A DNA stretch of 64,000 nucleotides, taken from positions 384,001 through 448,000 of the forward strand of contig CAVXTH010000009.1 of the NCBI GenBank assembly GCA_963764625.1, written 5' to 3'. Under the pieces are notes generated by a model. The model did not search any database. It was not told where the DNA came from and saw nothing but the letters and a program-made list of their open reading frames with translations. Numbering within the stretch: the stretch's first letter is position 1; the number at the start of each line of letters is the position of its first letter. Both the position numbers and the translations under genes were made by a program. The DNA is from Candidatus Krumholzibacteriota bacterium (GTDB lineage Bacteria > Krumholzibacteriota > Krumholzibacteriia > JAJRXK01). This document shows, piece after piece, positions 1 through 64,000 of this stretch.

Positions 1-723
1 GGGAATCCCCCTCCCGCGGTCCAACTCGAGGATCCAGCCCGCGGCGTTGTCGAGGAAGTATCGGTCGTGGGTGACCGCCACCACGGTTCCCGGATACGAG
101 TCGAGGTATTGCTCGAGCCACTCGACGCTCTCGGCGTCGAGGTGGTTCGTCGGTTCGTCCAGGAGCAAGAGATCGGGCTTCTGCAGGAGGAGTCGGCACA
201 GCGCTACCCGGCGGCGCTCGCCGCCCGAGAGGGTTGCCACTTTCGCGTCGGCCGGAGGGCAGCGCAGAGCATCCATGGCGATTTCCAGGGTGCGCTCGAT
301 CTCCCAGCCGTTCACCGCGTCGATTCTGTCCTGCAATCCTCCCTGACGCTCGAGTAGCGCGTTCATCTCCTCCTCGTCCATGGGCTCGGCGAACTTCGCG
401 CTGAGCTCCTCGAACTCGTCGAGTAGGGCCTTCACCGGAGCAACCCCCTCCATGACATTGGCGCCCACGTCCTTGGTCTCGTCCAGCTCGGGCTCCTGCG
501 CGAGCATTCCCACGCTCACCCCGCTTCCGGGCCTGGCCTCTCCCACGAATTGCTCGTCGAGCCCCGCCATGATCTTGAGCAGCGAGCTCTTCCCCGCGCC
601 GTTATGGCCGATGACGCCGATCTTGGCACCCGGCAGAAACCCTAGGGTGATGTCGTTGAGGATGACGCGGTTGGGAGGAACGACTTTCCCCAGCTTGATC
701 ATCGTGTAGACGAATTGTGACAT
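1..723 (-). CDS. ettA: Energy-dependent translational throttle protein EttA (ABC-F ATPase), 3' part outside window
   Basis: Translated by hand from ATG at 723: [54 protein letters not shown]..., later [31 protein letters not shown] and [10 protein letters not shown]. The frame stays open to the window edge, so it is missing from the ORF track. Confidence 0.93.
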
Positions 724-940
724 GCTCAGCGCACCAGGACGAGACGCCGGGTATCCAGGGAATCGGCCGCGGTGGCTAGGGCGGTCAAGAGCAACAAGGG
801 GACCTCGTTCATGGGGACTCCAGAAGCGAGACGGAAGTGAGGGCACTGGTCACAGAGTATAGGACAATTTCAGCCCTGCCGGGGGGGAAGACCTGCACCC
901 TCGGGTAAGGAGATTCGCTCCCATCCAGTGGGTAAAGAAC

Positions 941-2053
941 TCAGACCGGTTGGGAGATGAGTGTCTTGCCGCTCTCGGGATCGAAGAAATGAGCGCGGCT
1001 CAGATTCAAGAGCAGCGGAACCTCCTGCTCGACGGAGATTTCAATCGTGGAGGGAATGCGGCTGGTGGCTGTCACGCCCTCTAGATTCCAGTAGAGTAGA
1101 GTCTCGCTTCCCAGGGGTTCGATGACCTCGACAGTGGCTCTGATCTCGGCGCAGAACGGGAGTGAAACGGCCGAGTCTGCCATTGGCGCGTCTTCAGCCC
1201 TGAGCCCCAGAATCAGTTTGCGCCGGCACAATCGTGCCAGTGCCTCAGGAATCGAGCCGCGGAGTTTCATCTGCCGCTCGCCAATCCGCAGAATGCCCCC
1301 TTCCTCTGTGCTCAGTTCCGCGGGCCAGAAGTTCATCCGAGGCGTCCCGACGAAACTGGCCACGAATCGGTTGGCGGGATGATTGTAGAGCGCCATTGGA
1401 GTTTCCACCTGCTGTACGATCCCATCATTGATGACCACGATCCGGGTTCCCATGGTCATGGCTTCCACCTGATCGTGCGTAACGTAGAGCATGGTTGCGC
1501 CCAGCTTGTGGTGGAGGCGCGAGATCTCCGTTCTCATTTCGGCCCGCATGTCGGGATCGAGATTGCTGAGCGGTTCATCGAAGAGGAAGACTTTGGGTTC
1601 TCTGACGATGGCCCGTCCTACCGCCACGCGCTGACGCTGACCTCCGCTGAGCTCTCCTGGCCTCCGCTTCAGAAGCGGTTCGATTCCCAGCACGTGCGCG
1701 GCCCGTCGTACGCTGGTCTGGATCTCCTCGCGGGGAACCTTTCTGATGCGCAGCCCGAGAGCCATGTTGTCAAAAACGCTCATGTGGGGGTAGAGCGCGT
1801 AGTTCTGGAAAACCATCGCGATGTCACGTTCACGCGGTGGCACTTGGTTGACGATTTTATCGTCGATGCGAATCGTTCCCTCGGTTACGTCCTCGAGACC
1901 GGCCACCATGCGTAGCAGCGTCGACTTTCCGCAGCCCGAGGGACCGACCAGCACCAGAAACTCCTGATCGTGCACGACGAACGAAGCATCACGCACGGCC
2001 TTGATGGTGCCCGCGTAGGTCTTGGACACGTTTTCGATCGAGACCTGAGCCAT
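941..2053 (-). CDS. Sugar/glycerol-3-phosphate ABC transporter ATP-binding subunit (MalK/UgpC family)
   Basis: GPSGCGKST Walker A, VFQNYALYPHM, LSGGQRQR, DEPLSNLD, YVTHDQVEAMT; C-terminal TOBE-like region. Confidence 0.93.
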   Translation of the reverse strand: MAQVSIENVSKTYAGTIKAVRDASFVVHDQEFLVLVGPSGCGKSTLLRMVAGLEDVTEGTIRIDDKIVNQVPPRERDIAMVFQNYALYPHMSVFDNMALGLRIRKVPREEIQTSVRRAAHVLGIEPLLKRRPGELSGGQRQRVAVGRAIVREPKVFLFDEPLSNLDPDMRAEMRTEISRLHHKLGATMLYVTHDQVEAMTMGTRIVVINDGIVQQVETPMALYNHPANRFVASFVGTPRMNFWPAELSTEEGGILRIGERQMKLRGSIPEALARLCRRKLILGLRAEDAPMADSAVSLPFCAEIRATVEVIEPLGSETLLYWNLEGVTATSRIPSTIEISVEQEVPLLLNLSRAHFFDPESGKTLISQPV

Positions 2054-2085
2054 GGGGACCCTCCACGTAAACCGACCAGAGGCCG

Positions 2086-2115
2086 AGTCTAGGCAGCTCG
2101 CGCCGCTTTCGTCAA
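2086..2115 (-). promoter_or_regulatory. Putative sigma70-type promoter for the MalK-family gene
   Basis: Minus strand TTGACG-18 nt-TAGACT, ending 33 nt upstream of the ATG at 2053. Confidence 0.5.
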
Positions 2116-2312
2116 CGCACCAGGGTCAAATTCACCGTTTCGGTCCGCGATGTGGTGGATCGGCAAGAACAGTCGAATGACTGCCGGATGCTGGCATCTT
2201 ACCACATTGCTGGGCGGAGAGAAGAACGGTGGAATTCTCGCGCGGGTTCGGTGAGACTGCAACCAGGCCTTGTTTCAAACCGCGAATCTGTGCCCGGAAG
2301 GGAGGAGAACGC

Positions 2313-2723
2313 ATGGACCGGATCGTAGTCGCAGGAAGAGAGTATCGCTACGCCACGCGCTTCGAACGGTGGCTCGGTCAGTTTCTCGACGGGGTGATCT
2401 ACTCGGCGCTCGTCCTCATTCCGATCCTGCTCTTGAGCGCCATTTTGGGGGACATGATGGCGGTTTTGATTGGGTCCCTCCCCGCGCTGTTCTATCTTCT
2501 GTTCCAGGATGGCTTGCCCGACGGCCAGAGCCTGGGCAAGAAGGGCGTGAATTCCCGCGTGATCAACGCCACCACCGGCGTGCCTTGCAACTTCGGCGAG
2601 TCGTTCGTGCGCAACATTTCGCTTCTGGTTCTCACGTGGATCGACTGGGTCTTCATTTTCGGAGAGCGACGTCAACGTCTGGGCGACAAGCTCGCCAACA
2701 CGGTGGTGGTGAAAGCGGACTGA
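2313..2723 (+). CDS. RDD family membrane protein
   Basis: ATG at 2313 after GGAGG; YATRFERWLGQFLD, GQSLGK, RQRLGDKLANTVVV. Confidence 0.85.
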   Translation: MDRIVVAGREYRYATRFERWLGQFLDGVIYSALVLIPILLLSAILGDMMAVLIGSLPALFYLLFQDGLPDGQSLGKKGVNSRVINATTGVPCNFGESFVRNISLLVLTWIDWVFIFGERRQRLGDKLANTVVVKAD

Positions 2724-2868
2724 GACCCGCTCTGGAGGATTTCAGATCCCTGCGCCTCAAATCGCGGCCAGGGTGTTCTTCAATTCCATAAGATCGGTGA
2801 GGACCCGAGCGCCGCTCCACACCCTGATCGAAATTTCCGCGCTCTACCAAGCCGTGCAGTGAAGGATC

Positions 2869-4344
2869 ATGTACGAGGTTCCCACCGTCAGAGTCCAGGC
2901 ACTCAATGCGATTTCCCCGCGTCCGGATGGCGAGTTCGTTCTCTACTGGATGGTCGCCCAGCGACGCCTGGGATGGAACTTCGCCTTGCAGAGGGCCGTC
3001 GCGCTCGCCGCGGAGATGCGGCGGCCCCTGCTCATCCTCGAAGCTCTTCGCGTGGAGTACCCGTGGGCTTCCGACCGGCACCATGCCTTCATCTTGGAGG
3101 GCATGCTCGAGCACGACGGACGTCTGCGAAACAGTGGAATCGGCTACTACGCCTATCTCGAGAGCGCGCCCAGAGCCGGCTCGGGTCTGCTGGCCGCCCT
3201 GGCCGCGCGCGCGGTCTGTGTCGTGACCGATGACCATCCCGGGTTCTTCTTTCCTCGCATGCGCCAGCGCGCGGCGCAAACGATCGGGTGCGCCATGGAG
3301 GCGGTGGATTCCTGCGGAATCATGCCCGTAGCGCAGCCTCAGCGCGCCTTCCCGAGCGCGCATTCCTTTCGGCGTCATCTCCAGCGTGAACTGCACGGGC
3401 CCTTGCGCGAGTTTCCAGAGCCGGACCCGCTCCGCGGCGCCAACGGTCTTCGCTTTGCCTCGGATCTGAAGGAGATCGAGGCTCGCTGGCCCCGTCTGCG
3501 GCCCGGAGACTCCATTGGTTCGCTGCTCGCGTCACTTCCCATCGACCATGCCGTGACCCGGATCAAAGGCCGCTGGGGCGGGAGCAAAGCCGCGCGCTGC
3601 GCGCTCGAGGAGTTTGTCGAAACGAGGCTCGCTGGCTACGCGCGCGATCACAATCAGCCCCAGCAGCACGCGAGCAGCGAGCTCTCGGCCCATCTGCACT
3701 ACGGGCACATCTCGAGTCACGAGGTCTTTACTGCACTAGCCGAGCGCGAAGGGTGGAACTTCTCCCGCGTTTGTGGAGACTGCACTGGAGCCAGGAGAGG
3801 TTGGTGGGGCATGTCGGAGGGCGCGGAGGCGTTCCTCGATCAACTCCTCAGCTGGAGAGAGCTCGGTTTCAACGCGGCTCGCTTCCTCGAAGACTACCGC
3901 GAGTTCGACTCGCTTCCCAGCTGGGCGAAAACCACTCTATTCGAACACGAGAATGACCCGCGGCCCCATACCTATTCCCTGGAAGAATTCGAGGAAGCGC
4001 GCACACACGATCCCCTCTGGAATGCGGCGCAGACCCAACTCGTGCGCGAAGGAGTGATTCACAACTACTTGCGGATGCTCTGGGGTAAGAAGATCCTTCA
4101 CTGGAGCGCCAGCCCCCGCGAAGCACTCGCGACGATGGTGCAACTCAACAACAAGTATGCTCTAGATGGGCGTGATCCGAATTCCTACAGCGGCATCTTC
4201 TGGGTGCTGGGCCGTTACGACCGGGCCTGGGGACCACAGCGGCCAGTCTTCGGCAAGATCCGCTACATGAGCTGCGAGAACACAGCCCGGAAACTCCGGG
4301 TGAAAGGATACGTCGAACGCCATGGGAGCCAGACTTTGGTGTAA
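2869..4344 (+). CDS. phrB: Deoxyribodipyrimidine photolyase, class II CPD type
   Basis: FVLYWM...R...N.AL, SELSAHLHYGHIS, THDPLWNAAQ, GVIHNYLRMLWGKKIL, NNKYALDGRDPNSY, RPVFGKIRYM. Confidence 0.9.
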   Translation: MYEVPTVRVQALNAISPRPDGEFVLYWMVAQRRLGWNFALQRAVALAAEMRRPLLILEALRVEYPWASDRHHAFILEGMLEHDGRLRNSGIGYYAYLESAPRAGSGLLAALAARAVCVVTDDHPGFFFPRMRQRAAQTIGCAMEAVDSCGIMPVAQPQRAFPSAHSFRRHLQRELHGPLREFPEPDPLRGANGLRFASDLKEIEARWPRLRPGDSIGSLLASLPIDHAVTRIKGRWGGSKAARCALEEFVETRLAGYARDHNQPQQHASSELSAHLHYGHISSHEVFTALAEREGWNFSRVCGDCTGARRGWWGMSEGAEAFLDQLLSWRELGFNAARFLEDYREFDSLPSWAKTTLFEHENDPRPHTYSLEEFEEARTHDPLWNAAQTQLVREGVIHNYLRMLWGKKILHWSASPREALATMVQLNNKYALDGRDPNSYSGIFWVLGRYDRAWGPQRPVFGKIRYMSCENTARKLRVKGYVERHGSQTLV

Positions 4345-4356
4345 GGGAGTGCCTCT

Positions 4357-4929
4357 GTGACTCGGTACGGGAGAGTTTTCCTCGCCCTCGGCTTGCTGTC
4401 CACCGCGGCCGGTGGCGCCCGTGGAGGGTCGAGCCCCACGCTGGCTCCCCGAGTGGTGGATCACCTGGATCTGCTGCGCTATGTGGGACGGTGGTACGAG
4501 ATCGCCCGGATTCCCAACCGATTCCAAAGGGACTGTGCGTCGAACACCACGGCGGACTACCGACGGTTGGCTGACGATCGCATCGAGGTGACGAACCGCT
4601 GCCGCACCCGCGACGGCAAGTTCCTCACGGCCCGCGGGGTGGCGCGGATCGCCAGCGGAGACAACCCGGCGCGGCTCGAGGTGAGCTTCGTGAAGATTCT
4701 GGGCCAGCAGCTTTTTTGGGGGGACTACTGGGTGATCGGTTTGGGAGAGAACTACGAGTGGGCCATCGTTGGCCACCCGCAGCGCAAGTACGGCTGGATC
4801 CTCGCGAGCAAACCCCGGCTCGACGAGACGACTCTGCGCTTGATCCGCGCGCAGTTGATCGACCAGGGCTACGACCCCAATCGGTTCGTCACCACGCCGC
4901 AAAGTCAGGATGCGGAGCCAGGCTACTGA
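4357..4929 (+). CDS. blc: Lipocalin family protein (Blc-like)
   Basis: Signal peptide; DLLRYVGRWYEIARIP, YWVI, YGWILA lipocalin motifs; 12 nt after the photolyase. Confidence 0.85.
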   Translation: MTRYGRVFLALGLLSTAAGGARGGSSPTLAPRVVDHLDLLRYVGRWYEIARIPNRFQRDCASNTTADYRRLADDRIEVTNRCRTRDGKFLTARGVARIASGDNPARLEVSFVKILGQQLFWGDYWVIGLGENYEWAIVGHPQRKYGWILASKPRLDETTLRLIRAQLIDQGYDPNRFVTTPQSQDAEPGY

Positions 4930-4977
4930 GTTTGCCGGCAGCCTCCTTCACACTCGCCGCGGAAGTCGTCCCTACGA

Positions 4978-7863
4978 TCAGCGAATCAGCGTGAGCTTCT
5001 GCACCATGGTGCGGTCGGCCCCGCCTCCTCGCACCTGCAGACGCGCGAAGTACTCGCCGTTCGCCAGCGGGCGGCCTCTCTCGTCGCGACCATCGAACTG
5101 AACCAAGTGCTGGCCGGCTTCCATGGAAGTGCGCACGACCTGGCGCACCCGCCGTCCTCTCACGTCGTAGAGATCGATCTGCACGCCAGCCCTGCGAGGG
5201 AGCGCGAACGAGAATACGGTCGAACCACCGGTAGGATTGGGTCGTGGCGGCGCGAAGGAAAGTAGGGTGGGCAAGCCCGAATCCCCCACCGCGGTGACGA
5301 CAGCGCTCTCACACTGCCAGCAATTCGTACGTCCCGGATCTCCGCCCACCATGGGCCATTTTCGATCGGGGAGCGATTGCGGGGGATGGTTCACGTCCCA
5401 TACCGAGAGCAAGCTGTCACTGAGCACCACGATCTCGTTGCTCGAATCATCGTCGATGTCACCGACGGCCGAACCGAGCTGTGTGGGCCGGGCGATGGGT
5501 TTGGGCCAGCCTCCCACGCCAAAGCCGGTGTTGGTCCAGGCCCAGCCTTGTTGCATGCTCGAGTTGGCGATGTTCGCGCTCGCGGTGTTGATGAGCGATT
5601 CGATCACCGGATCGGAGTAGGTCCCCCCAGCCCCGCCGGAGGTGCCTTTCGGATAGAGGCTCTGCAGCGCGCCTCCGTTGAGCGCCTCGTACATCTGTCC
5701 CGCCGCGCAGAAGGTGATCTCCGGAGGGGACGTTCCGATGAGTTGTCCCGCCGCGACGCGGGTCACGAAGCTGCCGGTACCCGTGTCGATACTCCAGGGG
5801 TTGTTACCCGCGCTGTCATACGCGTGGACGAGACCGTTTACGGTGGGGACCAGGATCTCGCGCATGCCATCCAGATCCATGTCTGCGAGGGTCACCGGCC
5901 CCGAAATGGAATACAGGGTGACGTCGTGAGACCACCCGATCGATTGGGTGTCGGGATGGAGCAGGTACAGCCAATCGTTCGCCTCCACCACCAGATCCGG
6001 CTGATCGTCTCCGTCCACGTCGCCGATCGAGGGCGGCTCGGTGATCACGCGGGAAAGCGGGATCTTGGCCTGGAGAACTCCGCGATAGTTCAGCACGTAG
6101 ACCCCGTTGCCACTGCAGGCCACGATCGAGCGCGGGTAGGGGGCCAGGACCGCCCCGATCGCCACGTAGGTATCTGCGTGCATGAGGGTGTCGTAGGGGA
6201 AACCGGGCATGACGACTCCATTGGGATCGAAGGCCCAGATCTGGCCGTCTGTGTTGCCCACCACGATGGCCGGCAGCCCGTCTCCGTTCAGGTCGCCAAT
6301 GGCCACCTGACCGGCATCCGGGATGTCTCCCACGTCCTGCGGCCACCCCCCGTATTCCAGACCCGAGGGATTCAAGGCGTGTACCCTGCCCTGGGTGTCG
6401 CTGTAGACGATTGCGTGGGGAGCATTCGTCCCCAGATACGCGATCGCGGGCGGCGTCGCCGGCACGTGGTCGAGGGCGACCGGGAAGCCGGGCTCCAGAT
6501 TGGGATGGCCGGGATCGGTGAACCAGGTGGCGTCGAACCTCAGAGTCTGATCCGAATCCAGGGGCCCGCAGAGGTACACCGAGGGAACCCACGCCACCGC
6601 GAACGCCCCGGGTAGCATCGGGTCCGCGGTCAGTCCAGGGGCGGCCACTCCCCAGATCGGGTCGGCGGGTGAGAAACACAAGACCGGCCCCGGTACGCCG
6701 GTCGAAGGGTCGACGTCGAGGACGATCGGCTGCTCTTCACAGCTCAGCGAGTTGCCGTTGTTGTCGTAGCGGCCGGTGACGTACAGATGGGCCCCGGTGG
6801 GATCGAAGAAGAGGCGGAACATTTCCTCCTCTTCGGGGAAGCTCGTGGTGTCGGCGGTGGCCCAGGTCGAACCTCCGTCCGCGCTGTGCTTCAAGAGTGC
6901 ATTGCCGCCAAAGCTGTTGCGCAGATAGAGAATGTACACGTCGGATCCGCTGGGCGACGCTGCAATGCCGTTCATCCAGGAATCGACGGTGCCCGTGGAC
7001 AGGGTGTGGGCGACCTGGGATGACCAATCGGACAGCCCCGAGTTCGCGTAATTGGCGGCGTACATGGTCCGGGCCGAATTGTTGATGCAGCTGGGGCCAA
7101 TACAATTGTCGCCGTAGTCGAAGGCGAGCTGAACGCGATCGTTGCCGCCAAACGCGATGTGAGGATTGAGATAGTAGTCAGGGCTCGCGACCGAGTCAAA
7201 GGTCAGGGCATAACTCGCCTCCCAGCTATCTCCCTTGTCCGTCGATCGGGCAAAGTAGAGGTTTTGTTGATTGCTGGCCGGAGTTCCCGTCGCCACCGCG
7301 TAGAGGTAGTAGTCGCCGTACGAGGAGACGTCGGAGGCAAGGTCCCCATCATTGAAGTCGTACCCGCTGAGGGCGAAGGGCGTGGTCACGGTCCAGACCG
7401 GGGTGGAGCTGTTGGGGCTCGTCCACGCGTGGCGAACGACCGAATCGCTGCCGTCGGCGAACGTGACCACATAGAGTATGTGCAGCCGTACTTGCGTTCC
7501 CTCGGCCAGGAGGAAGCGAAGCTGCGCCGTCCGTTCGCCGCTCGCCTTGGGCAGGGTGGACCAGAGTTCCCAGGTGGTGCCGTTGTCGAGGCTCCGGTAG
7601 ATGGTGGTGGTGCGTTCGATGGTGGGGGTGTAGGCGATGTTGGAGAGGGCGCAGAAGAGTTTCCCGTCGCTCGTCTTGACGAGTTCGGGATCGCCGACAT
7701 TGCCACTGAGATCCTGCACGATGATGGCGTCATCGCCCCCCACCAGTGGCGCGAAGGCGAAGGCCGCGGTGACGGTGAACCACAGCGTGAGGAAGAGAGC
7801 TACCAGGAAGCTGAGGCGCGAAGTGGGCGAAGCGGGAGAGAGAACGTAAGGGCGTGAGACCAT
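4978..7863 (-). CDS. Secreted protein with BNR/Asp-box propeller, FG-GAP repeats and C-terminal FlgD-Ig/T9SS-like domain
   Basis: Signal peptide; Asp-boxes SLDNGTTW, STDKGDSW, SADGGSTW; FG-GAP repeats GDLNGDG, GDVDGDD, ADMDLDG, GDIDDDS; C-terminus PNP...LYDVRGRRVR...DGRDERGRPLANGEYFARL. Confidence 0.82.
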   Translation of the reverse strand: MVSRPYVLSPASPTSRLSFLVALFLTLWFTVTAAFAFAPLVGGDDAIIVQDLSGNVGDPELVKTSDGKLFCALSNIAYTPTIERTTTIYRSLDNGTTWELWSTLPKASGERTAQLRFLLAEGTQVRLHILYVVTFADGSDSVVRHAWTSPNSSTPVWTVTTPFALSGYDFNDGDLASDVSSYGDYYLYAVATGTPASNQQNLYFARSTDKGDSWEASYALTFDSVASPDYYLNPHIAFGGNDRVQLAFDYGDNCIGPSCINNSARTMYAANYANSGLSDWSSQVAHTLSTGTVDSWMNGIAASPSGSDVYILYLRNSFGGNALLKHSADGGSTWATADTTSFPEEEEMFRLFFDPTGAHLYVTGRYDNNGNSLSCEEQPIVLDVDPSTGVPGPVLCFSPADPIWGVAAPGLTADPMLPGAFAVAWVPSVYLCGPLDSDQTLRFDATWFTDPGHPNLEPGFPVALDHVPATPPAIAYLGTNAPHAIVYSDTQGRVHALNPSGLEYGGWPQDVGDIPDAGQVAIGDLNGDGLPAIVVGNTDGQIWAFDPNGVVMPGFPYDTLMHADTYVAIGAVLAPYPRSIVACSGNGVYVLNYRGVLQAKIPLSRVITEPPSIGDVDGDDQPDLVVEANDWLYLLHPDTQSIGWSHDVTLYSISGPVTLADMDLDGMREILVPTVNGLVHAYDSAGNNPWSIDTGTGSFVTRVAAGQLIGTSPPEITFCAAGQMYEALNGGALQSLYPKGTSGGAGGTYSDPVIESLINTASANIANSSMQQGWAWTNTGFGVGGWPKPIARPTQLGSAVGDIDDDSSNEIVVLSDSLLSVWDVNHPPQSLPDRKWPMVGGDPGRTNCWQCESAVVTAVGDSGLPTLLSFAPPRPNPTGGSTVFSFALPRRAGVQIDLYDVRGRRVRQVVRTSMEAGQHLVQFDGRDERGRPLANGEYFARLQVRGGGADRTMVQKLTLIR

Positions 7864-8050
7864 GGGATCCCTCCGTATACGGGCCAGCACCGAGACGGGT
7901 CCGCCCGAGCCCTAGGGCTCCGGCGGCGGAGGGGGATCCTCATCGGGGTGTGGCTTCCAGTATGCCACGGCCTCGAGGTGTTACGCCAGCGCGCGGAGCG
8001 TTCCCGCCCCGCGCGCTGGTCTCGGCCTCATCTCGTGGTTTGCTCGCGTC

Positions 8051-9838
8051 CTAGCGGGTTGCCGGCTTGGCAGCCGCGTCCGGGATGTCGTACCCTGGCA
8101 GGGCCAGCCCCAGGAGGTAATTCTGGGTCCAGCTCCAGTTCCCCGAGGCGTCCTCCTCACGATCGCGTTCCCACACCTTCCCGATTCCCGGTGCGTACCA
8201 GAGGGTGTCCGCGCCCGACTGGACGGTGTCCATGCCATCCATCATCGCGAAGTCGAGGGTCCACTTCCAACAGTCGTACCACAAAATCTGCTGTAGGACG
8301 ATGCGCTTGGAGGAGTTAGGCCAGCTTCGCTGCTGCTTCAGCGTGAAGCCGGGAGCCAGGGGCAGGTCTTCCTGTCCCACCAGCTGCGCCGCATAGTTGA
8401 TCTGAACCGTGGCGCTGTCGTTGGAGGCGGTCGTGGTTCCACTCCAGCTCTGGGCGCTCAGAGGCAGTTTGAGCCAATCCACCGGCGGGTTCAACGTGGT
8501 CTCGAGGAGCACGCCTGCGTCGTACTCGGTGAACCCCATGAGCTTGATGGCGCTACCGGTGCGGCTCAGGATGTCCCAGCCGTTCTCTGTCTGGAACGCG
8601 TCGTCATAGCTCACCCGATCCCAGGTGGTCGAATTCTCACGCCGCAAGCTCTCGTAGGTACCGTAGAACTCCGGGCCCATCTGTCCCGAGCCCTGGTCGT
8701 AGTAGCGGATGCTCTGGAAGAGGAACTTGAAGCCGTCGACGAAGGGGTAGTAGTCGACGTCCCCGCTCACGGTGAGCGAGAGATCCAGCCCCTGAGTATT
8801 CGAGTTGCCCGCCATGTCCGTAAAATGGTCGAAGGTCGCGCGTAGAGGCAGACCACTGGGCATGGGGGTGGGAAGCGGCACCGTGAAGACGGTAAAGTTC
8901 TCCGACCACTGCGGTTGTTGATTCGACGAATTCACCAGGAGAAGGAGCTGAGCCCCGATGACCGAAGGATCGAAGTCGTTCGGATCGATCGGTTCGTCGA
9001 AGGTGAAGCGAATGAAGGAGGTGGTGGGGGGAATCGTCGAGCCATTGGCGGGCTCCATCGACAACAGACTCGGCGCGGTGGTGTCCCCCGTAGAGCCGGT
9101 CTCGAACTCGATGACGGCCTGCGTGGTGAGAGTGCGTCCATCGTCGGCCTGTGCCGTCACGGGGATCGTCACGCGAATCGTCGCGTTGGCGGGCAGGGGG
9201 GGATTGAAGCTCAGAGTGATCCAGTTGTCCTGACCCGATGCGACCTGAAACGCCAGATCCACGAGTCCGCCCGGCGGATTGGGAAGCACCTGTTGCACCG
9301 AGATCTCGCTGGTGAGCGAGGAGACGTTCATCCGGGTGGAAAAGAGCAGGGTCAGCTGTGAGTTGGTGTTCACTCCGGTGGCCTGATCGGCGGGGAGGCT
9401 GCTCAGGAAGAGCACTGAACTCGTCTGCGTCCAGAAACTCCAGGAGTAGGCAGTCCCCAGCGTTCCACCGCTGGCGCTCTTGATGCCCGCATCGAGGGTC
9501 ACCATCACCTGTTCCCCCTGGGTCCAGCTCGTATGCTCCACTTCGATGACGTCGTTCGCGGGTCGATTGACCTGGGTGACGGTCGCCGAGCCGAGGCCGA
9601 TGAGGCCACTCAAGTCTTGGGTGGCGTCGAGGGGCTGATCGAAAGTGACGCGCACCGGCTGCATGGGATCCACGGAGGCATCCAGATCACTGGGTTGCAC
9701 GGTCACCACATGGGGTGCGACCGGAGTAGTCGACGGCCCGGTGCTGCTGTTGCTGCAGCCGGCCTGCCAGAACAGAGCGCTGCCCAGCAGCAGCATGAGT
9801 GCGAACGGGACACCCTTCCGGATGTGCGTGGTCTTCAT
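8051..9838 (-). CDS. Lipoprotein with three bacterial Ig-like (Big_5-type) domains
   Basis: Lipobox QAG-C; three repeats of P.d....V......i.vtF..P; C-terminal beta domain with WYAPGIGKV; AGAGGAG RBS. Confidence 0.75.
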   Translation of the reverse strand: MKTTHIRKGVPFALMLLLGSALFWQAGCSNSSTGPSTTPVAPHVVTVQPSDLDASVDPMQPVRVTFDQPLDATQDLSGLIGLGSATVTQVNRPANDVIEVEHTSWTQGEQVMVTLDAGIKSASGGTLGTAYSWSFWTQTSSVLFLSSLPADQATGVNTNSQLTLLFSTRMNVSSLTSEISVQQVLPNPPGGLVDLAFQVASGQDNWITLSFNPPLPANATIRVTIPVTAQADDGRTLTTQAVIEFETGSTGDTTAPSLLSMEPANGSTIPPTTSFIRFTFDEPIDPNDFDPSVIGAQLLLLVNSSNQQPQWSENFTVFTVPLPTPMPSGLPLRATFDHFTDMAGNSNTQGLDLSLTVSGDVDYYPFVDGFKFLFQSIRYYDQGSGQMGPEFYGTYESLRRENSTTWDRVSYDDAFQTENGWDILSRTGSAIKLMGFTEYDAGVLLETTLNPPVDWLKLPLSAQSWSGTTTASNDSATVQINYAAQLVGQEDLPLAPGFTLKQQRSWPNSSKRIVLQQILWYDCWKWTLDFAMMDGMDTVQSGADTLWYAPGIGKVWERDREEDASGNWSWTQNYLLGLALPGYDIPDAAAKPATR

Positions 9839-9994
9839 GACAGCTCCTCTCGTCTCAGAAATAGGGGGCGGGACCCTATGAGTTATCACCTTGGCCAAGA
9901 GCCCTAGCACCTACTGCGCTCGCAGCCAAGCGAAAGTCTGGTCCCGCACGGCACGCGGTCTCAGGGTACGCGAGGAGGTGACATTTCCTCGCGC

Positions 9995-10999
9995 TCAGAG
10001 GGGCAGAAGCTCGGCCGCGCGCTGAAAGAGGGTGGGGAGGCCTCCGGTATGCCAGAACACCAGCGTCTGGTCGCGGTGAAACACGCCCTTTCGGATCAGA
10101 GCGATCAATCCTTTCATGGCGCGTCCGGTATACACCGGATCGAGCGCCACCCCTTCCATGCTGGCCATAAGGCGCAGGGCCTCGCGCTCTCCTTCTCCGA
10201 TGACGCCGTAGCCAGCGCCGTGAAACTCGCCCGAATAGTGGATGTCCCTCGAGCTGAGACTCGAATCACTTCCCAACAGCTCGGCCGCGCCGTGTGCGAT
10301 GGAAACTATCTGTTGCTTGAACTCCTCGGGGCTTCCCTCCTCCGGATCGATTCCGATGCCGAAGGGTGTCACCCCGGGCGCGTACCAGTGCAGACCCTGC
10401 GCCAGTCCGGCATGCGTTCCACCCGAACTGGAGGCGAAGACCACGTGGCTGGGGTGTTCGTCCTTCTCCTCCAACTGCCGCGCCAGCTCGCGGGCCGCGT
10501 TCACGAATCCCAGGGCACCGAGGGGATTCGATCCGCCGTAGGGAACCAGGTAGGGATGCGCACCTTCGGCTTTCAGGCGGGCTGCGATCGCGGGAATGTC
10601 CTCGCCTTTGCGATGCTCTCCGCAGAAATGCGGCGTCGCACCACAGAGTAGATCGAGAAGGAGATTTCCCTCGGGGACGGCCGGCGCCTTACCGGCCAAC
10701 ACCAGGTGACAGGCCAGACCACAGACCGCCGCGGCCGCCGCGGTTTGACGGCTGTGGTTGGATTGCTGGGCTCCTCCGGTGATGACGGTGTCACAGCCGC
10801 GCGCCAAGGCCTCGGCCAGCAGGAACTCGAGCTTGCGAACTTTGTTTCCCCCGAAGGCGAGACCGATCAGATCGTCGCGCTTGATCAAGAGGCGCGGCCC
10901 CCCGAGCATCTGGCTCAGACGTGGCGCTTCGACCAAGGGAGTGGGGAGCTGGGCGAAGCACTGGCGGGGAATCGCATCCCAGCCGGCCTTGGAACTCAT
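9995..10999 (-). CDS. D-cysteine desulfhydrase / ACC deaminase family PLP enzyme
   Basis: LIKRDD...GGNKVRKLEF (PLP Lys), QSNH, PYGGSNPLG, SSGGTHAG, LDPVYTG, FWHTGG; ATG at 10999 after AGGAG. Confidence 0.9.
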   Translation of the reverse strand: MSSKAGWDAIPRQCFAQLPTPLVEAPRLSQMLGGPRLLIKRDDLIGLAFGGNKVRKLEFLLAEALARGCDTVITGGAQQSNHSRQTAAAAAVCGLACHLVLAGKAPAVPEGNLLLDLLCGATPHFCGEHRKGEDIPAIAARLKAEGAHPYLVPYGGSNPLGALGFVNAARELARQLEEKDEHPSHVVFASSSGGTHAGLAQGLHWYAPGVTPFGIGIDPEEGSPEEFKQQIVSIAHGAAELLGSDSSLSSRDIHYSGEFHGAGYGVIGEGEREALRLMASMEGVALDPVYTGRAMKGLIALIRKGVFHRDQTLVFWHTGGLPTLFQRAAELLPL

Positions 11000-11168
11000 G
11001 GACTTCTCCTGGGTACACGCAGAGGGAAGCAGACGAAAGTGCTGACAGGGAGGCACGTTCCGTGCAAGATTCGGAACGAACGTCCACTCACCATGGACGG
11101 ACACTTCCCCGTCGGACCTCGAAATCCCTGTGGGGGTCCCAGTCGTCCTCTCCGCACCGGAGTCCACG

Positions 11169-12698
11169 ATGTTCCTACGGCCCTCTCATCCCACTTCTTG
11201 TAGTCCATGGCTTGCATTCTGCGCTCTCGTTCTCGGGTGTGCGGTTTCCGTCCCTTCGGTGGCCGTCGCGGACCCGGTCGGCGACGACGAGGTCAAATAC
11301 CCTCACGGGGAATTCCGGGAAGCCTGCGAGCTCTGCCATAGCGCCAACGACTGGCAGCAGGCGCGGATCTCCAAGGACTTCGATCACGGCGCGTACGGAT
11401 TTCCCCTGGAGGGAGCGCACGCGAAGACCGACTGCATACTCTGCCACAAGACCCTCGAGTTCAAGGCGATGAACACAGACTGTTCGTCCTGTCACCAGGA
11501 TGCCCATCAGGGTGAATTTGGGAGCGACTGTTCCGAGTGTCACGGAACCCGGACCTTTCTCGATCGAAGCGAACAGATTTCGAATCACCGGCAGACCCAG
11601 TTCCCACTGAGTGGAGTTCACTCGACTCTGGATTGCCAGCAGTGCCACCGGGCCCAGAGCGGTGGATTGCAGTTGGTGAACACTCCCACCGACTGCTATG
11701 CGTGCCACGAGAGCGAGTTCGTTTCGACCCAGTCCCCCAGTCACACCCAAGGGGGATTCTCCACCGAATGTACCGATTGTCACGGCACCGTGAGTTGGAG
11801 CGGCGGCAACCTGAATGGCAGTCACGATTTCTTTCCTCTGCGGGGAGGCCACGCCGGGCTCGAGTGCGCGCAGTGTCACACCACGGGACAGTTCGCCGCG
11901 ATCGACCGGAACTGCGTGGCTTGCCACCAGGCCGATTACGACGGAACGACCGACCCGGTCCACACCTCGGCCGGATTCTCGACCGAGTGTGAAACGTGTC
12001 ACAGCATCAACGGCTGGGACGGAGCTTCGTTCGATCACTCACAGACTTCGTTTCCGCTCACCGGCGCGCACCGGGCGGTGGCGTGCCTCGATTGTCATAC
12101 CGGGAGCCAGTTCTCGGGAACACGCTCGGAGTGTGATGCCTGTCACCAAGCCGATTTCGAGGCCGCGGTCGACCCCAATCACGTCGCGGGGGGCTTCCCG
12201 GTGGAGTGTGAGACCTGTCACGACACCAATGCTTGGGAGGGCGCGAGCTTCGACCACTCGGCGACCTCCTTCCCTCTGACCGGAGCCCACGCCACGACCG
12301 ATTGCGCGCAGTGCCACGTGAACAACGTCTTCACGGGAACCAGCACTCGGTGCTACGACTGTCACCGCAGCGACTACGACGCGACGAACGATCCGGCTCA
12401 CGCGGGAGCGGGATTCGGAACCGATTGTGAGATCTGCCACACTACCTCAACCTGGTCGGGGGCCCAGTTCGATCACGACGGTGAGTTCTTCCCGATCTAC
12501 TCCGGAACCCATCGCGGCCGGTGGGACACCTGCCAGGAATGTCACACCAATGCTTCGAATTACGCCGTTTTCGATTGCCTGAGCTGCCATCCGCACGACG
12601 ACAAGGCAAACACCGACTCGCAGCACCGAGGGCGCAATGGCTACGTCTACGAGAGCAATGCCTGCTACGACTGCCATCCCCGAGGACGCAGTGAATGA
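11169..12698 (+). CDS. Exported multiheme cytochrome c with 19 CxxCH motifs in c7-like triheme repeats
   Basis: 19 CxxCH counted in the translation; repeating FDH..FPLxGxH..CxxCH..CxxCH..PxH..CxxCH..W units; signal peptide ending AVA-D. Confidence 0.93.
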   Translation: MFLRPSHPTSCSPWLAFCALVLGCAVSVPSVAVADPVGDDEVKYPHGEFREACELCHSANDWQQARISKDFDHGAYGFPLEGAHAKTDCILCHKTLEFKAMNTDCSSCHQDAHQGEFGSDCSECHGTRTFLDRSEQISNHRQTQFPLSGVHSTLDCQQCHRAQSGGLQLVNTPTDCYACHESEFVSTQSPSHTQGGFSTECTDCHGTVSWSGGNLNGSHDFFPLRGGHAGLECAQCHTTGQFAAIDRNCVACHQADYDGTTDPVHTSAGFSTECETCHSINGWDGASFDHSQTSFPLTGAHRAVACLDCHTGSQFSGTRSECDACHQADFEAAVDPNHVAGGFPVECETCHDTNAWEGASFDHSATSFPLTGAHATTDCAQCHVNNVFTGTSTRCYDCHRSDYDATNDPAHAGAGFGTDCEICHTTSTWSGAQFDHDGEFFPIYSGTHRGRWDTCQECHTNASNYAVFDCLSCHPHDDKANTDSQHRGRNGYVYESNACYDCHPRGRSE

Positions 12699-14324
12699 TC
12701 CGAGTTCTTCTCATCACCCTGTGTTTGCTCTCCGCCGGCACCGCAAGCGCGGAAACGGTATCGTCCGCGAAGGATGATGCCAGTGCCCAGAGCCTTTCCT
12801 CTCGCGCGACCGCGGCCATCACCTATCTGACCACCTCTACGGTCTACGTGAGTGCCGGCCGCAAAAACAAGCTGAGCGAGGGATCGCGCCTCTCGGTGAT
12901 CCGTGCGGACAGTGTCGTGGGGACGATCGAGGTGATCAACCTCTCGTCGGATCGCGCCTCCTGCAAGATCCTGGAATCCAGCGGGCCCTTCTTGGTGGGC
13001 GACCAGGTGGGCTGGAACGCGGAAGACGAAGGTGGGGTGCCAACGCCGCTTCAGCTCGCGCCACCGGGAAGCACGAGGCTCGAGTCGGGTCGAAGCTCGA
13101 CTGGAAGCACGCAAAGCTGGCTGCGCGAGAACGGGATTCGTGGCCGGATCAGCGGACGCTATCTCACGGTACGGGACCGATCGGGTACGGGTCAGAATCT
13201 CTCGCAGCCCGCTCTCGACGCACGGCTCGAGGGTCGACAGATCGGGGGATCGGACTGGGACCTGTCCTTGGACGTGCGAGCCAGACGCACCTTTCGTGAG
13301 GAGGCCAACGGCACGAACTCGCAGGAAGGTCGCTCGCGGGTGTATCGGGCGAATCTCTCCTGGAAACCACTGGACTCACGGGTTTCGTTGATGATGGGTC
13401 GCCAGTATTCACCCGAACTCTCGTCCCTCGGCATTTTCGACGGGGCATCCTTCGTGCTGCATTTCTCGCAGTGGAGCATGGGGCTCTTGTCCGGAAGCCA
13501 GCCCGATCCCGTCAGCTTCGGCTACTCAGGAGAGATCCGCGAACACGGTCTCTTCGTGCAGAGATACTCGGCCCAGGGCAGCAAACGCAGATTGAGCGTC
13601 ACCATGGGCGCGATCGGTTCCTACGTGCACGGGGAGATCAACCGCGAGTACTTGGCGTTCCAGACCCACTACACTTCCGGCGCCGTATCTGCCTATCTGA
13701 GCCAAGACGTCGACTACAATCGTGGCTGGAAACGTGAGATGGAGGGGCAAACGTTTCTCCCTGAACAACACCTATGCAAGTCTGCGGGTCCGTGCCGCCG
13801 AGCAAACGACGCTTGCGGCCGGGTTCGACAACCGGCGCAACGTTCGACTCTACCGCGACTACATTTCGCCGGAAGTCGAGTTCGACGATACCTACCGGCA
13901 GGGAGCATGGACGGGAGTCACGCAACGATTTGCCAAGAGGTATCGACTCGGAGCGAGAGTCAAGCGGTCGACCGGAGGCACTTCGGGAAACACCATTACC
14001 TACACTCTGAATGGATCGGTTCAGTGGCGCGTGAACTTGCAGGGGCGGACTTCGCGCTTCGACAACGATCTGCTCATCGGTTGGATCCACTCGGGATCGG
14101 CCAGCGTGCAAGTGAGTCCGAAGATGAGGCTGGAGATCGGAGGGGGGTTGCGCACGCAGACGGGCAAGAGCGTCCCTACCGGAGGCGATCGCCTCAGTTG
14201 GACGAACGCTTTGGCCGACTACTCGCTGGGACGGCAGTGGTACGCATCGCTCTCGTTCGAGCGCTCACACGAAGGTGATCAGGCCAACGACCAGATCTTC
14301 TCGATGTTGAGCTATCGCTTCTGA
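12695..14324 (+). CDS. Outer-membrane beta-barrel (porin-like) partner of the cytochrome, with an apparent +1 frameshift at ~13755
   Basis: ATGA overlap with the cytochrome stop; signal peptide; amphipathic beta strands. Removing one T at 13754-13756 joins ORFs 12695 and 13722 (EGQTFSLNNTYASL) into 542 aa ending SMLSYRF (terminal Phe). Confidence 0.78.
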
Positions 14325-14393
14325 GACGTATCTTCCCATCGATAGCCCACCCCATGAGGCCCGGCGGCTCTCCGCTTGCGCGCCGTCCCCAGA

Positions 14394-15632
14394 TCACTCG
14401 TCCGCCATCAGGAAGCGAAGCAGCTTGGGGAGTCGCTGTGCCCAGTCGCGCTCTCGATGACGGTGCCCTTCCGCTTCGATACTGAGCAAGTCCTTTTCCG
14501 GGATCATCCCGTCTTCGCGCAGAATCCGATCCATGGTGCGCAGGGTGGCGATGGAGTCCTCCACCTCGTCATGGTTCTTGTCCTGCGAGCCTGAAATTTC
14601 GCGGGTTCCCATGTCCTGGTAGAAGCGTCGTGTCCGCGGGCGACCGGCTTCACGGGCAAATTGGAGGATGCGCCCTTGCGCCCACCAGTACGAAGGGGAC
14701 ACCGCCGCCACTCCGCCGCCAAAGACATCGCCGTGAGTGAAGGCCGCGTAGGCCGAGATCAACCCCCCCAGGGAAGATCCCGCCATGTAGGTGTGCGCGG
14801 CCCCGGGGAGAGTGCGAAAGTGGCGGTCGATGGAGGGCTTGAGCGTGTCGGCGACAGCGCGCAGGTAGCGCTCGCCTCCTCCGCCGGAATTCCATTCGAG
14901 GTCACGCCACGGGGTGTATTCCTCGATGCGCGCGGGGCCCCCGTTCTCGATGCCCACCACGATGAGTGGCGGGATCTCGCCGGCTCCGATCATGCGCTCG
15001 AGCGTTTCGTCCACCTGCCATTCTCCCGCGTACGAGCGCTCCTTGTCGAAGAGGTTCTGTCCATCGTGCATGTAGAGGACAGGGTAGCGCCGATCACCGT
15101 CTTCATAGCCGGGCGGCAAATAGACCCAGCAGCGACGGCCGTGCAGAAATGAAGTCTCCACGAAGGCCTCGACGTTCCCTGTGATCGTCGAGAGATCGGT
15201 ATCCGCCCACCGGGCCACGCTCAGCTCGTAGCTCGTGCCCTCCTGCGGTCGCAGTCGCCGCGCGTCGAGGGGAGAGCCATCGGCTCGCACTTCCACCGCA
15301 TCCCAAGTGCCACGACAGAAGAGGAAATGCAGGAGCAATCCGGCGGGGGAGGCGAGCGTCACTTGCCATCTTCCGTCTGGGCGTGGCTGAAGGCGGAACT
15401 TCGGGTTGTCCGGGCGCCACCCGTCGTGATCGGTGGAGAGGAAGACCGTCTCGCCGTTGGGAATGGTGTCCGGGAGTGCCACGACGAGGGTGAAGTGGAC
15501 CAACGCCTCGCCTTCTCGTGGCGCGGCGCGGACGGTCCCCGCGACGCACGCAAGAGCGAGCAGAGCCCAGAGGACCGCGGATGGGATGCGCCCGGCAAGG
15601 GAGAAGGAGTGCGGGGGCCAAAGAAGGCGCAA
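14394..15632 (-). CDS. Secreted alpha/beta-hydrolase esterase with N-terminal CBM20-like domain
   Basis: VYLPPGY...RYPVLYMHDGQNLFD, GSSLGG nucleophile elbow, H.E..W..R at the C-terminus; signal peptide; start codon uncertain. Confidence 0.82.
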   Translation of the reverse strand: MRLLWPPHSFSLAGRIPSAVLWALLALACVAGTVRAAPREGEALVHFTLVVALPDTIPNGETVFLSTDHDGWRPDNPKFRLQPRPDGRWQVTLASPAGLLLHFLFCRGTWDAVEVRADGSPLDARRLRPQEGTSYELSVARWADTDLSTITGNVEAFVETSFLHGRRCWVYLPPGYEDGDRRYPVLYMHDGQNLFDKERSYAGEWQVDETLERMIGAGEIPPLIVVGIENGGPARIEEYTPWRDLEWNSGGGGERYLRAVADTLKPSIDRHFRTLPGAAHTYMAGSSLGGLISAYAAFTHGDVFGGGVAAVSPSYWWAQGRILQFAREAGRPRTRRFYQDMGTREISGSQDKNHDEVEDSIATLRTMDRILREDGMIPEKDLLSIEAEGHRHRERDWAQRLPKLLRFLMADE

Positions 15633-15752
15633 GGGGTGCTCCAGGATTGACTGACGGGTTTCGTTTCCAGATGCGCTACGGCTTCAACATGATCATACTA
15701 TCTCCGTGGCGCGAGGATTGTTACCGCCGATGAGAACGGGGCAGCGGCTCTC

Positions 15753-16448
15753 ATGATCTCAATTCGCGATTTGGAGTTTCACTATCCGCGGGGCGATTTC
15801 CGCCTGAGGATCCCTGAGTTCCAAGTGGAGAGCGGCGAATCAGTGGCCGTCATCGGTCCCAGCGGCACCGGCAAGACCACTCTCTTGAACCTCATCGGTG
15901 GAATCGTGATCGCATCCTTGGGGAGAGTCGTGAACCGCGGCACCGATTTGAGCGTCCTGAACGATGCGCAGAGAAGAACGTTTCGTATTCAGAACATCGG
16001 TCTCGTCTTTCAAGAGTTCGAACTCCTAGAGTACCTGACCGTTCTGGACAACATCCTGCTTCCGTATCGGATCCATCCGGCGCTGCAACTGAGTTCATTG
16101 GTAGAGCGGCGGGCCAGGGAACTCGCCGAGGAAGTGGGAATTTCCCACGATCTGCGCCGCTACGTGGACCAGCTTTCCCAGGGCGAAAGGCAGCGCGTGG
16201 CCATCTGCCGGGCTCTCTTGCCCGGTCCCAGCTTGATTCTCGCCGACGAGCCCACGGGCAACCTGGATCCGCGCAACAAGGGCCGTGTCCTGGACATTCT
16301 CTTCGCGTACGTGAAACGCGAGGAAGCCACTCTGATCACGGTGACGCACGATCACGATTTGCTCGGACGCTTCGAGAGAGTCGTCGATTTCAGCCGCTTT
16401 CACGCGGAGATGGACCCCCCTCTCAGTTCGGGGGATCCGGCAGCATGA
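15753..16448 (+). CDS. ABC transporter ATP-binding protein (LolD/MacB type)
   Basis: [44 protein letters not shown]. Confidence 0.92.
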
Positions 16449-17626
16449 AAGAGGTGCTCTATCTCGCCTGGCGTTACTTGAGCTACCACCGCGTCAAGAC
16501 CGTTATCCTCACGACATCGATCACGCTCATCCTCTTTCTCCCGGTGGGGCTGCGCGTCTTGGCGAACCAGGGCCGGTCCGAGCTCATTGCGCGCGCGCGC
16601 GTCACCCCGCTCTTGTTAGGGGGAAAGGGCAGCCCTTTGGAGCTGACCCTGAACTCCCTCTACTTCGAATCGGACGTGCCGGACGCAATGCGCTACGGCG
16701 AAATCGCGCGGGTGGATTCCTCGGGCCTGGCCCGGCCGATTCCGCTCTACACGCGGTTTCGCTGTCGGGGCTTTCCCATCGTGGGAACGACTCTCGATTA
16801 TTTCGAGTGCCGTGGTTTGCGTCTCTCGAAGGGGCGCACTCTGGCGCTTCTGGGAGAGTGCGTGCTGGGCGCGGAAGCGGCCAGGAAACTCGGCGTCTCC
16901 ATCGGTGACCCTGTGGTTTCCTCGACGGAAAACGTGTTCGATCTCGCCGGAGTCTATCCCTTGAAAATGAGCGTCGTGGGCATTTTGCGGCGCAGCTACA
17001 CCCCCGACGACCGGGCCATCTTCACCGATCTCAAGACTACATGGGTCATCGCGGGTATTGGTCACGGCCACCAGGACCTCAGCCAGCCCGGCGCCGGATC
17101 CCAGATCTTGAAGAAGGAGGGAAACACGGTCATCGCGAACTCCTCCGTGAAGCAGTACAACGAGGTCACCCGCGAAAACCTGGCGTCCTTCCATTTCCAC
17201 GGTAAGCCGGAGGACTTTCCTGTCACGGCTGCGATCATCTTTCCCAAGGACGAGAAGGCTTCCACCTTGCTTCGCGGGCGCTACCTCTCTCCGCAGGAGA
17301 GAGTGCAACTCGTCAGCCCGGTCGAAGTCATGAACGGTTTGCTCGCCACCATCTTCACGCTGCAGAGTTACCTGATCGCGGCGGTTCTCGTCATTGGGCT
17401 CGCCACTCTGGCGACGGCAATCCTCGTGTTCATGCTCTCGTTGCGACTCCGCCGGCGCGAGATCGCCACCATGATGAAGATCGGCGGTTCGAGGGGCCGC
17501 GTGTTCGCTGTGCTCGTATCGGAGATCGCGATGGTCTTGGCGGTGAGCGTGCTCTTGGCCACCGGACTGACCCTCGTGACGGCGCACTTTGGCTCGGCGA
17601 TCATTCGGAGCCTGATTCTGTCCTGA
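16445..17626 (+). CDS. FtsX/MacB-family ABC permease
   Basis: ATGA overlap; one N-terminal TM, large periplasmic domain with GHGH, three C-terminal TMs with RRREIATMMKIG. Confidence 0.85.
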   Translation: MKEVLYLAWRYLSYHRVKTVILTTSITLILFLPVGLRVLANQGRSELIARARVTPLLLGGKGSPLELTLNSLYFESDVPDAMRYGEIARVDSSGLARPIPLYTRFRCRGFPIVGTTLDYFECRGLRLSKGRTLALLGECVLGAEAARKLGVSIGDPVVSSTENVFDLAGVYPLKMSVVGILRRSYTPDDRAIFTDLKTTWVIAGIGHGHQDLSQPGAGSQILKKEGNTVIANSSVKQYNEVTRENLASFHFHGKPEDFPVTAAIIFPKDEKASTLLRGRYLSPQERVQLVSPVEVMNGLLATIFTLQSYLIAAVLVIGLATLATAILVFMLSLRLRRREIATMMKIGGSRGRVFAVLVSEIAMVLAVSVLLATGLTLVTAHFGSAIIRSLILS

Positions 17627-17643
17627 AGCCGGAGGAATTCGCC

Positions 17644-18612
17644 ATGTCCAGGTCTAGGATGTTCAGCGCTTTAGGCGGACGCCGCGTTCTGTCGGGAGTG
17701 GCTCTGCTGTTGGCGGCGCTTCTCAGCCAGGCGTGCGGGCAGGAAGGCGCCGCCCAACACGAAGAGACGCGGGCAAGGCGAGCCATCCGCCGACCGACGG
17801 TGTACACCGTCAACTACCCCCTGGACTACTTCGCGCGGCGTATCGGCGGAGAGAGCGTCGAGGTGGTGTTTCCCGCTCCCGCAGAGCTCGACCCGGCCTT
17901 TTGGCTGCCCTCACCCGAGGAGATCCTGAGCTTCCAGAAAGCCGATCTCATCCTCTTGAACGGGGCGGACTACGCCAAGTGGGTGAAGCTGGCGACCCTG
18001 CCTCCGGAGAAACTGGTCGACACCTCGGCCGCTTTTCAGGACAGCTTCATCGTGATTCAAAACGCGATGACTCACAGCCATGGGCCTTCGGGGAAGCACT
18101 CTCACGCGGGTACGGTCTTCACCACCTGGATCGACTTCACGCAGGCGGGCGCGCAGGCCCAAGCCGTCTACGAGGCCTTTCTCGCAGGTGGACTGGCGGA
18201 CAGTTTGACCCTCCGGCGCAACTTCGAGGCGCTGCGCGAAGACCTTCGGGCCCTGGACGATTCGCTTCTGGCCCTCACGCGCGGACAGAGGAAGCTGCCG
18301 CTCCTCGCGTCGCACCCCATCTACCAGTACTTCGCGCGTCGCTACGCCCCGAATTTGGTCAGCGTGACCTGGGAACCCGGCGAGGCGCCCAGCGAGGCGC
18401 AGTGGGAGGACCTGAGCAGTCTGCAAAAGGAACACGGGGCGGCATGGATGATCTGGGAAGGGGAGCCTCTGCCCGCAAGCAGGAAGAGGCTCTCGCAGAT
18501 GGGCATCCACAGCGTGGTCTTTGACCCCTGCGCGAACCGTCCCCCAACGGGAGACTTTCTGGACATCATGCGGCAGAACCTACAGGATCTGCGGGCGATC
18601 TACCGGAACTGA
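17644..18612 (+). CDS. Metal ABC substrate-binding lipoprotein (ZnuA/TroA-like)
   Basis: Lipobox SQA-C; YPLDYFARRIGG, ADLILLNGA, His-rich loop THSHGPSGKHSH, SHPIYQYFARRY. Confidence 0.82.
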   Translation: MSRSRMFSALGGRRVLSGVALLLAALLSQACGQEGAAQHEETRARRAIRRPTVYTVNYPLDYFARRIGGESVEVVFPAPAELDPAFWLPSPEEILSFQKADLILLNGADYAKWVKLATLPPEKLVDTSAAFQDSFIVIQNAMTHSHGPSGKHSHAGTVFTTWIDFTQAGAQAQAVYEAFLAGGLADSLTLRRNFEALREDLRALDDSLLALTRGQRKLPLLASHPIYQYFARRYAPNLVSVTWEPGEAPSEAQWEDLSSLQKEHGAAWMIWEGEPLPASRKRLSQMGIHSVVFDPCANRPPTGDFLDIMRQNLQDLRAIYRN

Positions 18613-19283
18613 TCCGACTGCGGCTCGCTCGAATCCTCGTCCCGGGTGAAGAATTCCAAGGCCGTGGCGAGGGCGGATTCGGCGGCCAGGACGGGCGCAT
18701 AGAGAGCCCCGTCCAGCGAACGGCTCACCGTGGCCTCGCTCACCCTCCGACGGCGCGCGACTTCCGTGCGGCGCGCGTACTGGCGGGCCAGCACGATCGT
18801 CTCCCGCTGCTTCGGCTTCCATCGCCCCCGTACCGCTCCGAGGAGTTGCAAGAGGCCGTTCACCACGGTCTCCGGCTCGGGGGCCAGTCCGCGGCATAGG
18901 GCCCAGGCTTTCTCTTTCTTGGCCGCATCCAGAGCCTGGCGCGCGCGCTCGAAGCACAGGCCCTCCATCCCGTGGACGCGTGCGCGCGCTTGGCCGCGCA
19001 GCGGCCCCCATCCCAAGCCGAAGCGGAGGGGGTTTTCAGGGGCCTCCGCCTCGAGGCCGGTCACCAGTTCACAGAACCCCCAGGGCTGACGGAGCAGAGC
19101 CAGGAAACGGCCCTCGTCGATGAACTCCAGGGGGGTGCGCAGGTGCCTCCTCTGGATCCGCGTGAGTTCCGCCAGGGCGCGCTCCAGGGAAGGGCGGGCG
19201 GACGCCCGCTCGGGCGAGCCTGCTTTTGAGGCCGGCTCTCCCAGGAGGGCGAGGTAGCTGCGGTCCGTTGCGTCCAGTGTCAT
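18600..19283 (-). CDS. SatD family protein with C-terminal HTH
   Basis: LRFGLGWG...MEGLCFERARQAL resembles the SatD RfGiG.G...mdG.af..AR motif; C-terminus EVARRRRVSEATVSRSL is HTH-like. Confidence 0.7.
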   Translation of the reverse strand: MTLDATDRSYLALLGEPASKAGSPERASARPSLERALAELTRIQRRHLRTPLEFIDEGRFLALLRQPWGFCELVTGLEAEAPENPLRFGLGWGPLRGQARARVHGMEGLCFERARQALDAAKKEKAWALCRGLAPEPETVVNGLLQLLGAVRGRWKPKQRETIVLARQYARRTEVARRRRVSEATVSRSLDGALYAPVLAAESALATALEFFTRDEDSSEPQSDQFR

Positions 19284-19400
19284 AAACTTAGTATAAAAAG
19301 CTATCGCTCAAGGAGAGCAAGAGAGATTTTATGTTTTCTAAAAATAGTAAATATTTTATAGATAGTATAAAAAGACTAATTATAATATCTAAACTCTCTG
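19281..19400. promoter_or_regulatory. AT-rich divergent control region with 12-bp direct repeat
   Basis: 29 G+C in 120 nt; TAGTATAAAAAG at 19289-19300 and 19363-19374; TATACT on the minus strand 6 nt before the satD ATG; TATAAT at 19381. Confidence 0.6.
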
Positions 19401-19558
19401 ATGGTCCCGCCGAACGCACCCGCGGGGCTACGGCAGATCCTCGAGCTGAGTCTTGCGCGCGCCCAGCGCCCGGATATGGTGTGGGCTTCCCGCGGTCACT
19501 TCCGGGCGCGGCGATCGCTCGCTCGCGCCGCTTCGGGCAGTCCTGCCGGAGGTCATCG

Positions 19559-20149
19559 ATGCCAACTGTCTTCGCCTGGGAGTTCCTGGTCTTTCCGCTC
19601 GTGGGGGCGGTGATCGGACTGATCACCAACGACATCGCGATCAGGATGCTCTTTCATCCGCATGCTGCCAAGAGGGTGGGACCCTGGCGCCTGCCCTTCA
19701 CTCCGGGGCTGATTCCGGCGCAGCGCGAGACCATCGCCCGCAACATCGCCGAGACCTTCGAAACCAAACTTCTGTCGACGCGAGAGATCCACTCGTTCTT
19801 CACCGGGGAGGACGTGCGCCGCAAGGTCGAAGGCAAGGTCGGCGAGATGCTGCGGAGCCTGGGCCCGCTCGCATCGATGGCGCAGGGCTTCAAACCCATG
19901 ATCGTCGAAAAGCTCCTGCGTGGACTGGAGGAGATGGCCGAGGAGGCGATCGAGCAAGACGGCGGCTTCGACGTCGCCCGCCGCATCGAGAACCGGATCA
20001 ACGAAATGGACATCGCCGCGCTGGAAGAACTCATCCTGGGCTTTTCTCGCAAGCAGTTCCACTACATCACGCTCTTCGGAGGTGTCCTGGGGTTCGTGAT
20101 CGGCTTACTGCAGGCGATTCTCAGTGTCGCGCTTCGGGGAGCGGCCTGA
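19559..20149 (+). CDS. DUF445 family membrane protein
   Basis: GAVIGLITNDIAIRMLFHP, GLIP, and C-terminal LEELI...ITLFGGVLGFVIGLLQ; ATG after GGAGG. Confidence 0.85.
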   Translation: MPTVFAWEFLVFPLVGAVIGLITNDIAIRMLFHPHAAKRVGPWRLPFTPGLIPAQRETIARNIAETFETKLLSTREIHSFFTGEDVRRKVEGKVGEMLRSLGPLASMAQGFKPMIVEKLLRGLEEMAEEAIEQDGGFDVARRIENRINEMDIAALEELILGFSRKQFHYITLFGGVLGFVIGLLQAILSVALRGAA

Positions 20150-20208
20150 ACCGCCAAGTCGTCGACTTCGGATGCGGAGCTCCGTCAACTCCAAGCCCGC
20201 GAGTGCAC

Positions 20209-21939
20209 CTAGGCGCCGCGACCGATTCCCACCTGGTGCAAGAGGCCCCGGGGACCCTGGCGAAACAGCGAACCCAGCAGCAGCGCGACGAAGAGCACGA
20301 CTCCCGCTTTCTGCCACCAATGATAGCTGTACGCCTGGCTGCCCAGTTCGGGCACGCTTGCGGCGAGTCCTGGCACCAAGTTCGCCAGCCACCCCAGCAG
20401 GATGCTGCTCACCGGAACCGTGAGCATGAGGATCCACACCGCCTGCCTGCGGTGTACTCCCTTGATGGCGCCGTAGGTCGTGACGTTCGTGGCGGGACCG
20501 GTGAGCAGAAAGGCCAAAACGGCGCCCACCGAAGCCCCCTTGGCTAGGAAGATCGTGGCGATGGGCGTGGCGCCCGAAGCACATACGTAGAAAGGAGTCG
20601 CGATCAGGCCGAAGATGGGCACCTGGATCAGGTCGGGGATCAGGGCGATCAACCCGTTTCGCAGAATCGGTTCGATGAGGCCGGCCACCAGAATCCCGAC
20701 CAACACCCAGGGACCCAGATCGTCGAAGAGCTCGCGCGCGCCAAAATCGAGAGCTCCTTTGAGGTCGTTGCGGGGGGGCAAGGTGGCGGGATCTTCGGAT
20801 TCGGCAGCTTCGGAGGAGGGCATGAGTCTTCCCGCCACGAGCCCGGCGACCAAGGCCACGAGAAACGCCGCGATGAGCCGTACGATGGTGACGGGGGTGC
20901 CCAACAGGGGGATGGAAATGAGAATCGAGTCGAATCCCAATTCTGGAGTCGCCACCAGGAACGCGGTCGCGGCGGCCGCGGGAACTCCCCGCGCGTGCAG
21001 GCTACGGTAGAGTGGTACCACTCCGCACGAACAGATGGGCAGAGGAATTCCGAAGAGGATTCCCTTGAGCGCGCTCGAGGCCTCGGTGCTTCCCTTCAAC
21101 AGCTGTTTCAGTGAGCGCGCGGGAACCATGGTCATGAAACCCGCGCCGACAAAGCCCAGCACGACCGCGTACGAACTCTCCATGAAGAGATAGCCCATGT
21201 TGGAGAAGCCGCGCTGGAGCACCGGGGGAACCGTGTCGGGCAGGAGAAAGAAGATCAAGAGCGCCAGCACGGTGCCACTCGCTGCCCAAGCGGGGCTGAC
21301 CCGGGCTTCACCGTGTTCGGACTGATGACGATGATCCATGACCACGTGGAGGAGTCCACCGGCGAGCAAAGAGAAAATGATTCCCGAGACCGGTCCCACG
21401 CTCAGAGGGAGCAGGAAGCTGCTCAGAGCGTGCCCGACGAAAGTGGCGCCCGCGATGGCGGCCAGGATGGCCAGCGCGACCTTCGAGCCCAATTGCGGCC
21501 TGACCGACCACCAGATCAACAACCCCACCGGCACGCGATGGAGCAGAATCGCCAGAGGTAGGCTCCAGCCCTCGGTGAGATGCTGGTGCATGCCCTGTTG
21601 ATTGGCGGCCAGCGCCGCTCCGTCGAGCGAGGCATGCAGCACGAGTCCGATGACCGCCAGCCAGAGGATCGAGGAGGATTCGTCGGACTCGTGCCGGTGC
21701 AGCTTCCGCTCGGCGTAGAGCGGGAGAAATGCCCCGATCGCCGCGAAGAGAATGCACCAGGCGCCGATGCTGTCTCGCGCGTAGGGTAGAAGATGGAGAA
21801 GCGCCAAGCCCCCGACCATCACCAGGATGAAGCCGTCGAGCAGCGCATGGAGTTGGGAACGCCGCTGCAGGACACCCGCGATGAGAGGGCCGAAGGACAG
21901 GGCCACGGCCGAGAGAATCAGTGCACTGTGTGCGTCCAT
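20209..21939 (-). CDS. ZIP-like domain fused to DUF318/ArsP-type permease (putative metal transporter)
   Basis: N-half LHASLDGAAL and AILLHRVPVG (ZIP TM4/TM5-like); C-half GIPLPICSCGVVP, FLVATPELG, YVCASGATP, FLLTGPATN. Confidence 0.8.
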   Translation of the reverse strand: MDAHSALILSAVALSFGPLIAGVLQRRSQLHALLDGFILVMVGGLALLHLLPYARDSIGAWCILFAAIGAFLPLYAERKLHRHESDESSSILWLAVIGLVLHASLDGAALAANQQGMHQHLTEGWSLPLAILLHRVPVGLLIWWSVRPQLGSKVALAILAAIAGATFVGHALSSFLLPLSVGPVSGIIFSLLAGGLLHVVMDHRHQSEHGEARVSPAWAASGTVLALLIFFLLPDTVPPVLQRGFSNMGYLFMESSYAVVLGFVGAGFMTMVPARSLKQLLKGSTEASSALKGILFGIPLPICSCGVVPLYRSLHARGVPAAAATAFLVATPELGFDSILISIPLLGTPVTIVRLIAAFLVALVAGLVAGRLMPSSEAAESEDPATLPPRNDLKGALDFGARELFDDLGPWVLVGILVAGLIEPILRNGLIALIPDLIQVPIFGLIATPFYVCASGATPIATIFLAKGASVGAVLAFLLTGPATNVTTYGAIKGVHRRQAVWILMLTVPVSSILLGWLANLVPGLAASVPELGSQAYSYHWWQKAGVVLFVALLLGSLFRQGPRGLLHQVGIGRGA

Positions 21940-22168
21940 GGGTCCCTCGAGCGCCTCAGAGAATGAAACCGAATCGAGGGATCAAGACTAGGTTCAGCCG
22001 CGCGATTTCTCAAGTTCGCGCGTCCTCAGCCGCCCGGCGCGAGGGGCGGCGCCATGCCCGATGCGACCGTGAGACCCCGGTGGCCTGTCCGAATCCGGCG
22101 GCCAGTGCTAGATTCGAGAAGTTCGCCCGTTGGGGGCGATGCACCCGTTTCCTGGAGGTCCGCCGTCA

Positions 22169-23311
22169 ATGCGCTGCGTTTCTGCAATCGTTCTTCTACT
22201 CCTCGTGCCCCTTCTGAGCTCGGTGGCAGGCCTTAGCCTCGCGCAGGATGCCACGGATGAGGTGAAAGCTCCGAGCGCCAATTCGGTCGAGGAGGCCACG
22301 GCGCCAGATGGCATGTACGCGGTGTTTCATACGGATCTCGGGGTCATCGTCTGCAAACTCTTCTTCCAACGGGCCCCTCTGACCGTAGCGAATTTCGTGG
22401 GCCTCGCTGAAGGAACCCGAGAGACCATCGATCCCGTGACCAGGGAAACGGTGAAGAAGCCCTTTTACGACGGACTGCTCTTCCACCGGGTAGTGGGGGG
22501 TCTTTTGATCCAATGTGGCGATCCCACCGGGCATGGCACGGGGGGACCAGGCTACCGCTTTCGCGACGAATTCGATCCGGGCCTCCGTCACGATCGTCCC
22601 GGCGTACTCTCGATGGCCAACAGCGGGCCGAATACGAACGGCAGCCAGTTCTTCATCACCGAAACGAGGGTTCTGTCCTTCGACCGAAAGTACAGTGTCT
22701 TCGGGCGGGTCGTGCTGGGATTGGACGTCGTGTCCGCGATTTCTTCGGTTCCCACCGATCAAGAGCAACCCAAAGAGGATGTTCATCTGCGGACTCTCGA
22801 AATCGTGCGCCGGGGAAAGGAAGCGCAGAACTTCGATGCCGAGGCGGTCTTTGCGCACCTCAAGGATCTCGATGCGGCCCAACTTGCGCAGCTGCATTCC
22901 AAGCAATTTCACCAGAAAGTCGATCCGCTGCGCAAGAGGGCTCGCGAGCAGGAGGATGGCAGCCGGGTGGTCAAGACGCGTAAAGGAAGTGGGCTCCAAC
23001 CGCACGAAGGGGAGTCGATCGTCACGAACTACGTCTGCTACTTGCCCGATGGAAGTCAGGTGGAATCGACCTACCGGGATGAAACTCCGAAGGTCCTCGT
23101 CGCGGGCAGGCCGCGCAGGGGACTCGATTGGGAGCGGAACTTCCTGGACATGAAAGTGGGAGAAGAGCGCTGGGTGTTCTTGCCCGCGAAGCTCGCGTTC
23201 GGTAACCGTGGAATTCCGGGGGTCGTTCCCCCGGGCACTCCCCTCATTTTCCAACTCGAACTGGTCTCGATCGGAAGTGATGTCCCTCCGAGTGATCCGC
23301 AAGCCGAGTGA
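22169..23311 (+). CDS. Exported dual-family peptidyl-prolyl isomerase (cyclophilin + FKBP)
   Basis: Signal peptide; APLTVANFVGLAEG, FHRV, QCGDP.G.G.GGPGY, SMANSGPNTNGSQFFIT; C-terminal MKVGE...P.LAFG.RG.PGVVPP..PLIF. Confidence 0.88.
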   Translation: MRCVSAIVLLLLVPLLSSVAGLSLAQDATDEVKAPSANSVEEATAPDGMYAVFHTDLGVIVCKLFFQRAPLTVANFVGLAEGTRETIDPVTRETVKKPFYDGLLFHRVVGGLLIQCGDPTGHGTGGPGYRFRDEFDPGLRHDRPGVLSMANSGPNTNGSQFFITETRVLSFDRKYSVFGRVVLGLDVVSAISSVPTDQEQPKEDVHLRTLEIVRRGKEAQNFDAEAVFAHLKDLDAAQLAQLHSKQFHQKVDPLRKRAREQEDGSRVVKTRKGSGLQPHEGESIVTNYVCYLPDGSQVESTYRDETPKVLVAGRPRRGLDWERNFLDMKVGEERWVFLPAKLAFGNRGIPGVVPPGTPLIFQLELVSIGSDVPPSDPQAE

Positions 23312-23552
23312 GGCAGCCGCCCCGGAGGGAAGGAAATGTGTCCGGCACCCACGGCGATCTCGCAAAATCGCTTGCCCTCAGAGCTCAATTGAGTTATTTC
23401 CGGCACTTACAGAGCACGGGTCGCAATGGGACCCATCTCCATCACGGTGCCACGCACCAAGGGTGGGACTTCCCTCGGACTCGTTGTCGATCGTGAAGGA
23501 TCGGTGTGATGCCGGTACCTCGTTTGACAATCAAAACCCAAGGAGGCCCACT

Positions 23553-23816
23553 GTGGCCAAGAAGAAGACTGCCGCCAAGAGGAAGCCCGCCGCGAAGAAA
23601 ACCACGAGAAAGAAGGCTGCGGCCAAGAAGTCCGCCATGGAGATGCTGCTCGTGGGAAGCAAGACCAAGGTTGCGCTCAAGAAGTACGGGGTCAACGTAG
23701 CTGGAGACGCCCTGGATGGTCTCAACGGTGTGCTCTACTGGTACGTCGAGCAGGCTGCCAAGCGCGCCAAGGCGAATGGCCGCAAGACGGTGCGTGCCCA
23801 CGATTTCACGGTGTGA
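23553..23816 (+). CDS. Bacterial histone-fold protein (Bd0055-like) with Lys/Ala-rich N-terminal tail
   Basis: AGGAGG 6 nt before GTG; 87 aa: MAKKKTAAKRKPAAKKTTRKKAAAKKSA-MEMLLVGSKTKVALKKYGVNVAGDALDGLNGVLYWYVEQAAKRAKANGRKTVRAHDFTV; histone L2 motif RKTVxxxD. Confidence 0.88.
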   Translation: MAKKKTAAKRKPAAKKTTRKKAAAKKSAMEMLLVGSKTKVALKKYGVNVAGDALDGLNGVLYWYVEQAAKRAKANGRKTVRAHDFTV

Positions 23817-23890
23817 TGTAGAAAGCCCCAAGCTTGTTCGCCGCGACGCGAGCGCCTTCCCCTTGGCACATCCCGTCGCAGCGAAACACA

Positions 23891-23918
23891 AGAGGCCGTT
23901 CCTGAGGGAGCGGCCTCT
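23891..23918. terminator. Hairpin between convergent genes, possible bidirectional terminator
   Basis: AGAGGCCGTTCC-TGAG-GGAGCGGCCTCT, 12-bp stem with one G-U pair; weak U tract. Confidence 0.5.
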
Positions 23919-23942
23919 GCGCTTATGGAATCATCGCGGTCC

Positions 23943-24629
23943 TCACTTCAGGAGTCCCGCTTCGCTGAATTGCGGCAACCCTCCGTGCATTAAAAACCAG
24001 ATGAGGTAGAGCAAGAGCGCGAGCAGATACCCCGATGCGAAGAAGACGGACATCGCGTCCCGCTTGCGTCTTTTCCACTTCGCTCCAATCCATGTCACGA
24101 TCGATAGTGCGGCGAGAATTCCAAGCGCCGGCGTTTGCCCTTCCACCGTGACGGCGAAAAAGCTGAAACCGTAGGGCACTCCGCTCACGGCGCACGCGAA
24201 GGGTGAGACCCTCGCGTTCCCCACTGGTCCCCGCAGGAGGATGAGCGAGAGCGAGATGATCGCGCAGTGCCAGATGATGTGACTCAGATGTTCGTCCAGG
24301 AAGTAGTCGAGGCGCCACGCGGGAGTGGCCCCTTGGGGGTCGATGAGATGTCCCAGCGCGTTCGCGGCCAAATGAAGCGAGTGTCCTTCGATCCAGGCGG
24401 CCGAGAGAACCAGGAACAGAATCATCTTGGGCCAGCCCGGCCATCCGCCGTGACGGTGCCACAGGAGCAAAGCGTAGAGTGGCAAGAGTACGAGGGGGGT
24501 GAGGAGATCGAGGAGATCTCCCACGCGCAACAGACCCTCCGGCGGGGCGGAGTGCACCAAATACGCCGGGCTCAACAGGAAAAGAGTGAAGCTGATGGAG
24601 AACAGGATGAGACTGCTAGAGAGTTTCAC
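23943..24629 (-). CDS. Polytopic membrane protein with CLN6-like motifs
   Basis: About 7 hydrophobic segments; motifs VGD..LLTP, GHSLHLAANALGH, YFLDEHLSHIIW, TVEGQ. Confidence 0.65.
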   Translation of the reverse strand: MKLSSSLILFSISFTLFLLSPAYLVHSAPPEGLLRVGDLLDLLTPLVLLPLYALLLWHRHGGWPGWPKMILFLVLSAAWIEGHSLHLAANALGHLIDPQGATPAWRLDYFLDEHLSHIIWHCAIISLSLILLRGPVGNARVSPFACAVSGVPYGFSFFAVTVEGQTPALGILAALSIVTWIGAKWKRRKRDAMSVFFASGYLLALLLYLIWFLMHGGLPQFSEAGLLK

Positions 24630-24767
24630 GACCGCTTCCTCGGCTGTGGGCAGTCGAGCATGCCGTCACGTGGAGTTTCGCGCAAGCGCCGGCTCGTCTT
24701 GCTCACGGAGAGGGAAAGATTTACGCTTCGCGCCGAGCTCTTTTCGAAAGCCGAGGGATCATTCTTC

Positions 24768-27395
24768 ATGCGACTCTTCCACCTCCGATCGCTGGTGCTC
24801 ACTCTCATCGGTCTTCTTCTCGTCTTCATCGCGACGAGTCCGGCGCGGGCCGCCAAGCTCGACGGGCTTCCCGACTATGCCTCGGAGTCGAGCTGGCTTC
24901 TGAGTCCGCCGGGGATGGCCTCCAGTTTGGCGGCGGGGCTCTTCAATCCCGCGGCGTTCGGCGTCGCGCCCCAACCCGGTCTCTACTTCGGTTGGCGTAG
25001 CAACGACGAGCTGCCGGTGAGTCCGCTGCATCAGCCGCTTCTTTTGAAATCGAACGACCTGGCCGCAGTGGTCTCCTTACCGCTCCTGAGCTTCGCTTAC
25101 CGACGCTTCGACTTCGAGGGAGCGGCCTCGGGTTCCCCGCTGCTCCAGGGGATCAGCGCCGACCGTCCCACTGTGAACGAATATTCCCTCGCCTTCAGCG
25201 GAGGCGATCGCTCGCATGCTCTCGGCCTTTCCTACTCCTGGTCGGGCGGAGACCGCGAAGCGATGCCGCGTCACCGTCGCCTCAGCGCCGGAATGATCGA
25301 GCGGAGGAGATTTCTCTCGTGGGGGCTCAATGGGGATTGGGATGTGGAGAACGGAGACCTCGCCGGTCAGACCGATCTGGGGATTCGGCCTTTCGGAGCG
25401 TCTTGGACTCTCTTCGGTGAGCTCAGCGCGCGCCCCGATGATTCCGACCGCGTCGGCTGGAGGGGCGGTTTCGGTCTGGAGAGTCAATTCGTGCCCGGCC
25501 TGCGTGCCAGCGTACGCTACCGGGACGGCGGTACCTTCGGGCTGGGACTCGCGCTCGTCTTCGGAGGCGGAACGCGGGCCAGTTCGATCACGCAGCTCAA
25601 TTCGGATCGCGTCGTGCAAAGAGTCAGTTCGATCCAACTCGGATCGGTGGTCGATGCGCCACTCGATTTGCATCCCGGGAAGCGCAGCCGCGGCTCCACC
25701 GTCGAATTGTCTCTGAAGGGGCCGATGCCCTATCGCCACTATCGTTTCTTTGACGATCGTCAGACTCTTCTAGCCACCCTGTCGCGCATTTCCGCCTGGG
25801 CCGACGATCCGCAGGTGAAGCGTCTGGTTCTGAATCTCTCCGGAATGCGCATCAGCGGCGCGATGCTCTGGGAGCTGCGGCAACAATTGGACGGGTTCCG
25901 CGCGCGCGGGAAAACCGTCGTGGTCTACGCCGACCGCCTGACGCTCTTGGGAACGATGCTGGCGAGCGGCGCGGACGAGGTCTGGCTCGATCCTCAGGGA
26001 GATCTGGATCTGCGCGGACTCAGCTGGGGGAGGACCTACTATCGCAACGCGCTCAAGAAACTGGGTCTCGGCGTCGACGCCTGGCGCTACTTCTCTTACA
26101 AGTCGGCCTTCGAGGTGCTCTCCCGCAGCTCCCAGAGTGAGGCGGATTCCCTGCAACGGCAGGTACTCATCGACGACTACTACGAGGAGGCGCGGGCCGA
26201 GATCTGTTCGGCGCGCGGCCTGAGCCCCGAAGACTTCGACCACATCGTCGACACGCGCGGATATCTGCCCGCGCGCGAGGCCCTGACTCTGCACCTGGTC
26301 GACAAGGTGGGAAGCTACGAGGAGGCGCGGAAGGGCAAGAAGGAAGGGGACGACTCCAGCTTTGCCGCGAAGGGGCGAGAGAGCCACCTGGCCAAGGCGC
26401 CTTCGATCGACGGGCTCTTGGGCGATCCTCGCTTCAGGCGAGCCGAATGGGGTGAGCCGGCCAAGATCGCCGTTCTCTACGCCATCGGCGAGTGCGCGAT
26501 GGACACCGGAATCGAGGGACGTCGATTGAGCGCCGAGATCAAGCGGGCGCGCGAAAACCCCGAGATCAAGGCGGTGGTGCTGCGGGTCGACTCGCCGGGA
26601 GGAGATCCGCTTCCCAGCGACATGGTCGCCCGCGAGATGCTCGAGACGATGAAAGTGAAGCCGGTCGTCGTCAGCCAGGGCAACGTCGCCGCGTCGGGTG
26701 GGTACTGGATCAGCATGTACTGCGATTCACTTGTCGCCTCTCCCTTCACCCTCACCGGCAGCATCGGGGTCATCGGAGGCTGGATCTACGATCGCGGGTT
26801 CTCTCAAAAAATCGGCTTCGACTACAGCCAGGTGCAGCGAGGAGCCCACGCCGACATGGGGGGGGGCATCCGCCTTCCCTTCCTTCAGGTCACGGTGCCG
26901 CACCGTCCCCTGGACGAGGAAGAGCACCGACGCGTGGAGAAGATCATCCGCGGGATGTACGGCGACTTCGTGGCCCAGGTGGCCAAGGGAAGGGGGCTGA
27001 GCGAGGCGCACGTGGATTCGGTGGGGCAGGGGCGGGTGTGGAGTGGAACCCGCGGCAAGGAAAACGGGCTCGTCGACGAGATCGGTGGGTTGTGGCACGC
27101 GCTGCAGATCGCCAAGACCTTGGCTCACCTCCCCGATGGACGCGCGGTGGAGCTGGCGGAGGGACCGCAGCTCGGGACCTTCAACTGGGACGCTCTCAAG
27201 CCGAAGTTTCTGTCGTCTCCGGTGGAAGAGGGAATCGCGTTCGATCCGCTCTCCGGCGCTCCGCGGCAGCGCTTGGGCCCCTGGATGGGGCTGAGTGAGG
27301 AAGAGCTGCGATTCCTGTGCGCCGTGTTCCGCGAGCCGGGACGGCCGGTGTTGCGCGCCGATCCCATCGAGATCCACGACGGCGGGACTCCCTAG
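24768..27395 (+). CDS. sppA: Signal peptide peptidase SppA (S49, tandem domains) with N-terminal beta-barrel-like extension
   Basis: YKSA (Lys), LRVDSPGG, AASGGY (Ser), TLTGSIGV, GRVWSG, GLVDEIGG; cleavable signal peptide plus ~290-aa beta-rich N-domain containing FNPAA. Confidence 0.85.
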   Translation: MRLFHLRSLVLTLIGLLLVFIATSPARAAKLDGLPDYASESSWLLSPPGMASSLAAGLFNPAAFGVAPQPGLYFGWRSNDELPVSPLHQPLLLKSNDLAAVVSLPLLSFAYRRFDFEGAASGSPLLQGISADRPTVNEYSLAFSGGDRSHALGLSYSWSGGDREAMPRHRRLSAGMIERRRFLSWGLNGDWDVENGDLAGQTDLGIRPFGASWTLFGELSARPDDSDRVGWRGGFGLESQFVPGLRASVRYRDGGTFGLGLALVFGGGTRASSITQLNSDRVVQRVSSIQLGSVVDAPLDLHPGKRSRGSTVELSLKGPMPYRHYRFFDDRQTLLATLSRISAWADDPQVKRLVLNLSGMRISGAMLWELRQQLDGFRARGKTVVVYADRLTLLGTMLASGADEVWLDPQGDLDLRGLSWGRTYYRNALKKLGLGVDAWRYFSYKSAFEVLSRSSQSEADSLQRQVLIDDYYEEARAEICSARGLSPEDFDHIVDTRGYLPAREALTLHLVDKVGSYEEARKGKKEGDDSSFAAKGRESHLAKAPSIDGLLGDPRFRRAEWGEPAKIAVLYAIGECAMDTGIEGRRLSAEIKRARENPEIKAVVLRVDSPGGDPLPSDMVAREMLETMKVKPVVVSQGNVAASGGYWISMYCDSLVASPFTLTGSIGVIGGWIYDRGFSQKIGFDYSQVQRGAHADMGGGIRLPFLQVTVPHRPLDEEEHRRVEKIIRGMYGDFVAQVAKGRGLSEAHVDSVGQGRVWSGTRGKENGLVDEIGGLWHALQIAKTLAHLPDGRAVELAEGPQLGTFNWDALKPKFLSSPVEEGIAFDPLSGAPRQRLGPWMGLSEEELRFLCAVFREPGRPVLRADPIEIHDGGTP

Positions 27396-27492
27396 TCCGG
27401 GACCGGAGCGAGCCACGCTCGCTGGATCGAGGCCGAACGGCGCGAAATTAGTAGACTGTGACTGCATTTTCCCTCGCAGGAAGGTCGCCACC

Positions 27493-28746
27493 GTGTCCTC
27501 GCGCCGTCCATCCTCCGGTCTCTCTTTCCTCGACCTCGTTGCGTGCCTCTTGCTGGGCGCTGTTCTGACCTTCGGCTCGCTCGGGGGGTGTGGCGGCGCC
27601 GACTCTCCCGCCGCGCCACCGCCGACCAAGAGCTACGAGTACGAGCTTCAGAGAGTCTATCCGGCGGTGGCCTTCGAGAATCCCGTCGATTTGAGCTGGG
27701 CCAACGACCACAGCGGACGCCTCTTCGTGGTGGAGAAACGGGGCAGAATTTTGGCCCTCGATCCCGCCGATTCGCTCCACGCCAGCGTCTTTCTGGACAT
27801 CTCCGACAGCGTCTACAGTCAGTCGGCCGAGATGGGGCTCTTGGGCTTGGCCTTTCGCCCCGACTTCGCGACCTCTCGCTGGTTTTACGGCTACTACACC
27901 GTCTCGGACGCATCGGGCTATCACAGCCGCCTCTCTCGCTTCACGGCGGCCGCTGACGGACTCAGCGCGCCTCCCTCCAGCGAAGTCGTACTCCGGCAGT
28001 TCGACGAGCCCTACGTCAATCACAACGGTGGTGGGATGTGCTTCGGCCAGGGAACCCAACTCTACCTGGGTGTGGGCGACGGCGGCTATGGGGGAGACCC
28101 GACGAATTCAGCCCAGGATCGTTCGCGGTATCTCGGCAAGATTCTGCGGCTCGACGTGGGCAGCAACGAGACCACGCCACCCTACTACGCGATCCCCTCG
28201 GACAACCCCTTTCGCGGCAACTCGCAGGGCTTCAAGGAGGAGATCTTTGCCTACGGATTGCGCAACCCGTGGCGCATCTCCTTCGACGATGCGACGGGGG
28301 AGTTGTGGGCGGGGGAAGTGGGACAGGCTCAGTGGGAGGAAGTCGACCGTATCATGGCGGGCGGCAACTACGGCTGGGATTGCCGCGAGGGAGCCCATGA
28401 CTATCTGGGGCCTCCCGACGGCCCCTCGCCGGTGTGCTCCTCGGCCGGTCCCTTCCTCGACCCCCTCTACGAGTACCCGCACACCGAAGGCAACACCGCG
28501 ATCACGGGAGGCTACGTGGTGCGTGGCCCCGGCTTGAGCTCGCTGCAGGGTCGCTATGTGTTCGGTGACTATTCCTCGGGGCGCATCTGGGCCGTGAGCC
28601 ATGACGGCAGCGAAGTGCAGAAGCTCCTCGACGCGTCGTTTCCGATCTCTTCGTTCGGAGTGGACGAGAACGGCGCCCTCTACGTGGTGGAATACGCGAC
28701 CCAGGGCGGAATCTACCGCCTGGTGGAAAAAGAGACCACGCCCTGA
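27493..28746 (+). CDS. PQQ-dependent sugar dehydrogenase family (GSDH) lipoprotein
   Basis: Lipobox LGG-C; EMGLLGLAF.P, NHNGG, LYLGVGDGG, GKILR, AYGLRNPWR, GGNYGW. Confidence 0.88.
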   Translation: MSSRRPSSGLSFLDLVACLLLGAVLTFGSLGGCGGADSPAAPPPTKSYEYELQRVYPAVAFENPVDLSWANDHSGRLFVVEKRGRILALDPADSLHASVFLDISDSVYSQSAEMGLLGLAFRPDFATSRWFYGYYTVSDASGYHSRLSRFTAAADGLSAPPSSEVVLRQFDEPYVNHNGGGMCFGQGTQLYLGVGDGGYGGDPTNSAQDRSRYLGKILRLDVGSNETTPPYYAIPSDNPFRGNSQGFKEEIFAYGLRNPWRISFDDATGELWAGEVGQAQWEEVDRIMAGGNYGWDCREGAHDYLGPPDGPSPVCSSAGPFLDPLYEYPHTEGNTAITGGYVVRGPGLSSLQGRYVFGDYSSGRIWAVSHDGSEVQKLLDASFPISSFGVDENGALYVVEYATQGGIYRLVEKETTP

Positions 28747-28769
28747 ACCGCCTCCGCCTGGCGCGAATC

Positions 28770-29495
28770 TCAGCGCCGGCGGCCCATGATGCGCAGCAGC
28801 GCCAGGAAGAGGTTGATGAAGTCGAGATAGAGCTGGAGGGCGCCGTAGACCGCTAACTTCGATCCCGCGCGTCCATGGGCTCGACCCGATTCGTGCACCC
28901 GCAAGAGGCGCTGGGTGTCGTAGGCGGTCAGTCCGGTGAAGATCAACACCGCCAGATACGAGATCGCCATCGTCAGATTGTCGCTGTGCAGGAAGAAATT
29001 CACCACCGACGCCACGATGATGCCGATGAGGCCCATGAAGAGAAACGATCCCCAGTTGGAGAGATCGCGCTTGGTGGTCATCCCGTAGAAGCTGACCGCG
29101 CCGAAGGTGCCGGCGGTGATGAAGAAGACCGAGGCGATACTGGCGCCGGTGTAGACCAGAAAGAGGGTGGAGAAGGTGACCCCGGTCAGCGCGGAATAGA
29201 GGAGGAAGATCCCCGCCGCCGCTTCGAAGGACAGCCGCTGAAACGCGGCGGCTAGGACGATCACCGCGCCCAGTTGCAGGCCGATGAGTAGCAGGAAGCG
29301 CCCCTGTCCTCCCACGAGCTGGTTCATGAGGTCCGGGTTCTGGATCATTCCCCAGGCGGTGAGGGCGGTCACCACCAGGCCCGCGCACATCCAGCCGTAG
29401 ACCTGGCTCAAGAACGAGGTGCGCGCCTCCACGCTGCTGTGGCTCAAGACGCGCTGGCGCTCCTGTAGGTCGAACGATGGGGATCCGTTCATCAT
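28770..29495 (-). CDS. Bax inhibitor-1/YccA family membrane protein
   Basis: VYGWM, YGMTTKRDLS, GLTAYDTQ, ALQLYLDFINLFL. Confidence 0.92.
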   Translation of the reverse strand: MMNGSPSFDLQERQRVLSHSSVEARTSFLSQVYGWMCAGLVVTALTAWGMIQNPDLMNQLVGGQGRFLLLIGLQLGAVIVLAAAFQRLSFEAAAGIFLLYSALTGVTFSTLFLVYTGASIASVFFITAGTFGAVSFYGMTTKRDLSNWGSFLFMGLIGIIVASVVNFFLHSDNLTMAISYLAVLIFTGLTAYDTQRLLRVHESGRAHGRAGSKLAVYGALQLYLDFINLFLALLRIMGRRR

Positions 29496-29730
29496 GACTT
29501 CCCGTCTCGGGTGGGTTTGAAGATTCCCGTAGTGCCTGAAACGCGCCACGGGCCTGAGTGTTCCCGAGTCTAGAACAGATTCTGTGGTGCACAAGCCCTG
29601 GACGCGCAAGGCACGGGCGGCCTTCGCCTTGCCGGCCTCGCCCTTTTGGCCTAGCTAGTGGGGGACTGAAATCGGTTTTCAATTCCGGGCGTCCGCGGCA
29701 TTTTCCCGGCGTCCCCAAGGAGTGATTTGC

Positions 29731-30156
29731 ATGCCGTACGATCCGCAGCTCGTGGCTCCCATGCGCGAGGAGCTCACCCGTCTCGGAGTTCAGGAATTGA
29801 CCACTGCCGCCGCAGTGGACGAGTGGATGGCTCAGAAAGAGAGCCCCGGGCTCCTCATCATCAACAGCGTCTGCGGATGCGCCGCCGGCCAAGCCCGGCC
29901 CGCCATCGCCCTGGCCATGCAGCACCCTTCGCGGCCCGCTCGCGTCGCGACCGTCTTCGCCGGACAGGACCTGGAGGCCACCGCGAAGGCGCGCTCCCAC
30001 TTTGCCGAATTCCCGCCTTCGAGCCCCAGCATGGTGATGTTCAAGGACGGCGAAATCGTGCACTTCCTGCCCCGGCACCGCATCGAGAGCCGGAACGCGC
30101 AGGAGATCGCGCAAGAGCTGGTCGAGGCGTTCCAGAAGCACTCCGTAGCCGCCTAG
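29731..30156 (+). CDS. BrxA/BrxB family bacilliredoxin
   Basis: PMREELT, INSVCGCAAG.ARP, TVFAGQD.EAT, PPSSPS, R..IE. Confidence 0.92.
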   Translation: MPYDPQLVAPMREELTRLGVQELTTAAAVDEWMAQKESPGLLIINSVCGCAAGQARPAIALAMQHPSRPARVATVFAGQDLEATAKARSHFAEFPPSSPSMVMFKDGEIVHFLPRHRIESRNAQEIAQELVEAFQKHSVAA

Positions 30157-30179
30157 CCGCTAATCCTTCGGGAGTCATT

Positions 30180-30461
30180 GTGGGCACCTTCCACCACGAC
30201 AAAGGCGAACTGCACGGAATCACCGTGGTGGTCGACACCGATGGCCCGGAGCTCTTCGTGGGACGCTGTGACATCGCCACCGCGAAGGAAGTCGTGCTCC
30301 TGGACGTCGAGGTCCACGTCGAGGGGCAAAGCGCCGACAGCCGCGACGCCTATCTCAAGCGGGTGGCGATGGTGGGGCAACGCAGCGAGCTCCCGCGCGT
30401 GGTCATTCCCAGAGACCGGGTCGTCTCCCTGCGGCGACTGGCTTCACTCGAGATTGGCTAG
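30180..30461 (+). CDS. Small Sm/LSm-like protein (93 aa)
   Basis: GGAG then GTG at 30180, in frame with ORF 29727; Sm1-like GITVVVDT....FVG......VVLLDV and Sm2-like VVIPRDRVVSL. Confidence 0.6.
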   Translation: MGTFHHDKGELHGITVVVDTDGPELFVGRCDIATAKEVVLLDVEVHVEGQSADSRDAYLKRVAMVGQRSELPRVVIPRDRVVSLRRLASLEIG

Positions 30462-30517
30462 GGACCCGCGCTCTCCCCGGCAGGGGAGCGCGGCAGGAAG
30501 GCGAGGCCGGGTCACAG

Positions 30518-30545
30518 AAAAGGCGGAGCCGCACTCGGCCCCGCC
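30518..30545 (-). terminator. Rho-independent terminator of the peroxiredoxin gene
   Basis: Minus strand GGCGGGGCCG-AGTG-CGGCTCCGCC followed by TTTT, ~30 nt after the stop. Confidence 0.7.
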
Positions 30546-30572
30546 CAGGAAGAATGAATTTCGAGTCGTCTC

Positions 30573-31160
30573 TCAGTGGCTGCTGAGATACTCCGCCATG
30601 CCCTCCGAACTCGCCGTCATCGTATCTTTGCCCTCATCCCAGCCGGCCGGGCATACCTCGCCCTCGTGGCTGGTGACGTATTGGAAGGCCTTCAGCAAGC
30701 GGAGCGCTTCTTTCGCGCTGCGACCCACCGAAAGATTGTTGACCGTTTCCTGCATCACGGTGCCATCGGGGCTGATGAGGAAGAGGCCGCGCAGCGCAAC
30801 CCCCGAACTCTCCAGCAGCACCCCGTAATTGGCGGCCGTCGACTTCGTGACGTCCGCGAGAAGGGGATAGTCGAGGCTTCCGCCTAGTGCGCCATCCTCG
30901 GACTTTCCGTCCACCCAAGCCTTGTGGACAAACTTGCTGTCGATGGAGACTCCGAAAAGCGCGCAATTCAACTTGCGAAACTCCGGGGCCATCTTGCTGA
31001 ACTCGAGAACTTCCGTGGGACACACGAAAGTGAAGTCGAGGGGGTAGTACAGCAGGTAGACCCACTTGCCCCGGTAATCACTGAGCTTGAAGGTCTCGAA
31101 GTTCTTGTTGAAGTAGCCCTCGAGAGTGAAATCCGGGGCTTGCTTGCCGACCAGGGACAT
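30573..31160 (-). CDS. ahpC: Typical 2-Cys peroxiredoxin (AhpC/Prx1)
   Basis: YPLDFTFVCPTE and EVCPAGW. Confidence 0.93.
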   Translation of the reverse strand: MSLVGKQAPDFTLEGYFNKNFETFKLSDYRGKWVYLLYYPLDFTFVCPTEVLEFSKMAPEFRKLNCALFGVSIDSKFVHKAWVDGKSEDGALGGSLDYPLLADVTKSTAANYGVLLESSGVALRGLFLISPDGTVMQETVNNLSVGRSAKEALRLLKAFQYVTSHEGEVCPAGWDEGKDTMTASSEGMAEYLSSH

Positions 31161-31404
31161 ACATGCATCCTCCTGTGAGTACCGTCTAGGAGCGGTGGCA
31201 TCGGCCAGGGTAAGGACGATTCACCGGACCCGCAAGGCTTCCAGCAATCGAACTCCACCAGTAGAAGAGCTTGTCACACCTCGGTTCATTTGCCACATTC
31301 TTCGGTGAGCTCTTCGGGACGGGAGTGCGACGCTCGTTTGGAGCGCAACCCGACCGTGCTTAGAGATCCACGCTCTGCTTTCTTCTCCAGGATATGGAGA
31401 CGAG

Positions 31405-32739
31405 ATGATGGACACTGCCCTCTCGGTTCACCGGTTCCACTTCGCCTTCACCGTTACCTACCACTATCTCTTTCCCCAGCTCACCATGGGATTGGCGTTG
31501 CTCATCTTTCTCATGAAGAGTCTGGCACTCAAGACCGGAAACGAAGAGTGGAATCGCGCCGCGCGTTTTTGGATTCGACTTTTCGCCATCAACTTCGCCA
31601 TGGGAGTGGTGACCGGAATTCCTCTGGAATTCCAATTTGGCACCAACTGGTCGCGATTCTCGGTTTTCGCCGGCGGTGTCATTGGACAGAGTCTCGCCAT
31701 GGAAGGGGTCTTCGCCTTCTTCCTCGAGTCGAGCTTTCTCGGAGTTCTACTCTTCGGCGAAAAGAAGTTCGGGCCGCGAGGACATTGGGTCGCTTCGCTG
31801 CTGGTCTTCGTCGGTTCGTGGCTCTCGGGTTATTTCATCGTCATCACCGACGCGTGGATGCAGTATCCACAGGGCTATCAGTTGCTAAAGAGCGGCGGCG
31901 TCGCCCTCACCAGTTTGGGACAATTCCTCCTGAATCCCTGGGGGCTCTGGCAGTTCCTCCACACCATGATGGGGACGACGGTCACCGCCGCAGTGTTCGT
32001 GAGTGCCACCGGGGCATTCTATCTGTTGCAGGGACGTGAAGTGGAGGACGCCCGACGCTTTCTGCGCTTGGGAGTACCGGTGGGATTGATCGCCGCCCTC
32101 GCCCTCGCATTTCCCACCGGAGATTTTCAGGCGCGCATGGTGGCCAAGCATCAGCCGACCGCGCTTGCCGCCATGGAGGGTCTGTTCGAGAGCGAAGAGG
32201 GTGCGCCTCTGGTGCTGATCGGGCAGCCCGACGTAGAGCGCAGGAGTCTGGACAATCCGCTGAAGCTGCCGTGGGCGCTCAGCTTCCTCACCACGAGCCG
32301 GCTGCGGGCCGAAGTTCCCGGTCTGAGTTCGTTTCCCGTTGAGGATTGGCCCGACAACATCCCTCTGCTCTACTACGCCTATCACATCATGGTCGGGTTG
32401 GGCACGCTCTTCATCCTGCTCCTGGGAGCGAGCGCCTTTTGGCTGTGGCGGGGGAAGCTCTTCCACAACCGCTTCTTCTTGTGGGCGCTCATGATCCTCT
32501 TTCCCTTTCCCTACATCACCAACACCGCTGGATGGCTCACCGCCGAACTCGGCCGGCAGCCCTGGCTCGTGTATGGACTTCTGCGCACCCAGGACGGATA
32601 TAGCGACACCGTCTCGGCCGGAAACGGCATCTTCACCCTCTTGGGCTTCATGGGAATGTACACGCTCCTTTCGCTACTCTTCATTCTCTTGATGTGGCGT
32701 GAGATCCAGCGTGGTCCTTCCTGCGAGCTCTCGCACTGA
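31405..32739 (+). CDS. cydA: Cytochrome bd ubiquinol oxidase subunit I
   Basis: FAFT..YHYLFP.LTMG, NFAMGVVTG..LEFQFGTNW, QP..LAAMEG, GWLTAELGRQPW. Confidence 0.95.
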   Translation: MMDTALSVHRFHFAFTVTYHYLFPQLTMGLALLIFLMKSLALKTGNEEWNRAARFWIRLFAINFAMGVVTGIPLEFQFGTNWSRFSVFAGGVIGQSLAMEGVFAFFLESSFLGVLLFGEKKFGPRGHWVASLLVFVGSWLSGYFIVITDAWMQYPQGYQLLKSGGVALTSLGQFLLNPWGLWQFLHTMMGTTVTAAVFVSATGAFYLLQGREVEDARRFLRLGVPVGLIAALALAFPTGDFQARMVAKHQPTALAAMEGLFESEEGAPLVLIGQPDVERRSLDNPLKLPWALSFLTTSRLRAEVPGLSSFPVEDWPDNIPLLYYAYHIMVGLGTLFILLLGASAFWLWRGKLFHNRFFLWALMILFPFPYITNTAGWLTAELGRQPWLVYGLLRTQDGYSDTVSAGNGIFTLLGFMGMYTLLSLLFILLMWREIQRGPSCELSH

Positions 32740-33788
32740 TGGAGGGGATTCATTTGCAGACGATCTGGTTCTGTTTCGTGGCGTTCATGCTCGTGATGTA
32801 CGTGCTTCTCGACGGCTTCGACTTGGGAGTGGGAATTCTGCACCGTTACGTGGCTCGCAGCGATGACGAACGCCGTCTCGCGTTGGCTTCGATCGGACCG
32901 GTGTGGGACGGGAACGAAGTGTGGTTGTTGGCTGCGGGGGGAACTCTTTATTTCGCATTCCCTCTGCTTTATGCCAGCGCGTTCAGCGGGTTCTACCTGC
33001 CTCTGAACATGGTGCTGTGGCTCTTGATGGGGCGCGGAGTTTCCATCGAACTGCGCTCGCATCTTCAGGCGCCGATTTGGCGTTCGCTCTGGGACTCGAT
33101 CTTCGTTCTGAGCTCATTGCTGCTGGCGCTCTTCTTCGGAGTGGCGTTGGGCAACGTCGTGCGTGGCGTTCCGCTGGACGCTTCGGGGAGATTCTTTGCC
33201 CCCATGTGGTTGGGGGGCCGGCACACGGTGGGAGTGCTCGATGGGTATACCGTCCTGGTGGGTCTGGCCGCGGTGAGCGCACTCGCTCTGCAGGGGGCGA
33301 GCTGGCTGCATCTGAAAACCGCTGGCGCCATGCAGCAGAGGGCTTTGCGAGCGATCGGAATTCTCGCGTGGACGCAACTGGTTCTCACCCTCCTCGTAAC
33401 GGCTTACACCTTCAGGATCCAGCCGGTGATCCTGCGCCACCTCACGGCGCACCCTTGGCGCCTGGTGTTTCCGCTCCTGGCTCTGGGAAGTCTCGTGGCG
33501 CTCTTCCTCTACCCCCGCCGCGGCCGCGAGAGGGCGACGTTCTACGCCTCCTGCGCCTATCTGACCGGCATGATGGGAGCGGTGGTGGCGGGGGTCTATC
33601 CGGTGGTTCTTCCGGCGCTGGGGGGAGAAGAGCTGAGTCTCACCATTCGCAACGCGGCGGCTCCGCTGTCGGGTCTGCGCTTGGGCCTCTACTGGTGGAT
33701 TCCGGGGGTCCTCATCGCCGTGGCCTACTCGAGCTGGATGTATCGTAAGTACGCCGGCAAGGTACTCTTGGACGATTCCAAATACTGA
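32739..33788 (+). CDS. cydB: Cytochrome bd ubiquinol oxidase subunit II
   Basis: YVLLDGFDLGVG, IGPVWDGNEVWL, FAFP..YA..FSG.Y; 1-nt overlap with cydA. Confidence 0.95.
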   Translation: MEGIHLQTIWFCFVAFMLVMYVLLDGFDLGVGILHRYVARSDDERRLALASIGPVWDGNEVWLLAAGGTLYFAFPLLYASAFSGFYLPLNMVLWLLMGRGVSIELRSHLQAPIWRSLWDSIFVLSSLLLALFFGVALGNVVRGVPLDASGRFFAPMWLGGRHTVGVLDGYTVLVGLAAVSALALQGASWLHLKTAGAMQQRALRAIGILAWTQLVLTLLVTAYTFRIQPVILRHLTAHPWRLVFPLLALGSLVALFLYPRRGRERATFYASCAYLTGMMGAVVAGVYPVVLPALGGEELSLTIRNAAAPLSGLRLGLYWWIPGVLIAVAYSSWMYRKYAGKVLLDDSKY

Positions 33789-33846
33789 GGTCCGGATCGC
33801 TCTCACCACACCGCTCACAGTGCGGCGAGAATTCTCTTTCAGCGCC

Positions 33847-35379
33847 TCAGGAGCCGGCCAGAGGACCGACTCTCTCCTGCACCGCGGAGAGGATCTCTCC
33901 ACTCTTGACCAATGCGGACATCGCGTTGTGATCATTGAAGAGGGGTCGATCCTCCTCCAGATGATCGACGTGTTTCCGAATCGCATCGCGCGCGGCCTGG
34001 CACCCCACGCCCGGCGTCCACTCGCGAAAGTCGAGCGCCTGCGCGGCCGCGAGGAACTCGATGCCGAGCACCCCGTAGGCGTTATCCATGATCTGCCGGG
34101 TTTTCAGCGCGGTGTTCATTCCCATGCTCACGAAGTCCTCTTGATCGGCTGCGGCCGGGATGCTCTGGGTGCAGGCCGGGGTGGCCAAGATCCGCTGTTC
34201 CACGATGAGCGCGTCGGCGGTGTATTGGCTGAGCATCAGACCGCTGTACATCCCCGCGCCCTTGGTCAAGAAGGCGGGAAGTCCGTCCGACAACTTGGGA
34301 TTGAGCAAGCGGTTGAGCCGGCGTTCGCTGAGCACGCAAATCATGGTGATGGCCGCGCCGAGACCTTCCATGGGCAGAGAGACGGGGGTTCCCTGGAAAT
34401 TGGCGCCGGTGAGCACCGTATTCTCCTCAGGGAGAAAGATGGGATTGTCTCCCACCCCGTTCAGCTCGATTTCGATCTGCTCCTTGGTCCAGCGGAGCTG
34501 ATCGCGAGCGGCGCCGATGACTTGAGGGGTGCTGCGCATGCTGTAGGCGTCCTGAACTTTCACCTTCAACTTCGTGCCATCGGCGAGATCACCTCCGGCC
34601 AACACTCTCTGCAGGTTCCCGGCCGAGACGACGGCGCCCTTGAAGCCACGTAATTCGTGCAGGCGGCGGTCGTAGGGCCTCAGGTTCGCCCCTAGGGCGT
34701 CGAGGCTCATCGCCGCCGCGATCTCGGCCTGTTTCAACCACTCTTCGGTCTCGTGCGCCACCAGAGCGGAGATCGCGGTGAGGAGATTGGATCCGTTGAT
34801 CGCGGCCAGACCGTCGCGAGCTTGCAGACCCGGCACTTCGATTGCGGCTTGGGCCAGAGCCTGGCGGGTCGGCATGCGCTGGCCCCGGTAGTATGACTCG
34901 CCTTCGCCCATCAGAGAGAGCGCGATCTGGCTCATCGGAGCAAGGTCGCCGCACGCGCCGACGCTGCCCTTTTCGCAGACGACCGGCGTTACGCCCCGGT
35001 TGAGCATGTCCAGGTAGGTTTGAGTGATGACGGGGCGGCAGCCGGAGTTTCCGTGCGCGTGGACGTTGACCCGAGCCAGCATGGCCGCTCGAACGTGGTC
35101 CACCGGGGCGGGGTCGCCGATCCCCGCCGAGTGGTTGTAGATGAGATACCGCTGGAACATCTGCACCTGTGCGGGCTCGAGCGCGACGCTCGCGAGCTCT
35201 CCGATGCCGGTGTTCACCCCGTACATGACCTCGCCCTCTTCCATCTTCCGCTCGAGCAGCTCGCGGCAATCCCGAATGCGCTCGATAGCATCGGGAGAGA
35301 GTGCGATCGTCTCTCCATGTCGAGCCACGCGGACCACTTGTTCGATGCTCAGATCCTTGCCGGTGAGTACGAGGGTCAT
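33847..35379 (-). CDS. hutH: Histidine/aromatic amino acid ammonia-lyase (HutH-like)
   Basis: YGVNTGIG, GSVGACGDLAP, GLAAING, QDAYSMR..PQV.GA, DNP, NFQG, QEDFVSMG. Confidence 0.8.
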   Translation of the reverse strand: MTLVLTGKDLSIEQVVRVARHGETIALSPDAIERIRDCRELLERKMEEGEVMYGVNTGIGELASVALEPAQVQMFQRYLIYNHSAGIGDPAPVDHVRAAMLARVNVHAHGNSGCRPVITQTYLDMLNRGVTPVVCEKGSVGACGDLAPMSQIALSLMGEGESYYRGQRMPTRQALAQAAIEVPGLQARDGLAAINGSNLLTAISALVAHETEEWLKQAEIAAAMSLDALGANLRPYDRRLHELRGFKGAVVSAGNLQRVLAGGDLADGTKLKVKVQDAYSMRSTPQVIGAARDQLRWTKEQIEIELNGVGDNPIFLPEENTVLTGANFQGTPVSLPMEGLGAAITMICVLSERRLNRLLNPKLSDGLPAFLTKGAGMYSGLMLSQYTADALIVEQRILATPACTQSIPAAADQEDFVSMGMNTALKTRQIMDNAYGVLGIEFLAAAQALDFREWTPGVGCQAARDAIRKHVDHLEEDRPLFNDHNAMSALVKSGEILSAVQERVGPLAGS

Positions 35380-35518
35380 GATCACTCCCGAAGACTCGTC
35401 GATGGGTTTGCGTGGGGTTCTGGCGACGTCGCCCCGTCCGGCTCAAGCCTACTCAGTCGGAGCGGCGCTCACAAGGGTAACTCAGAACTCCCCGGACGGT
35501 GCGTCGTGGCGCCCCAGG

Positions 35519-35527
35519 TGCTAGAAT
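35519..35527 (+). promoter_or_regulatory. Putative extended -10 promoter of gpmA
   Basis: TGcTAGAAT about 50 nt upstream of the gpmA start. Confidence 0.4.
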
Positions 35528-35576
35528 GGACAGAGCAAACTGTCGATCACGCCCACCTTTCCCGAAGGGAATGGAT

Positions 35577-36326
35577 ATGCACACGCTGGTGCTACTCCGT
35601 CACGGTCAGAGCACTTGGAATCTGGAGAACCGCTTCACCGGTTGGACCGATGTCGATCTCACCGAGAAGGGGATCGCCGAGGCCATTCAATCCGGACGGC
35701 TTTTGCAGCAAGAGGCTTACGATTTCGATTTGATCTATACCTCGGTTCTCACCCGCGCGATCAAAACGATGTGGCTGGTCATGGAGCAAATGGACCGCAT
35801 GTGGCTGCCGGTCATCCGGCACTGGAGACTGAACGAACGTCACTATGGGGCTTTGCAGGGTCTGAACAAAGCGGAAACGGCGGAGAAACACGGCGAAGAG
35901 CAGGTCATGCTGTGGCGACGCAGCTATGCCACTCCACCGCCGGCGCTGGAAAAGAGCGACAAGCGATGGCCCGGGCACGATCGCCGTTACGCGTCGCTTT
36001 CCCCCGAGGAGATCCCGTGCACCGAGAGCCTGGAACTCACGGTGAAGCGCTTTCTTCCGCTTTGGCACCAGGAAATCGCGCCGCAGGTCAAGAGGGGAAA
36101 GCGGTTGCTTCTCGTCGCTCACGGAAACAGTCTGCGCGCCCTGGTGAAATTCCTCGATCTCATCTCTGAGGAGGAAATCGTGTCCCTCAACATCCCCACC
36201 GGGGTTCCTCTGGTCTACGAACTCGACGAAGAGTTGAAGCCGCGAGCACACTATTATCTGGGAGACCCGGACGAAATCGCGGCTGCGGCCCAGGCGGTGG
36301 CGGATCAGGCGAAGAAGAAGAGCTGA
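35577..36326 (+). CDS. gpmA: 2,3-bisphosphoglycerate-dependent phosphoglycerate mutase
   Basis: [48 protein letters not shown]. Confidence 0.96.
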
Positions 36327-36336
36327 AGGAGAGCGC

Positions 36337-38562
36337 TCAGGTCTCGAGCCACACTTCCACCGACTTGAACGCGGGAGTGCGCGAGCGGGAGTCGAGGGTT
36401 CGCGGAACCAGAACGTTAGCTTCCGGATAGTACATGGCCATGTTCCCGGGGGGCAGATCGGCTTCCCATGCGACCGCCTCCATCGTGCCCGTGCGGGAGA
36501 GGACGCGGATCCGCTGGCCTCGGCGTAGATCGAGACGTCGAAGATCGCTCTCCGCCATCAGAGCGGCGTTGCGGGGCGCGGCCCGGCGGTAGAGGTCGGT
36601 TTCCTCGTAGACCACTGAATTGAACTGCCCTTCGCTGCGCAAGGTCATGAGGCGGAAATGACCCGGGGCACAATGCCATTCGGGCAGAGCAATCGCGTGG
36701 AAATGAGCTTTCTCGTCGGGAGTGGCGAAGGTGGGTCGGTGGAAAGTGCGTCCCGCGATCTGGAACTCCTTTCCATCCACGCCCAGTCTGCCGATCGCTC
36801 GATACCCGGGGACCGCTTTCGCGATGCTCTCGCGCAGTGACTGATGGTTTCGCAGCTCGCCCCAATCGAATCGGCCCTCCGGAAGAATCCGCTGGGCGAG
36901 AGAGGCCAGGATCTGGACTTCCCCGCGGGCTCCTCGACCGTTCTCCAACGAGTGCTTTCTCTCATTGCTTCTTCCGAGCCCGTCCGCGCTCGAGCGTTCT
37001 CCGCCCATGCTCAGGCGCACGAAATTGAACATGCTCTCCTGACTGGTCGCCTGACGCTCCTCGTCACGCGCCAATGCTGGAAGAACCAGGGTTTCCCGTC
37101 CGCGTCCGGACACGTGCCCGGTGTTCAACTTGGTGGAGACCTCCACTAGCAGGGGAATCTTGTTCAGCGCCTCCGCGGCCCAGCTCGAGTCCGGATTGGC
37201 GCCGAAGAGGTTGCCTCCCAAGAGAAGGGCCGCGTCGATCTCTCCCCGGTGGGCCGCCTCCATGCACGCGTAGGTGTCCAGCCCGGCCGGCATCGAGGCG
37301 GGAACCTGGTAGAGCTCTTCGAGTTTTTCAGCGAAGGCTTTCTTCAGCGCGGGGGTTACACCGACCGAGCCCACTCCCTGGACGTTGGAATGGCCGCGAA
37401 TGGGCAGGAGCCCACAACCGGGACGGCCCAACCAACCACGCGCCAGAGCCAAATTGGCCACGGCCAAAATGTTGTCGACGCCGAAGGCATGGTGTGTGAG
37501 TCCCATTGCCCACAGAAGAATTCCCCTCCTGGCCTCGCAGAGCATTTCCACCGCGCGCTCGATCAAGTAGGGGTCGACGCCGCACGCCTGGTAAAGATCA
37601 CCCCATGAAGTCGCCTCCAGATCTTCACGCATCTCGTCGAAGCCATGCGTGTAGTGTTCGACGTAGGTCCTGTCGAGCCCGCCGCGTTCGAGCACTCCCT
37701 TGAGGAGAGCCTTGAGCAGGGCGATGTCGCTCCCCACGTGTGGTTGCAGGTAGAGACTCGCGATCTGCGATCCGAAGAAGAGACTGCGTAAGTCACTGGG
37801 TACTCTAAACCGGGTCAGCCCGAGCTCTTTCAGCGGGTTGATGACGATGACCTGGCCACCCCGCCGTCGCAATTGCATGAGCTGCGTGATTAGACGGGGA
37901 TGATTCGAAGCCGGGTTGGCGCCGATGACGACGGCGAGGTCACAGCGCTCGAGATCGCCGAGCACCACGCTAGCGGTTCCCGACCCGTAGACCTTGCTCA
38001 GCGCCACTCCGCTGGCCTGATGACAGTAGTACGAGCAGTTGTTGACGTTGTTCGTACCGTAGGAGCGCGCCAACAGTTGCAGCAAGAAAGCGGCTTCGTT
38101 GGAGGATCGTCCACTGGCATAGAAGAACGTCCTGTGCGGTTGGCTCCTCTGGAACGCACGCGCCGCCGTCTGCAAGGCGTCTTCCCAGGAGATGCGTTGG
38201 TAGTGGGAGTCAGCCGCGCCCGCCACGATGGGGAAGGAGAGACGGCCCATCCCTTCCAGCTGCGCGGAACTCATCGAGGCCATGGCGCGCAGCGAGGTCT
38301 GTTTGAAGAAGCTCTCGGGAATGGCGTCCGCCAAATCGCCCGCCACCGCCTGGACCGACTTCTTGCATACGGAGGGGAAATGGCCCGACTCGTCGACCAT
38401 CCCTCCCGACAGTCCACCCATTCCCAGGGCGCAGGTCTTACATGTGTTCTTTCCGCGGAGGCGTTTCCAGAGAGGGATCAGCCCCCCGGCCTTCTTCGCT
38501 TGGGCGAAGACGTAAGCAATGGCAGGGAAGCCGCCGGCCGCGTCCGGAGTTCGCTGAAACAT
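36337..38562 (-). CDS. FdhF/YdeP family molybdopterin oxidoreductase
   Basis: CKTCALGMGG, SGRSSNEAAF, NCSYYCHQASG, NPASNHPR, WAMGLTHH, RGHSNVQG, TLRSEGQFNS. Confidence 0.9.
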   Translation of the reverse strand: MFQRTPDAAGGFPAIAYVFAQAKKAGGLIPLWKRLRGKNTCKTCALGMGGLSGGMVDESGHFPSVCKKSVQAVAGDLADAIPESFFKQTSLRAMASMSSAQLEGMGRLSFPIVAGAADSHYQRISWEDALQTAARAFQRSQPHRTFFYASGRSSNEAAFLLQLLARSYGTNNVNNCSYYCHQASGVALSKVYGSGTASVVLGDLERCDLAVVIGANPASNHPRLITQLMQLRRRGGQVIVINPLKELGLTRFRVPSDLRSLFFGSQIASLYLQPHVGSDIALLKALLKGVLERGGLDRTYVEHYTHGFDEMREDLEATSWGDLYQACGVDPYLIERAVEMLCEARRGILLWAMGLTHHAFGVDNILAVANLALARGWLGRPGCGLLPIRGHSNVQGVGSVGVTPALKKAFAEKLEELYQVPASMPAGLDTYACMEAAHRGEIDAALLLGGNLFGANPDSSWAAEALNKIPLLVEVSTKLNTGHVSGRGRETLVLPALARDEERQATSQESMFNFVRLSMGGERSSADGLGRSNERKHSLENGRGARGEVQILASLAQRILPEGRFDWGELRNHQSLRESIAKAVPGYRAIGRLGVDGKEFQIAGRTFHRPTFATPDEKAHFHAIALPEWHCAPGHFRLMTLRSEGQFNSVVYEETDLYRRAAPRNAALMAESDLRRLDLRRGQRIRVLSRTGTMEAVAWEADLPPGNMAMYYPEANVLVPRTLDSRSRTPAFKSVEVWLET

Positions 38563-38622
38563 GGATGGAGGACTACCTCCGATTCCTCGAGCTTGGGGGG
38601 TTCTCTCCCGCGCGCGGTGGGG

Positions 38623-39072
38623 TCAAGAATCCACTCCCAGATCCTCGTCGGTCGGCCCCGCCGTGCGGCGATACCGGTTCTTCATGAACTCCACCGCCGG
38701 CGCCATCAGGTGGCGCCAGGCCTTCTCCGTCTCTTCGTCGAAGAATTTGTCGTACTCCTGCGCGGCTTCGATGAGGCACTCGATCCAGATGCTGTAGAAC
38801 TCCGGTCGAATGTCGAGGGCATTGCGGCTGTGGAGCTGCGCGATACGTTCGAAGTGAACGTCCCCTTCGGGGGTCTCGTCCTCCAGGAGCATCGTCATGT
38901 ACAGAGACGACGTGAGCTTACGCTTTTGGATCTTGAAGTCCGTATCCCTGAACTTCGACGCGATCTCAGGCGAGCGTAGGCAGAGCAGCTCGTAGAAGCG
39001 TTCGACGAATCCATCTCCTCCCAGGCAGCGCTCGAGGCTACCGTGGAAGATTTCCATTTCGTGTTCGGTCAT
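38623..39072 (-). CDS. Single-domain globin
   Basis: F..S..RC, FVERFY, F..TDF..Q..L, IAQLHS (proximal His), Y..W...L. Confidence 0.82.
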   Translation of the reverse strand: MTEHEMEIFHGSLERCLGGDGFVERFYELLCLRSPEIASKFRDTDFKIQKRKLTSSLYMTMLLEDETPEGDVHFERIAQLHSRNALDIRPEFYSIWIECLIEAAQEYDKFFDEETEKAWRHLMAPAVEFMKNRYRRTAGPTDEDLGVDS

Positions 39073-39160
39073 GAGGCTGGCCTCATCGGAGATCGTGGGG
39101 GGATTTTAGTTCCGGCAATGATGCCACTTCTCTCTGGCTTAGGTCCAGGTTAAGCTCGCA

Positions 39161-41063
39161 TCAAGAGTCGAGCAGCAAGACGCCGAGAGCAACCGGCAGG
39201 TAAATCAGGGTAACGAAAAAGAAGCGTCTGGCCCAGTTTTCGCGGCGCAAAGGCGAGAACCCTCGCAGCGCGGACCCGACGATCAAGCCTCCCAAGAGCA
39301 CCGCGACCGCGAGATAGACGATTCCGCCTTTGCCCTCTCCACTCAAGCCCATTTTGAGCGCGAGAAGTCGGCTCAGCACCAGGCTGCTCAGAGCCAGGCC
39401 GACGCTGGTCGCGAAAATGTGCCGCAAGCTCACCTGTTCTCCGTAGACCAAGGGGAAGATCTTGAAGCCAGCGGCCGCGTATTCCTCTTTTCGGTACAGT
39501 GAGATGGCAATGAAGTGAGGAATCTGCCACACGAAAAGGAGAGCGAAGAGGGCCATCGCGCCTCCGTCGAACCTTCCGGTGACCGCGGTCCATCCCATGG
39601 CGATGGGAAGGGCGCCGGGGATGGCTCCAAGGTAGACCGCACTCACGCTGCGCGCCTTCATCGGCGTGTACAAGGCGAGGTAGACGAAGAGCGACAGAGC
39701 GGCGAGACCACAGGTCAGCAGATTCGAGACCAGGGCTAGCCCGACCAAGCCGCTCAACGCGAGAACCCAACCCTGGATGAGCGCCACGCGAGGGTGGAGC
39801 CTTCCTGACGGCAGCGGTCGATCCCGGGTTCGGGTCATCTTGGCGTCGGGCTCCTGCTCCTGGTACATGTTCAAGCGTCGTCCCCGCCCCGACCACCAGA
39901 GTCACGAAGAAGATGGTCAGCGCCGCCTGGCCGAGGGGCAGTCCACCCGGAGCCAGCTTCATTCCCGCCGCGGTGGTGAAGATAACCATGAACGCGAGCC
40001 GGGGTTTGGTGAGGACGAACGCATCGAGCAGGCTCTGTCCGAACAGACCTCTTGAGGTCTCGCCCAGAAGCCGGGGGGATCGAAAGGTCGCGTCGAAACC
40101 GTCCAGCTCGGGCACCATGCTCGCTCCCAAATGAAGCCGGTTGGCGAGCAGAGTGCCGAATAGCGCGGTGGCCACCGCGAGATGGAGAGCCACCCAGGTC
40201 GGCTCGAGATGGTGCGCCAAGCTCACCACGCCCAACAGCAGTTGTATCATCACCAGCGTGATGGCCAGGACCGAGAGGACGAGACCAGCGCCGTCGCGCG
40301 CAATCCGAGCTTGAGTTTCCGCGCCGTGTCTCGCGCGGTTCCGCGCGAAACCAAGCGATTTGAGAGCGCTGGTCATGACTACGGCGGCGGTGACCAAGGC
40401 GGAGAGACGATGGATCATGTTCCAGCGGCCAGGGGCGTCGGCGGGCCAGAAGACGTGCGCGGAGGTCGTCGGGTCCACTCCCAGGACCGCGGCGCGCGGG
40501 CCGAGTCCGAGCGCGGCGCCGGCTCCGGTGTGGTGGAGAAATGCCCCCAGGAGCATTTCCACGAAGACGGCGGAGATCGCCAGATCGGCCCACGAATGCA
40601 CGGATGTGGTGCGTGGATCGATGCTTTCGCCCGGCGCGATCCAAGCGGGCCGCGTGCGGAAGCTCATGGAGAGACAGAGGGCGAAGAGCCCCAGTCCCAG
40701 CGCCAGGTGCGCCACGGAGATCATGGTGGGTAGCATCAGGATCACCGCCACCGCGCCGACTCCGGCCTGCAGTAGGACCAGAATCACGGCGGAACGGCTC
40801 AGCTCGCGCAGGCCCCGGTCCACCGGCCTATGGCGCGCGATCGCAATGGTAATTCCCAGGGTATAGAGGGCGAGAATCGCGGCCAAGACGCGGTGAGTCT
40901 GCGCGAGGACGGTTCCCGGCCGGCTCGTGAGGAGCTCCCCGTAACAGAGGGGCCAATCGGGGCAACTCATGGCCGCCCCCAGGATGTGCAGGAGGCCCCC
41001 CACCATGATGAGCGCGAACACCAGCCCCGCAAGCAGAAGGCTTGCACGGTGGATTCGTGTCAT
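39161..41063 (-). CDS. ctaB: Heme A synthase (CtaA)-heme O synthase (CtaB) fusion, with an apparent +1 frameshift at ~39874
   Basis: CPDWPLC and HR motifs (CtaA), then LTKPR, LNMYQE...D..M.RT..RPLPSG, YTP.K, WQIPHF, EY..AG (CtaB). Removing one base at 39873-39874 gives 633 aa. Confidence 0.82.
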
Positions 41064-41073
41064 GTCCGCATTC

Positions 41074-41505
41074 TCAACCACCATGAGAGGGATACCAATG
41101 ATAGAGCATGAAGTAGATGAGCACTCCGGTGACCGAGACATAGAGCCAGATGGGGAAGGTAAAGTGCGCCCACTTCCGATGCCGCTGCCGTCGATCCTTC
41201 AACCCGTGCCTGAGGGTGATGACGATCAAGGGGAGCACCGTGACCGCGAGAATGGTGTGGCTGATGAGGATCGAGAAGTAGAGGATCGCGGGACCCCCGC
41301 TGTAGGCAAATCGCGTAGTGCCGTGAACCGAATGGTAACTCAGGTAGCCGATCAAAAAGAGAAGAGAGGAGGCCAGAGCGCTCAGTATGAGGCGCCGGTG
41401 TAAGTCCTCCTTTCCTCTGCGGATAGCCGCATAGGCGCAGAGGAGCAGAACGGCCGCGCTTCCATTGAAGAAGGCATTGAAAGCTGGAAGCTGATCCAAG
41501 CTCAT
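41074..41505 (-). CDS. DUF420 family membrane protein (oxidase assembly associated)
   Basis: LPAFNA, H..L, FL..YL.YH, ILISH..LA, HRK, IWLYVSVTG..IY.ML. Confidence 0.88.
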   Translation of the reverse strand: MSLDQLPAFNAFFNGSAAVLLLCAYAAIRRGKEDLHRRLILSALASSLLFLIGYLSYHSVHGTTRFAYSGGPAILYFSILISHTILAVTVLPLIVITLRHGLKDRRQRHRKWAHFTFPIWLYVSVTGVLIYFMLYHWYPSHGG

Positions 41506-41702
41506 CGTGAGTTTCCCCCAAGAGAACTCGCGCCATGATAACGCCGGGCGGCTTCGACGGCATCCCGAGTCTAGCCAAAATAACCGAATCATTTAAGCTT
41601 GGGATCTAGCTTTCCGGCACCGAGAGGCGAAGAAGGGGAATCGATGGATGGATTCTCGCCACGCCTCGTTCGCGCCGTTCTCTGTCGAATGAGGTTTCTG
41701 TC

Positions 41703-42362
41703 TTGGAACCAGAACTTCCACCGGAGTCCCCTTCAACCGCACCCTCCACTCTCAAGACTCTGCGCTTCGTACTGACCGTGCTGGTGATCACCGCCGGGCT
41801 TAGCGCGCTGGCTGCGTGGTTCTTTCTGCACTCGTCTCAATCCGGTCCCGAGGTAGTCACCGCCGCGCCTTCCTTCGAGCTGGTGGACGAAACAGGCGCC
41901 AAGTTCTCGGATCAGGATCTGCGCGGGCAGGCCTATGTCGTGCAATTCTTCTTCACTTCCTGCACCACGGTCTGTCCCCGCATCACCGATTGGATGACGC
42001 AAATTCAAGACAGGACCAAGTCTCTGGGCGATCGCATTCGTCTGGTGTCGATTTCTGTCGACCCTCGCCACGACACGCCGGAAAAGCTGAGAACCTACGC
42101 GAAGGGTTATGGCGCCATCCCCGGACACTGGAAGTTTCTCACCGGCGATCTGGACGCGGTAGAGCATGTGGTGGTGGACGGTTTTTTCCAGGTGATGGAA
42201 CGAGAACCCAACCAGAAGACAGGACTGTTTACCATCGCTCACAGCGAGCGGCTCATCCTGGTGGACCAGAAGAACCGGGTCCGTGGTTACTACGAAACGA
42301 ACGAAGAGGGTATCGACAAGCTCATTCGCGACCTGGATGCGGTGGTCAAAGAGCAATCATGA
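41703..42362 (+). CDS. SCO1/SenC family copper chaperone
   Basis: N-terminal TM; FFTSCTTVCP, ISVDP..DTP, HS...ILVD. Confidence 0.9.
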   Translation: MEPELPPESPSTAPSTLKTLRFVLTVLVITAGLSALAAWFFLHSSQSGPEVVTAAPSFELVDETGAKFSDQDLRGQAYVVQFFFTSCTTVCPRITDWMTQIQDRTKSLGDRIRLVSISVDPRHDTPEKLRTYAKGYGAIPGHWKFLTGDLDAVEHVVVDGFFQVMEREPNQKTGLFTIAHSERLILVDQKNRVRGYYETNEEGIDKLIRDLDAVVKEQS

Positions 42363-42502
42363 GCCTTTTCCTGCTGGCGGCGTCCGGCCGCTCTGAATTT
42401 CGTGTTCCGGTGAGGGGGGAGATTCGTACTTGCTCTCCGCCCCGGCGATTCCCCATCTTGTCGGCGATCTGAAGGCATCTCAAACTCCATCGGAGGGATC
42501 TC

Positions 42503-43963
42503 ATGTCGTTCGCTCGCGCCTTTGGCCGAATTCTCACGGGAGCGGTCACTCTCTTGCTCGCCTTCGCCTCCCTCGCGCAGGCCCAATCGAACTGGGCGAT
42601 CGCAAGAAGGGATGACGCGAACCTTCGCAAGCTCATCGAGACGCTGACCCCGTACACCAAGACGGTGCCGGGGGCGGACGGGGCGGCTGCCATCATCCTG
42701 TACAAGCAGCATTTCTTCCAGATGGAGGAAAACGGATATCGGGTGTGCGCCAATCTGGTGTACCAGGTGGAAGATCCGAGCAAACTCGACTCCGAGCTCT
42801 CTAAGCCCTACTTCGGTCCTGGCGACGAGTATCCCGAGCGTTCCGCCTTCATCCTGCGCAAGGACGCCATTCAGCGCTTTGATGAGAAGAAGATCGATCT
42901 GATCAAGGGCGATGGCGAGATGAGCCGCGACCAGGTCGAGATCCGCTGGGGGAATCTGGAGAAGGGGGACATCGTGGGGTGGTCCGTGGTCGAGGTGCAT
43001 AAGGGCCCCCTCTTCGGCTGGATATCCGCCGCCACCGATCGCTATCCCGTGATCTACGCTAGCCTGAGAATTCTCAATGACGGAAGTTCCGATTTCGTGG
43101 TCGGAAGCCACGGGATCGAGGCGGCGAACTTCACTCTGAAGACGAATGGGCTGGCCAACGATCGCACCAAGGAGTGGCGGGCCAACGTGAAGGATCTCGC
43201 GCCCATTCCTTCGCTGGCCGCAACCGGTCCCTATCCGATCGATACACCGGTCTTCACCATCGCTCTCAAGGCGCGCCACATCGATCGACCGAACTTCTAT
43301 ACCGGCTGGGTCCCCATGAACGGCTGGGTGACCATGGCGGGCCTTCTCGTGGCGGCGAAAGACAAGATGCTGGAGGAGACCGGAGGCGTGGATATCAGCG
43401 CGTCTGCTCTGACTTCCGGATTGACCGACGAGGTGGCCAAGGAGAAGGCGATCTGCGAATTCGTGCGCGACAAGATCGCCGACGTCAAAGAAGACCGCTA
43501 TGAGCGGGGAACTCTACGCAGCGTCAAGAAGGTCCTCGCGAGCAAGGAAGGCACGCCCCTGGAGAAGGTGGCGGTCATGATCGCCATGCTCGATGCGGTG
43601 GGGATCAAGTCCCAGATCGCTCTCGCCCGGCCGGAGAAGTGGGGCAGTCTGAAAGACGAGACCGATAACAGCTTCACTTCGTTCCTGGCTCGGGTCGTGC
43701 GCTGCGGTAGCAAGGAAGGCCGGTACTACGTGCCGCAATACGACGACTGCGCCGCTGGCACCATTCCCGCCGAATGGGGCAATGCAGTGATGTTCTATCC
43801 CAAGTCGGGTCTGTCGCAAGAGCTCGAGGCCTACAAGAAGAAGCTCGGCTCGGACGCCTTCGCGAATGCAGGGAGGCTGAATCTATTGAAGATTTCTCTT
43901 GAGGCTGAGAAGCACGGCGAGAAGGAAGGCTGGTACCACTTCGAGACCTACAAGGCGAAGTAG
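42503..43963 (+). CDS. Exported DUF3857/transglutaminase-like protein
   Basis: Signal peptide; PGADGAAAIIL, L.KGDI; KAICEFVRDKI...VL....GTPLEK...M.AML...GI. Confidence 0.6.
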   Translation: MSFARAFGRILTGAVTLLLAFASLAQAQSNWAIARRDDANLRKLIETLTPYTKTVPGADGAAAIILYKQHFFQMEENGYRVCANLVYQVEDPSKLDSELSKPYFGPGDEYPERSAFILRKDAIQRFDEKKIDLIKGDGEMSRDQVEIRWGNLEKGDIVGWSVVEVHKGPLFGWISAATDRYPVIYASLRILNDGSSDFVVGSHGIEAANFTLKTNGLANDRTKEWRANVKDLAPIPSLAATGPYPIDTPVFTIALKARHIDRPNFYTGWVPMNGWVTMAGLLVAAKDKMLEETGGVDISASALTSGLTDEVAKEKAICEFVRDKIADVKEDRYERGTLRSVKKVLASKEGTPLEKVAVMIAMLDAVGIKSQIALARPEKWGSLKDETDNSFTSFLARVVRCGSKEGRYYVPQYDDCAAGTIPAEWGNAVMFYPKSGLSQELEAYKKKLGSDAFANAGRLNLLKISLEAEKHGEKEGWYHFETYKAK

Positions 43964-43992
43964 CAAGGCGGGCTAGAGGAACGAGCGCTTCT

Positions 43993-44718
43993 TCACCGTT
44001 CCTTGGGATCGAGCAGATCATGCAGGAGCTGACCGTAGATGGTCAGCTCCTGCGCTTTTTCAGCCCCTTCGAGTACGCACGCCGATTCGCAGGCTTCGGT
44101 GATGCGTTCGGCCGGGGACACCGTCAACTCCATGGCGCGCAAGGCCCGGAGAGTTTCGGCGTGATGTGCTCGGAGCTCCTCGGGTGGCGCCCCGCTCGCA
44201 ATCAGGTCCTTGTAAGCACGATATAGTTGCGCGCGGCGGAGGAAGTGCTCGCGCGCCTTCACGTTTTCCACCCGGGCTTCCGTGGTCAAGGGTAGAAAGG
44301 GAAAGGCGTTGCGGAGGGCGGCCGTGAACAGGCCATCGACCAAGGCTCTGACCTCGCCATTCTGCAAGAGTTCCGCGTCGAGGAGTCCGCAACTCGGGGA
44401 GCGACTCTTCAAGACGAAGCCATCCAGATCGTCGACTCCCAATTCGGTTAGGCGATGACCCGCCCAGCGGTGCAGGTCGCAGGTATGGTCGATGCGGCTC
44501 TCCACCCCTCGCATTCGCGGTGCTATTTCGGCGTCTTCCAGTTGCACCGCTTCGCGCGGCACCCCCATCCCGACTTCGACCTCGGGACAGACCCCGATCC
44601 ACGCGATCCGCGCTTCGCGTGGCCACCAGGCGCGAATGCTCTCCCTCGCGGCGCCGTCGTAGCGCACCGCTTCTCCCAGAAGGCAGCGGCTTACTCCGAG
44701 CCGCAGCGGCCGACTCAT
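43993..44718 (-). CDS. DUF523 (2-thiouracil desulfurase-like) family protein
   Basis: GVSRCLLG..VRYDG, VCPEV..GMGVPR, LKSRSPSCG, GLF. Confidence 0.88.
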   Translation of the reverse strand: MSRPLRLGVSRCLLGEAVRYDGAARESIRAWWPREARIAWIGVCPEVEVGMGVPREAVQLEDAEIAPRMRGVESRIDHTCDLHRWAGHRLTELGVDDLDGFVLKSRSPSCGLLDAELLQNGEVRALVDGLFTAALRNAFPFLPLTTEARVENVKAREHFLRRAQLYRAYKDLIASGAPPEELRAHHAETLRALRAMELTVSPAERITEACESACVLEGAEKAQELTIYGQLLHDLLDPKER

Positions 44719-44731
44719 GTCCAAAAACACA

Positions 44732-47002
44732 CTATCCTTCTTGCTCTTGCCGTCGGATGAGGTTCAGCGCGGATCCGGCCCTGAACCACTCAACCTGCTC
44801 TGAAGTCAAGGTGTGCAGAGCCTGGAAGCGATCCTCCTGACCGTTCTCGTGCTTCAGCACCACCATCACCTCGCTCCCGGGCGCCAGATCGCCCAAGGAG
44901 AGAATGCTCACGCGATCATCTTCCTGAACCTTGTCGTAGTCCGCCGGGTCCTTGAAGGTGAGCGGCAGGACTCCCTGCTTTTTCAGATTCGTCTCGTGAA
45001 TCCGGGCGAAGGAGCGCACGAGGACCGCTTGGGCTCCCAGATACCGGGGCTCCATGGCCGCGTGTTCGCGGGAGCTGCCCTCGCCGTAGTTGTCGTCGCC
45101 GACCGCGATCCAGCCCTTGCCCGCCGCTTTGTAGGCGCGGGCGATCTTGGAGAAGCCGTCGATCGAACCATCGAGTTGATTCTTGCCGCGGCCCACTTCA
45201 TCGCGGAACGAATTGACTGCCCCGATGAACATGTTGTCGGAGATCTTGTCGAGGTGACCGCGAAAACTCAGCCAGGGGCCGGCCGGAGAGATGTGATCGG
45301 TGGTGCACTTCCCTTTGGCTTTCACGAGCACCAGGAGGCCGTCGAAATCCTTGCCATCCCATGCGTCGAAGGGAGTGAGAAACTGCAGGCGCCCGCTCTC
45401 GGGCGAGATCTTCACCTCGACGTCCTGTCCATCTTCGCTCACCGGGATGAAGTAACTCGTGTCGCCCTGGTCGAAGCCGCCACTGGGCAGCTCGCTTCCC
45501 TGGGGGGCCTCCAGCTTGAACTCGCTGCCGTCCGCCGCTTTCAGTGAGTCGCGGAGGGGATTGAAGTCGAGCCGGCCGGCCAGGGCGATGGCGGTCACGA
45601 TTTCCGGGCTGCCGATGAAGGCCATAGTGGAGGCGTTGCCGTCGTTGCGTTTGCGGAAATTACGGTTATAGGAGGTGATGATGGAGTTTTTCTCGCCCTC
45701 GGTGACCCCCTCCCGTTGCCACTGGCCGATGCAGGGACCGCAGGCGTTGGCCAGCACGACTCCCCCCATCTTCTCCAGCTCCGCGAGTTGGCCGTCGCGT
45801 TCGATGGTGGCGCGAACCTGCTCGCTTCCCGGCGTGACCATGAACTTGGTCTTCGCCTTGATTCCCTTCGCTGCCGCCTGACGGGCGATGTGGGCCGAGC
45901 GATCGATGTCTTCGTAGCTCGAGTTCGTGCACGATCCGATGAGCGCAGCCGAGAGCTCCAGGGGATAACCGTTTTCGCGCGCATCCTGGCCCATGCGAGA
46001 GATCGGATGCAGAAGATCGGGAGTATGCGGCCCCACCAGCTGCGGCTCGAGCTCGTTGAGATCGATCTCGACGATTTCGTCGTAGTACTGATCCGGGTTC
46101 TGGGCCACTTCAGGATCGGCGACCAGCTCTTGTCGGCGCTTTAGCGCCATCTCGGCCACCTGGCCCCGGCGGGTGGTCTTCAGGTAGGTCGCCATTCGTT
46201 CGTCGAAGGGGAAGAGGCTGGTGGTGGAGCCTAGTTCGGCGCCCATGTTGCAGATCGTGGCCTTCCCGGTGCACGAGATGCTCTCGGTGCCCTCCCCGAA
46301 ATACTCGACGATCTTTCCGGTCCCGCCCTTCACGGTCAGCAGGCCGGCCAGCTTCAGAATGATGTCCTTGGGGGCGGTCCACCCGCTCAGCTTGCCGACG
46401 AGCTTCACGCCGATCAGCCGCGGCCACAAGACCTGCCAGGGCATGCCCACCATGGCATCGACTGCATCCGCACCGCCCACTCCGACCGCCACCATGCCCA
46501 GACCCCCCGCGTTCGGGGTGTGGCTGTCGGTTCCGATCATGAGAAGACCGGGAGCGGCATAATTTTCCAGTACCACCTGATGGATGATCCCCGCGCCGGG
46601 CTTCCAGAAGCCGATTCCGTATTTCTTCGAGGCGCTGCTGAGGAAGCGATAGACCTCGCCGTTCTCGTCGTTGGCGACGGCGAGGTCCTTCTCGGCTCCT
46701 ACGCGCGCGCGGATCAGGTGGTCGCAGTGAACCGTGGTGGGAGTCGCCACCCTCGGCCTACCCGCCGCGATGAACTGGAGAAGGGCCATCTGAGCGGTAG
46801 CATCCTGCATTGCGACCCGATCGGGCGTGAGGTCGACCACGCTCTTGCCGCGAGTAGGGGCTTGGTCCTTGTCGTTCAGGTGGGCGAAGAGGATTTTCTC
46901 CGCCAACGTGAGCGGATGTCCCAGAACCTCGCGTCCCTTCGCGTGGTGGGAAGCCAGATCCTCATAGGCGGTGCGGATGGCATTCAACCAGTTCTTGTCC
47001 AT
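44732..47002 (-). CDS. Aconitate hydratase (mitochondrial-type subfamily)
   Basis: [75 protein letters not shown]. Confidence 0.95.
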
Positions 47003-47185
47003 TGCGAATCCCCTTCGATGTGACGGGCTCGGGCCCCAGTTGGTGGGTGGTGACCGCGCGAGGCCACGGGCGAAAATATAGAGCTTCAAACGCGATCGTC
47101 CAGCCGCGCTGGCCAGAGAGACCACGAGTAGGTAGACTTCTTTGACCAAAATGAACGCGTGAACCGCCCAGTTACGGGGGACGCC

Positions 47186-48462
<1,277 letters not shown>

Positions 48463-48466
<4 letters not shown>

Positions 48467-48726
48467 GTCGCGGCGCCCTGGATACCCTGCGCGCCAAACT
48501 GGCCGTCTTCGAGACCTGGCCCGGGCCGTATCTCTTCAAGTTCATTGCTCCACGCGAGAAACTCGACGAGTTGAAAGAGCTGTTCGATGATCAGAGCTAC
48601 ACCCTGCGGCCTTCCCGCACCGGGAAGTACACGAGTCTCAGTTGTAAGAAGATGATGGAATCGAGCGACGCGGTGATCGAGGTCTACGAGAGGGCGCTGG
48701 CGATCGAAGGCGTGATGGCTCTCTGA
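48463..48726 (+). CDS. DUF493 (YbeD-like) small protein
   Basis: ATGA overlap with egtB; WP..YLFKFI, S.TGKYTS, VI.VY......GV.AL. Confidence 0.8.
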
Positions 48727-48778
48727 GACATCGTGCGCCCGAACGAACGGCTCCGCCGCCCAAGCGCTTCGGGAGGGT

Positions 48779-50137
48779 TCAGTTCGCACTCTCACCTTGG
48801 CGAAGGGTCGAGGGAACGAAGATCGCCAGACTCACCACTCGGGCGAGCATGAAAGTACTCAAAGCTAGCCAGAGCAGTTGAATGTTCTGCGCGCGGTGCG
48901 CGAACCACGCGAGCGGGGCGAACCCCACGAGCGCGGATAACACCATGGCGGTGCGCAAGATTCGCCCTCTCACCAAACCGATGAAGTAGCCGTCGAGCGC
49001 GTAGGCGATCGAGCCCACTCCCAATACGGGGAGAAGCCACGATTTCATCGCATTGACTTGAGAAAGTACCTCGCCGTGGTCGGTGAGCAAGCGAAAGAGC
49101 ACTGGAAAGAGTATGAATCCCGCCGCGAACAAGAGCCCGGTCACCGCGCTCCACAGGGCCGACATGGAAAGTAGTCGCCGAAGCCGGCGACGGTCCGCGC
49201 CGCCCTCGAAGATGCCGGCCAGGCTCTCCGTCGCGAAGGCATACCCGTCGATGAAGAACGCGGCCAGCGTCACGACCTGCTTGACTACGGCAGTGGCGGC
49301 CAAGACGACGGCTCCCATGGCGGAGGCGATGTTGGTGAAGAGGGCAAAGACGCTGATGAGGGCCAGCGTGCGCACCAGAATGTCGTTGTTGAGTGAGAAG
49401 GTGGCGCGCAATCCTTCCATGGAAAGACAGAGTGGAATCACGCGTCGGATCCTGTGGAGGGGCAGGTCTTTGAGCGCGAAGACCAGCGCGCTGATCAGCA
49501 TGAGGTATTGCGCGATGGCGCTCGCGGCGCCCACGCCGCCGGCGCTCATGTGCAGGTGGGCGACAAAATAGAAATCGAGAATCACGTTGGAGAGGTTGCC
49601 CACGATGGACATGATCAAGACGCGTCTGGCTTGCTCACGTCCCAAGAACCAGCCCAGGAGGACGAAGTTGACAAGAACCGCGGGCGCTCCCCAGATTCGG
49701 GCCGCGAAGTAGGAAAGGCCGGCCGCCTTCACCCCCGCGTCTCCTTGCAACACCCAGAATCCGAAGAGCGAGAGAGGTTTCTGCAGGGCCAGGATGAGAA
49801 AGCCCAAGCCCAGCGCCAGGGCAATTCCCCGCAATGCGACTGCCGCGACTTCGTCCGCGTTTTCTCGCCCGACCGCTTGCGCGGTCATTCCCGTGGTGCC
49901 CATGCGTAGAAAGCCGAAGGTCCAGTAGACGTAGTCGAAGAGAACTGCGCCGAGGGCGACTCCGGCCAGGAAGCGGATCTGCCCCAGGTGGCCCAGGAGG
50001 GCCATGTCGACCAGGCCGGCCAAGGGCACCATCAAATTGGAGAGAATATTCAGCGAGGCCAGGCGCCAGAAGCGCCGTGACAGAGACCTGGCGTGCCTGC
50101 CCTCCGCTTGCCCGAGCGGGGCTTCAGCGATCGTCAT
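48779..50137 (-). CDS. MATE family transporter (DinF-like)
   Basis: ILSNL.VPLAGLVD.A.LGHL, FGFLRMGTTG..AQA.G, DG.A.A.E, DG.FIG. Confidence 0.92.
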   Translation of the reverse strand: MTIAEAPLGQAEGRHARSLSRRFWRLASLNILSNLMVPLAGLVDMALLGHLGQIRFLAGVALGAVLFDYVYWTFGFLRMGTTGMTAQAVGRENADEVAAVALRGIALALGLGFLILALQKPLSLFGFWVLQGDAGVKAAGLSYFAARIWGAPAVLVNFVLLGWFLGREQARRVLIMSIVGNLSNVILDFYFVAHLHMSAGGVGAASAIAQYLMLISALVFALKDLPLHRIRRVIPLCLSMEGLRATFSLNNDILVRTLALISVFALFTNIASAMGAVVLAATAVVKQVVTLAAFFIDGYAFATESLAGIFEGGADRRRLRRLLSMSALWSAVTGLLFAAGFILFPVLFRLLTDHGEVLSQVNAMKSWLLPVLGVGSIAYALDGYFIGLVRGRILRTAMVLSALVGFAPLAWFAHRAQNIQLLWLALSTFMLARVVSLAIFVPSTLRQGESAN

Positions 50138-51005
50138 TCCCGCCGATCTCGACCTTCACTCCGCGGTCGTGTTGGCCCGCGATCGTGGCAAGTTCCAGGT
50201 TCCACGCGCCGAGACAAGTGGGTAGAGTCGCCTGTAAACGAGCGCGGTAGGGCTCGATGCTCTCTTTCAGCGAGGCGGGTAGATCTCCTTCGAAGGGAAC
50301 ACGATCGTCTCCGATGCGTCCGTGCTCGAGCGCATCCTCCAGCGCTTTCATCCACTCCTGTTCATTGTCGCTGAGGGACTCGCGCCCCCGCAGATCGCGG
50401 AGCGCGTTCTCCAGTTGTCGCCGGTAGATTTGTCCGAAGCTTGCTCGAGTTCGGCCAGGTTTGACGAAATTGGAAGTGGAGTCGGGTTCGTCGCCTCCGG
50501 CTCGGCAGCGGGGGGGCGACCACTGTAGATCGCACACGGCTCCCACCACGGTGAGATAGAGGTACTCTCCCGGCGACATTTCGTTCACGAGCAGCAGCGA
50601 GTCCCGGGCGCTGAGATACATCATGGTGACGCGCGCGACGCCCACGCCACTCTTGGCCATGCGGAGACCTTGCTTCAGTTTATTTAGGCCTTTCGCGTCG
50701 TGGATTTCTTTCTCCTGCTGAGAGACCTCCTCGAGCGCATCGACGAAACGACGGGTATCCACGGGTTGGCTCTCGCGAATGTTCAGATAGAGCTCCATCC
50801 GGTCGGGAGCAATGCGGCCGTTCAGCGGCGGAGTGTACTCGTCGAGCTTGCCGTAGCGCGTCACCAGCTGCTCCTCCTGCTTGTGCAACGCGTTCATCTC
50901 CGGTAGTTGATTCTTCAGCGAGCGAACGAAGATCCAGGAGGAGACGATCGAGATGAGCAAGATGGCGCCCACCACGATTCCACACCCGATCATGAACTTC
51001 TTCAT
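50124..51005 (-). CDS. Hypothetical protein with single N-terminal membrane anchor
   Basis: MKKFMIGCGIVVGAILLI anchor followed by a helical soluble domain; GAGG RBS; overlaps the MATE start. Confidence 0.65.
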   Translation of the reverse strand: MKKFMIGCGIVVGAILLISIVSSWIFVRSLKNQLPEMNALHKQEEQLVTRYGKLDEYTPPLNGRIAPDRMELYLNIRESQPVDTRRFVDALEEVSQQEKEIHDAKGLNKLKQGLRMAKSGVGVARVTMMYLSARDSLLLVNEMSPGEYLYLTVVGAVCDLQWSPPRCRAGGDEPDSTSNFVKPGRTRASFGQIYRRQLENALRDLRGRESLSDNEQEWMKALEDALEHGRIGDDRVPFEGDLPASLKESIEPYRARLQATLPTCLGAWNLELATIAGQHDRGVKVEIGGNDDR

Positions 51006-51037
51006 GGAAACACCTCGGAGTTGAGTCTCACTCTGCG

Positions 51038-52273
51038 CTACTCGGCGACCCGCTGACGTTCGTAGGTTTTGCAAGGATCCACGTCCTCGACGTAGTCACT
51101 CTCCCACAGGCGGGAAAAGAAGGTCTCGAGCTGAGCGGCGATTTTCGGGTCTTGCATCACGAGCCCGACGTTCCTGGTGTCGTGAAAATAGCTCTTTCCC
51201 CAATTGGAGGTCCCGACCCAACTCGAACGTCCATCGACGACGAGGTACTTCGCGTGAATGACGCGCGCGAAGGGAATGAATCCTCCCGACCATTGGGGGA
51301 TGGTGGCGAGTCTGACCGAGACGTGGCGGAGAGACTGGAGGCTCTTCAAGTACTGCATCGAACTCGATCCCTTCGACCAATTCGCCAGAATCATCTCCAC
51401 CTCGACCCCGCGCGCCGCCGCCCGGCGCAGTGCGTCGTCGAGCACGTTCCAGTAGTTGTGATCGCGGCCGACGAGGTGGTAGGAGAGGAGCTGGAAACGA
51501 ATGTGATCCTGGGCTTTGTCCAAGAGCTTCACGATCAGGGGCAAGTCCCACTCTTCCTCTCGGGGGAGAAAGCCGGTGGGGCTGAACGCGGGGGAGTATC
51601 CCTCGGGAAGGGCCGGAGGCGCCGCGCTCACCGCGGGTGGATCCTCGCCGGCGGACCTTGCCCAATCGTAGTCGAAGACCTCCTGCAAGCGTTCACTGAG
51701 CGCGGGATCTTCGATGCGAAGTCCCAGCTCCTGAATGTGAGCCAGCGAACGCCAGTCGAAGTTCTGACTGCCGAGATAGGCGGAACGGCCATCTACCAGG
51801 AAGTACTTGGCGTGGAGCACGCCCCCCATCAGCGCGCCCACGTCGTAGATTCTCAACTCGATGTTTGGCTGGGCGTCGAGACGATTCAGAGTCTCGGGAT
51901 AGGTCTTGTAGAAGTTCTTCTCGGCCAGGAAGCGGACTCGGACCCCGCGTTTGGCCGCCGCTTCGATGGCTTGGATCACTGCCTCGAGACGGCCGGCGCT
52001 CGCAGGAGCAGCTTGCCGCAGCGAGTCGGGCGCGTTGGACGCGTAGAACTCGGCGAAATCGAGTTCCTTCTTGGCACTCGTGACCATCTCCAACCAGACC
52101 TGGGGTGCGTCCGCGATCCCCGGATTGTCGAGACTGGTCTCCACCGGCCAACTCTCCACCAGTTGTACCGGCGGCATGGCGGCGTGGACACTTGAGATGT
52201 TCGGGGCAACGAGCGGAAGAAGGCACGAGAGAAAGAGAAACCCGAGAACACGCGGCGCTGGCGGCACGGCCAC
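51038..52273 (-). CDS. Exported phospholipase D superfamily protein, PLD3/K4L-like
   Basis: Two HxKxxxxD motifs (HAKYFLVD, HAKYLVVD); LVESWP, GSQNFDWRSL...ELG, IPFARV.H.KY, GTSNW...YF; signal peptide. Confidence 0.88.
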   Translation of the reverse strand: MAVPPAPRVLGFLFLSCLLPLVAPNISSVHAAMPPVQLVESWPVETSLDNPGIADAPQVWLEMVTSAKKELDFAEFYASNAPDSLRQAAPASAGRLEAVIQAIEAAAKRGVRVRFLAEKNFYKTYPETLNRLDAQPNIELRIYDVGALMGGVLHAKYFLVDGRSAYLGSQNFDWRSLAHIQELGLRIEDPALSERLQEVFDYDWARSAGEDPPAVSAAPPALPEGYSPAFSPTGFLPREEEWDLPLIVKLLDKAQDHIRFQLLSYHLVGRDHNYWNVLDDALRRAAARGVEVEMILANWSKGSSSMQYLKSLQSLRHVSVRLATIPQWSGGFIPFARVIHAKYLVVDGRSSWVGTSNWGKSYFHDTRNVGLVMQDPKIAAQLETFFSRLWESDYVEDVDPCKTYERQRVAE

Positions 52274-52468
52274 CTCCTCAGTGGGGGTTTGGGCCAGGAT
52301 ACCAGTCGAGGGAGTTCGGGGAAAGAACTCTCATTTCTGCTTCGGGGTCGGGGTCCGGCGTTGCTTCTCTTCGAGTGGTTCCCTACACTCGCCCCACGGC
52401 CTCGTCCAGTCGGGACGAGCCGGTCTGGAACGTGGCGTGCCACGCCGACGAGAGGGAGGCAGAGGGTA

Positions 52469-52924
52469 ATGCGTGTGGCGCTCGGCTGTGATCACGGCGG
52501 ATTCCCACTCAAGGCGGAGCTTGTCTCGCTGCTCGAGAGCCTGGGACACGAGCTCATCGACTGTGGCACCGACTCCCTTGAGCCGGTCGACTATCCCCAC
52601 TACGCATCCGAAGTCGCCAAGACACTGCTCGAAGCTCGCGCGCAGCGGGGCATCGTGCTCTGCGGCAGTGGCATCGGAGCTGCGGTGGCGGCCAACAAGG
52701 TCAAGGGCATCCGGGCCGGGCTCTGTCACGATACCTATTCCGCGCACCAGGGCGTCGAGCACGACGACATCAACGTGCTGTGTCTGGGCGCCCGTGTGGT
52801 GGGACCGAGCCTCGCGAAAGAAATTGTCATGGCGTTTCTGAAGGCGCGTTTCAGCGATGAAGAGCGCCACCGCCGCCGCCTTGCCCTCGTGGCGGAGCTG
52901 GAACGCACGGGGAAGTCGCTCTAG
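52469..52924 (+). CDS. rpiB: Ribose-5-phosphate isomerase B
   Basis: GCDHGG, VDYP, CGSGIG...ANK..GIRA, EHDD.NVL.LG.R, RH.RR. Confidence 0.95.
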   Translation: MRVALGCDHGGFPLKAELVSLLESLGHELIDCGTDSLEPVDYPHYASEVAKTLLEARAQRGIVLCGSGIGAAVAANKVKGIRAGLCHDTYSAHQGVEHDDINVLCLGARVVGPSLAKEIVMAFLKARFSDEERHRRRLALVAELERTGKSL

Positions 52925-52996
52925 CCATTGGACTGGGCCGGAGATTCCGGCTTTGCCTCAGTTCTCTCTTTCAACCTCGCTTCGAGGAGTTCCGCG

Positions 52997-54106
52997 ATGA
53001 ACCAGAACCCCTTGATTCGCCTGCACGAGTTCGGCCAATCCTTCTGGTGGGATTCGCTCAGTCGGCGCGCATTGCGTGACGGCACCATCGCCCGCATGCG
53101 CGACGAAGACGGAATGCGCGGCATCACCAGTAATCCCAGCATTTTCCAGGCGGCGATCAGCGGAAGTAAGGATTACGACGAAGCGGTCGGCAAACTCATG
53201 CGCGCCGGTTTGGACTGCGAGTCGGTCTTCTGGGAGCTCGCGGTACAGGACATCAAAGCCGCGTGTGAGTTGTTGTTTCCCGTATTCGAGGAGAGCGAGG
53301 GACGAGACGGTTTCGTCAGCCTCGAGGTCGACCCCCGTCTCGCCTACGACGCGCAGCGCACGATGAAGGAAGTGGATCGCCTCTGGGATTGGGTCGACTG
53401 TGAGAATCTGATGGTCAAGATTCCCGCCACCAAGGAGGGAATTCCCGTCATCCAGAGTGCGCTGGAAAGAGGCCGCAAGATCAACATTACCCTTCTCTTC
53501 GGCCGTAAAGCCTACCGCGAGGTCATGGAAGCCTACTTGAGTGCGCTCGAGACCCGGCTTGCGCACAGGCGTCCCCTTAGCAGCGTGGCCTCGGTCGCCT
53601 CGTTCTTCGTGAGCCGTCTCGACACTCTGGTGGATGCCAAGTTGGAGAAAGTAGACGACCCTCGGGCGGGTTCGCTCATGGGGAAGGCGGCGGTGGCCAA
53701 TGCGAAGCTCGCCTACCGTGACTTCCTCGAGGTCTTCGCGGGAAGCCGCTGGGAGAAGCTGGCCCAGGCGGGCGCGCGCGCGCAGCGTCCTCTCTGGGCC
53801 TCCACGAGCACGAAGAACCCCGCCTACTCCGATACCCTCTACGTGGATCCGCTGGTGGGTAGGCATACGGTCAATACGATTCCCACCGTCACGGTGGATG
53901 CCTATCGCGATCACGGTCAGCCCGCGGCGGACGCAATCCTGAAGGACCAGGAAGAATCGAGCGCGATTCTGAATGAGATCGAAGCGCTGGGCGTTTCCCT
54001 GGACGCGGCGACCGAGGAGCTCTTGCAGGACGGAGTGAAGAAGTTCGAGAAGAGCTTCACTGGTCTGCTCGAGGCCTTACAAGAGAAGGCCAATGCCATT
54101 CGCTGA
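52997..54106 (+). CDS. tal: Transaldolase (type 2)
   Basis: GQS.W.D, GITSNPSIF, VSLEVDP, MVKIPAT, NITLLF, SVASFFVSR.D, RPLWAST.TKNP. Confidence 0.94.
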   Translation: MNQNPLIRLHEFGQSFWWDSLSRRALRDGTIARMRDEDGMRGITSNPSIFQAAISGSKDYDEAVGKLMRAGLDCESVFWELAVQDIKAACELLFPVFEESEGRDGFVSLEVDPRLAYDAQRTMKEVDRLWDWVDCENLMVKIPATKEGIPVIQSALERGRKINITLLFGRKAYREVMEAYLSALETRLAHRRPLSSVASVASFFVSRLDTLVDAKLEKVDDPRAGSLMGKAAVANAKLAYRDFLEVFAGSRWEKLAQAGARAQRPLWASTSTKNPAYSDTLYVDPLVGRHTVNTIPTVTVDAYRDHGQPAADAILKDQEESSAILNEIEALGVSLDAATEELLQDGVKKFEKSFTGLLEALQEKANAIR

Positions 54107-55262
54107 TTCACCCGCGACGGCTCCCGAGGAAAAGACGCGTGGCCACGTGCTCCCCAACCGGGAGGACGTCTGGTGGTTGATCGGACGCATCATCGCTCTT
54201 CTTTTGGTTCTGTATTTCTTCCTCTATTCCATCGAATTGCTCGGTTCCACGTTCAAGCTCATGGGGAAGGGCTTCGCGGTGGGTCTCATCGAGACCACCG
54301 CCAATCCCTTCACCGGGCTTCTCATCGGCGTTTTGGCCACCAGTCTGGTGCAAAGCAGCTCGACCGTTACCTCGATCGTGGTGGGAATGGTGGCAGGAGG
54401 GGGACTGAGCGTACCCGGTGCGATTCCCATCATCATGGGCGCGAACATCGGTACCAGCGTCACCAACACGATCGTGTCCCTGGGGCACATGGCGCGTCCC
54501 CAGGAATTCCAACGAGCGTTTTGTGGGGCAACCGTACACGACTTCTTCAATCTCTTTGCCGTGGCGCTGTTTCTCCCGCTAGAGATCTTCTTCCACTTCA
54601 TCGAGCGTTCGTCACGGTGGGCCGAGGGCTTTCTTGTCGGTCGGTCGGGCGTGAGTTTCAACTCTCCCCTCAAGCTCATCGTCAAGCCGGTCGCGGAGTC
54701 GACCCAGGATCTCGTGAGATCCCTGGCCCGGGGAGATACTCTGGCCGCGGTCATCCTCATCATCCTGTCCCTGTTGCTGCTTTTTTTGAGCCTGCACTTT
54801 CTGGTGAAACTGATGCGCCGGCTCATCCTGGGGAGGGTGGAGGTCTTGATGCACCGCTACGTGTTCAGGAACGCGTTGGCGGGGATTCTCGCGGGGACTT
54901 TGGTCACGGTTCTAGTTCAGAGCAGCAGCGTGACCACGAGCCTACTGGTGCCGCTGATGGCAGCCGGATTCACCACCGTGGAACAGATTTTTCCCGTGGT
55001 GCTCGGCGCCAACGTGGGAACGACCGTGACGGCGCTCTTAGCCAGTCTGGTCACGGGTTCGCCGGCCGCTTTGGTGGTGGCCCTGAGTCATCTTTTTTTC
55101 AACATCTACGGGATCCTGGTGCTCTATCCTCTCAGGAGGATTCCGATCGGCGCGGCCAAGCTCCTCGGGCGGCTGAGCGTGCGATCACGGGGGTATGCGG
55201 TGGCCTATGTTCTCTTGGTATTTTTCATTATACCATTGGCTCTGATATTCGTGACACGCTAG
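54093..55262 (+). CDS. Na+/phosphate cotransporter (NptA/SLC34 family)
   Basis: Two QSSS repeats with GANIGTS and GANVGTT; GATVHDFFN. Confidence 0.92.
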   Translation: MPFADSPATAPEEKTRGHVLPNREDVWWLIGRIIALLLVLYFFLYSIELLGSTFKLMGKGFAVGLIETTANPFTGLLIGVLATSLVQSSSTVTSIVVGMVAGGGLSVPGAIPIIMGANIGTSVTNTIVSLGHMARPQEFQRAFCGATVHDFFNLFAVALFLPLEIFFHFIERSSRWAEGFLVGRSGVSFNSPLKLIVKPVAESTQDLVRSLARGDTLAAVILIILSLLLLFLSLHFLVKLMRRLILGRVEVLMHRYVFRNALAGILAGTLVTVLVQSSSVTTSLLVPLMAAGFTTVEQIFPVVLGANVGTTVTALLASLVTGSPAALVVALSHLFFNIYGILVLYPLRRIPIGAAKLLGRLSVRSRGYAVAYVLLVFFIIPLALIFVTR

Positions 55263-55271
55263 GAGATCATC

Positions 55272-55952
55272 ATGTTTCGAGCTCTCTTAAACGCGCTTCG
55301 CAAGAAGAATCAGCTGAGCCGGGCTCTGGACCTGAGCTACGAGTGCCTGGAGAAGGCCGAGTTGCTCGCCCGCGCTTCCATGGATGATCTGCTCAACGGC
55401 CAGAAGCCCACGATCGACATCTACGCCCTGGATCGGGAGATCAACCGTGGTGAGATGCAGGTACGTCGCCTGGTTTTCGAGTATCAGCTCCTCAACGAGG
55501 TTCCCGACATGACGGCGAGTTTGGTCCTGACGAGCACCATCATCGATATCGAACGCATTGGCGACTATTCGAAGAACATCTACGAGCTCGCCGAACGCTA
55601 CCGCCATCCATTCGTGGGTAACCAACACTTCGAAACGGTACGCGGGATCGCTGAAGAAGTATTGAAGCTCTTCCCCCGCGCTGCCGAAGCTTTCCGCGAA
55701 GGGGACGTCGAGGCGGCAGAGTTCATCATGAAAGAGCACAGCGGTTTCAGCCGCCGTCTCGATTCGATGATCGACGGTCTGGTGGAGGACCCGCAGATCA
55801 GTGCCAAGGATGCGGTGATGGTGGCTCTCTCCGCGCGCTACACCAAGCGTATCAGCGCCCATCTTTCGAATCTGGCCAGCAGTGTAATCAATCCTTTCGA
55901 CCGTATTGGCTTTCGGCCCGGCAAGCGGGAGCCCGAAGACGCGGACGAGTGA
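55272..55952 (+). CDS. PhoU domain protein
   Basis: DREIN..E..VRR, DIERIGDY.KNI, R...RI.AH..N; directly after the Na/Pi transporter. Confidence 0.85.
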   Translation: MFRALLNALRKKNQLSRALDLSYECLEKAELLARASMDDLLNGQKPTIDIYALDREINRGEMQVRRLVFEYQLLNEVPDMTASLVLTSTIIDIERIGDYSKNIYELAERYRHPFVGNQHFETVRGIAEEVLKLFPRAAEAFREGDVEAAEFIMKEHSGFSRRLDSMIDGLVEDPQISAKDAVMVALSARYTKRISAHLSNLASSVINPFDRIGFRPGKREPEDADE

Positions 55953-55968
55953 GATCAAAGGGGAAGAG

Positions 55969-57636
55969 ATGCGAAACTACATTCCTTGTCTAGTTGCCGT
56001 GGCGCTGGTCGTAGTCGCGGCGACGGGTGCAGTCGCCTGCACGAACTTCGTCGCCAGCAGCGGGGCAACGACCGACGGATCGGTCATCGTGACCTATACC
56101 TGCGACGGAGAATTCCATCCACAGCTCGAGCGCGTCGCGGCTGCAACGCACGAGCCGGGAGATTCGCTCCAAATTACCGACTGGTCGGGGAAAGTCCTGG
56201 GGGCGGTGGCGCAACCAGCCCACACCTATGGCGTGGTGAATCTCATGAACGACCATCAGGTGGCGATCGCCGAGACCACGACCGATGGCCGGGAAGAACT
56301 CATCAATCCGGCCGGATTGCTCCACTACTGGGCCCTCATGCGCCTCACCCTACAGCGGGCGGCGACCGCGCGGCAAGCGGTCGAAGTGATGGGACAGCTC
56401 GTCGACGACTACGGCTACCGCAGCAGCGGCGAGTCGTTCTACATCGGCGATCCCAAAGAGGCCTGGATCATGGAGATGGTGGGCCCGGGGGAGAATCCAC
56501 CAGCGGGGAGCCCCGGTGCGTACTGGGTGGCGCTACGAGTGCCCGACGGCTACGTCTGCGCGCACGCCAACTTGGGCCGGATCGATACCTTTCCCGAGAA
56601 TGATCCCGACAATTGCCTGTACTCCCCCGGCATGGAGCAGTTCGCCGCCGCCCACGGATGGTACGACTCCTCCTCGGGGGAGGCGTTCAGCTGGCGCAAG
56701 GCCTTTCATCCCACCACTCCCGAGAAGCTCCGCTACACCGCGACTCGTGTATGGAGTCTGTACCGTCGTTGCGCTCCTTCGAGGGACTGGCCGAGCGATT
56801 ACCATCGCGGGGTAGAAGGAGTGAAGCCTCTCCCTCTATTCATCAAGCCCGATCACAAGCTCTCGGTGCAGGATGTCTTCGATCTCATGCGCGACCATTA
56901 CGAGGGCACACCCTTCGACATGACTCAAGGAGTCGACGCCGGTCCCTACAACAGTCCCTATCGCTGGCGGCCGATGGGATTTACGGTGGACGGTCAGAAG
57001 TACACATGGGAGCGCCCCATCTCCACCCAGCAGACCGGATTCTCGATGATCACCCAATCGCGCGGGTGGCTTCCCGACTCCGTCGGAGGGCTCAGCTGGT
57101 ATGGGGTGGATGACACCTACTTCACCTGCTATGTGCCTCTCTACTGCGGTATCAATGATGTGCCCCAAGCGTTCGCGGTGGGCAGTTTGAACCACTTCTC
57201 CTGGGATTCGGCCTGGTGGGTGTTCAACTTCGTCTCCAACTACGCCAACCTGAAATACTCGTACATGATTCAGGATATCCAGAAGGTGCAATCCGAACTG
57301 GAGGGTGAGTTCTTTGCCATGCAGCCGATCGTCGAGAAGACGGCGGCGGATCTGGCCAAGAAGGACCCCGCCCTGATGACGCGCTATCTCACCGACTATT
57401 CGGTGAGCCATGGGCAGGACGTGGTCTCGCGGTGGCGGCGCCTGGGCGAGGACCTGATGACCAAGTACAACGACGGCTACGTGAAGGACGAGAACGGCCG
57501 CGTTACGGAGAAGGGGTACCCCGAGAGCTGGCTGAAGACGGTGGTGAAGGAGAGACCGCAGCAGTTCCTGCTGCCGCCGGAGAGGGAGGAGACAGCCGCA
57601 GCGGGATCCGCGGCGGCCGCTCAGTCGACTCCCTAA
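55969..57636 (+). CDS. Exported C69 family dipeptidase (Ntn hydrolase)
   Basis: Signal peptide ending A-CTN (N-terminal Cys nucleophile); MN.HQVAI.ETT, GESF.I.D..EAW, MRDHYEGT, ERPISTQQ. Confidence 0.88.
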   Translation: MRNYIPCLVAVALVVVAATGAVACTNFVASSGATTDGSVIVTYTCDGEFHPQLERVAAATHEPGDSLQITDWSGKVLGAVAQPAHTYGVVNLMNDHQVAIAETTTDGREELINPAGLLHYWALMRLTLQRAATARQAVEVMGQLVDDYGYRSSGESFYIGDPKEAWIMEMVGPGENPPAGSPGAYWVALRVPDGYVCAHANLGRIDTFPENDPDNCLYSPGMEQFAAAHGWYDSSSGEAFSWRKAFHPTTPEKLRYTATRVWSLYRRCAPSRDWPSDYHRGVEGVKPLPLFIKPDHKLSVQDVFDLMRDHYEGTPFDMTQGVDAGPYNSPYRWRPMGFTVDGQKYTWERPISTQQTGFSMITQSRGWLPDSVGGLSWYGVDDTYFTCYVPLYCGINDVPQAFAVGSLNHFSWDSAWWVFNFVSNYANLKYSYMIQDIQKVQSELEGEFFAMQPIVEKTAADLAKKDPALMTRYLTDYSVSHGQDVVSRWRRLGEDLMTKYNDGYVKDENGRVTEKGYPESWLKTVVKERPQQFLLPPEREETAAAGSAAAAQSTP

Positions 57637-57675
57637 TAGTGGGCGCGGTGACAGCCTTGGTGTAGATTTCTCCGG

Positions 57676-60303
57676 ATGCAGATCTCACCCGGTACCAGAC
57701 TCGGCCCCTATGAAATCCTCGCGCCCCTGGGCGCGGGGGGAATGGGTGAGGTGTACCGCGCGCGGGACACGCGCCTCGACCGCGAAGTCGCGGTCAAAGT
57801 GCTGCCCGAACACCTCTCGACGCATCCGGAGATTCGCTCACGGTTCGAGCGCGAGGCACGGGCGGTTTCCTCCCTCAATCACCCCCACATCTGCACCCTG
57901 TTCGACGTCGGCCGCGAGGGAAACACCGACTATCTGGTGATGGAGCTCATCGAGGGCGAGACCCTGGCGGACCGGCTCGTGAAGGGCCCCCTACCGCTTG
58001 CGGACGTGCTCGCCTTGGGCTCGCAGATCTGTAGCGCTCTCACCCGCGCCCACCGCGCCGGGATCATCCATCGCGATCTCAAGCCGGGGAACGTCATGCT
58101 GTCTGCGGGGGGCGCCAAGCTGATGGACTTCGGTCTGGCGCGCGCCGTGGGTCCCGCAGAAGCAGGTGAGGGGGGCGTGAGCCGACTCGCGCAGTCACCG
58201 ACCATCGCCCAGCCCTTGACCGCAGAGGGCACGATCCTCGGCACCTTTCAGTACATGGCCCCCGAACAGCTCGAGGGCAAGGAGGCCGATGAGCGAAGTG
58301 ATGTGTGGGCGCTCGGCTGTGTCCTCTACGAGATGGCCACGGGAAGCAGGGCCTTCGACGGGACCAGCCAGGCCAGTCTGATCTCGGCCATCATGGGACA
58401 AGCGGTACGGGCATTGAAGGAGCTCGCTCCCGCCTCGCCGCCCGCACTGGATCGTTTGATCCAGGCCTGCCTGGCCAAGGATCCCCAGGAGCGGGTGCAG
58501 ACGGCGCACGACGTCGGTCTGCAACTTCAGTGGATGCAATCCGCTGACGAGAGCGAGGCATTCCCGAGAGCCGCTGCGACCTCGGGCAAGCACCGCCGAC
58601 CGCGTTGGGCGCTCTGGGTCGTCACGGCCCTGGTCGTTCTGGCGACCTCGGCCACGACCTTCGTCATCGGTCGCGGTGGCCGGCCGACGACTGAATCCAC
58701 GGAGGTCCAATATCACCGCAAGACCTACCGCAAGCAGGCCATCTTCACCGCGCGCTTCATGCCCGACGGCAAGACGATCGTCTTGAGCTCCGCGCTCCTG
58801 GGGAACCAAACGCGACTCTACGTCATCCGTCCCGAATATCCCGCGCCGCAGCCGCTCGGGGTGAAGAACGTGCACCTGCTCGCCATCTCCTCGCGGGGCG
58901 AGTTGGCGGTTCTGGCCAACGCCCGCTACTCCGGCCACCATCGGCTCTTCAGCGGCACCCTGGCCCGCATGCCCCTGGAAGGCGCCGCCCCACGGGAAGT
59001 CCTGGAAGGCGTCCGCGAGGCGGATTGGTCGCCCGACGGAACGCAGCTCGCCATCATTCACGAGGTCGACGGCAAGGACCGGCTGGAGTATCCCATCGGC
59101 AAGGTCCTCTACGAATCGGCCGGCTATCTCAGCGACCCGCGGGTATCTAGAGACGGCCAACGAGTCGCGTTCATGGAGCATCCCTTCCGCTGGGACGACC
59201 GGGGGTCGGTCAACCTCATCGATCGCGAGGGCCACATGCGCGTGCTCAGTTCGGGATACTGGGGCATGGAGGGGATGGCGTGGTCGGTGGATGATGCAGC
59301 GGTGTTTTTCAGTGCCACCATCAACGGTAGCGACTTTTCCGTGTACCGGGCCGGCCTGCAGGGCAACGCAAAGCTGGTGCGCCAGAGCGCGGGGCTGTTG
59401 ACAATCCACGACATCGCAGCGAATGGCACCTGGATCGCGACGCGAGACGACTATCCAATCCGCATCATGTTTCAGGGGGCCGAAGACGCGCAAGCCCACG
59501 ACATCTCCTGGCTCGACAGCTCCGTGAGTCCAGTCCTCTCGGCCGATGCCAAGACCGTGGTCTTCACCGATCAGGCCGAAGGGGGTGGTCCAAATTACGG
59601 GGTGACTCTCCGCTCCACCTCTGGGGGCGCCATCGTTCGCCTGGGGGAGGGAGTGGCCCAGGAGTTCTCGGCCGATGGGAAATCGGTACTGGTGGCCGTT
59701 CCAAGCACTCCCCCGCGCGTCATGAGCTATCCGGTGGGGGCGGGACAGCCGCTTCGCCTCGACCATGGTGAGTTCGAGAATATCGGGCAGGCACTTTGGA
59801 TGCCCGGTGAAAGCGCGGTTCTGGTGAGCGGAAACGTGGCGGGCCAGCCACCTCGCTGCTTTTTGTTGAGTGCGTCCACGACCGAGCCGAAGCCGGTGGG
59901 TCCGGTGGGCATTCGGGGTGGCTTCCCCTCTCCGGATGGCAAGGTCTTCGTGGCGCTGTCGCAGACCGGTTGGTGGATCTACTCGATCTCGGGAGAGGAA
60001 AGCCCCCGGAAGCTGGAGTCGCTGTCCTCCCACGACCAGCTGGTTCGCTGGAACCTGGACGGATCCGCCCTGTACTGCTTCCGGGAGGCCAATAGCCCCA
60101 CGTCTCTGGACCGCATCGAGATCGCCACCGGCAAGCGTGAGAGCATCATGACCCTCGGCGGCACCGATCGAACCGGCCTCCTCAATCTGATCGATGTGTC
60201 GATGGCGGATGATCTGAGATCCGTCGTGTACGCCGGGTGGTACTACGACTCGGTGCTCTATACCATCGAACGTGCTCATCCGGCGGAACCGGAGCACGGT
60301 TAG
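57676..60303 (+). CDS. Hanks-type Ser/Thr kinase with TM helix and C-terminal TolB/PD40-like beta-propeller
   Basis: LGAGGMGEVY, VAVK, HRDLKPGN, DFGLA, GTFQYMAPEQ, D.WALG; TM; WSPDG, SRDG, SADG repeats. Confidence 0.92.
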   Translation: MQISPGTRLGPYEILAPLGAGGMGEVYRARDTRLDREVAVKVLPEHLSTHPEIRSRFEREARAVSSLNHPHICTLFDVGREGNTDYLVMELIEGETLADRLVKGPLPLADVLALGSQICSALTRAHRAGIIHRDLKPGNVMLSAGGAKLMDFGLARAVGPAEAGEGGVSRLAQSPTIAQPLTAEGTILGTFQYMAPEQLEGKEADERSDVWALGCVLYEMATGSRAFDGTSQASLISAIMGQAVRALKELAPASPPALDRLIQACLAKDPQERVQTAHDVGLQLQWMQSADESEAFPRAAATSGKHRRPRWALWVVTALVVLATSATTFVIGRGGRPTTESTEVQYHRKTYRKQAIFTARFMPDGKTIVLSSALLGNQTRLYVIRPEYPAPQPLGVKNVHLLAISSRGELAVLANARYSGHHRLFSGTLARMPLEGAAPREVLEGVREADWSPDGTQLAIIHEVDGKDRLEYPIGKVLYESAGYLSDPRVSRDGQRVAFMEHPFRWDDRGSVNLIDREGHMRVLSSGYWGMEGMAWSVDDAAVFFSATINGSDFSVYRAGLQGNAKLVRQSAGLLTIHDIAANGTWIATRDDYPIRIMFQGAEDAQAHDISWLDSSVSPVLSADAKTVVFTDQAEGGGPNYGVTLRSTSGGAIVRLGEGVAQEFSADGKSVLVAVPSTPPRVMSYPVGAGQPLRLDHGEFENIGQALWMPGESAVLVSGNVAGQPPRCFLLSASTTEPKPVGPVGIRGGFPSPDGKVFVALSQTGWWIYSISGEESPRKLESLSSHDQLVRWNLDGSALYCFREANSPTSLDRIEIATGKRESIMTLGGTDRTGLLNLIDVSMADDLRSVVYAGWYYDSVLYTIERAHPAEPEHG

Positions 60304-60329
60304 TTCTCGAGTTCAGCCAGGCCTCGAAT

Positions 60330-61262
60330 TCAACGGAACCTCGCCTTCAGCCCGCCAAAGCCAGTCGAGTGCGCCGCCACCGTCTGCGACCAGATGCCCG
60401 TGATGGAGCTCTCATTCGCCGCCGCCCCAAATGGTGTCAATCCGAGGACCTCGCACAGACAGCGCAGCACCGCGTAGTGGGTGAGGTGTTGGGTGGAGGT
60501 CTGTCCCGCCTGCACCGCCGGTCCGGCGAACACGGTGAGAACGTGGTTGCCCGAATGGCTGTCGTCTTCATCGAAGGTGAGCACCACCATTCCCCGTGGC
60601 CCCACCGCCTGGAGCATGGCTGGGATGTTGCCGGCGAGCCAGGTGTCGCCGGTCGCCACCACGCAGCTGTGCATGTCGTTGCACTGGCTAGGTACCACGA
60701 AGGAGAGCCGGGGTAGAGTTCCGGCCGCGATGTCAGCCGCGAGGTCGGAATAGGGCCGCTCATGGGTGTGATCCAGGTTGGACCAATCGGTCCAGGGCTC
60801 GTGCTTGCGCGCGTAGAGCGAGCCGCTGGCAGTGCATGCGGTGCTTCCTACTGAGGGCAGGTACTCCGAATAGGCCCGCCAGCTGACGCCGGCCGCTTCG
60901 CAGGCATGGCCCAAGTTCTCGGTCGTGTAGGGCGAGCCGGGGGAGGGGCAGTTGTCGTTCGTCACACCCTGGGTGCCTCCCGCCCACAAGGCCAGGTAGT
61001 TCGGCTGCGAGGGATGGGTGACTCCGTAAGACTGTGTGAACAGCACGCCGCCGCTGATGAGGGCGGAGATGTACGGCAGCCCGACGACCTGGGCGTAGCT
61101 GTGATTTTCCATGATCACCACGATGACGTGGTCCAGAGCCGGAGCCGCTTTGGCCGCAGCCGGCAAGGGTTGCCATAGCGCGGCCAAAGCCAAGAGGCTG
61201 GTCGCGTCGCGCAGAAGGGCCCAGCCACGACGGAATGCGAGAGAGTGAAGCTTGGAGGTCAT
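60330..61262 (-). CDS. Exported phosphoesterase (acid phosphatase/alkaline phosphatase superfamily)
   Basis: DHVIVVIMENHSY, HPSQPNYLAL, YARKHEPW, NDMH, LTFDE; signal peptide. Confidence 0.88.
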   Translation of the reverse strand: MTSKLHSLAFRRGWALLRDATSLLALAALWQPLPAAAKAAPALDHVIVVIMENHSYAQVVGLPYISALISGGVLFTQSYGVTHPSQPNYLALWAGGTQGVTNDNCPSPGSPYTTENLGHACEAAGVSWRAYSEYLPSVGSTACTASGSLYARKHEPWTDWSNLDHTHERPYSDLAADIAAGTLPRLSFVVPSQCNDMHSCVVATGDTWLAGNIPAMLQAVGPRGMVVLTFDEDDSHSGNHVLTVFAGPAVQAGQTSTQHLTHYAVLRCLCEVLGLTPFGAAANESSITGIWSQTVAAHSTGFGGLKARFR

Positions 61263-61345
61263 CAGAAAAATCTTTCCCAGGGGAGCTGAACGGCGGCGGA
61301 CATTCAGTATACATCATACGAGCTGGGAGATTCCCTCGCCTGGAT

Positions 61346-62986
61346 TCAAGATCCCATGCGCCTCACCAATTTCGTCGGAATCTGCGGCGGCGGCGAAACG
61401 AGTCGCAGACGTCCCGGCCTGCGAAAGGCCAGGTCCAGATTCTCGAAGAAGCGATGACGATTGTAGCTTCGCCGATCGATGACGCGTAGGGCGCGGCGGT
61501 TGGCGAGAACCCAGTCGGGGGCATCGCCTCCGTGGATCGCTCTCTCGTAGAGACCGGGACCGAAGCCAAACTTGCCGCGCAACTCGGCCAGTTGTTGCCC
61601 TAGAGGGTGGAGGTGCCACCGGTGACCAGGCCTCTCGTTGGGAAGCTCGATTCTGGAGAGAACGGGATCGGTGAGCCCCAGGGACTGGATGACGTACCAG
61701 TCGAAATGGTCGTAGTTCCGCACGCACCAGTAGTCGGCCACGATGAGCGCAAATCCATACTTGCTCCGGTGCCGCCAATACTCTCGATAGGCTCCCCGCT
61801 TGTCGAACCCGGCGCCGGACTCCCAGGGCTTGCGTGCCAACTCGGGGCGCAGGCGATGGGTCATCGCATCCTCGAGGACTCCGTGGCCCAAGTAGCCTCC
61901 GCGTAGGGTATAGGGATGGCCGTCGAGGGCGTGGGGGTAGAGAAAACTCGTCCCCGCCGCCACCACCAGTCCAATCTGTGGCAGGAGCCAGCGCCGCGCT
62001 CGAGGCGCAATCCCCGAGATTATGGATTCGAGAAGGCCCGAGATCGGCAGCAAGAGAAGGGGAATGGAAAACGCCAGATAGCGGTAGTGGAGGAAGTCGC
62101 CGCCGATCTTCACCACGTAGGCCATGACCGAGAGCGCCATGAGAACCATCACGCCCCGCGCGCCGAGTTGCGGAAAGTCCTTTCCTCTGCGGTGGAGAGC
62201 CCAAATGCCAAAACCCGCGAGCGGTAGAATCACGAAGTACCCGTAGGTGAACGCGGTGTCCCACACATAGCGTAGACCCTGGGCAATCCAGGTCATGTTT
62301 TTGAGGTAGAAAGTGTTGGGCAAAAGGGCGGCGTAGTAGACGATGCGAAACAGGGACCACCCCCCAAGAGTCGTGAGCGCGACCGAGAGGGACCATCGCG
62401 GCCACGAGCCCGTGCGATGCCGGGCCCACGGAACGCTGAGCAACCAGGGGAGAAGTAGCTCATGACGGACGAGGGGTGCCAAGCCCACGAGTACCTGTCC
62501 GGCACGGGAACGCGGGTTCACCACGTGCCAGGCAAACGACGCGGCCGCAACTTGAACCAGAGGCGTCTCCAGCCCCGAAGTGAACGAGCTCAAGACCCCG
62601 TAGTTGAAGGTCAACAGGATGAGGGGAAGGTCGAGATGGTCGCGCTTGGAGAGCCGGTGGTGGGTGGCGACCATCAGAATCCAGAATCCGAGGAACGACG
62701 CCACGCCCAAGCCGCGCACCAAGAGCCAGTAGTTTGCGTGCAGTGCTCTGCCGGCGGTGAGCAGCAGCACCCAAAGGGGGCTCGAGAAACCCTCGACGTA
62801 CTCGCCCGCGTTGTAGACCAGCCCGAGTTTCAGAAAGAGCAGGTTGTCGACGTAGCGGAAGTAGACGAAGGCGTCGTCCATGAGCCAGGCGTAGTGGATG
62901 GTCAGAAAGAGCCCGCAGGCCAGACACACCCATTCACTCGGCGAGGGTCGACGCCACCACGAGCATGAGTGGGCGAGATCACGCAT
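61346..62986 (-). CDS. GT-C fold membrane glycosyltransferase (AftB-like)
   Basis: DDAFVYFRY..N....G.V.N.GE.VEGFSSPLW, SGLET, VRHE, YY...LPNT.Y.K, GGDF...RY; many TMs. Confidence 0.78.
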   Translation of the reverse strand: MRDLAHSCSWWRRPSPSEWVCLACGLFLTIHYAWLMDDAFVYFRYVDNLLFLKLGLVYNAGEYVEGFSSPLWVLLLTAGRALHANYWLLVRGLGVASFLGFWILMVATHHRLSKRDHLDLPLILLTFNYGVLSSFTSGLETPLVQVAAASFAWHVVNPRSRAGQVLVGLAPLVRHELLLPWLLSVPWARHRTGSWPRWSLSVALTTLGGWSLFRIVYYAALLPNTFYLKNMTWIAQGLRYVWDTAFTYGYFVILPLAGFGIWALHRRGKDFPQLGARGVMVLMALSVMAYVVKIGGDFLHYRYLAFSIPLLLLPISGLLESIISGIAPRARRWLLPQIGLVVAAGTSFLYPHALDGHPYTLRGGYLGHGVLEDAMTHRLRPELARKPWESGAGFDKRGAYREYWRHRSKYGFALIVADYWCVRNYDHFDWYVIQSLGLTDPVLSRIELPNERPGHRWHLHPLGQQLAELRGKFGFGPGLYERAIHGGDAPDWVLANRRALRVIDRRSYNRHRFFENLDLAFRRPGRLRLVSPPPQIPTKLVRRMGS

Positions 62987-63094
62987 GACTCTGGCGATGG
63001 GGGGAAGGGACTCCTCTACCCTACACCGTTCTTTTCTTCAGCGTGGAAAAATCCCTGCCTGCGAGAGTTTGGCCCTCGTTCCGGGGGAGAAGGA

Positions 63095-64000
63095 CTACCC
63101 CGCCATCACTTGCCTCGTCCTGGGCGCCACGCTGCCGTCGCCTTTGAGCGCGAGCATGCGCTGAAGGGCCATGCGCGCTCCCTCGGCGATCTGTGGAGGG
63201 ACGTGGATGGGATTGAGCTCGTGGCCCTGAAGCAACTCTTCGAGGCAATACAACAGGTGTGGAGGATCGATGCGGTACATGGTGGCGCAGGCGCACTGGA
63301 GGCCGGAGAGACTGCGAATGTCCTGCTCGGGATGTTCGTTGGCCAATCGGTTCACGAGGTGGTACTCGGTCCCGATGGCCCACTTCGATCCAACCGGGGC
63401 TCGACGAACTTGATCGATGATGAACTCGGTGCTCCCCACAAGGTCGGCGTTCTGCACCACTTCGAAGTTGCACTCGGGATGGACGAGCACGCGACGCTCG
63501 GGATCGTTTGCCCGGAGCCACTCGATGTTCTGAGGATTGAAGATCTGGTGCACGCTGCAGTGTCCGCGCCACAGGATGAGCTTCGCATCGGCATAAACAC
63601 CGGCTTCTGAGCCTCCGTCTTGCGCGTGGGGGTCCCACAGCGGCATCTGCGCCAGGGGAATGCCCATGGAGAAGCCCGTATTGCGGCCGAGGTGTTGGTC
63701 AGGGAAGAAGAAGGCCCGCTTTCCCCGCTGCAACGCCCACTCCAGTACGGCGCGCGCGTTGGAGGAAGTGCACACCACGCCATCGCGTCGGCCACAGAAG
63801 TCTTTGATCTCGGCACTGGAATTCATGTAGGTGATGGGGATGATTCCATCCACCCCGAGTGCGCTCAGTGTCCCCCAGGCCTCCTCGACTTGATCGGCCC
63901 GCGCCATGTCCGCCATGGAGCATCCGGCCCCCATATCGGGCAGCAGAACGGTCTGGTCGTCGCCAGTGAGGATATCGGCGCTCTCGGCCATGAAGTGCAC
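63095..64000 (-). CDS. nadA: Quinolinate synthase, 5' part outside window
   Basis: HFMAE.A, AGCSMA, YMNS.A, CTSSNA, PDQHLG.N, GHCSVH, HPEC, GST, GTE, CATM. Confidence 0.95.
   Translation of the reverse strand: MHFMAESADILTGDDQTVLLPDMGAGCSMADMARADQVEEAWGTLSALGVDGIIPITYMNSSAEIKDFCGRRDGVVCTSSNARAVLEWALQRGKRAFFFPDQHLGRNTGFSMGIPLAQMPLWDPHAQDGGSEAGVYADAKLILWRGHCSVHQIFNPQNIEWLRANDPERRVLVHPECNFEVVQNADLVGSTEFIIDQVRRAPVGSKWAIGTEYHLVNRLANEHPEQDIRSLSGLQCACATMYRIDPPHLLYCLEELLQGHELNPIHVPPQIAEGARMALQRMLALKGDGSVAPRTRQVMAG

What the first reader, a model, noticed from the sequence alone, without database searches (positions are those of the whole stretch)
23553..23816. Bacterial histone with a eukaryote-like, Lys-rich N-terminal tail
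Seen: a perfect AGGAGG sits 6 nt before the GTG at 23553 and opens an 87-aa protein, hidden inside a longer 202-aa ORF call. The C-terminal 59 aa (MLLVGSKTKVALKKYGVNVAGDALDGLN...AAKRAKANGRKTVRAHDF) follow the pattern of the Bdellovibrio histone Bd0055 as I recall it (VLVVTSKVKKLIK...AKADGRKTVMARD), including the RKTVxxxD L2 motif and short alpha3. The first 28 aa (MAKKKTAAKRKPAAKKTTRKKAAAKKSA) have 13 Lys/Arg, no acidic residues, and several Thr/Ser. Established: Bd0055 itself has no such tail. Inference: a standalone chromatin protein whose disordered tail may bridge or condense DNA and be tuned by acetylation or phosphorylation (the window also encodes a Hanks kinase). Met29 could give a tailless isoform.
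Basis: partly seen in the sequence, partly recalled or inferred. Interest (0 to 1): 0.88.

Follow-up and report, generated by a model that had tools for sequence, protein, structure and literature searches.

The report
Tailed face-to-face bacterial histone gene
This small gene encodes a genuine bacterial histone with a lysine-rich, disordered front tail, but it belongs to a class whose members are already reported to carry such tails, so it is a good new example and not a new kind of protein.

Summary
AGGAGG (23541-23546) lies 6 nt before GTG 23553, which opens an 87-aa ORF nested in a 202-aa ORF.

Residues 29-87 form an alpha3-truncated histone fold. The nearest solved relative is not Bd0055/HBb (E 2.3e-4). 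It is the tetrameric face-to-face (FtF) histone HLp of Leptospira perolatii (E 2.9e-10; Foldseek TM 0.96, rmsd 0.6 A). The FtF tetramer residues are present as R71, N75 and R77. A four-copy model scores 0.90 against 0.01 for the best control.

The tail appears to be translated. All 9 family orthologs keep a start codon (GTG in 5, ATG in 4) behind AAGGAG, with tails of 23-39 aa, 12-19 Lys/Arg and no acidic residues. Metatranscriptome contigs span the leader, start and tail codons.

Basic tails are common in this family: 45 of 98 representatives. Schwab et al. 2024 already report them for bacterial FtF histones.

The genome, probably Krumholzibacteriota, also has a tailless HTkC-like paralog, three HU/IHF genes and 33 Hanks-kinase matches. 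The kinase in the window is therefore uninformative.

Verdict: new member of a known kind. Tail function is untested.

The parts
23541..23546 (+). Shine-Dalgarno AGGAGG, 6 nt before the start codon
   Evidence: Read. AAGGAG(G) lies 6-7 nt before the start in all 9 family orthologs.
23553..23816 (+). Coding sequence of the 87-aa tailed histone (GTG start, TGA stop)
   Evidence: Translation. Orthologs of 82-98 aa are found in 8 relatives of the same family.
23553..23636 (+). Codons 1-28: Lys/Ala-rich N-terminal tail (11 K, 2 R, 9 A, no D/E; net +13)
   Evidence: Composition. The AlphaFold2 model shows coil with pLDDT 65-74. The tail makes no confident contact in the four-copy model. RNA contigs span it.
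23637..23813 (+). Codons 29-87: alpha3-truncated histone fold (a1 35-43, a2 51-74, a3 83-86). It includes DNA-contact equivalents S36, K37, K39, K43, G51, K78, T79, tetramer residues R71, N75, R77, the R77-D84 clamp, and 2 extra C-terminal residues T86 V87.
   Evidence: Residue roles are taken from PMC12701072 sections 7 and 9.
23420..23552 (+). 5' leader within the 241-nt gap after the upstream gene
   Evidence: Metatranscriptome contigs X24 record 8 (23420-23600) and X17 record 4 (23447-23664) run from here through the start and tail codons. No sigma-70-like promoter was found by the simple scan.
23891..23918 (+). 12-bp GC-rich hairpin 75 nt after the stop, between the histone gene and the convergent gene 23943-24629(-). 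Possible terminator without a T-run.
   Evidence: The fold of 23817-23935 gives -53.5 kcal/mol and z -4.4. The terminator scan did not call it. The terminator function is inferred.

Best explanation
The gene encodes an alpha3-truncated histone of the face-to-face (FtF) class, HLp-like, translated from GTG 23553. The mature protein is therefore a ~57-residue histone fold preceded by a ~28-residue disordered polycationic tail.

Shown or strongly supported:
- the histone fold;
- conservation of the FtF signature residues;
- conservation of the tail's start codon, SD, reading frame and composition across the family;
- presence of the tail codons in RNA-library contigs.

Inferred:
- Two chains form the handshake dimer.
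- Two dimers close into a tetramer through the end of alpha2, loop L2 and alpha3 (R71, N75, R77 and the C-terminus).
- DNA is bound along the outer surface through S36/K37/K39/K43, G51 and K78/T79, as in HLp.
- The four tails (+13 each) act as flexible counter-ions that raise DNA affinity and promote compaction or bridging. This is the way Lys/Ala-rich extensions of H1 and of some bacterial nucleoid proteins work.

The protein would act alongside three HU/IHF proteins and a tailless FtF paralog, and would not be the sole nucleoid organiser.
For: Fold and class:
- PDB sequence search: HLp 9qt0 E 2.9e-10; HBb 2.3e-4; HTkC 7.1e-3.
- AlphaFold2 model with pLDDT 87.4. Helices are 35-43, 51-74 and 83-86; residues 1-34 are coil.
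- Foldseek: HLp TMt 0.96, rmsd 0.6 A, 46% identity; HBb 0.84-0.89; HTkC 0.88-0.90; HMfA/B 0.57-0.60.
- Alignment of 80 singlets: N75, R77, D84 invariant; S36, A68, R71, T79 at >=90%.
- HLp R49/N53/R55 (tetramer) map to R71/N75/R77. HLp DNA contacts S14, K15, K17, K21, G29, T57 map to identical residues (alignment; roles).

Tetramer:
- The four-copy model scored 0.90 (runs 0.89-0.91) against a best control of 0.01.
- The runs agree in >=95% of contacts, and partner pLDDT is >=78.
- The tool's calibration: the mark was reached by 20 of 30 proteins solved as pairs of one chain and by 1 of 23 solved as single chains.
- A second interface uses residues 66-67, 70-71, 74-75, 81, 83-84 and 86-87.

Tail translated:
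- 9 of 9 family orthologs start at the same place (5 GTG, 4 ATG) behind AAGGAG(G).
- Tails are 23-39 aa with 12-19 K+R and 0 D/E, and the frame is kept through length changes.
- Upstream open frames are short in other genera (110-140 aa against 202-220 here).
- RNA-library contigs cover 23420-23600 and 23447-23664.
Against: - The protein ends two residues (T86, V87) after the Phe that is C-terminal in HLp. The HTkC preprint (passages) argues that a C-terminal extension should break the Arg-carboxylate salt bridge that holds FtF tetramers together.
- The four-copy model is ESMFold2 and may score high from memory of 9QT0 and 9F2C. Its calibration used two copies, not four.
- HLp S52, T61 and T27 are A74, H83 and V49 here.
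- Pfam gives no histone hit. NCBIfam archaea_histone reaches only 15.5 bits against a cut-off of 50.
- The tail evolves fast: non-synonymous changes are about equal to synonymous ones within the genus.
- There is no protein-level evidence for the N-terminus, no DNA-binding data and no expression level. RNA libraries can hold DNA.
- Three HU/IHF genes mean the histone need not be a major chromatin protein.
Confidence: 0.75

Rival explanations
1. It works as an HBb/Bd0055-like dimer that bends or coats DNA. The 2-residue C-terminal extension prevents closure of the FtF tetramer. The tail then supplies the extra DNA contacts or dimer-dimer bridging.
For: - HBb is a significant hit (E 2.3e-4; TMt 0.84-0.89).
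- The L2 motif is RKT as in bacterial dimer histones (passage), whereas HLp has RTT.
- T86-V87 follow the HLp-terminal Phe. A C-terminal extension is expected to disrupt the FtF salt bridge.
- 38 of 98 family representatives share such a 2-4 residue extension.
Against: - R71 and N75 are present and nearly invariant or invariant. Bacterial dimer histones are said to lack both (passage), and HBb shows S and D at those columns.
- HLp is the better match by six orders of magnitude in E-value.
- The four-copy model gives a confident dimer-dimer interface that includes residues 86-87.
Confidence: 0.17
2. The tail is a regulatory platform like eukaryotic histone tails. Its Lys, Thr and Ser residues would be reversibly acetylated or phosphorylated to tune chromatin.
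For: - The tail has 11 Lys, 3 Thr and 1 Ser.
- The genome has 33 Pkinase matches.
- A Hanks kinase is conserved beside the other (tailless) histone paralog in 8 of 8 family genomes examined.
Against: - No tail position other than the N-terminal AKK is conserved across genera, and length varies from 23 to 39 aa.
- The window's kinase is 34 kb away.
- The kinase synteny concerns the tailless paralog and is absent in 7 of 7 genomes of other families.
- Nothing was tested at the protein level.
Confidence: 0.1
3. The tail is not made. Translation starts at Met29 or Met31, and the upstream Lys-rich frame is untranslated leader.
For: - Met31 is conserved in 9 of 9 orthologs, and many family members begin at that position.
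- For HLp the databases' longer form was judged wrong by its authors.
Against: - There is no SD before 23637 or 23643.
- The start codon plus AAGGAG is conserved at the tail's first codon in 9 of 9 orthologs and switches between GTG and ATG.
- Length changes keep the frame, and there are no acidic residues or stops.
- Met29 is absent in 2 of 9 orthologs.
- Residues 30-35 lie in the modelled dimer interface, so Met31 is a fold residue.
Confidence: 0.04

Closest known systems
HLp, FtF histone of Leptospira perolatii (PDB 9QT0/9QT1/9QT2; PMC12701072)
   Same: - Best sequence hit (E 2.9e-10) and best structural hit (TMt 0.96, rmsd 0.6 A, 46% identity).
- Truncated 4-residue alpha3.
- Tetramer residues R49/N53/R55 correspond to R71/N75/R77, and the RD clamp R55-D62 to R77-D84.
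- DNA contacts S14, K15, K17, K21, G29 and T57 are identical.
   Different: - HLp as characterised is 63 aa with only 6-7 disordered N-terminal residues. This protein has a 28-residue tail of +13 charge.
- RKT here against RTT in HLp.
- A74, H83 and V49 stand in place of S52, T61 and T27.
- There are two extra C-terminal residues.
- Per the paper, Leptospira lacks HU. This genome has three HU/IHF genes.
Bd0055 / HBb, bacterial dimer histone of Bdellovibrio bacteriovorus (PDB 8CMP, 8FVX)
   Same: - The same alpha3-truncated histone superfamily.
- The S-K motif at the start of alpha1 and the GRKTV L2 motif.
- Significant hit (E 2.3e-4; TMt 0.84-0.89).
   Different: - HBb has S and D where this protein has R71 and N75.
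- HBb has no tail.
- HBb is reported as a dimer that bends or coats DNA (abstract in the listing; passages).
HTkC, archaeal FtF histone of Thermococcus kodakarensis (PDB 9F2C)
   Same: - Toroidal tetramer class with the conserved Arg (R45 in HTkC).
- TMt 0.88-0.90.
- The window genome's second, tailless paralog hits HTkC best (E 5.4e-7).
   Different: - HTkC is tailless.
- Its tetramer depends on Arg pairing with the C-terminal carboxylate, a geometry that the TV extension here would alter.
Positively charged N-terminal tails of bacterial FtF histones and of Asgard archaeal histones (Schwab et al. 2024, PMC11390915)
   Same: [quoted passage not shown]
- This tail fits that description. So do 45 of 98 family representatives.
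   Different: - At 28 aa this tail is in the long tenth (9 of 98 have >=28 aa).
- The phylum suggested here (Krumholzibacteriota) is not among the phyla the paper names as predominant.
- The paper's supplementary figures on tails could not be seen.
Lys/Ala-rich extensions of other nucleoid proteins (mycobacterial MDP1/HupB C-terminal IDR; chlamydial Hc1/Hc2; eukaryotic H1 C-terminal domain)
   Same: - A low-complexity K/A/P/T polycation attached to a small DNA-binding fold.
- The MDP1 C-terminal IDR was seen only in the abstract listed (PMC5974015).
- A relative's tail (P0004) gives a sub-threshold Pfam HC2 match (E 6.4e-4, 20.3 bits against a cut-off of 40).
- The rest is recalled.
   Different: - The attached fold differs (histone fold, not HU or a winged helix).
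- No homology is shown. The likeness is compositional.

Membership tests
alpha3-truncated histone superfamily (Schwab et al. 2024) | Histone fold: three helices joined by two loops | tested here: met
   The AlphaFold2 model has helices 35-43, 51-74 and 83-86 with pLDDT 93-98 over the fold. The top 50 Foldseek matches listed are all histone-fold chains or histone-containing complexes.
alpha3-truncated histone superfamily (Schwab et al. 2024) | alpha3 of only 3-4 residues | tested here: met
   alpha3 is residues 83-86 in the model. The definition is from the passage.
alpha3-truncated histone superfamily (Schwab et al. 2024) | RxTxxxxD motif structuring loop L2 | tested here: met
   R77, T79 and D84 are present. 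R77 and D84 are invariant and T79 is at >=90% in 80 sequences.
Face-to-face (FtF) histones | Conserved Arg and Asn of the dimer-dimer interface (HMM R48/N52; HLp R49/N53, plus R55) | tested here: met
   R71, N75 and R77 align to them. N75 and R77 are invariant and R71 is at >=90%.
Face-to-face (FtF) histones | Predicted or observed closed tetramer of two facing dimers | tested here: inconclusive
   The four-copy ESMFold2 model scored 0.90 against a best control of 0.01. Its second interface uses 66-67, 70-71, 74-75, 81, 83-84 and 86-87. The score may reflect memory of 9QT0/9F2C, ring closure was not inspected, and there is no experiment.
Face-to-face (FtF) histones | Chain ends right after alpha3, so that the C-terminal carboxylate pairs with the conserved Arg of the facing dimer (HTkC R45; HLp R49-F63) | tested here: not met
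   T86 and V87 follow the Phe that is C-terminal in HLp. Of 98 representatives, 48 end at that Phe/Leu and 38 carry a 2-4 residue extension like this one. The expectation that an extension disrupts the bridge comes from the passage. Whether the extension's own carboxylate substitutes is unknown.
Bacterial dimer histones (HBb/Bd0055 group) | Lack of the FtF interface residues R48 and N52; sequence clustering with HBb | tested here: not met
   R71 and N75 are present, where HBb has S and D at those columns. HBb is a much weaker hit than HLp (2.3e-4 against 2.9e-10).
Nucleosomal (HMfB-type) histones | Full-length ~10-residue alpha3, longer alpha2 and a four-helix-bundle tetramer interface | tested here: not met
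   alpha3 is 4 residues. HMfA/HMfB reach only TMt 0.57-0.60. NCBIfam archaea_histone gives 15.5 bits against a cut-off of 50.
DUF1931 pseudodimeric histones (PF09123) | Match to PF09123 over its cut-off; two folds in one chain | tested here: not met
   There is no PF09123 hit at E <= 10. The protein has a single fold. The 'DUF1931' label on 9qt0 is the depositors' name for HLp.
Eukaryote-type histone tails (homology or PTM function) | Sequence homology to H3/H4/H2A/H2B tails, or demonstrated modification | not testable with these tools
   The only tail-region matches are chance-level low-complexity hits (DUF3175 E 0.083; H1-like NF038053 E 2.9). Modification needs mass spectrometry.

The most novel reading that the evidence does not exclude
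This bacterial family may run a two-histone chromatin system: a tailed HLp-like FtF histone and a tailless HTkC-like FtF histone, both kept across its four genera. The two could form mixed dimers or tetramers, acting as histone 'variants'. A Hanks kinase held next to the tailless paralog in 8 of 8 family genomes, or other enzymes acting on the Lys/Thr-rich tail, would set the DNA-compacting strength. That would be a bacterial analogue of variant-plus-modification chromatin control.
Probability: 0.1. Interest if true: 0.75.

Novelty: new member of a known kind. Interest (0 to 1): 0.4.

Why it matters
In the papers I read, bacterial histones have been characterised only in tailless or near-tailless forms: HBb, and the 63-aa HLp. 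Schwab et al. 2024 noted basic tails on bacterial FtF histones, but those papers report no test of what the tails do.

This gene is a clean, well-bounded example with a long tail (+13). It has nine orthologs that fix the start codon. It also has a natural tailless paralog in the same genome to serve as a comparison.

That makes it a convenient construct for asking whether a polycationic tail changes wrapping, compaction or bridging by a bacterial histone, and whether the 2-residue C-terminal extension is compatible with the FtF tetramer.

It also adds a probable Krumholzibacteriota lineage to the phyla with histones. It does not change the current picture of bacterial chromatin.

Tried and rejected
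- **Pfam-A on the 87-aa protein.** No histone family was found, only DUF3175 (E 0.083) and DUF6465 (E 2) on the low-complexity tail. I rejected both as compositional.
- **NCBIfam.** archaea_histone is far below its cut-off, so it cannot be used for membership.
- **Rfam on the whole window.** No family reached its gathering score.
- **Promoter and terminator scans of 23250-24050.** None was found, so the transcription start is not located. The 3' hairpin remains an inference.
- **The search for related loci with alignment A1.** It failed because no stretch was conserved enough. I repeated it with the single protein. Its hits are biased by the search patterns: every hit carries the AKANGRKT word. 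I therefore did not count tails on them.
- **RNA contigs.** In the two RNA runs no contig lay on 22800-23411 or 23922-24300.
  - Records 5, 6, 9 and 10 fit only 22-42 bases of the Lys-codon stretch. They run on unlike the window, so they probably come from other organisms' tailed genes, and I ignored them.
- **Neighbouring genes as functional partners.**
  - The cyclophilin/FKBP gene is upstream in 5 of 5 genomes of the genus, but not in the 4 genomes of other genera.
  - The downstream membrane protein was found in only 3 of the 9 orthologous loci.
  - I rejected both as linked functions.
- **Hanks kinase in the window (57709-58506) as a histone kinase.** Rejected, because it is one of 33 matches in the genome.
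- **Literature search for Krumholzibacteriota plus histone.** 0 papers. The supplements of Schwab 2024, which list taxa and tails, are closed, so the phylum may be listed there.
- **Not run.** I did not run the search for homologous proteins, the listing of cluster members or the protein-atlas search, so I cannot say how databases name this protein. I did not build a tree, so no claim is made on horizontal transfer.

Full report
**The observation**

The sequence is as described. AGGAGG occupies 23541-23546 and six bases follow. GTG 23553 then opens a frame of 87 codons that ends at TGA 23814-23816. The mechanical ORF list shows it only as the tail end of a 202-aa ORF from GTG 23208. That ORF overlaps the 3' end of the upstream cyclophilin+FKBP isomerase gene, 22130-23311. 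Residues 1-28 hold 11 Lys, 2 Arg, 9 Ala, 3 Thr, 1 Ser and 1 Pro, with no acidic residue and a net charge of +13.

**Fold and class**

A phmmer search of all PDB chains gave these hits:

| Chain | Protein | E-value | Query residues |
|---|---|---|---|
| 9qt0 | HLp, Leptospira perolatii | 2.9e-10 | 24-85 |
| 8cmp / 8fvx | Bd0055/HBb | 2.3e-4 / 2.6e-4 | 29-86 / 30-86 |
| 9f2c | HTkC, archaeal | 7.1e-3 | 31-83 |

An AlphaFold2 model was built on an alignment of 80 family singlets (A1). Its mean pLDDT is 87.4. Residues 1-34 are coil (block pLDDT 65-74), and the helices are 35-43, 51-74 and a four-residue alpha3 at 83-86. Foldseek against the PDB ranks them as follows:

| Target | TM (target) | Note |
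|---|---|---|
| HLp | 0.96 | rmsd 0.6 A, 46% identity |
| HTkC | 0.88-0.90 | |
| HBb | 0.84-0.89 | |
| HMfA / HMfB | 0.57-0.60 | nucleosomal type |

So this is an alpha3-truncated histone.

The defining FtF residues were taken from Schwab et al. 2024 (PMC11390915; passages, section 7) and Hu et al. 2025 (PMC12701072; sections 6, 7 and 9). In HLp they are R49, N53 and R55, plus the R55-D62 clamp. In the printed alignment they fall on R71, N75, R77 and D84. In A1, N75, R77 and D84 are invariant, and R71, T79, S36 and A68 are at 90% or more. HBb has Ser and Asp at the R71 and N75 columns. Of nine HLp DNA-contact residues:
- six are identical here (S36, K37, K39, K43, G51, T79);
- A13 is G35;
- T56 is K78;
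- T27 is V49.

**Tetramer**

A four-copy ESMFold2 job on A1 scored 0.90 (three runs, 0.89-0.91) against a best control of 0.01. The runs agree in at least 95% of contacts, and the partner pLDDT is at least 78. The tool's calibration reports that the mark was reached by 20 of 30 proteins solved as pairs of one chain and by 1 of 23 solved as single chains. That calibration used two copies, not four.

The scored copy touches one chain extensively, which is the handshake dimer. It touches a second chain through residues 66-67, 70-71, 74-75, 81, 83-84 and 86-87. That region is the FtF dimer-dimer interface. No tail residue is in a confident contact.

The model supports binding but does not show it, and it may come from memory of 9QT0 and 9F2C. 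One point counts against it. This protein carries T86-V87 after the Phe that ends HLp. The HTkC preprint (10.64898/2025.12.06.692711; passages) expects a C-terminal extension to break the Arg-carboxylate bridge of the tetramer. Among 98 complete singlet representatives, 48 end at that Phe/Leu and 38 carry a 2-4 residue extension like this one. The extension is therefore a common subtype whose oligomer state is untested.

**Is the tail made?**

A search of 41 genomes (G000 plus 40 relatives) found a match in 29. High-identity orthologs (69-87%) covering the tail occur in 8 of 9 other genomes of the same family. G005, 93% complete, had none.

In all 9 genes, including the window's, the frame starts at the same point: GTG in the 5 genomes of the genus and ATG in the 4 genomes of other genera. 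AAGGAG(G) lies 6-7 nt upstream in every case. Tails, counted up to the conserved EMLLVG, are 23-39 residues with 12-19 Lys+Arg and no Asp or Glu. Length changes keep the frame. The upstream open frame shrinks to 110-140 codons in other genera, so the 202-aa ORF is not conserved.

Within the genus the tail shows about as many non-synonymous as synonymous codon changes (5/5, 6/7, 2/2). The fold shows 4/16, 4/15 and 3/13. This pattern is typical of a composition-constrained disordered segment.

Two metatranscriptome runs hold contigs that span the leader, SD, GTG and tail codons: X24 record 8 (23420-23600) and X17 record 4 (23447-23664). They carry the same variant letters as the DNA contig of run X1. 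Contigs cannot give starts or levels, and RNA libraries can hold DNA. This shows only that the tail codons lie on molecules in RNA libraries. No SD precedes Met29 or Met31. Met29 is absent in 2 of 9 orthologs. Residues 30-35 lie in the modelled dimer interface.

**How common is such a tail?**

The exhaustive profile-free search of 1.84 billion representatives gave 226 proteins at E <= 1e-3 and 54 at <= 1e-10. The best 150 were listed. Of those 150, 28 have two folds in one chain and 122 are singlets. Among the 98 singlets with a complete fold:
- 45 have an N-terminal extension of at least 8 aa with at least 30% Lys+Arg and at most one acidic residue;
- 37 have such a tail of at least 12 aa, 16 of at least 20 aa, and 9 of at least 28 aa;
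- 22 have fewer than 8 residues before the fold;
- 31 have longer but non-basic extensions, several of which look like over-extended gene calls with an internal MAKK start.

The longest basic tails reach 49 and 72 residues and are built of repeats.

The literature already says this. Schwab et al. [quoted passage not shown] Hocher et al. 2023 (PMC10627809; passages) had said that most bacterial singlets lack long tails. In the papers I read I found no experiment on a tailed bacterial histone. HLp was studied as the 63-aa form, with 6-7 disordered residues.

**Organism and genome context**

The window is G000:C9:384001-448000, in a 3.57-Mb, 9-contig genome that is 96% complete. Locus L022 bears a record title naming a Candidatus Krumholzibacteriota MAG. 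It is identical over 3,270 bases to L009 of G007, a genome of the same family. The window's organism is therefore probably of that phylum.

Schwab et al. and Hu et al. do not name this phylum among the predominant FtF-bearing phyla. No paper in the library holds both 'Krumholzibacteriota' and 'histone'. Their supplements could not be read.

The genome also holds:
- a second, tailless 56-aa histone at C6:269767-269937. It is 36% identical to this one and closest to HTkC (E 5.4e-7);
- three HU/IHF-family genes;
- 33 Pkinase matches.

Across the class three histone types appear:
- the tailed type, found in family f1 only;
- the tailless type, found class-wide and sometimes with a short MAKK start;
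- an HBb-like type.

The histone's neighbours are a periplasmic-type isomerase, an unassigned membrane protein on the opposite strand and an S49 peptidase. The isomerase neighbour is kept only within the genus.

**Mechanism proposed**

Shown or strongly supported: the fold, the class-defining residues, and the conserved start and tail. Inferred:
- handshake dimers pair into an HLp-like tetramer that binds DNA on its rim;
- four flexible tails, together +52, neutralise phosphate charge. This strengthens binding and favours compaction or bridging, as for other Lys/Ala-rich extensions of DNA-packaging proteins.

The main uncertainty is whether the TV extension allows the tetramer. If it does not, the protein would act as an HBb-like bending dimer with a tail.

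**Verdict**

The finding is real and well bounded. Its classification should be corrected from Bd0055-like to HLp-like FtF. Its headline feature, a basic tail on a bacterial histone, is already in print as a class property. It is a new member of a known kind, of moderate interest as an experimental handle on tail function.

Noticed in passing
G000:C6:269767-269937 (L002 1507-1674; L118 4271-4438): A second, tailless 56-aa histone paralog sits in the same genome. It is 36% identical to the tailed one and closest to the archaeal FtF histone HTkC (E 5.4e-7). Orthologs occur across the class.
   Followed up: partly
L118 1689-3347(-) = G000:C6 about 267188-268846; loci L119-L125: A Hanks-type Ser/Thr kinase lies divergently beside the tailless histone paralog, with or without a BtpA-like gene between them. 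This holds in 8 of 8 family genomes examined across 4 genera, and in 0 of 7 genomes of other families. Kin are not independent, so this may be inherited gene order.
   Followed up: partly
proteins P0002, P0003, P0005, P0006, P0008, P0009, P0012 and others: 28 of the best 150 relatives are doublets of about 117-150 aa, with two alpha3-type folds in one chain. In those I read, most halves keep the S-K and N-G-R-K-T motifs. The 6 scanned do not reach Pfam's DUF1931 cut-off. They seem distinct from the DUF1931 pseudodimers, which a review says lack DNA-binding residues.
   Followed up: partly
L106, L108, L110, L111, L117 (genomes G031, G013, G026, G011, G016): Some genomes of the same class carry a third, HBb/Bd0055-like histone type beside the tailless FtF-like one. 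The class therefore holds up to three histone types.
   Followed up: no
proteins P0144, P0045, P0114: Some relatives carry very long N-terminal tails of 41-72 aa, built of repeated Ala/Lys/Pro units like those of H1-like proteins.
   Followed up: no
window 23817-23935: The 3' region between the histone gene and the convergent membrane-protein gene folds unusually well (-53.5 kcal/mol, z -4.4). It includes a 12-bp hairpin at 23891-23918 without a T-run.
   Followed up: partly
G000 whole genome: There are 33 Pkinase (PF00069) matches in a 3.57-Mb genome, many in open frames of about 900 aa. That is a high density of Hanks kinases.
   Followed up: no

Follow-up and report, generated by a model that had tools for sequence, protein, structure and literature searches.

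This locus raises the question of what a glycerophosphodiester stereo-inverting enzyme might do in bacteria that have no lysosome, no CLN8 and no CLN5. Our analysis follows up a sequence-only reading of the window, by which we mean the whole stretch of 64,000 nucleotides analysed here from a Candidatus Krumholzibacteriota genome. That reading had proposed that a small membrane protein encoded in it is a bacterial homolog of the Batten-disease protein CLN6. Until preprints from October 2026 described a chemically unusual reaction for it, CLN6 was one of the last proteins of this disease still lacking an assigned activity.

The list of open reading frames of the window contains a frame of 228 amino acids with a GTG start on the reverse strand (Table 1). 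This is a real and conserved gene: 171 proteins match it at E ≤ 1e-3 in a 90%-clustered protein collection, 330 representatives of 50% clusters match at the same threshold (161 of them at E ≤ 1e-10), and tblastn confirmed 208 loci in a species-genome collection. The GTG start is supported since the homologues align from residues 1-3. Along the protein, VGD..LLTPLVLL occupies residues 36-49, GHSLHLAANALGH residues 82-94, YFLDEHLSHIIWH residues 109-121 and VTVEGQ residues 160-165, and the last helix holds Trp211. The order of motifs given in the sequence-only reading is thus borne out, with every quoted motif present and Trp211 in the final helix. Its description of 228 residues with about seven transmembrane helices likewise agrees with the reading-frame list and with the seven long helices of the AlphaFold2 model.

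Table 1. Features of the CLN6-like gene and its immediate surroundings, in positions of the window (motifs are numbered by residue of the 228-aa protein).
Feature	Position	Strand	Remark
Small histone-fold ORF	ends at 23816	+	convergent with the CLN6-like gene
CLN6-like seven-helix membrane protein, CDS	23943..24629	-	GTG at 24629, stop 23943-23945
G154...E163-G-Q-T166	24132..24170	-	TM5-TM6 turn
D112-E113-H-L-S-H117-I-I-W120-H121 motif	24267..24296	-	near outer start of TM4
G82-H-S-L-H86-L87-A-A-N90-A-L-G-H94 motif	24348..24386	-	outer end of TM3
D38-L-L-D41-L-L-T44-P45 motif	24495..24518	-	outer start of TM2
Intergenic region, presumed promoters	24630..24767	.	138 bp, common to the divergent sppA gene
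Two-domain Peptidase_S49 (SppA) gene	24768-27395	+	divergent from the CLN6-like gene

The kinship with CLN6 was assessed with profile searches. The sole Pfam match of the 228-aa protein is the CLN6 family (PF15156, E = 4.6e-5, 23.4 bits), which aligns residues 82-212 with profile positions 112-248 of 280. The score lies below the curated gathering cut-off of the family (23.4 versus 27 bits; 21.8 bits in a six-frame search of the genome). Among 46 diverse relatives, PF15156 is the only recurrent family, matched by 21 at E ≤ 0.01 with a best value of 1e-8, while two other Pfam families were matched by one relative each. The possibility named at the outset as fatal to the idea, a better match to an unrelated family, did not materialize. 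Ten relatives were also scanned individually, and six of them reached the cut-off (P0004 32.7, P0005 27.0, P0026 28.7, P0027 29.6, P0053 30.7 and P0107 35.3 bits), one of these, P0004, being 70% identical to the protein studied here; the other four scored 24.3-25.8 bits. The HMMER comparison with the CLN6 family that had been suggested as a check hence speaks for kinship through the E-value of 4.6e-5 and the six relatives at or above 27 bits, but not through the score of the 228-aa protein itself.

Further searches gave a narrower picture. In the ESM Atlas, 12% of the 362 proteins of one neighbour cluster (score 0.94) are labelled PF15156; within each of the two closest clusters no family is common, and restricting the search to named clusters returned nothing beyond this initial result. 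NCBIfam held no match to the protein, PDB sequence searches with protein and profile queries gave none at E ≤ 10, and no transporter family was matched in Pfam or fold searches. A profile built from the C-terminal fragment and searched among proteins of 273-2000 amino acids found only four further prokaryote-type proteins, and the family profile searched at 514-2000 amino acids found nothing. HMMER support extends from the end of TM3 to TM7 only, stopping at residue 78-82, and the N-terminal fragments (TM1-TM3) of ten members included none that matched CLN6. When the protein was scanned in pieces, weak CLN6 matches came from the 60- and 81-aa pieces only, which were used for coordinates; pieces of 25, 41, 44 and 80 amino acids had no CLN6 match and a 36-aa piece weakly matched only an unrelated family, NCC-H. 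Taken together, the profile searches support the view that the protein is a distant relative of human CLN6 and belongs, as a prokaryotic member, to the CLN6 superfamily.

The enzymology of human CLN6 has been described in two bioRxiv preprints dated 9 October 2026. In their available text, CLN6 is a Ca2+-dependent epimerase that converts R,S- to S,S-glycerophosphoglycerol, a step upstream of CLN8 and CLN5 in the biosynthesis of S,S-BMP in the ER (PMC13692256; 10.64898/2026.10.07.757350). To call the biochemical activity of CLN6 unresolved, as the sequence-only reading did, is therefore out of date. The alanine mutants D59A, D131A, D173A, E174A, H178A and E227A are reported as inactive, as is the purified protein carrying the patient variant H127Y, and R62H, the D173/E174/H178 triple mutants and Y182A/Y223A did not rescue knockout cells (PMC13692256; 10.64898/2026.10.07.757350). 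The accompanying modelling, a mechanistic picture built on AlphaFold, Boltz and QM/MM models, favours a site with two Ca2+ ions and a 1,3-phosphoryl migration within one molecule via phospho-His178, the proposed nucleophile; the protein is modelled as a homodimer with a cytosolic N-terminus, a luminal C-terminus and a cavity open to the lumen (PMC13692256; 10.64898/2026.10.07.757350). The human construct printed in PMC13692256 contains, by eye, VGD..VITPFLLL, GASIHLVGDSVNH, YYYDEYLGHCMWY and LVTEGQ, and its by-eye numbering fits the R62, H127, D173, E174, H178, Y182 and Y223 of the available preprint text. The human motifs given in the sequence-only reading proved correct against this construct, and its suggestion of a lipid enzyme whose metal or catalytic site is built from the shared His, Asp and Glu residues fits the essential D173/E174/H178 and E227 and the Ca2+ requirement reported there.

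Residues of the bacterial protein were mapped onto human CLN6 through the coordinates of the Pfam profile. In the scans of pieces, residues 82-129 map to profile positions 112-161 and residues 105-178 to 137-213, and residues 101-218 of P0107 map to 133-249. HMMER thereby places D112-E113-x3-H117 on profile positions 144-149. D112/E113, E163 and W211 fall on positions 144/145, 198 and 247, which is a constant offset of 29 relative to human D173/E174, E227 and W276. From the D-E motif to the E-G-Q turn the profile is three positions longer than the bacterial protein, in agreement with a spacing of 54 residues in the human protein and 51 here. The mapping of TM4-TM7 onto human CLN6 therefore has a basis that exceeds motif matching.

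Conservation was counted over 225 full-length family members. Placed by HMMER coordinates, the residues of the core are nearly invariant: D112 (human D173) is kept in 224, E113 (E174) in 223, H117 (H178) in 224, W120 (W181) in 211, G154 (G218) in 213, E163 (E227) in 220 and W211 (W276) in 214, and T166 is kept in 211. By analogy with the human enzyme, D112-E113-x3-H117 is a putative Ca2+ site together with a putative phospho-histidine nucleophile.

The correspondence of the first three helices was drawn by eye. At the end of TM3, G82-x3-H86-L87-x2-N90-x3-H94 resembles human G123-x3-H127-L128-x2-D131-x3-H135, with G82 kept in 210 members, H86 in 213, L87 in 214 and N90 in 223 (Asp in one). For this pairing to hold, the loop that follows must have lost about 20 residues, and the Pfam coordinates do not use the pairing; they put the TM3 motif about 18 residues later, near human G141..H145. 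We favour the by-eye pairing because every helix then matches its human counterpart and because the length of the loop behind TM3 is variable even among the bacterial members, some of which have insertions of eight residues. H86 and N90 are accordingly candidate counterparts of human H127 and D131. In TM2, D38..T44-P45 is the by-eye counterpart of the human VGD..TP segment and lies outside the span of HMMER support (D38 in 191 members and Glu in a further 27, D41 in 199, T44 in 196, P45 in 222).

Several residues of the human enzyme find no match. TM1 (residues 3-23) holds no conserved charged residue, and at the sites that an informal by-eye alignment pairs with D59 and R62, position 17 is mostly Phe (154 of 225) or Leu (40) and position 20 is variable. 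The counterpart of Y182, position 121, is His in 182 members and Tyr in 6, and that of Y223, position 159, varies as well (Ala 50, Leu 40, Cys 36, Val 31). In the human models, D59, R62, Y182 and Y223 hold the second glycerol of glycerophosphoglycerol; as none of the four is conserved, the bacterial substrate may be another glycerophosphodiester or a lipid head group.

The AlphaFold2 model of the 228-aa protein has a mean pLDDT of 94.5 and a pTM of 0.91, with seven long helices at residues 3-23, 36-60, 66-93, 103-132, 143-163, 167-188 and 192-215. Averaged over the 225 members, Lys plus Arg amount to 2.05, 2.49 and 2.98 per sequence in loops 2, 4 and 6 and to 0.96, 0.72 and 0.05 in loops 1, 3 and 5, with 0.58 in the C-terminal tail. 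By the positive-inside rule, this bias points to an N-in/C-out orientation with the invariant polar residues on the outer side. In the predicted topology each of these residues lies within a few turns of a helix end outside the cytoplasm, on what corresponds to the luminal side of the ER.

The protein is also predicted to form a homodimer. The two-copy prediction scored 0.86 while the best of three controls scored 0.00, three runs agreed in 100% of contacts, and the partner pLDDT was at least 89. In the calibration of this score, 20 of 30 proteins whose solved structures are pairs of one chain attained the mark, as did one of 23 whose structures are single chains; these counts hold only roughly here because our own alignment was used. 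TM3 forms the centre of the symmetric predicted interface, and its residues 80, 84, 88 and 92 each touch the same residue of the other copy; H86 and N90 would thus lie on the opposite face of the helix, toward the interior of the protomer.

The family occurs in several phyla and is patchy among the relatives of the host. Forty genomes of relatives were scanned, and the gene was found in two of the four others from the same genus and in none of the remaining 36, of which five belong to the family of the host and 31 to its class. Phylum counts were taken from 80 of the 208 confirmed loci, using the taxon labels of the entries. Chloroflexota account for 60 loci and Actinomycetota for six. Krumholzibacteriota, Eisenbacteria, Cyanobacteria and Verrucomicrobiota contribute two each, Zixibacteria, Dormibacterota, Planctomycetes and Cytophagia one each, and the last two belong to an unclassified bacterium and to a contig binned as the archaeon Nitrosotalea. 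One homologue (locus L052) belongs to a strain in culture, Longilinea arvoryzae KOME-1. Precomputed PF15156 labels are already present on some bacterial members; part of the family is thus tagged in databases, though no remark is made on it. We found no description of prokaryotic CLN6 relatives in the literature searched, which lay outside subscription journals, and the words "bacteria" and "prokaryot" are absent from the available text of both CLN6 preprints (PMC13692256; 10.64898/2026.10.07.757350).

Both remarks on the neighbours of the gene in the sequence-only reading, a convergent histone gene and a divergent sppA, hold, the small convergent ORF matching solved bacterial histone-fold and DUF1931 proteins. 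The divergent arrangement with sppA recurs at locus L005, in another Candidatus Krumholzibacteriota metagenome-assembled genome, which is syntenic with the window over about 10 kb (the longest segments on the same strand share 67-90% of their amino acids). The neighbour upstream of the CLN6-like gene is a permease whose N-terminal part is weakly ZIP-like; it is common to close Krumholzibacteriota relatives only and does not extend to the whole family. For a broader view, ORFs within 4 kb of the gene were clustered at 80 of the 208 confirmed loci. The biggest cluster (10 loci) consists of antisense ORFs over the gene itself, and the largest clusters of real neighbours comprise eight, six and six loci. 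No conserved neighbour, operon partner or recurring glycosyltransferase, teichoic-acid or envelope gene thus emerged from these 80 loci.

The host, which is described as a soil-type bacterium, has a genome that is 96.4% complete. Searching it for partners of the eukaryotic pathway gave no match to a CLN8-type TLC gene (PF03798) or to CLN5 (PF15014); the latter negative is weak, as the CLN5 model was silent in every control genome. A GDPD gene is present, unlinked, on another contig. A link to archaeal-type sn-1 lipids was considered and found unsupported, as PcrB/GGGPS had no match in the same genome. BMP in alkaliphilic bacteria was considered as a parallel and dropped; the literature found concerned monoacylglycerol lipases in the parts available.

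According to our analysis, the 228-aa protein is likely an outward-facing phosphoryl-transfer enzyme that acts on a glycerophosphodiester, and we put the probability of the following explanation as a whole at about 0.65. The protein would be a homodimeric seven-helix enzyme of the inner membrane, with its N-terminus in the cytoplasm, its C-terminus outside and a polar cavity that opens extracytoplasmically, on the side that is topologically equal to the ER lumen. Its chemistry, metal dependence and substrate are proposed by analogy with human CLN6. Asp112/Glu113 and Glu163 would bind a divalent metal that holds the glycerophosphodiester, and His117, equivalent to H178, would attack the phosphorus of the metal-held substrate. 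The released glycerol, through its second primary hydroxyl, would then resolve the covalent phospho-histidine. In this way the phosphate would move between the ends of the glycerol, a 1,3-phosphoryl shift that is seen as epimerization and would invert the sn-configuration. As the second-glycerol residues are not conserved and the BMP-pathway partners are missing, the substrate and the biological role of the bacterial protein are probably different from those of human CLN6.

The main rival is a different outcome of the same phospho-histidine chemistry. With the CLN6 fold and catalytic core in place, the protein could act as an intermolecular glycerophosphotransferase or as a phosphodiesterase at the outer face of the membrane, in which case the phospho-histidine would be resolved by water or by an acceptor such as an envelope glycan, a lipid or a protein, and a phospho-alcohol would be transferred or cleaved. 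The residue pattern suits this reading, with the nucleophile and metal ligands kept while D59 and R62 are absent, His stands in place of Y182 and Asn in place of D131, and the position of Y223 varies. So do the missing BMP-pathway genes in its own genome and the patchy occurrence in two of four genomes of the genus and none of 36 elsewhere in the class, as would be expected of an accessory envelope function. Against it, no glycosyltransferase, teichoic-acid or other envelope gene recurs as a neighbour in the 80 loci, and the only characterized member of the family is, in the available preprint text, an isomerase. We therefore consider a transferase or diesterase a tentative alternative, clearly less probable than the epimerizing enzyme.

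It is considerably more doubtful that the protein is not an enzyme at all and serves as a divalent-metal channel, a transporter or a sensor in which His, Asp, Glu and Asn merely bind metal. These conserved residues are typical metal ligands and the upstream permease is weakly ZIP-like in its N-terminal part, but that neighbour is limited to close Krumholzibacteriota relatives, Pfam and fold searches brought up no transporter family, and the human homologue is reported, in the accessible part of the preprints, to be an enzyme that depends on exactly these residues. Least probable of all is that the likeness to CLN6 reflects chance or convergence between hydrophobic helical proteins and that the protein belongs to an unrelated seven-helix family: a score below the Pfam cut-off, three first helices outside the profile match and the tendency of low-complexity transmembrane helices to inflate scores would allow for it, but CLN6 is the sole recurrent match over 46 diverse members with six of ten at or above the cut-off, D-E-x3-H-x2-W, E-G-Q and the TM7 Trp are collinear at a constant profile offset with agreeing HMMER indel counts, these motifs coincide with residues reported in the preprints, as far as available, to be functionally essential in the human protein, and the predicted number and orientation of helices equal those described there.

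If the epimerizing enzyme is taken as the preferred reading, a wider proposal can be formulated, which we regard as speculative and rather unlikely. In bacteria, for the most part Chloroflexota and to a lesser extent Krumholzibacteriota, Actinomycetota and others, an outer-face phospho-histidine mutase of the CLN6 type would invert the sn-configuration of a glycerophosphodiester or phospholipid head group. This would yield stereo-inverted, phospholipase-resistant envelope lipids or polymers that have so far not been sought, and the stereo-inversion step of eukaryotic BMP synthesis would descend from a prokaryotic family.

At 228 amino acids, with a confidently predicted fold and with both the acidic residues and the proposed nucleophile preserved, the bacterial relative might be used as a simple model of CLN6. 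The homologue of the cultured strain Longilinea arvoryzae KOME-1 might provide a practical system for determining the structure, for trapping the phospho-histidine and for measuring metal dependence. The differences already present in the family (Asn for D131, His for Y182, D59 and R62 absent) may moreover be regarded as a ready-made mutational experiment that separates the chemistry from the choice of substrate.

Two known systems outside the CLN6 family bear on the proposed mechanism. In the cofactor-dependent phosphoglycerate mutase/histidine-phosphatase superfamily, a phosphoryl group migrates intramolecularly between glycerol-derived hydroxyls via a phospho-histidine. These enzymes are soluble alpha/beta proteins that are metal-independent and act on a phosphomonoester, and they are unrelated to the CLN6-like protein in sequence and fold, so that the analogy is one of mechanism only. 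GDPD phosphodiesterases (PF03009) apply divalent-metal and histidine chemistry to glycerophosphodiesters such as glycerophosphoglycerol, but they are TIM-barrel hydrolases and not membrane helical bundles.

The closest comparison is that with human CLN6 itself. The bacterial protein is shorter (228 versus 311 amino acids); it lacks the long cytosolic N-terminal tail, its C-terminal tail is short, and, should the by-eye alignment hold, its TM3-TM4 loop would be shorter by about 20 residues. In place of D131 it has an invariant Asn (by-eye pairing) and in place of Y182 a His, the position of Y223 is variable, and TM1 offers no equivalent of D59 or R62. Its predicted setting is the bacterial inner membrane facing the periplasm instead of the ER, and where the eukaryotic BMP pathway runs from CLN6 through CLN8 to CLN5, no CLN8 or CLN5 partner was found in its own genome. 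Seven helices, a cytoplasmic N-terminus and a luminal or outer C-terminus are common to both proteins, as predicted for the bacterial one, and a homodimer is predicted in both. They share a collinear D-E-x3-H-x2-W in TM4, E-G-Q at the TM5-TM6 turn and Trp in TM7, as well as a basic TM6-TM7 loop; G-x3-H-L-x2-[D/N]-x3-H at the end of TM3 is a further candidate, paired by eye. Judged from profiles and predicted structure, the bacterial family thus appears as a shorter form of CLN6 in another cellular setting without the known eukaryotic pathway, with an altered pocket around the CLN6 fold and catalytic core.

The CLN6-like gene and the SppA-type gene are divergently arranged with 138 bp between them, and this divergent arrangement is also kept at L005, the syntenic locus of a Krumholzibacteriota MAG. 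A 1042-aa open reading frame is also listed for the SppA-type gene, starting at 24267; this longer version runs over part of the CLN6-like gene and has probably been extended too far.

Neighbours of the CLN6-like gene, in window coordinates
Feature	Length	Position	Strand	Assignment
SppA-type protein	875 aa	24768-27395	+	two Peptidase_S49 stretches
Small histone-fold ORF		23553-23816 (core 23637-23816)	+	matches to solved structures
Peptidyl-prolyl isomerase fusion	393 aa	22130-23311	+	cyclophilin-type + FKBP-type
Membrane protein	576 aa	20209-21939	-	ArsP_1 'predicted permease'-type

With the histone-fold ORF, the CLN6-like gene forms a convergent pair. The product of this ORF consists of an N-terminal tail rich in Lys and Ala followed by a core of ~59 aa, which matches solved structures of DUF1931 and bacterial histone-fold proteins (9qt0, E 2.9e-10; 8cmp, 2.3e-4; 8fvx, 2.6e-4). 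The Pfam search of the ORF returned no significant match. A 202-aa reading frame starting at 23208 is probably too long for the histone-fold gene. In the isomerase fusion, a hydrophobic N-terminus precedes both isomerase domains. The C-terminal part of the 576-aa membrane protein matches ArsP_1 (E 5.6e-40) and its N-terminal part weakly resembles ZIP zinc transporters (E 6.9e-4, under the cut-off); the protein is possibly a metal transporter that arose by fusion.

Elsewhere in the window's own genome, the match to GDPD (glycerophosphodiester phosphodiesterase) at G000:C8:35666-36339 is broken into two pieces that overlap but are read in different frames, a split that could stem from a frameshift or an assembly error.

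Among the members of the CLN6-like family, the 348-aa protein P0270 resembles a partial tandem duplication: its N-terminal half-copy carries the DLLTP and HLAA motifs and lacks the D-E-x3-H motif, and a complete copy follows. A MAG labelled as the archaeon Nitrosotalea sp. includes a 34-kb contig with a homologue at 40% identity (L026:6001-6702), whose presence there could reflect either true transfer or a binning error. The family is also represented in a cultured strain, Longilinea arvoryzae KOME-1 (L052:6001-6675; residues 8-227 aligned at 35% identity), so that the role of the gene could be tested in this organism.
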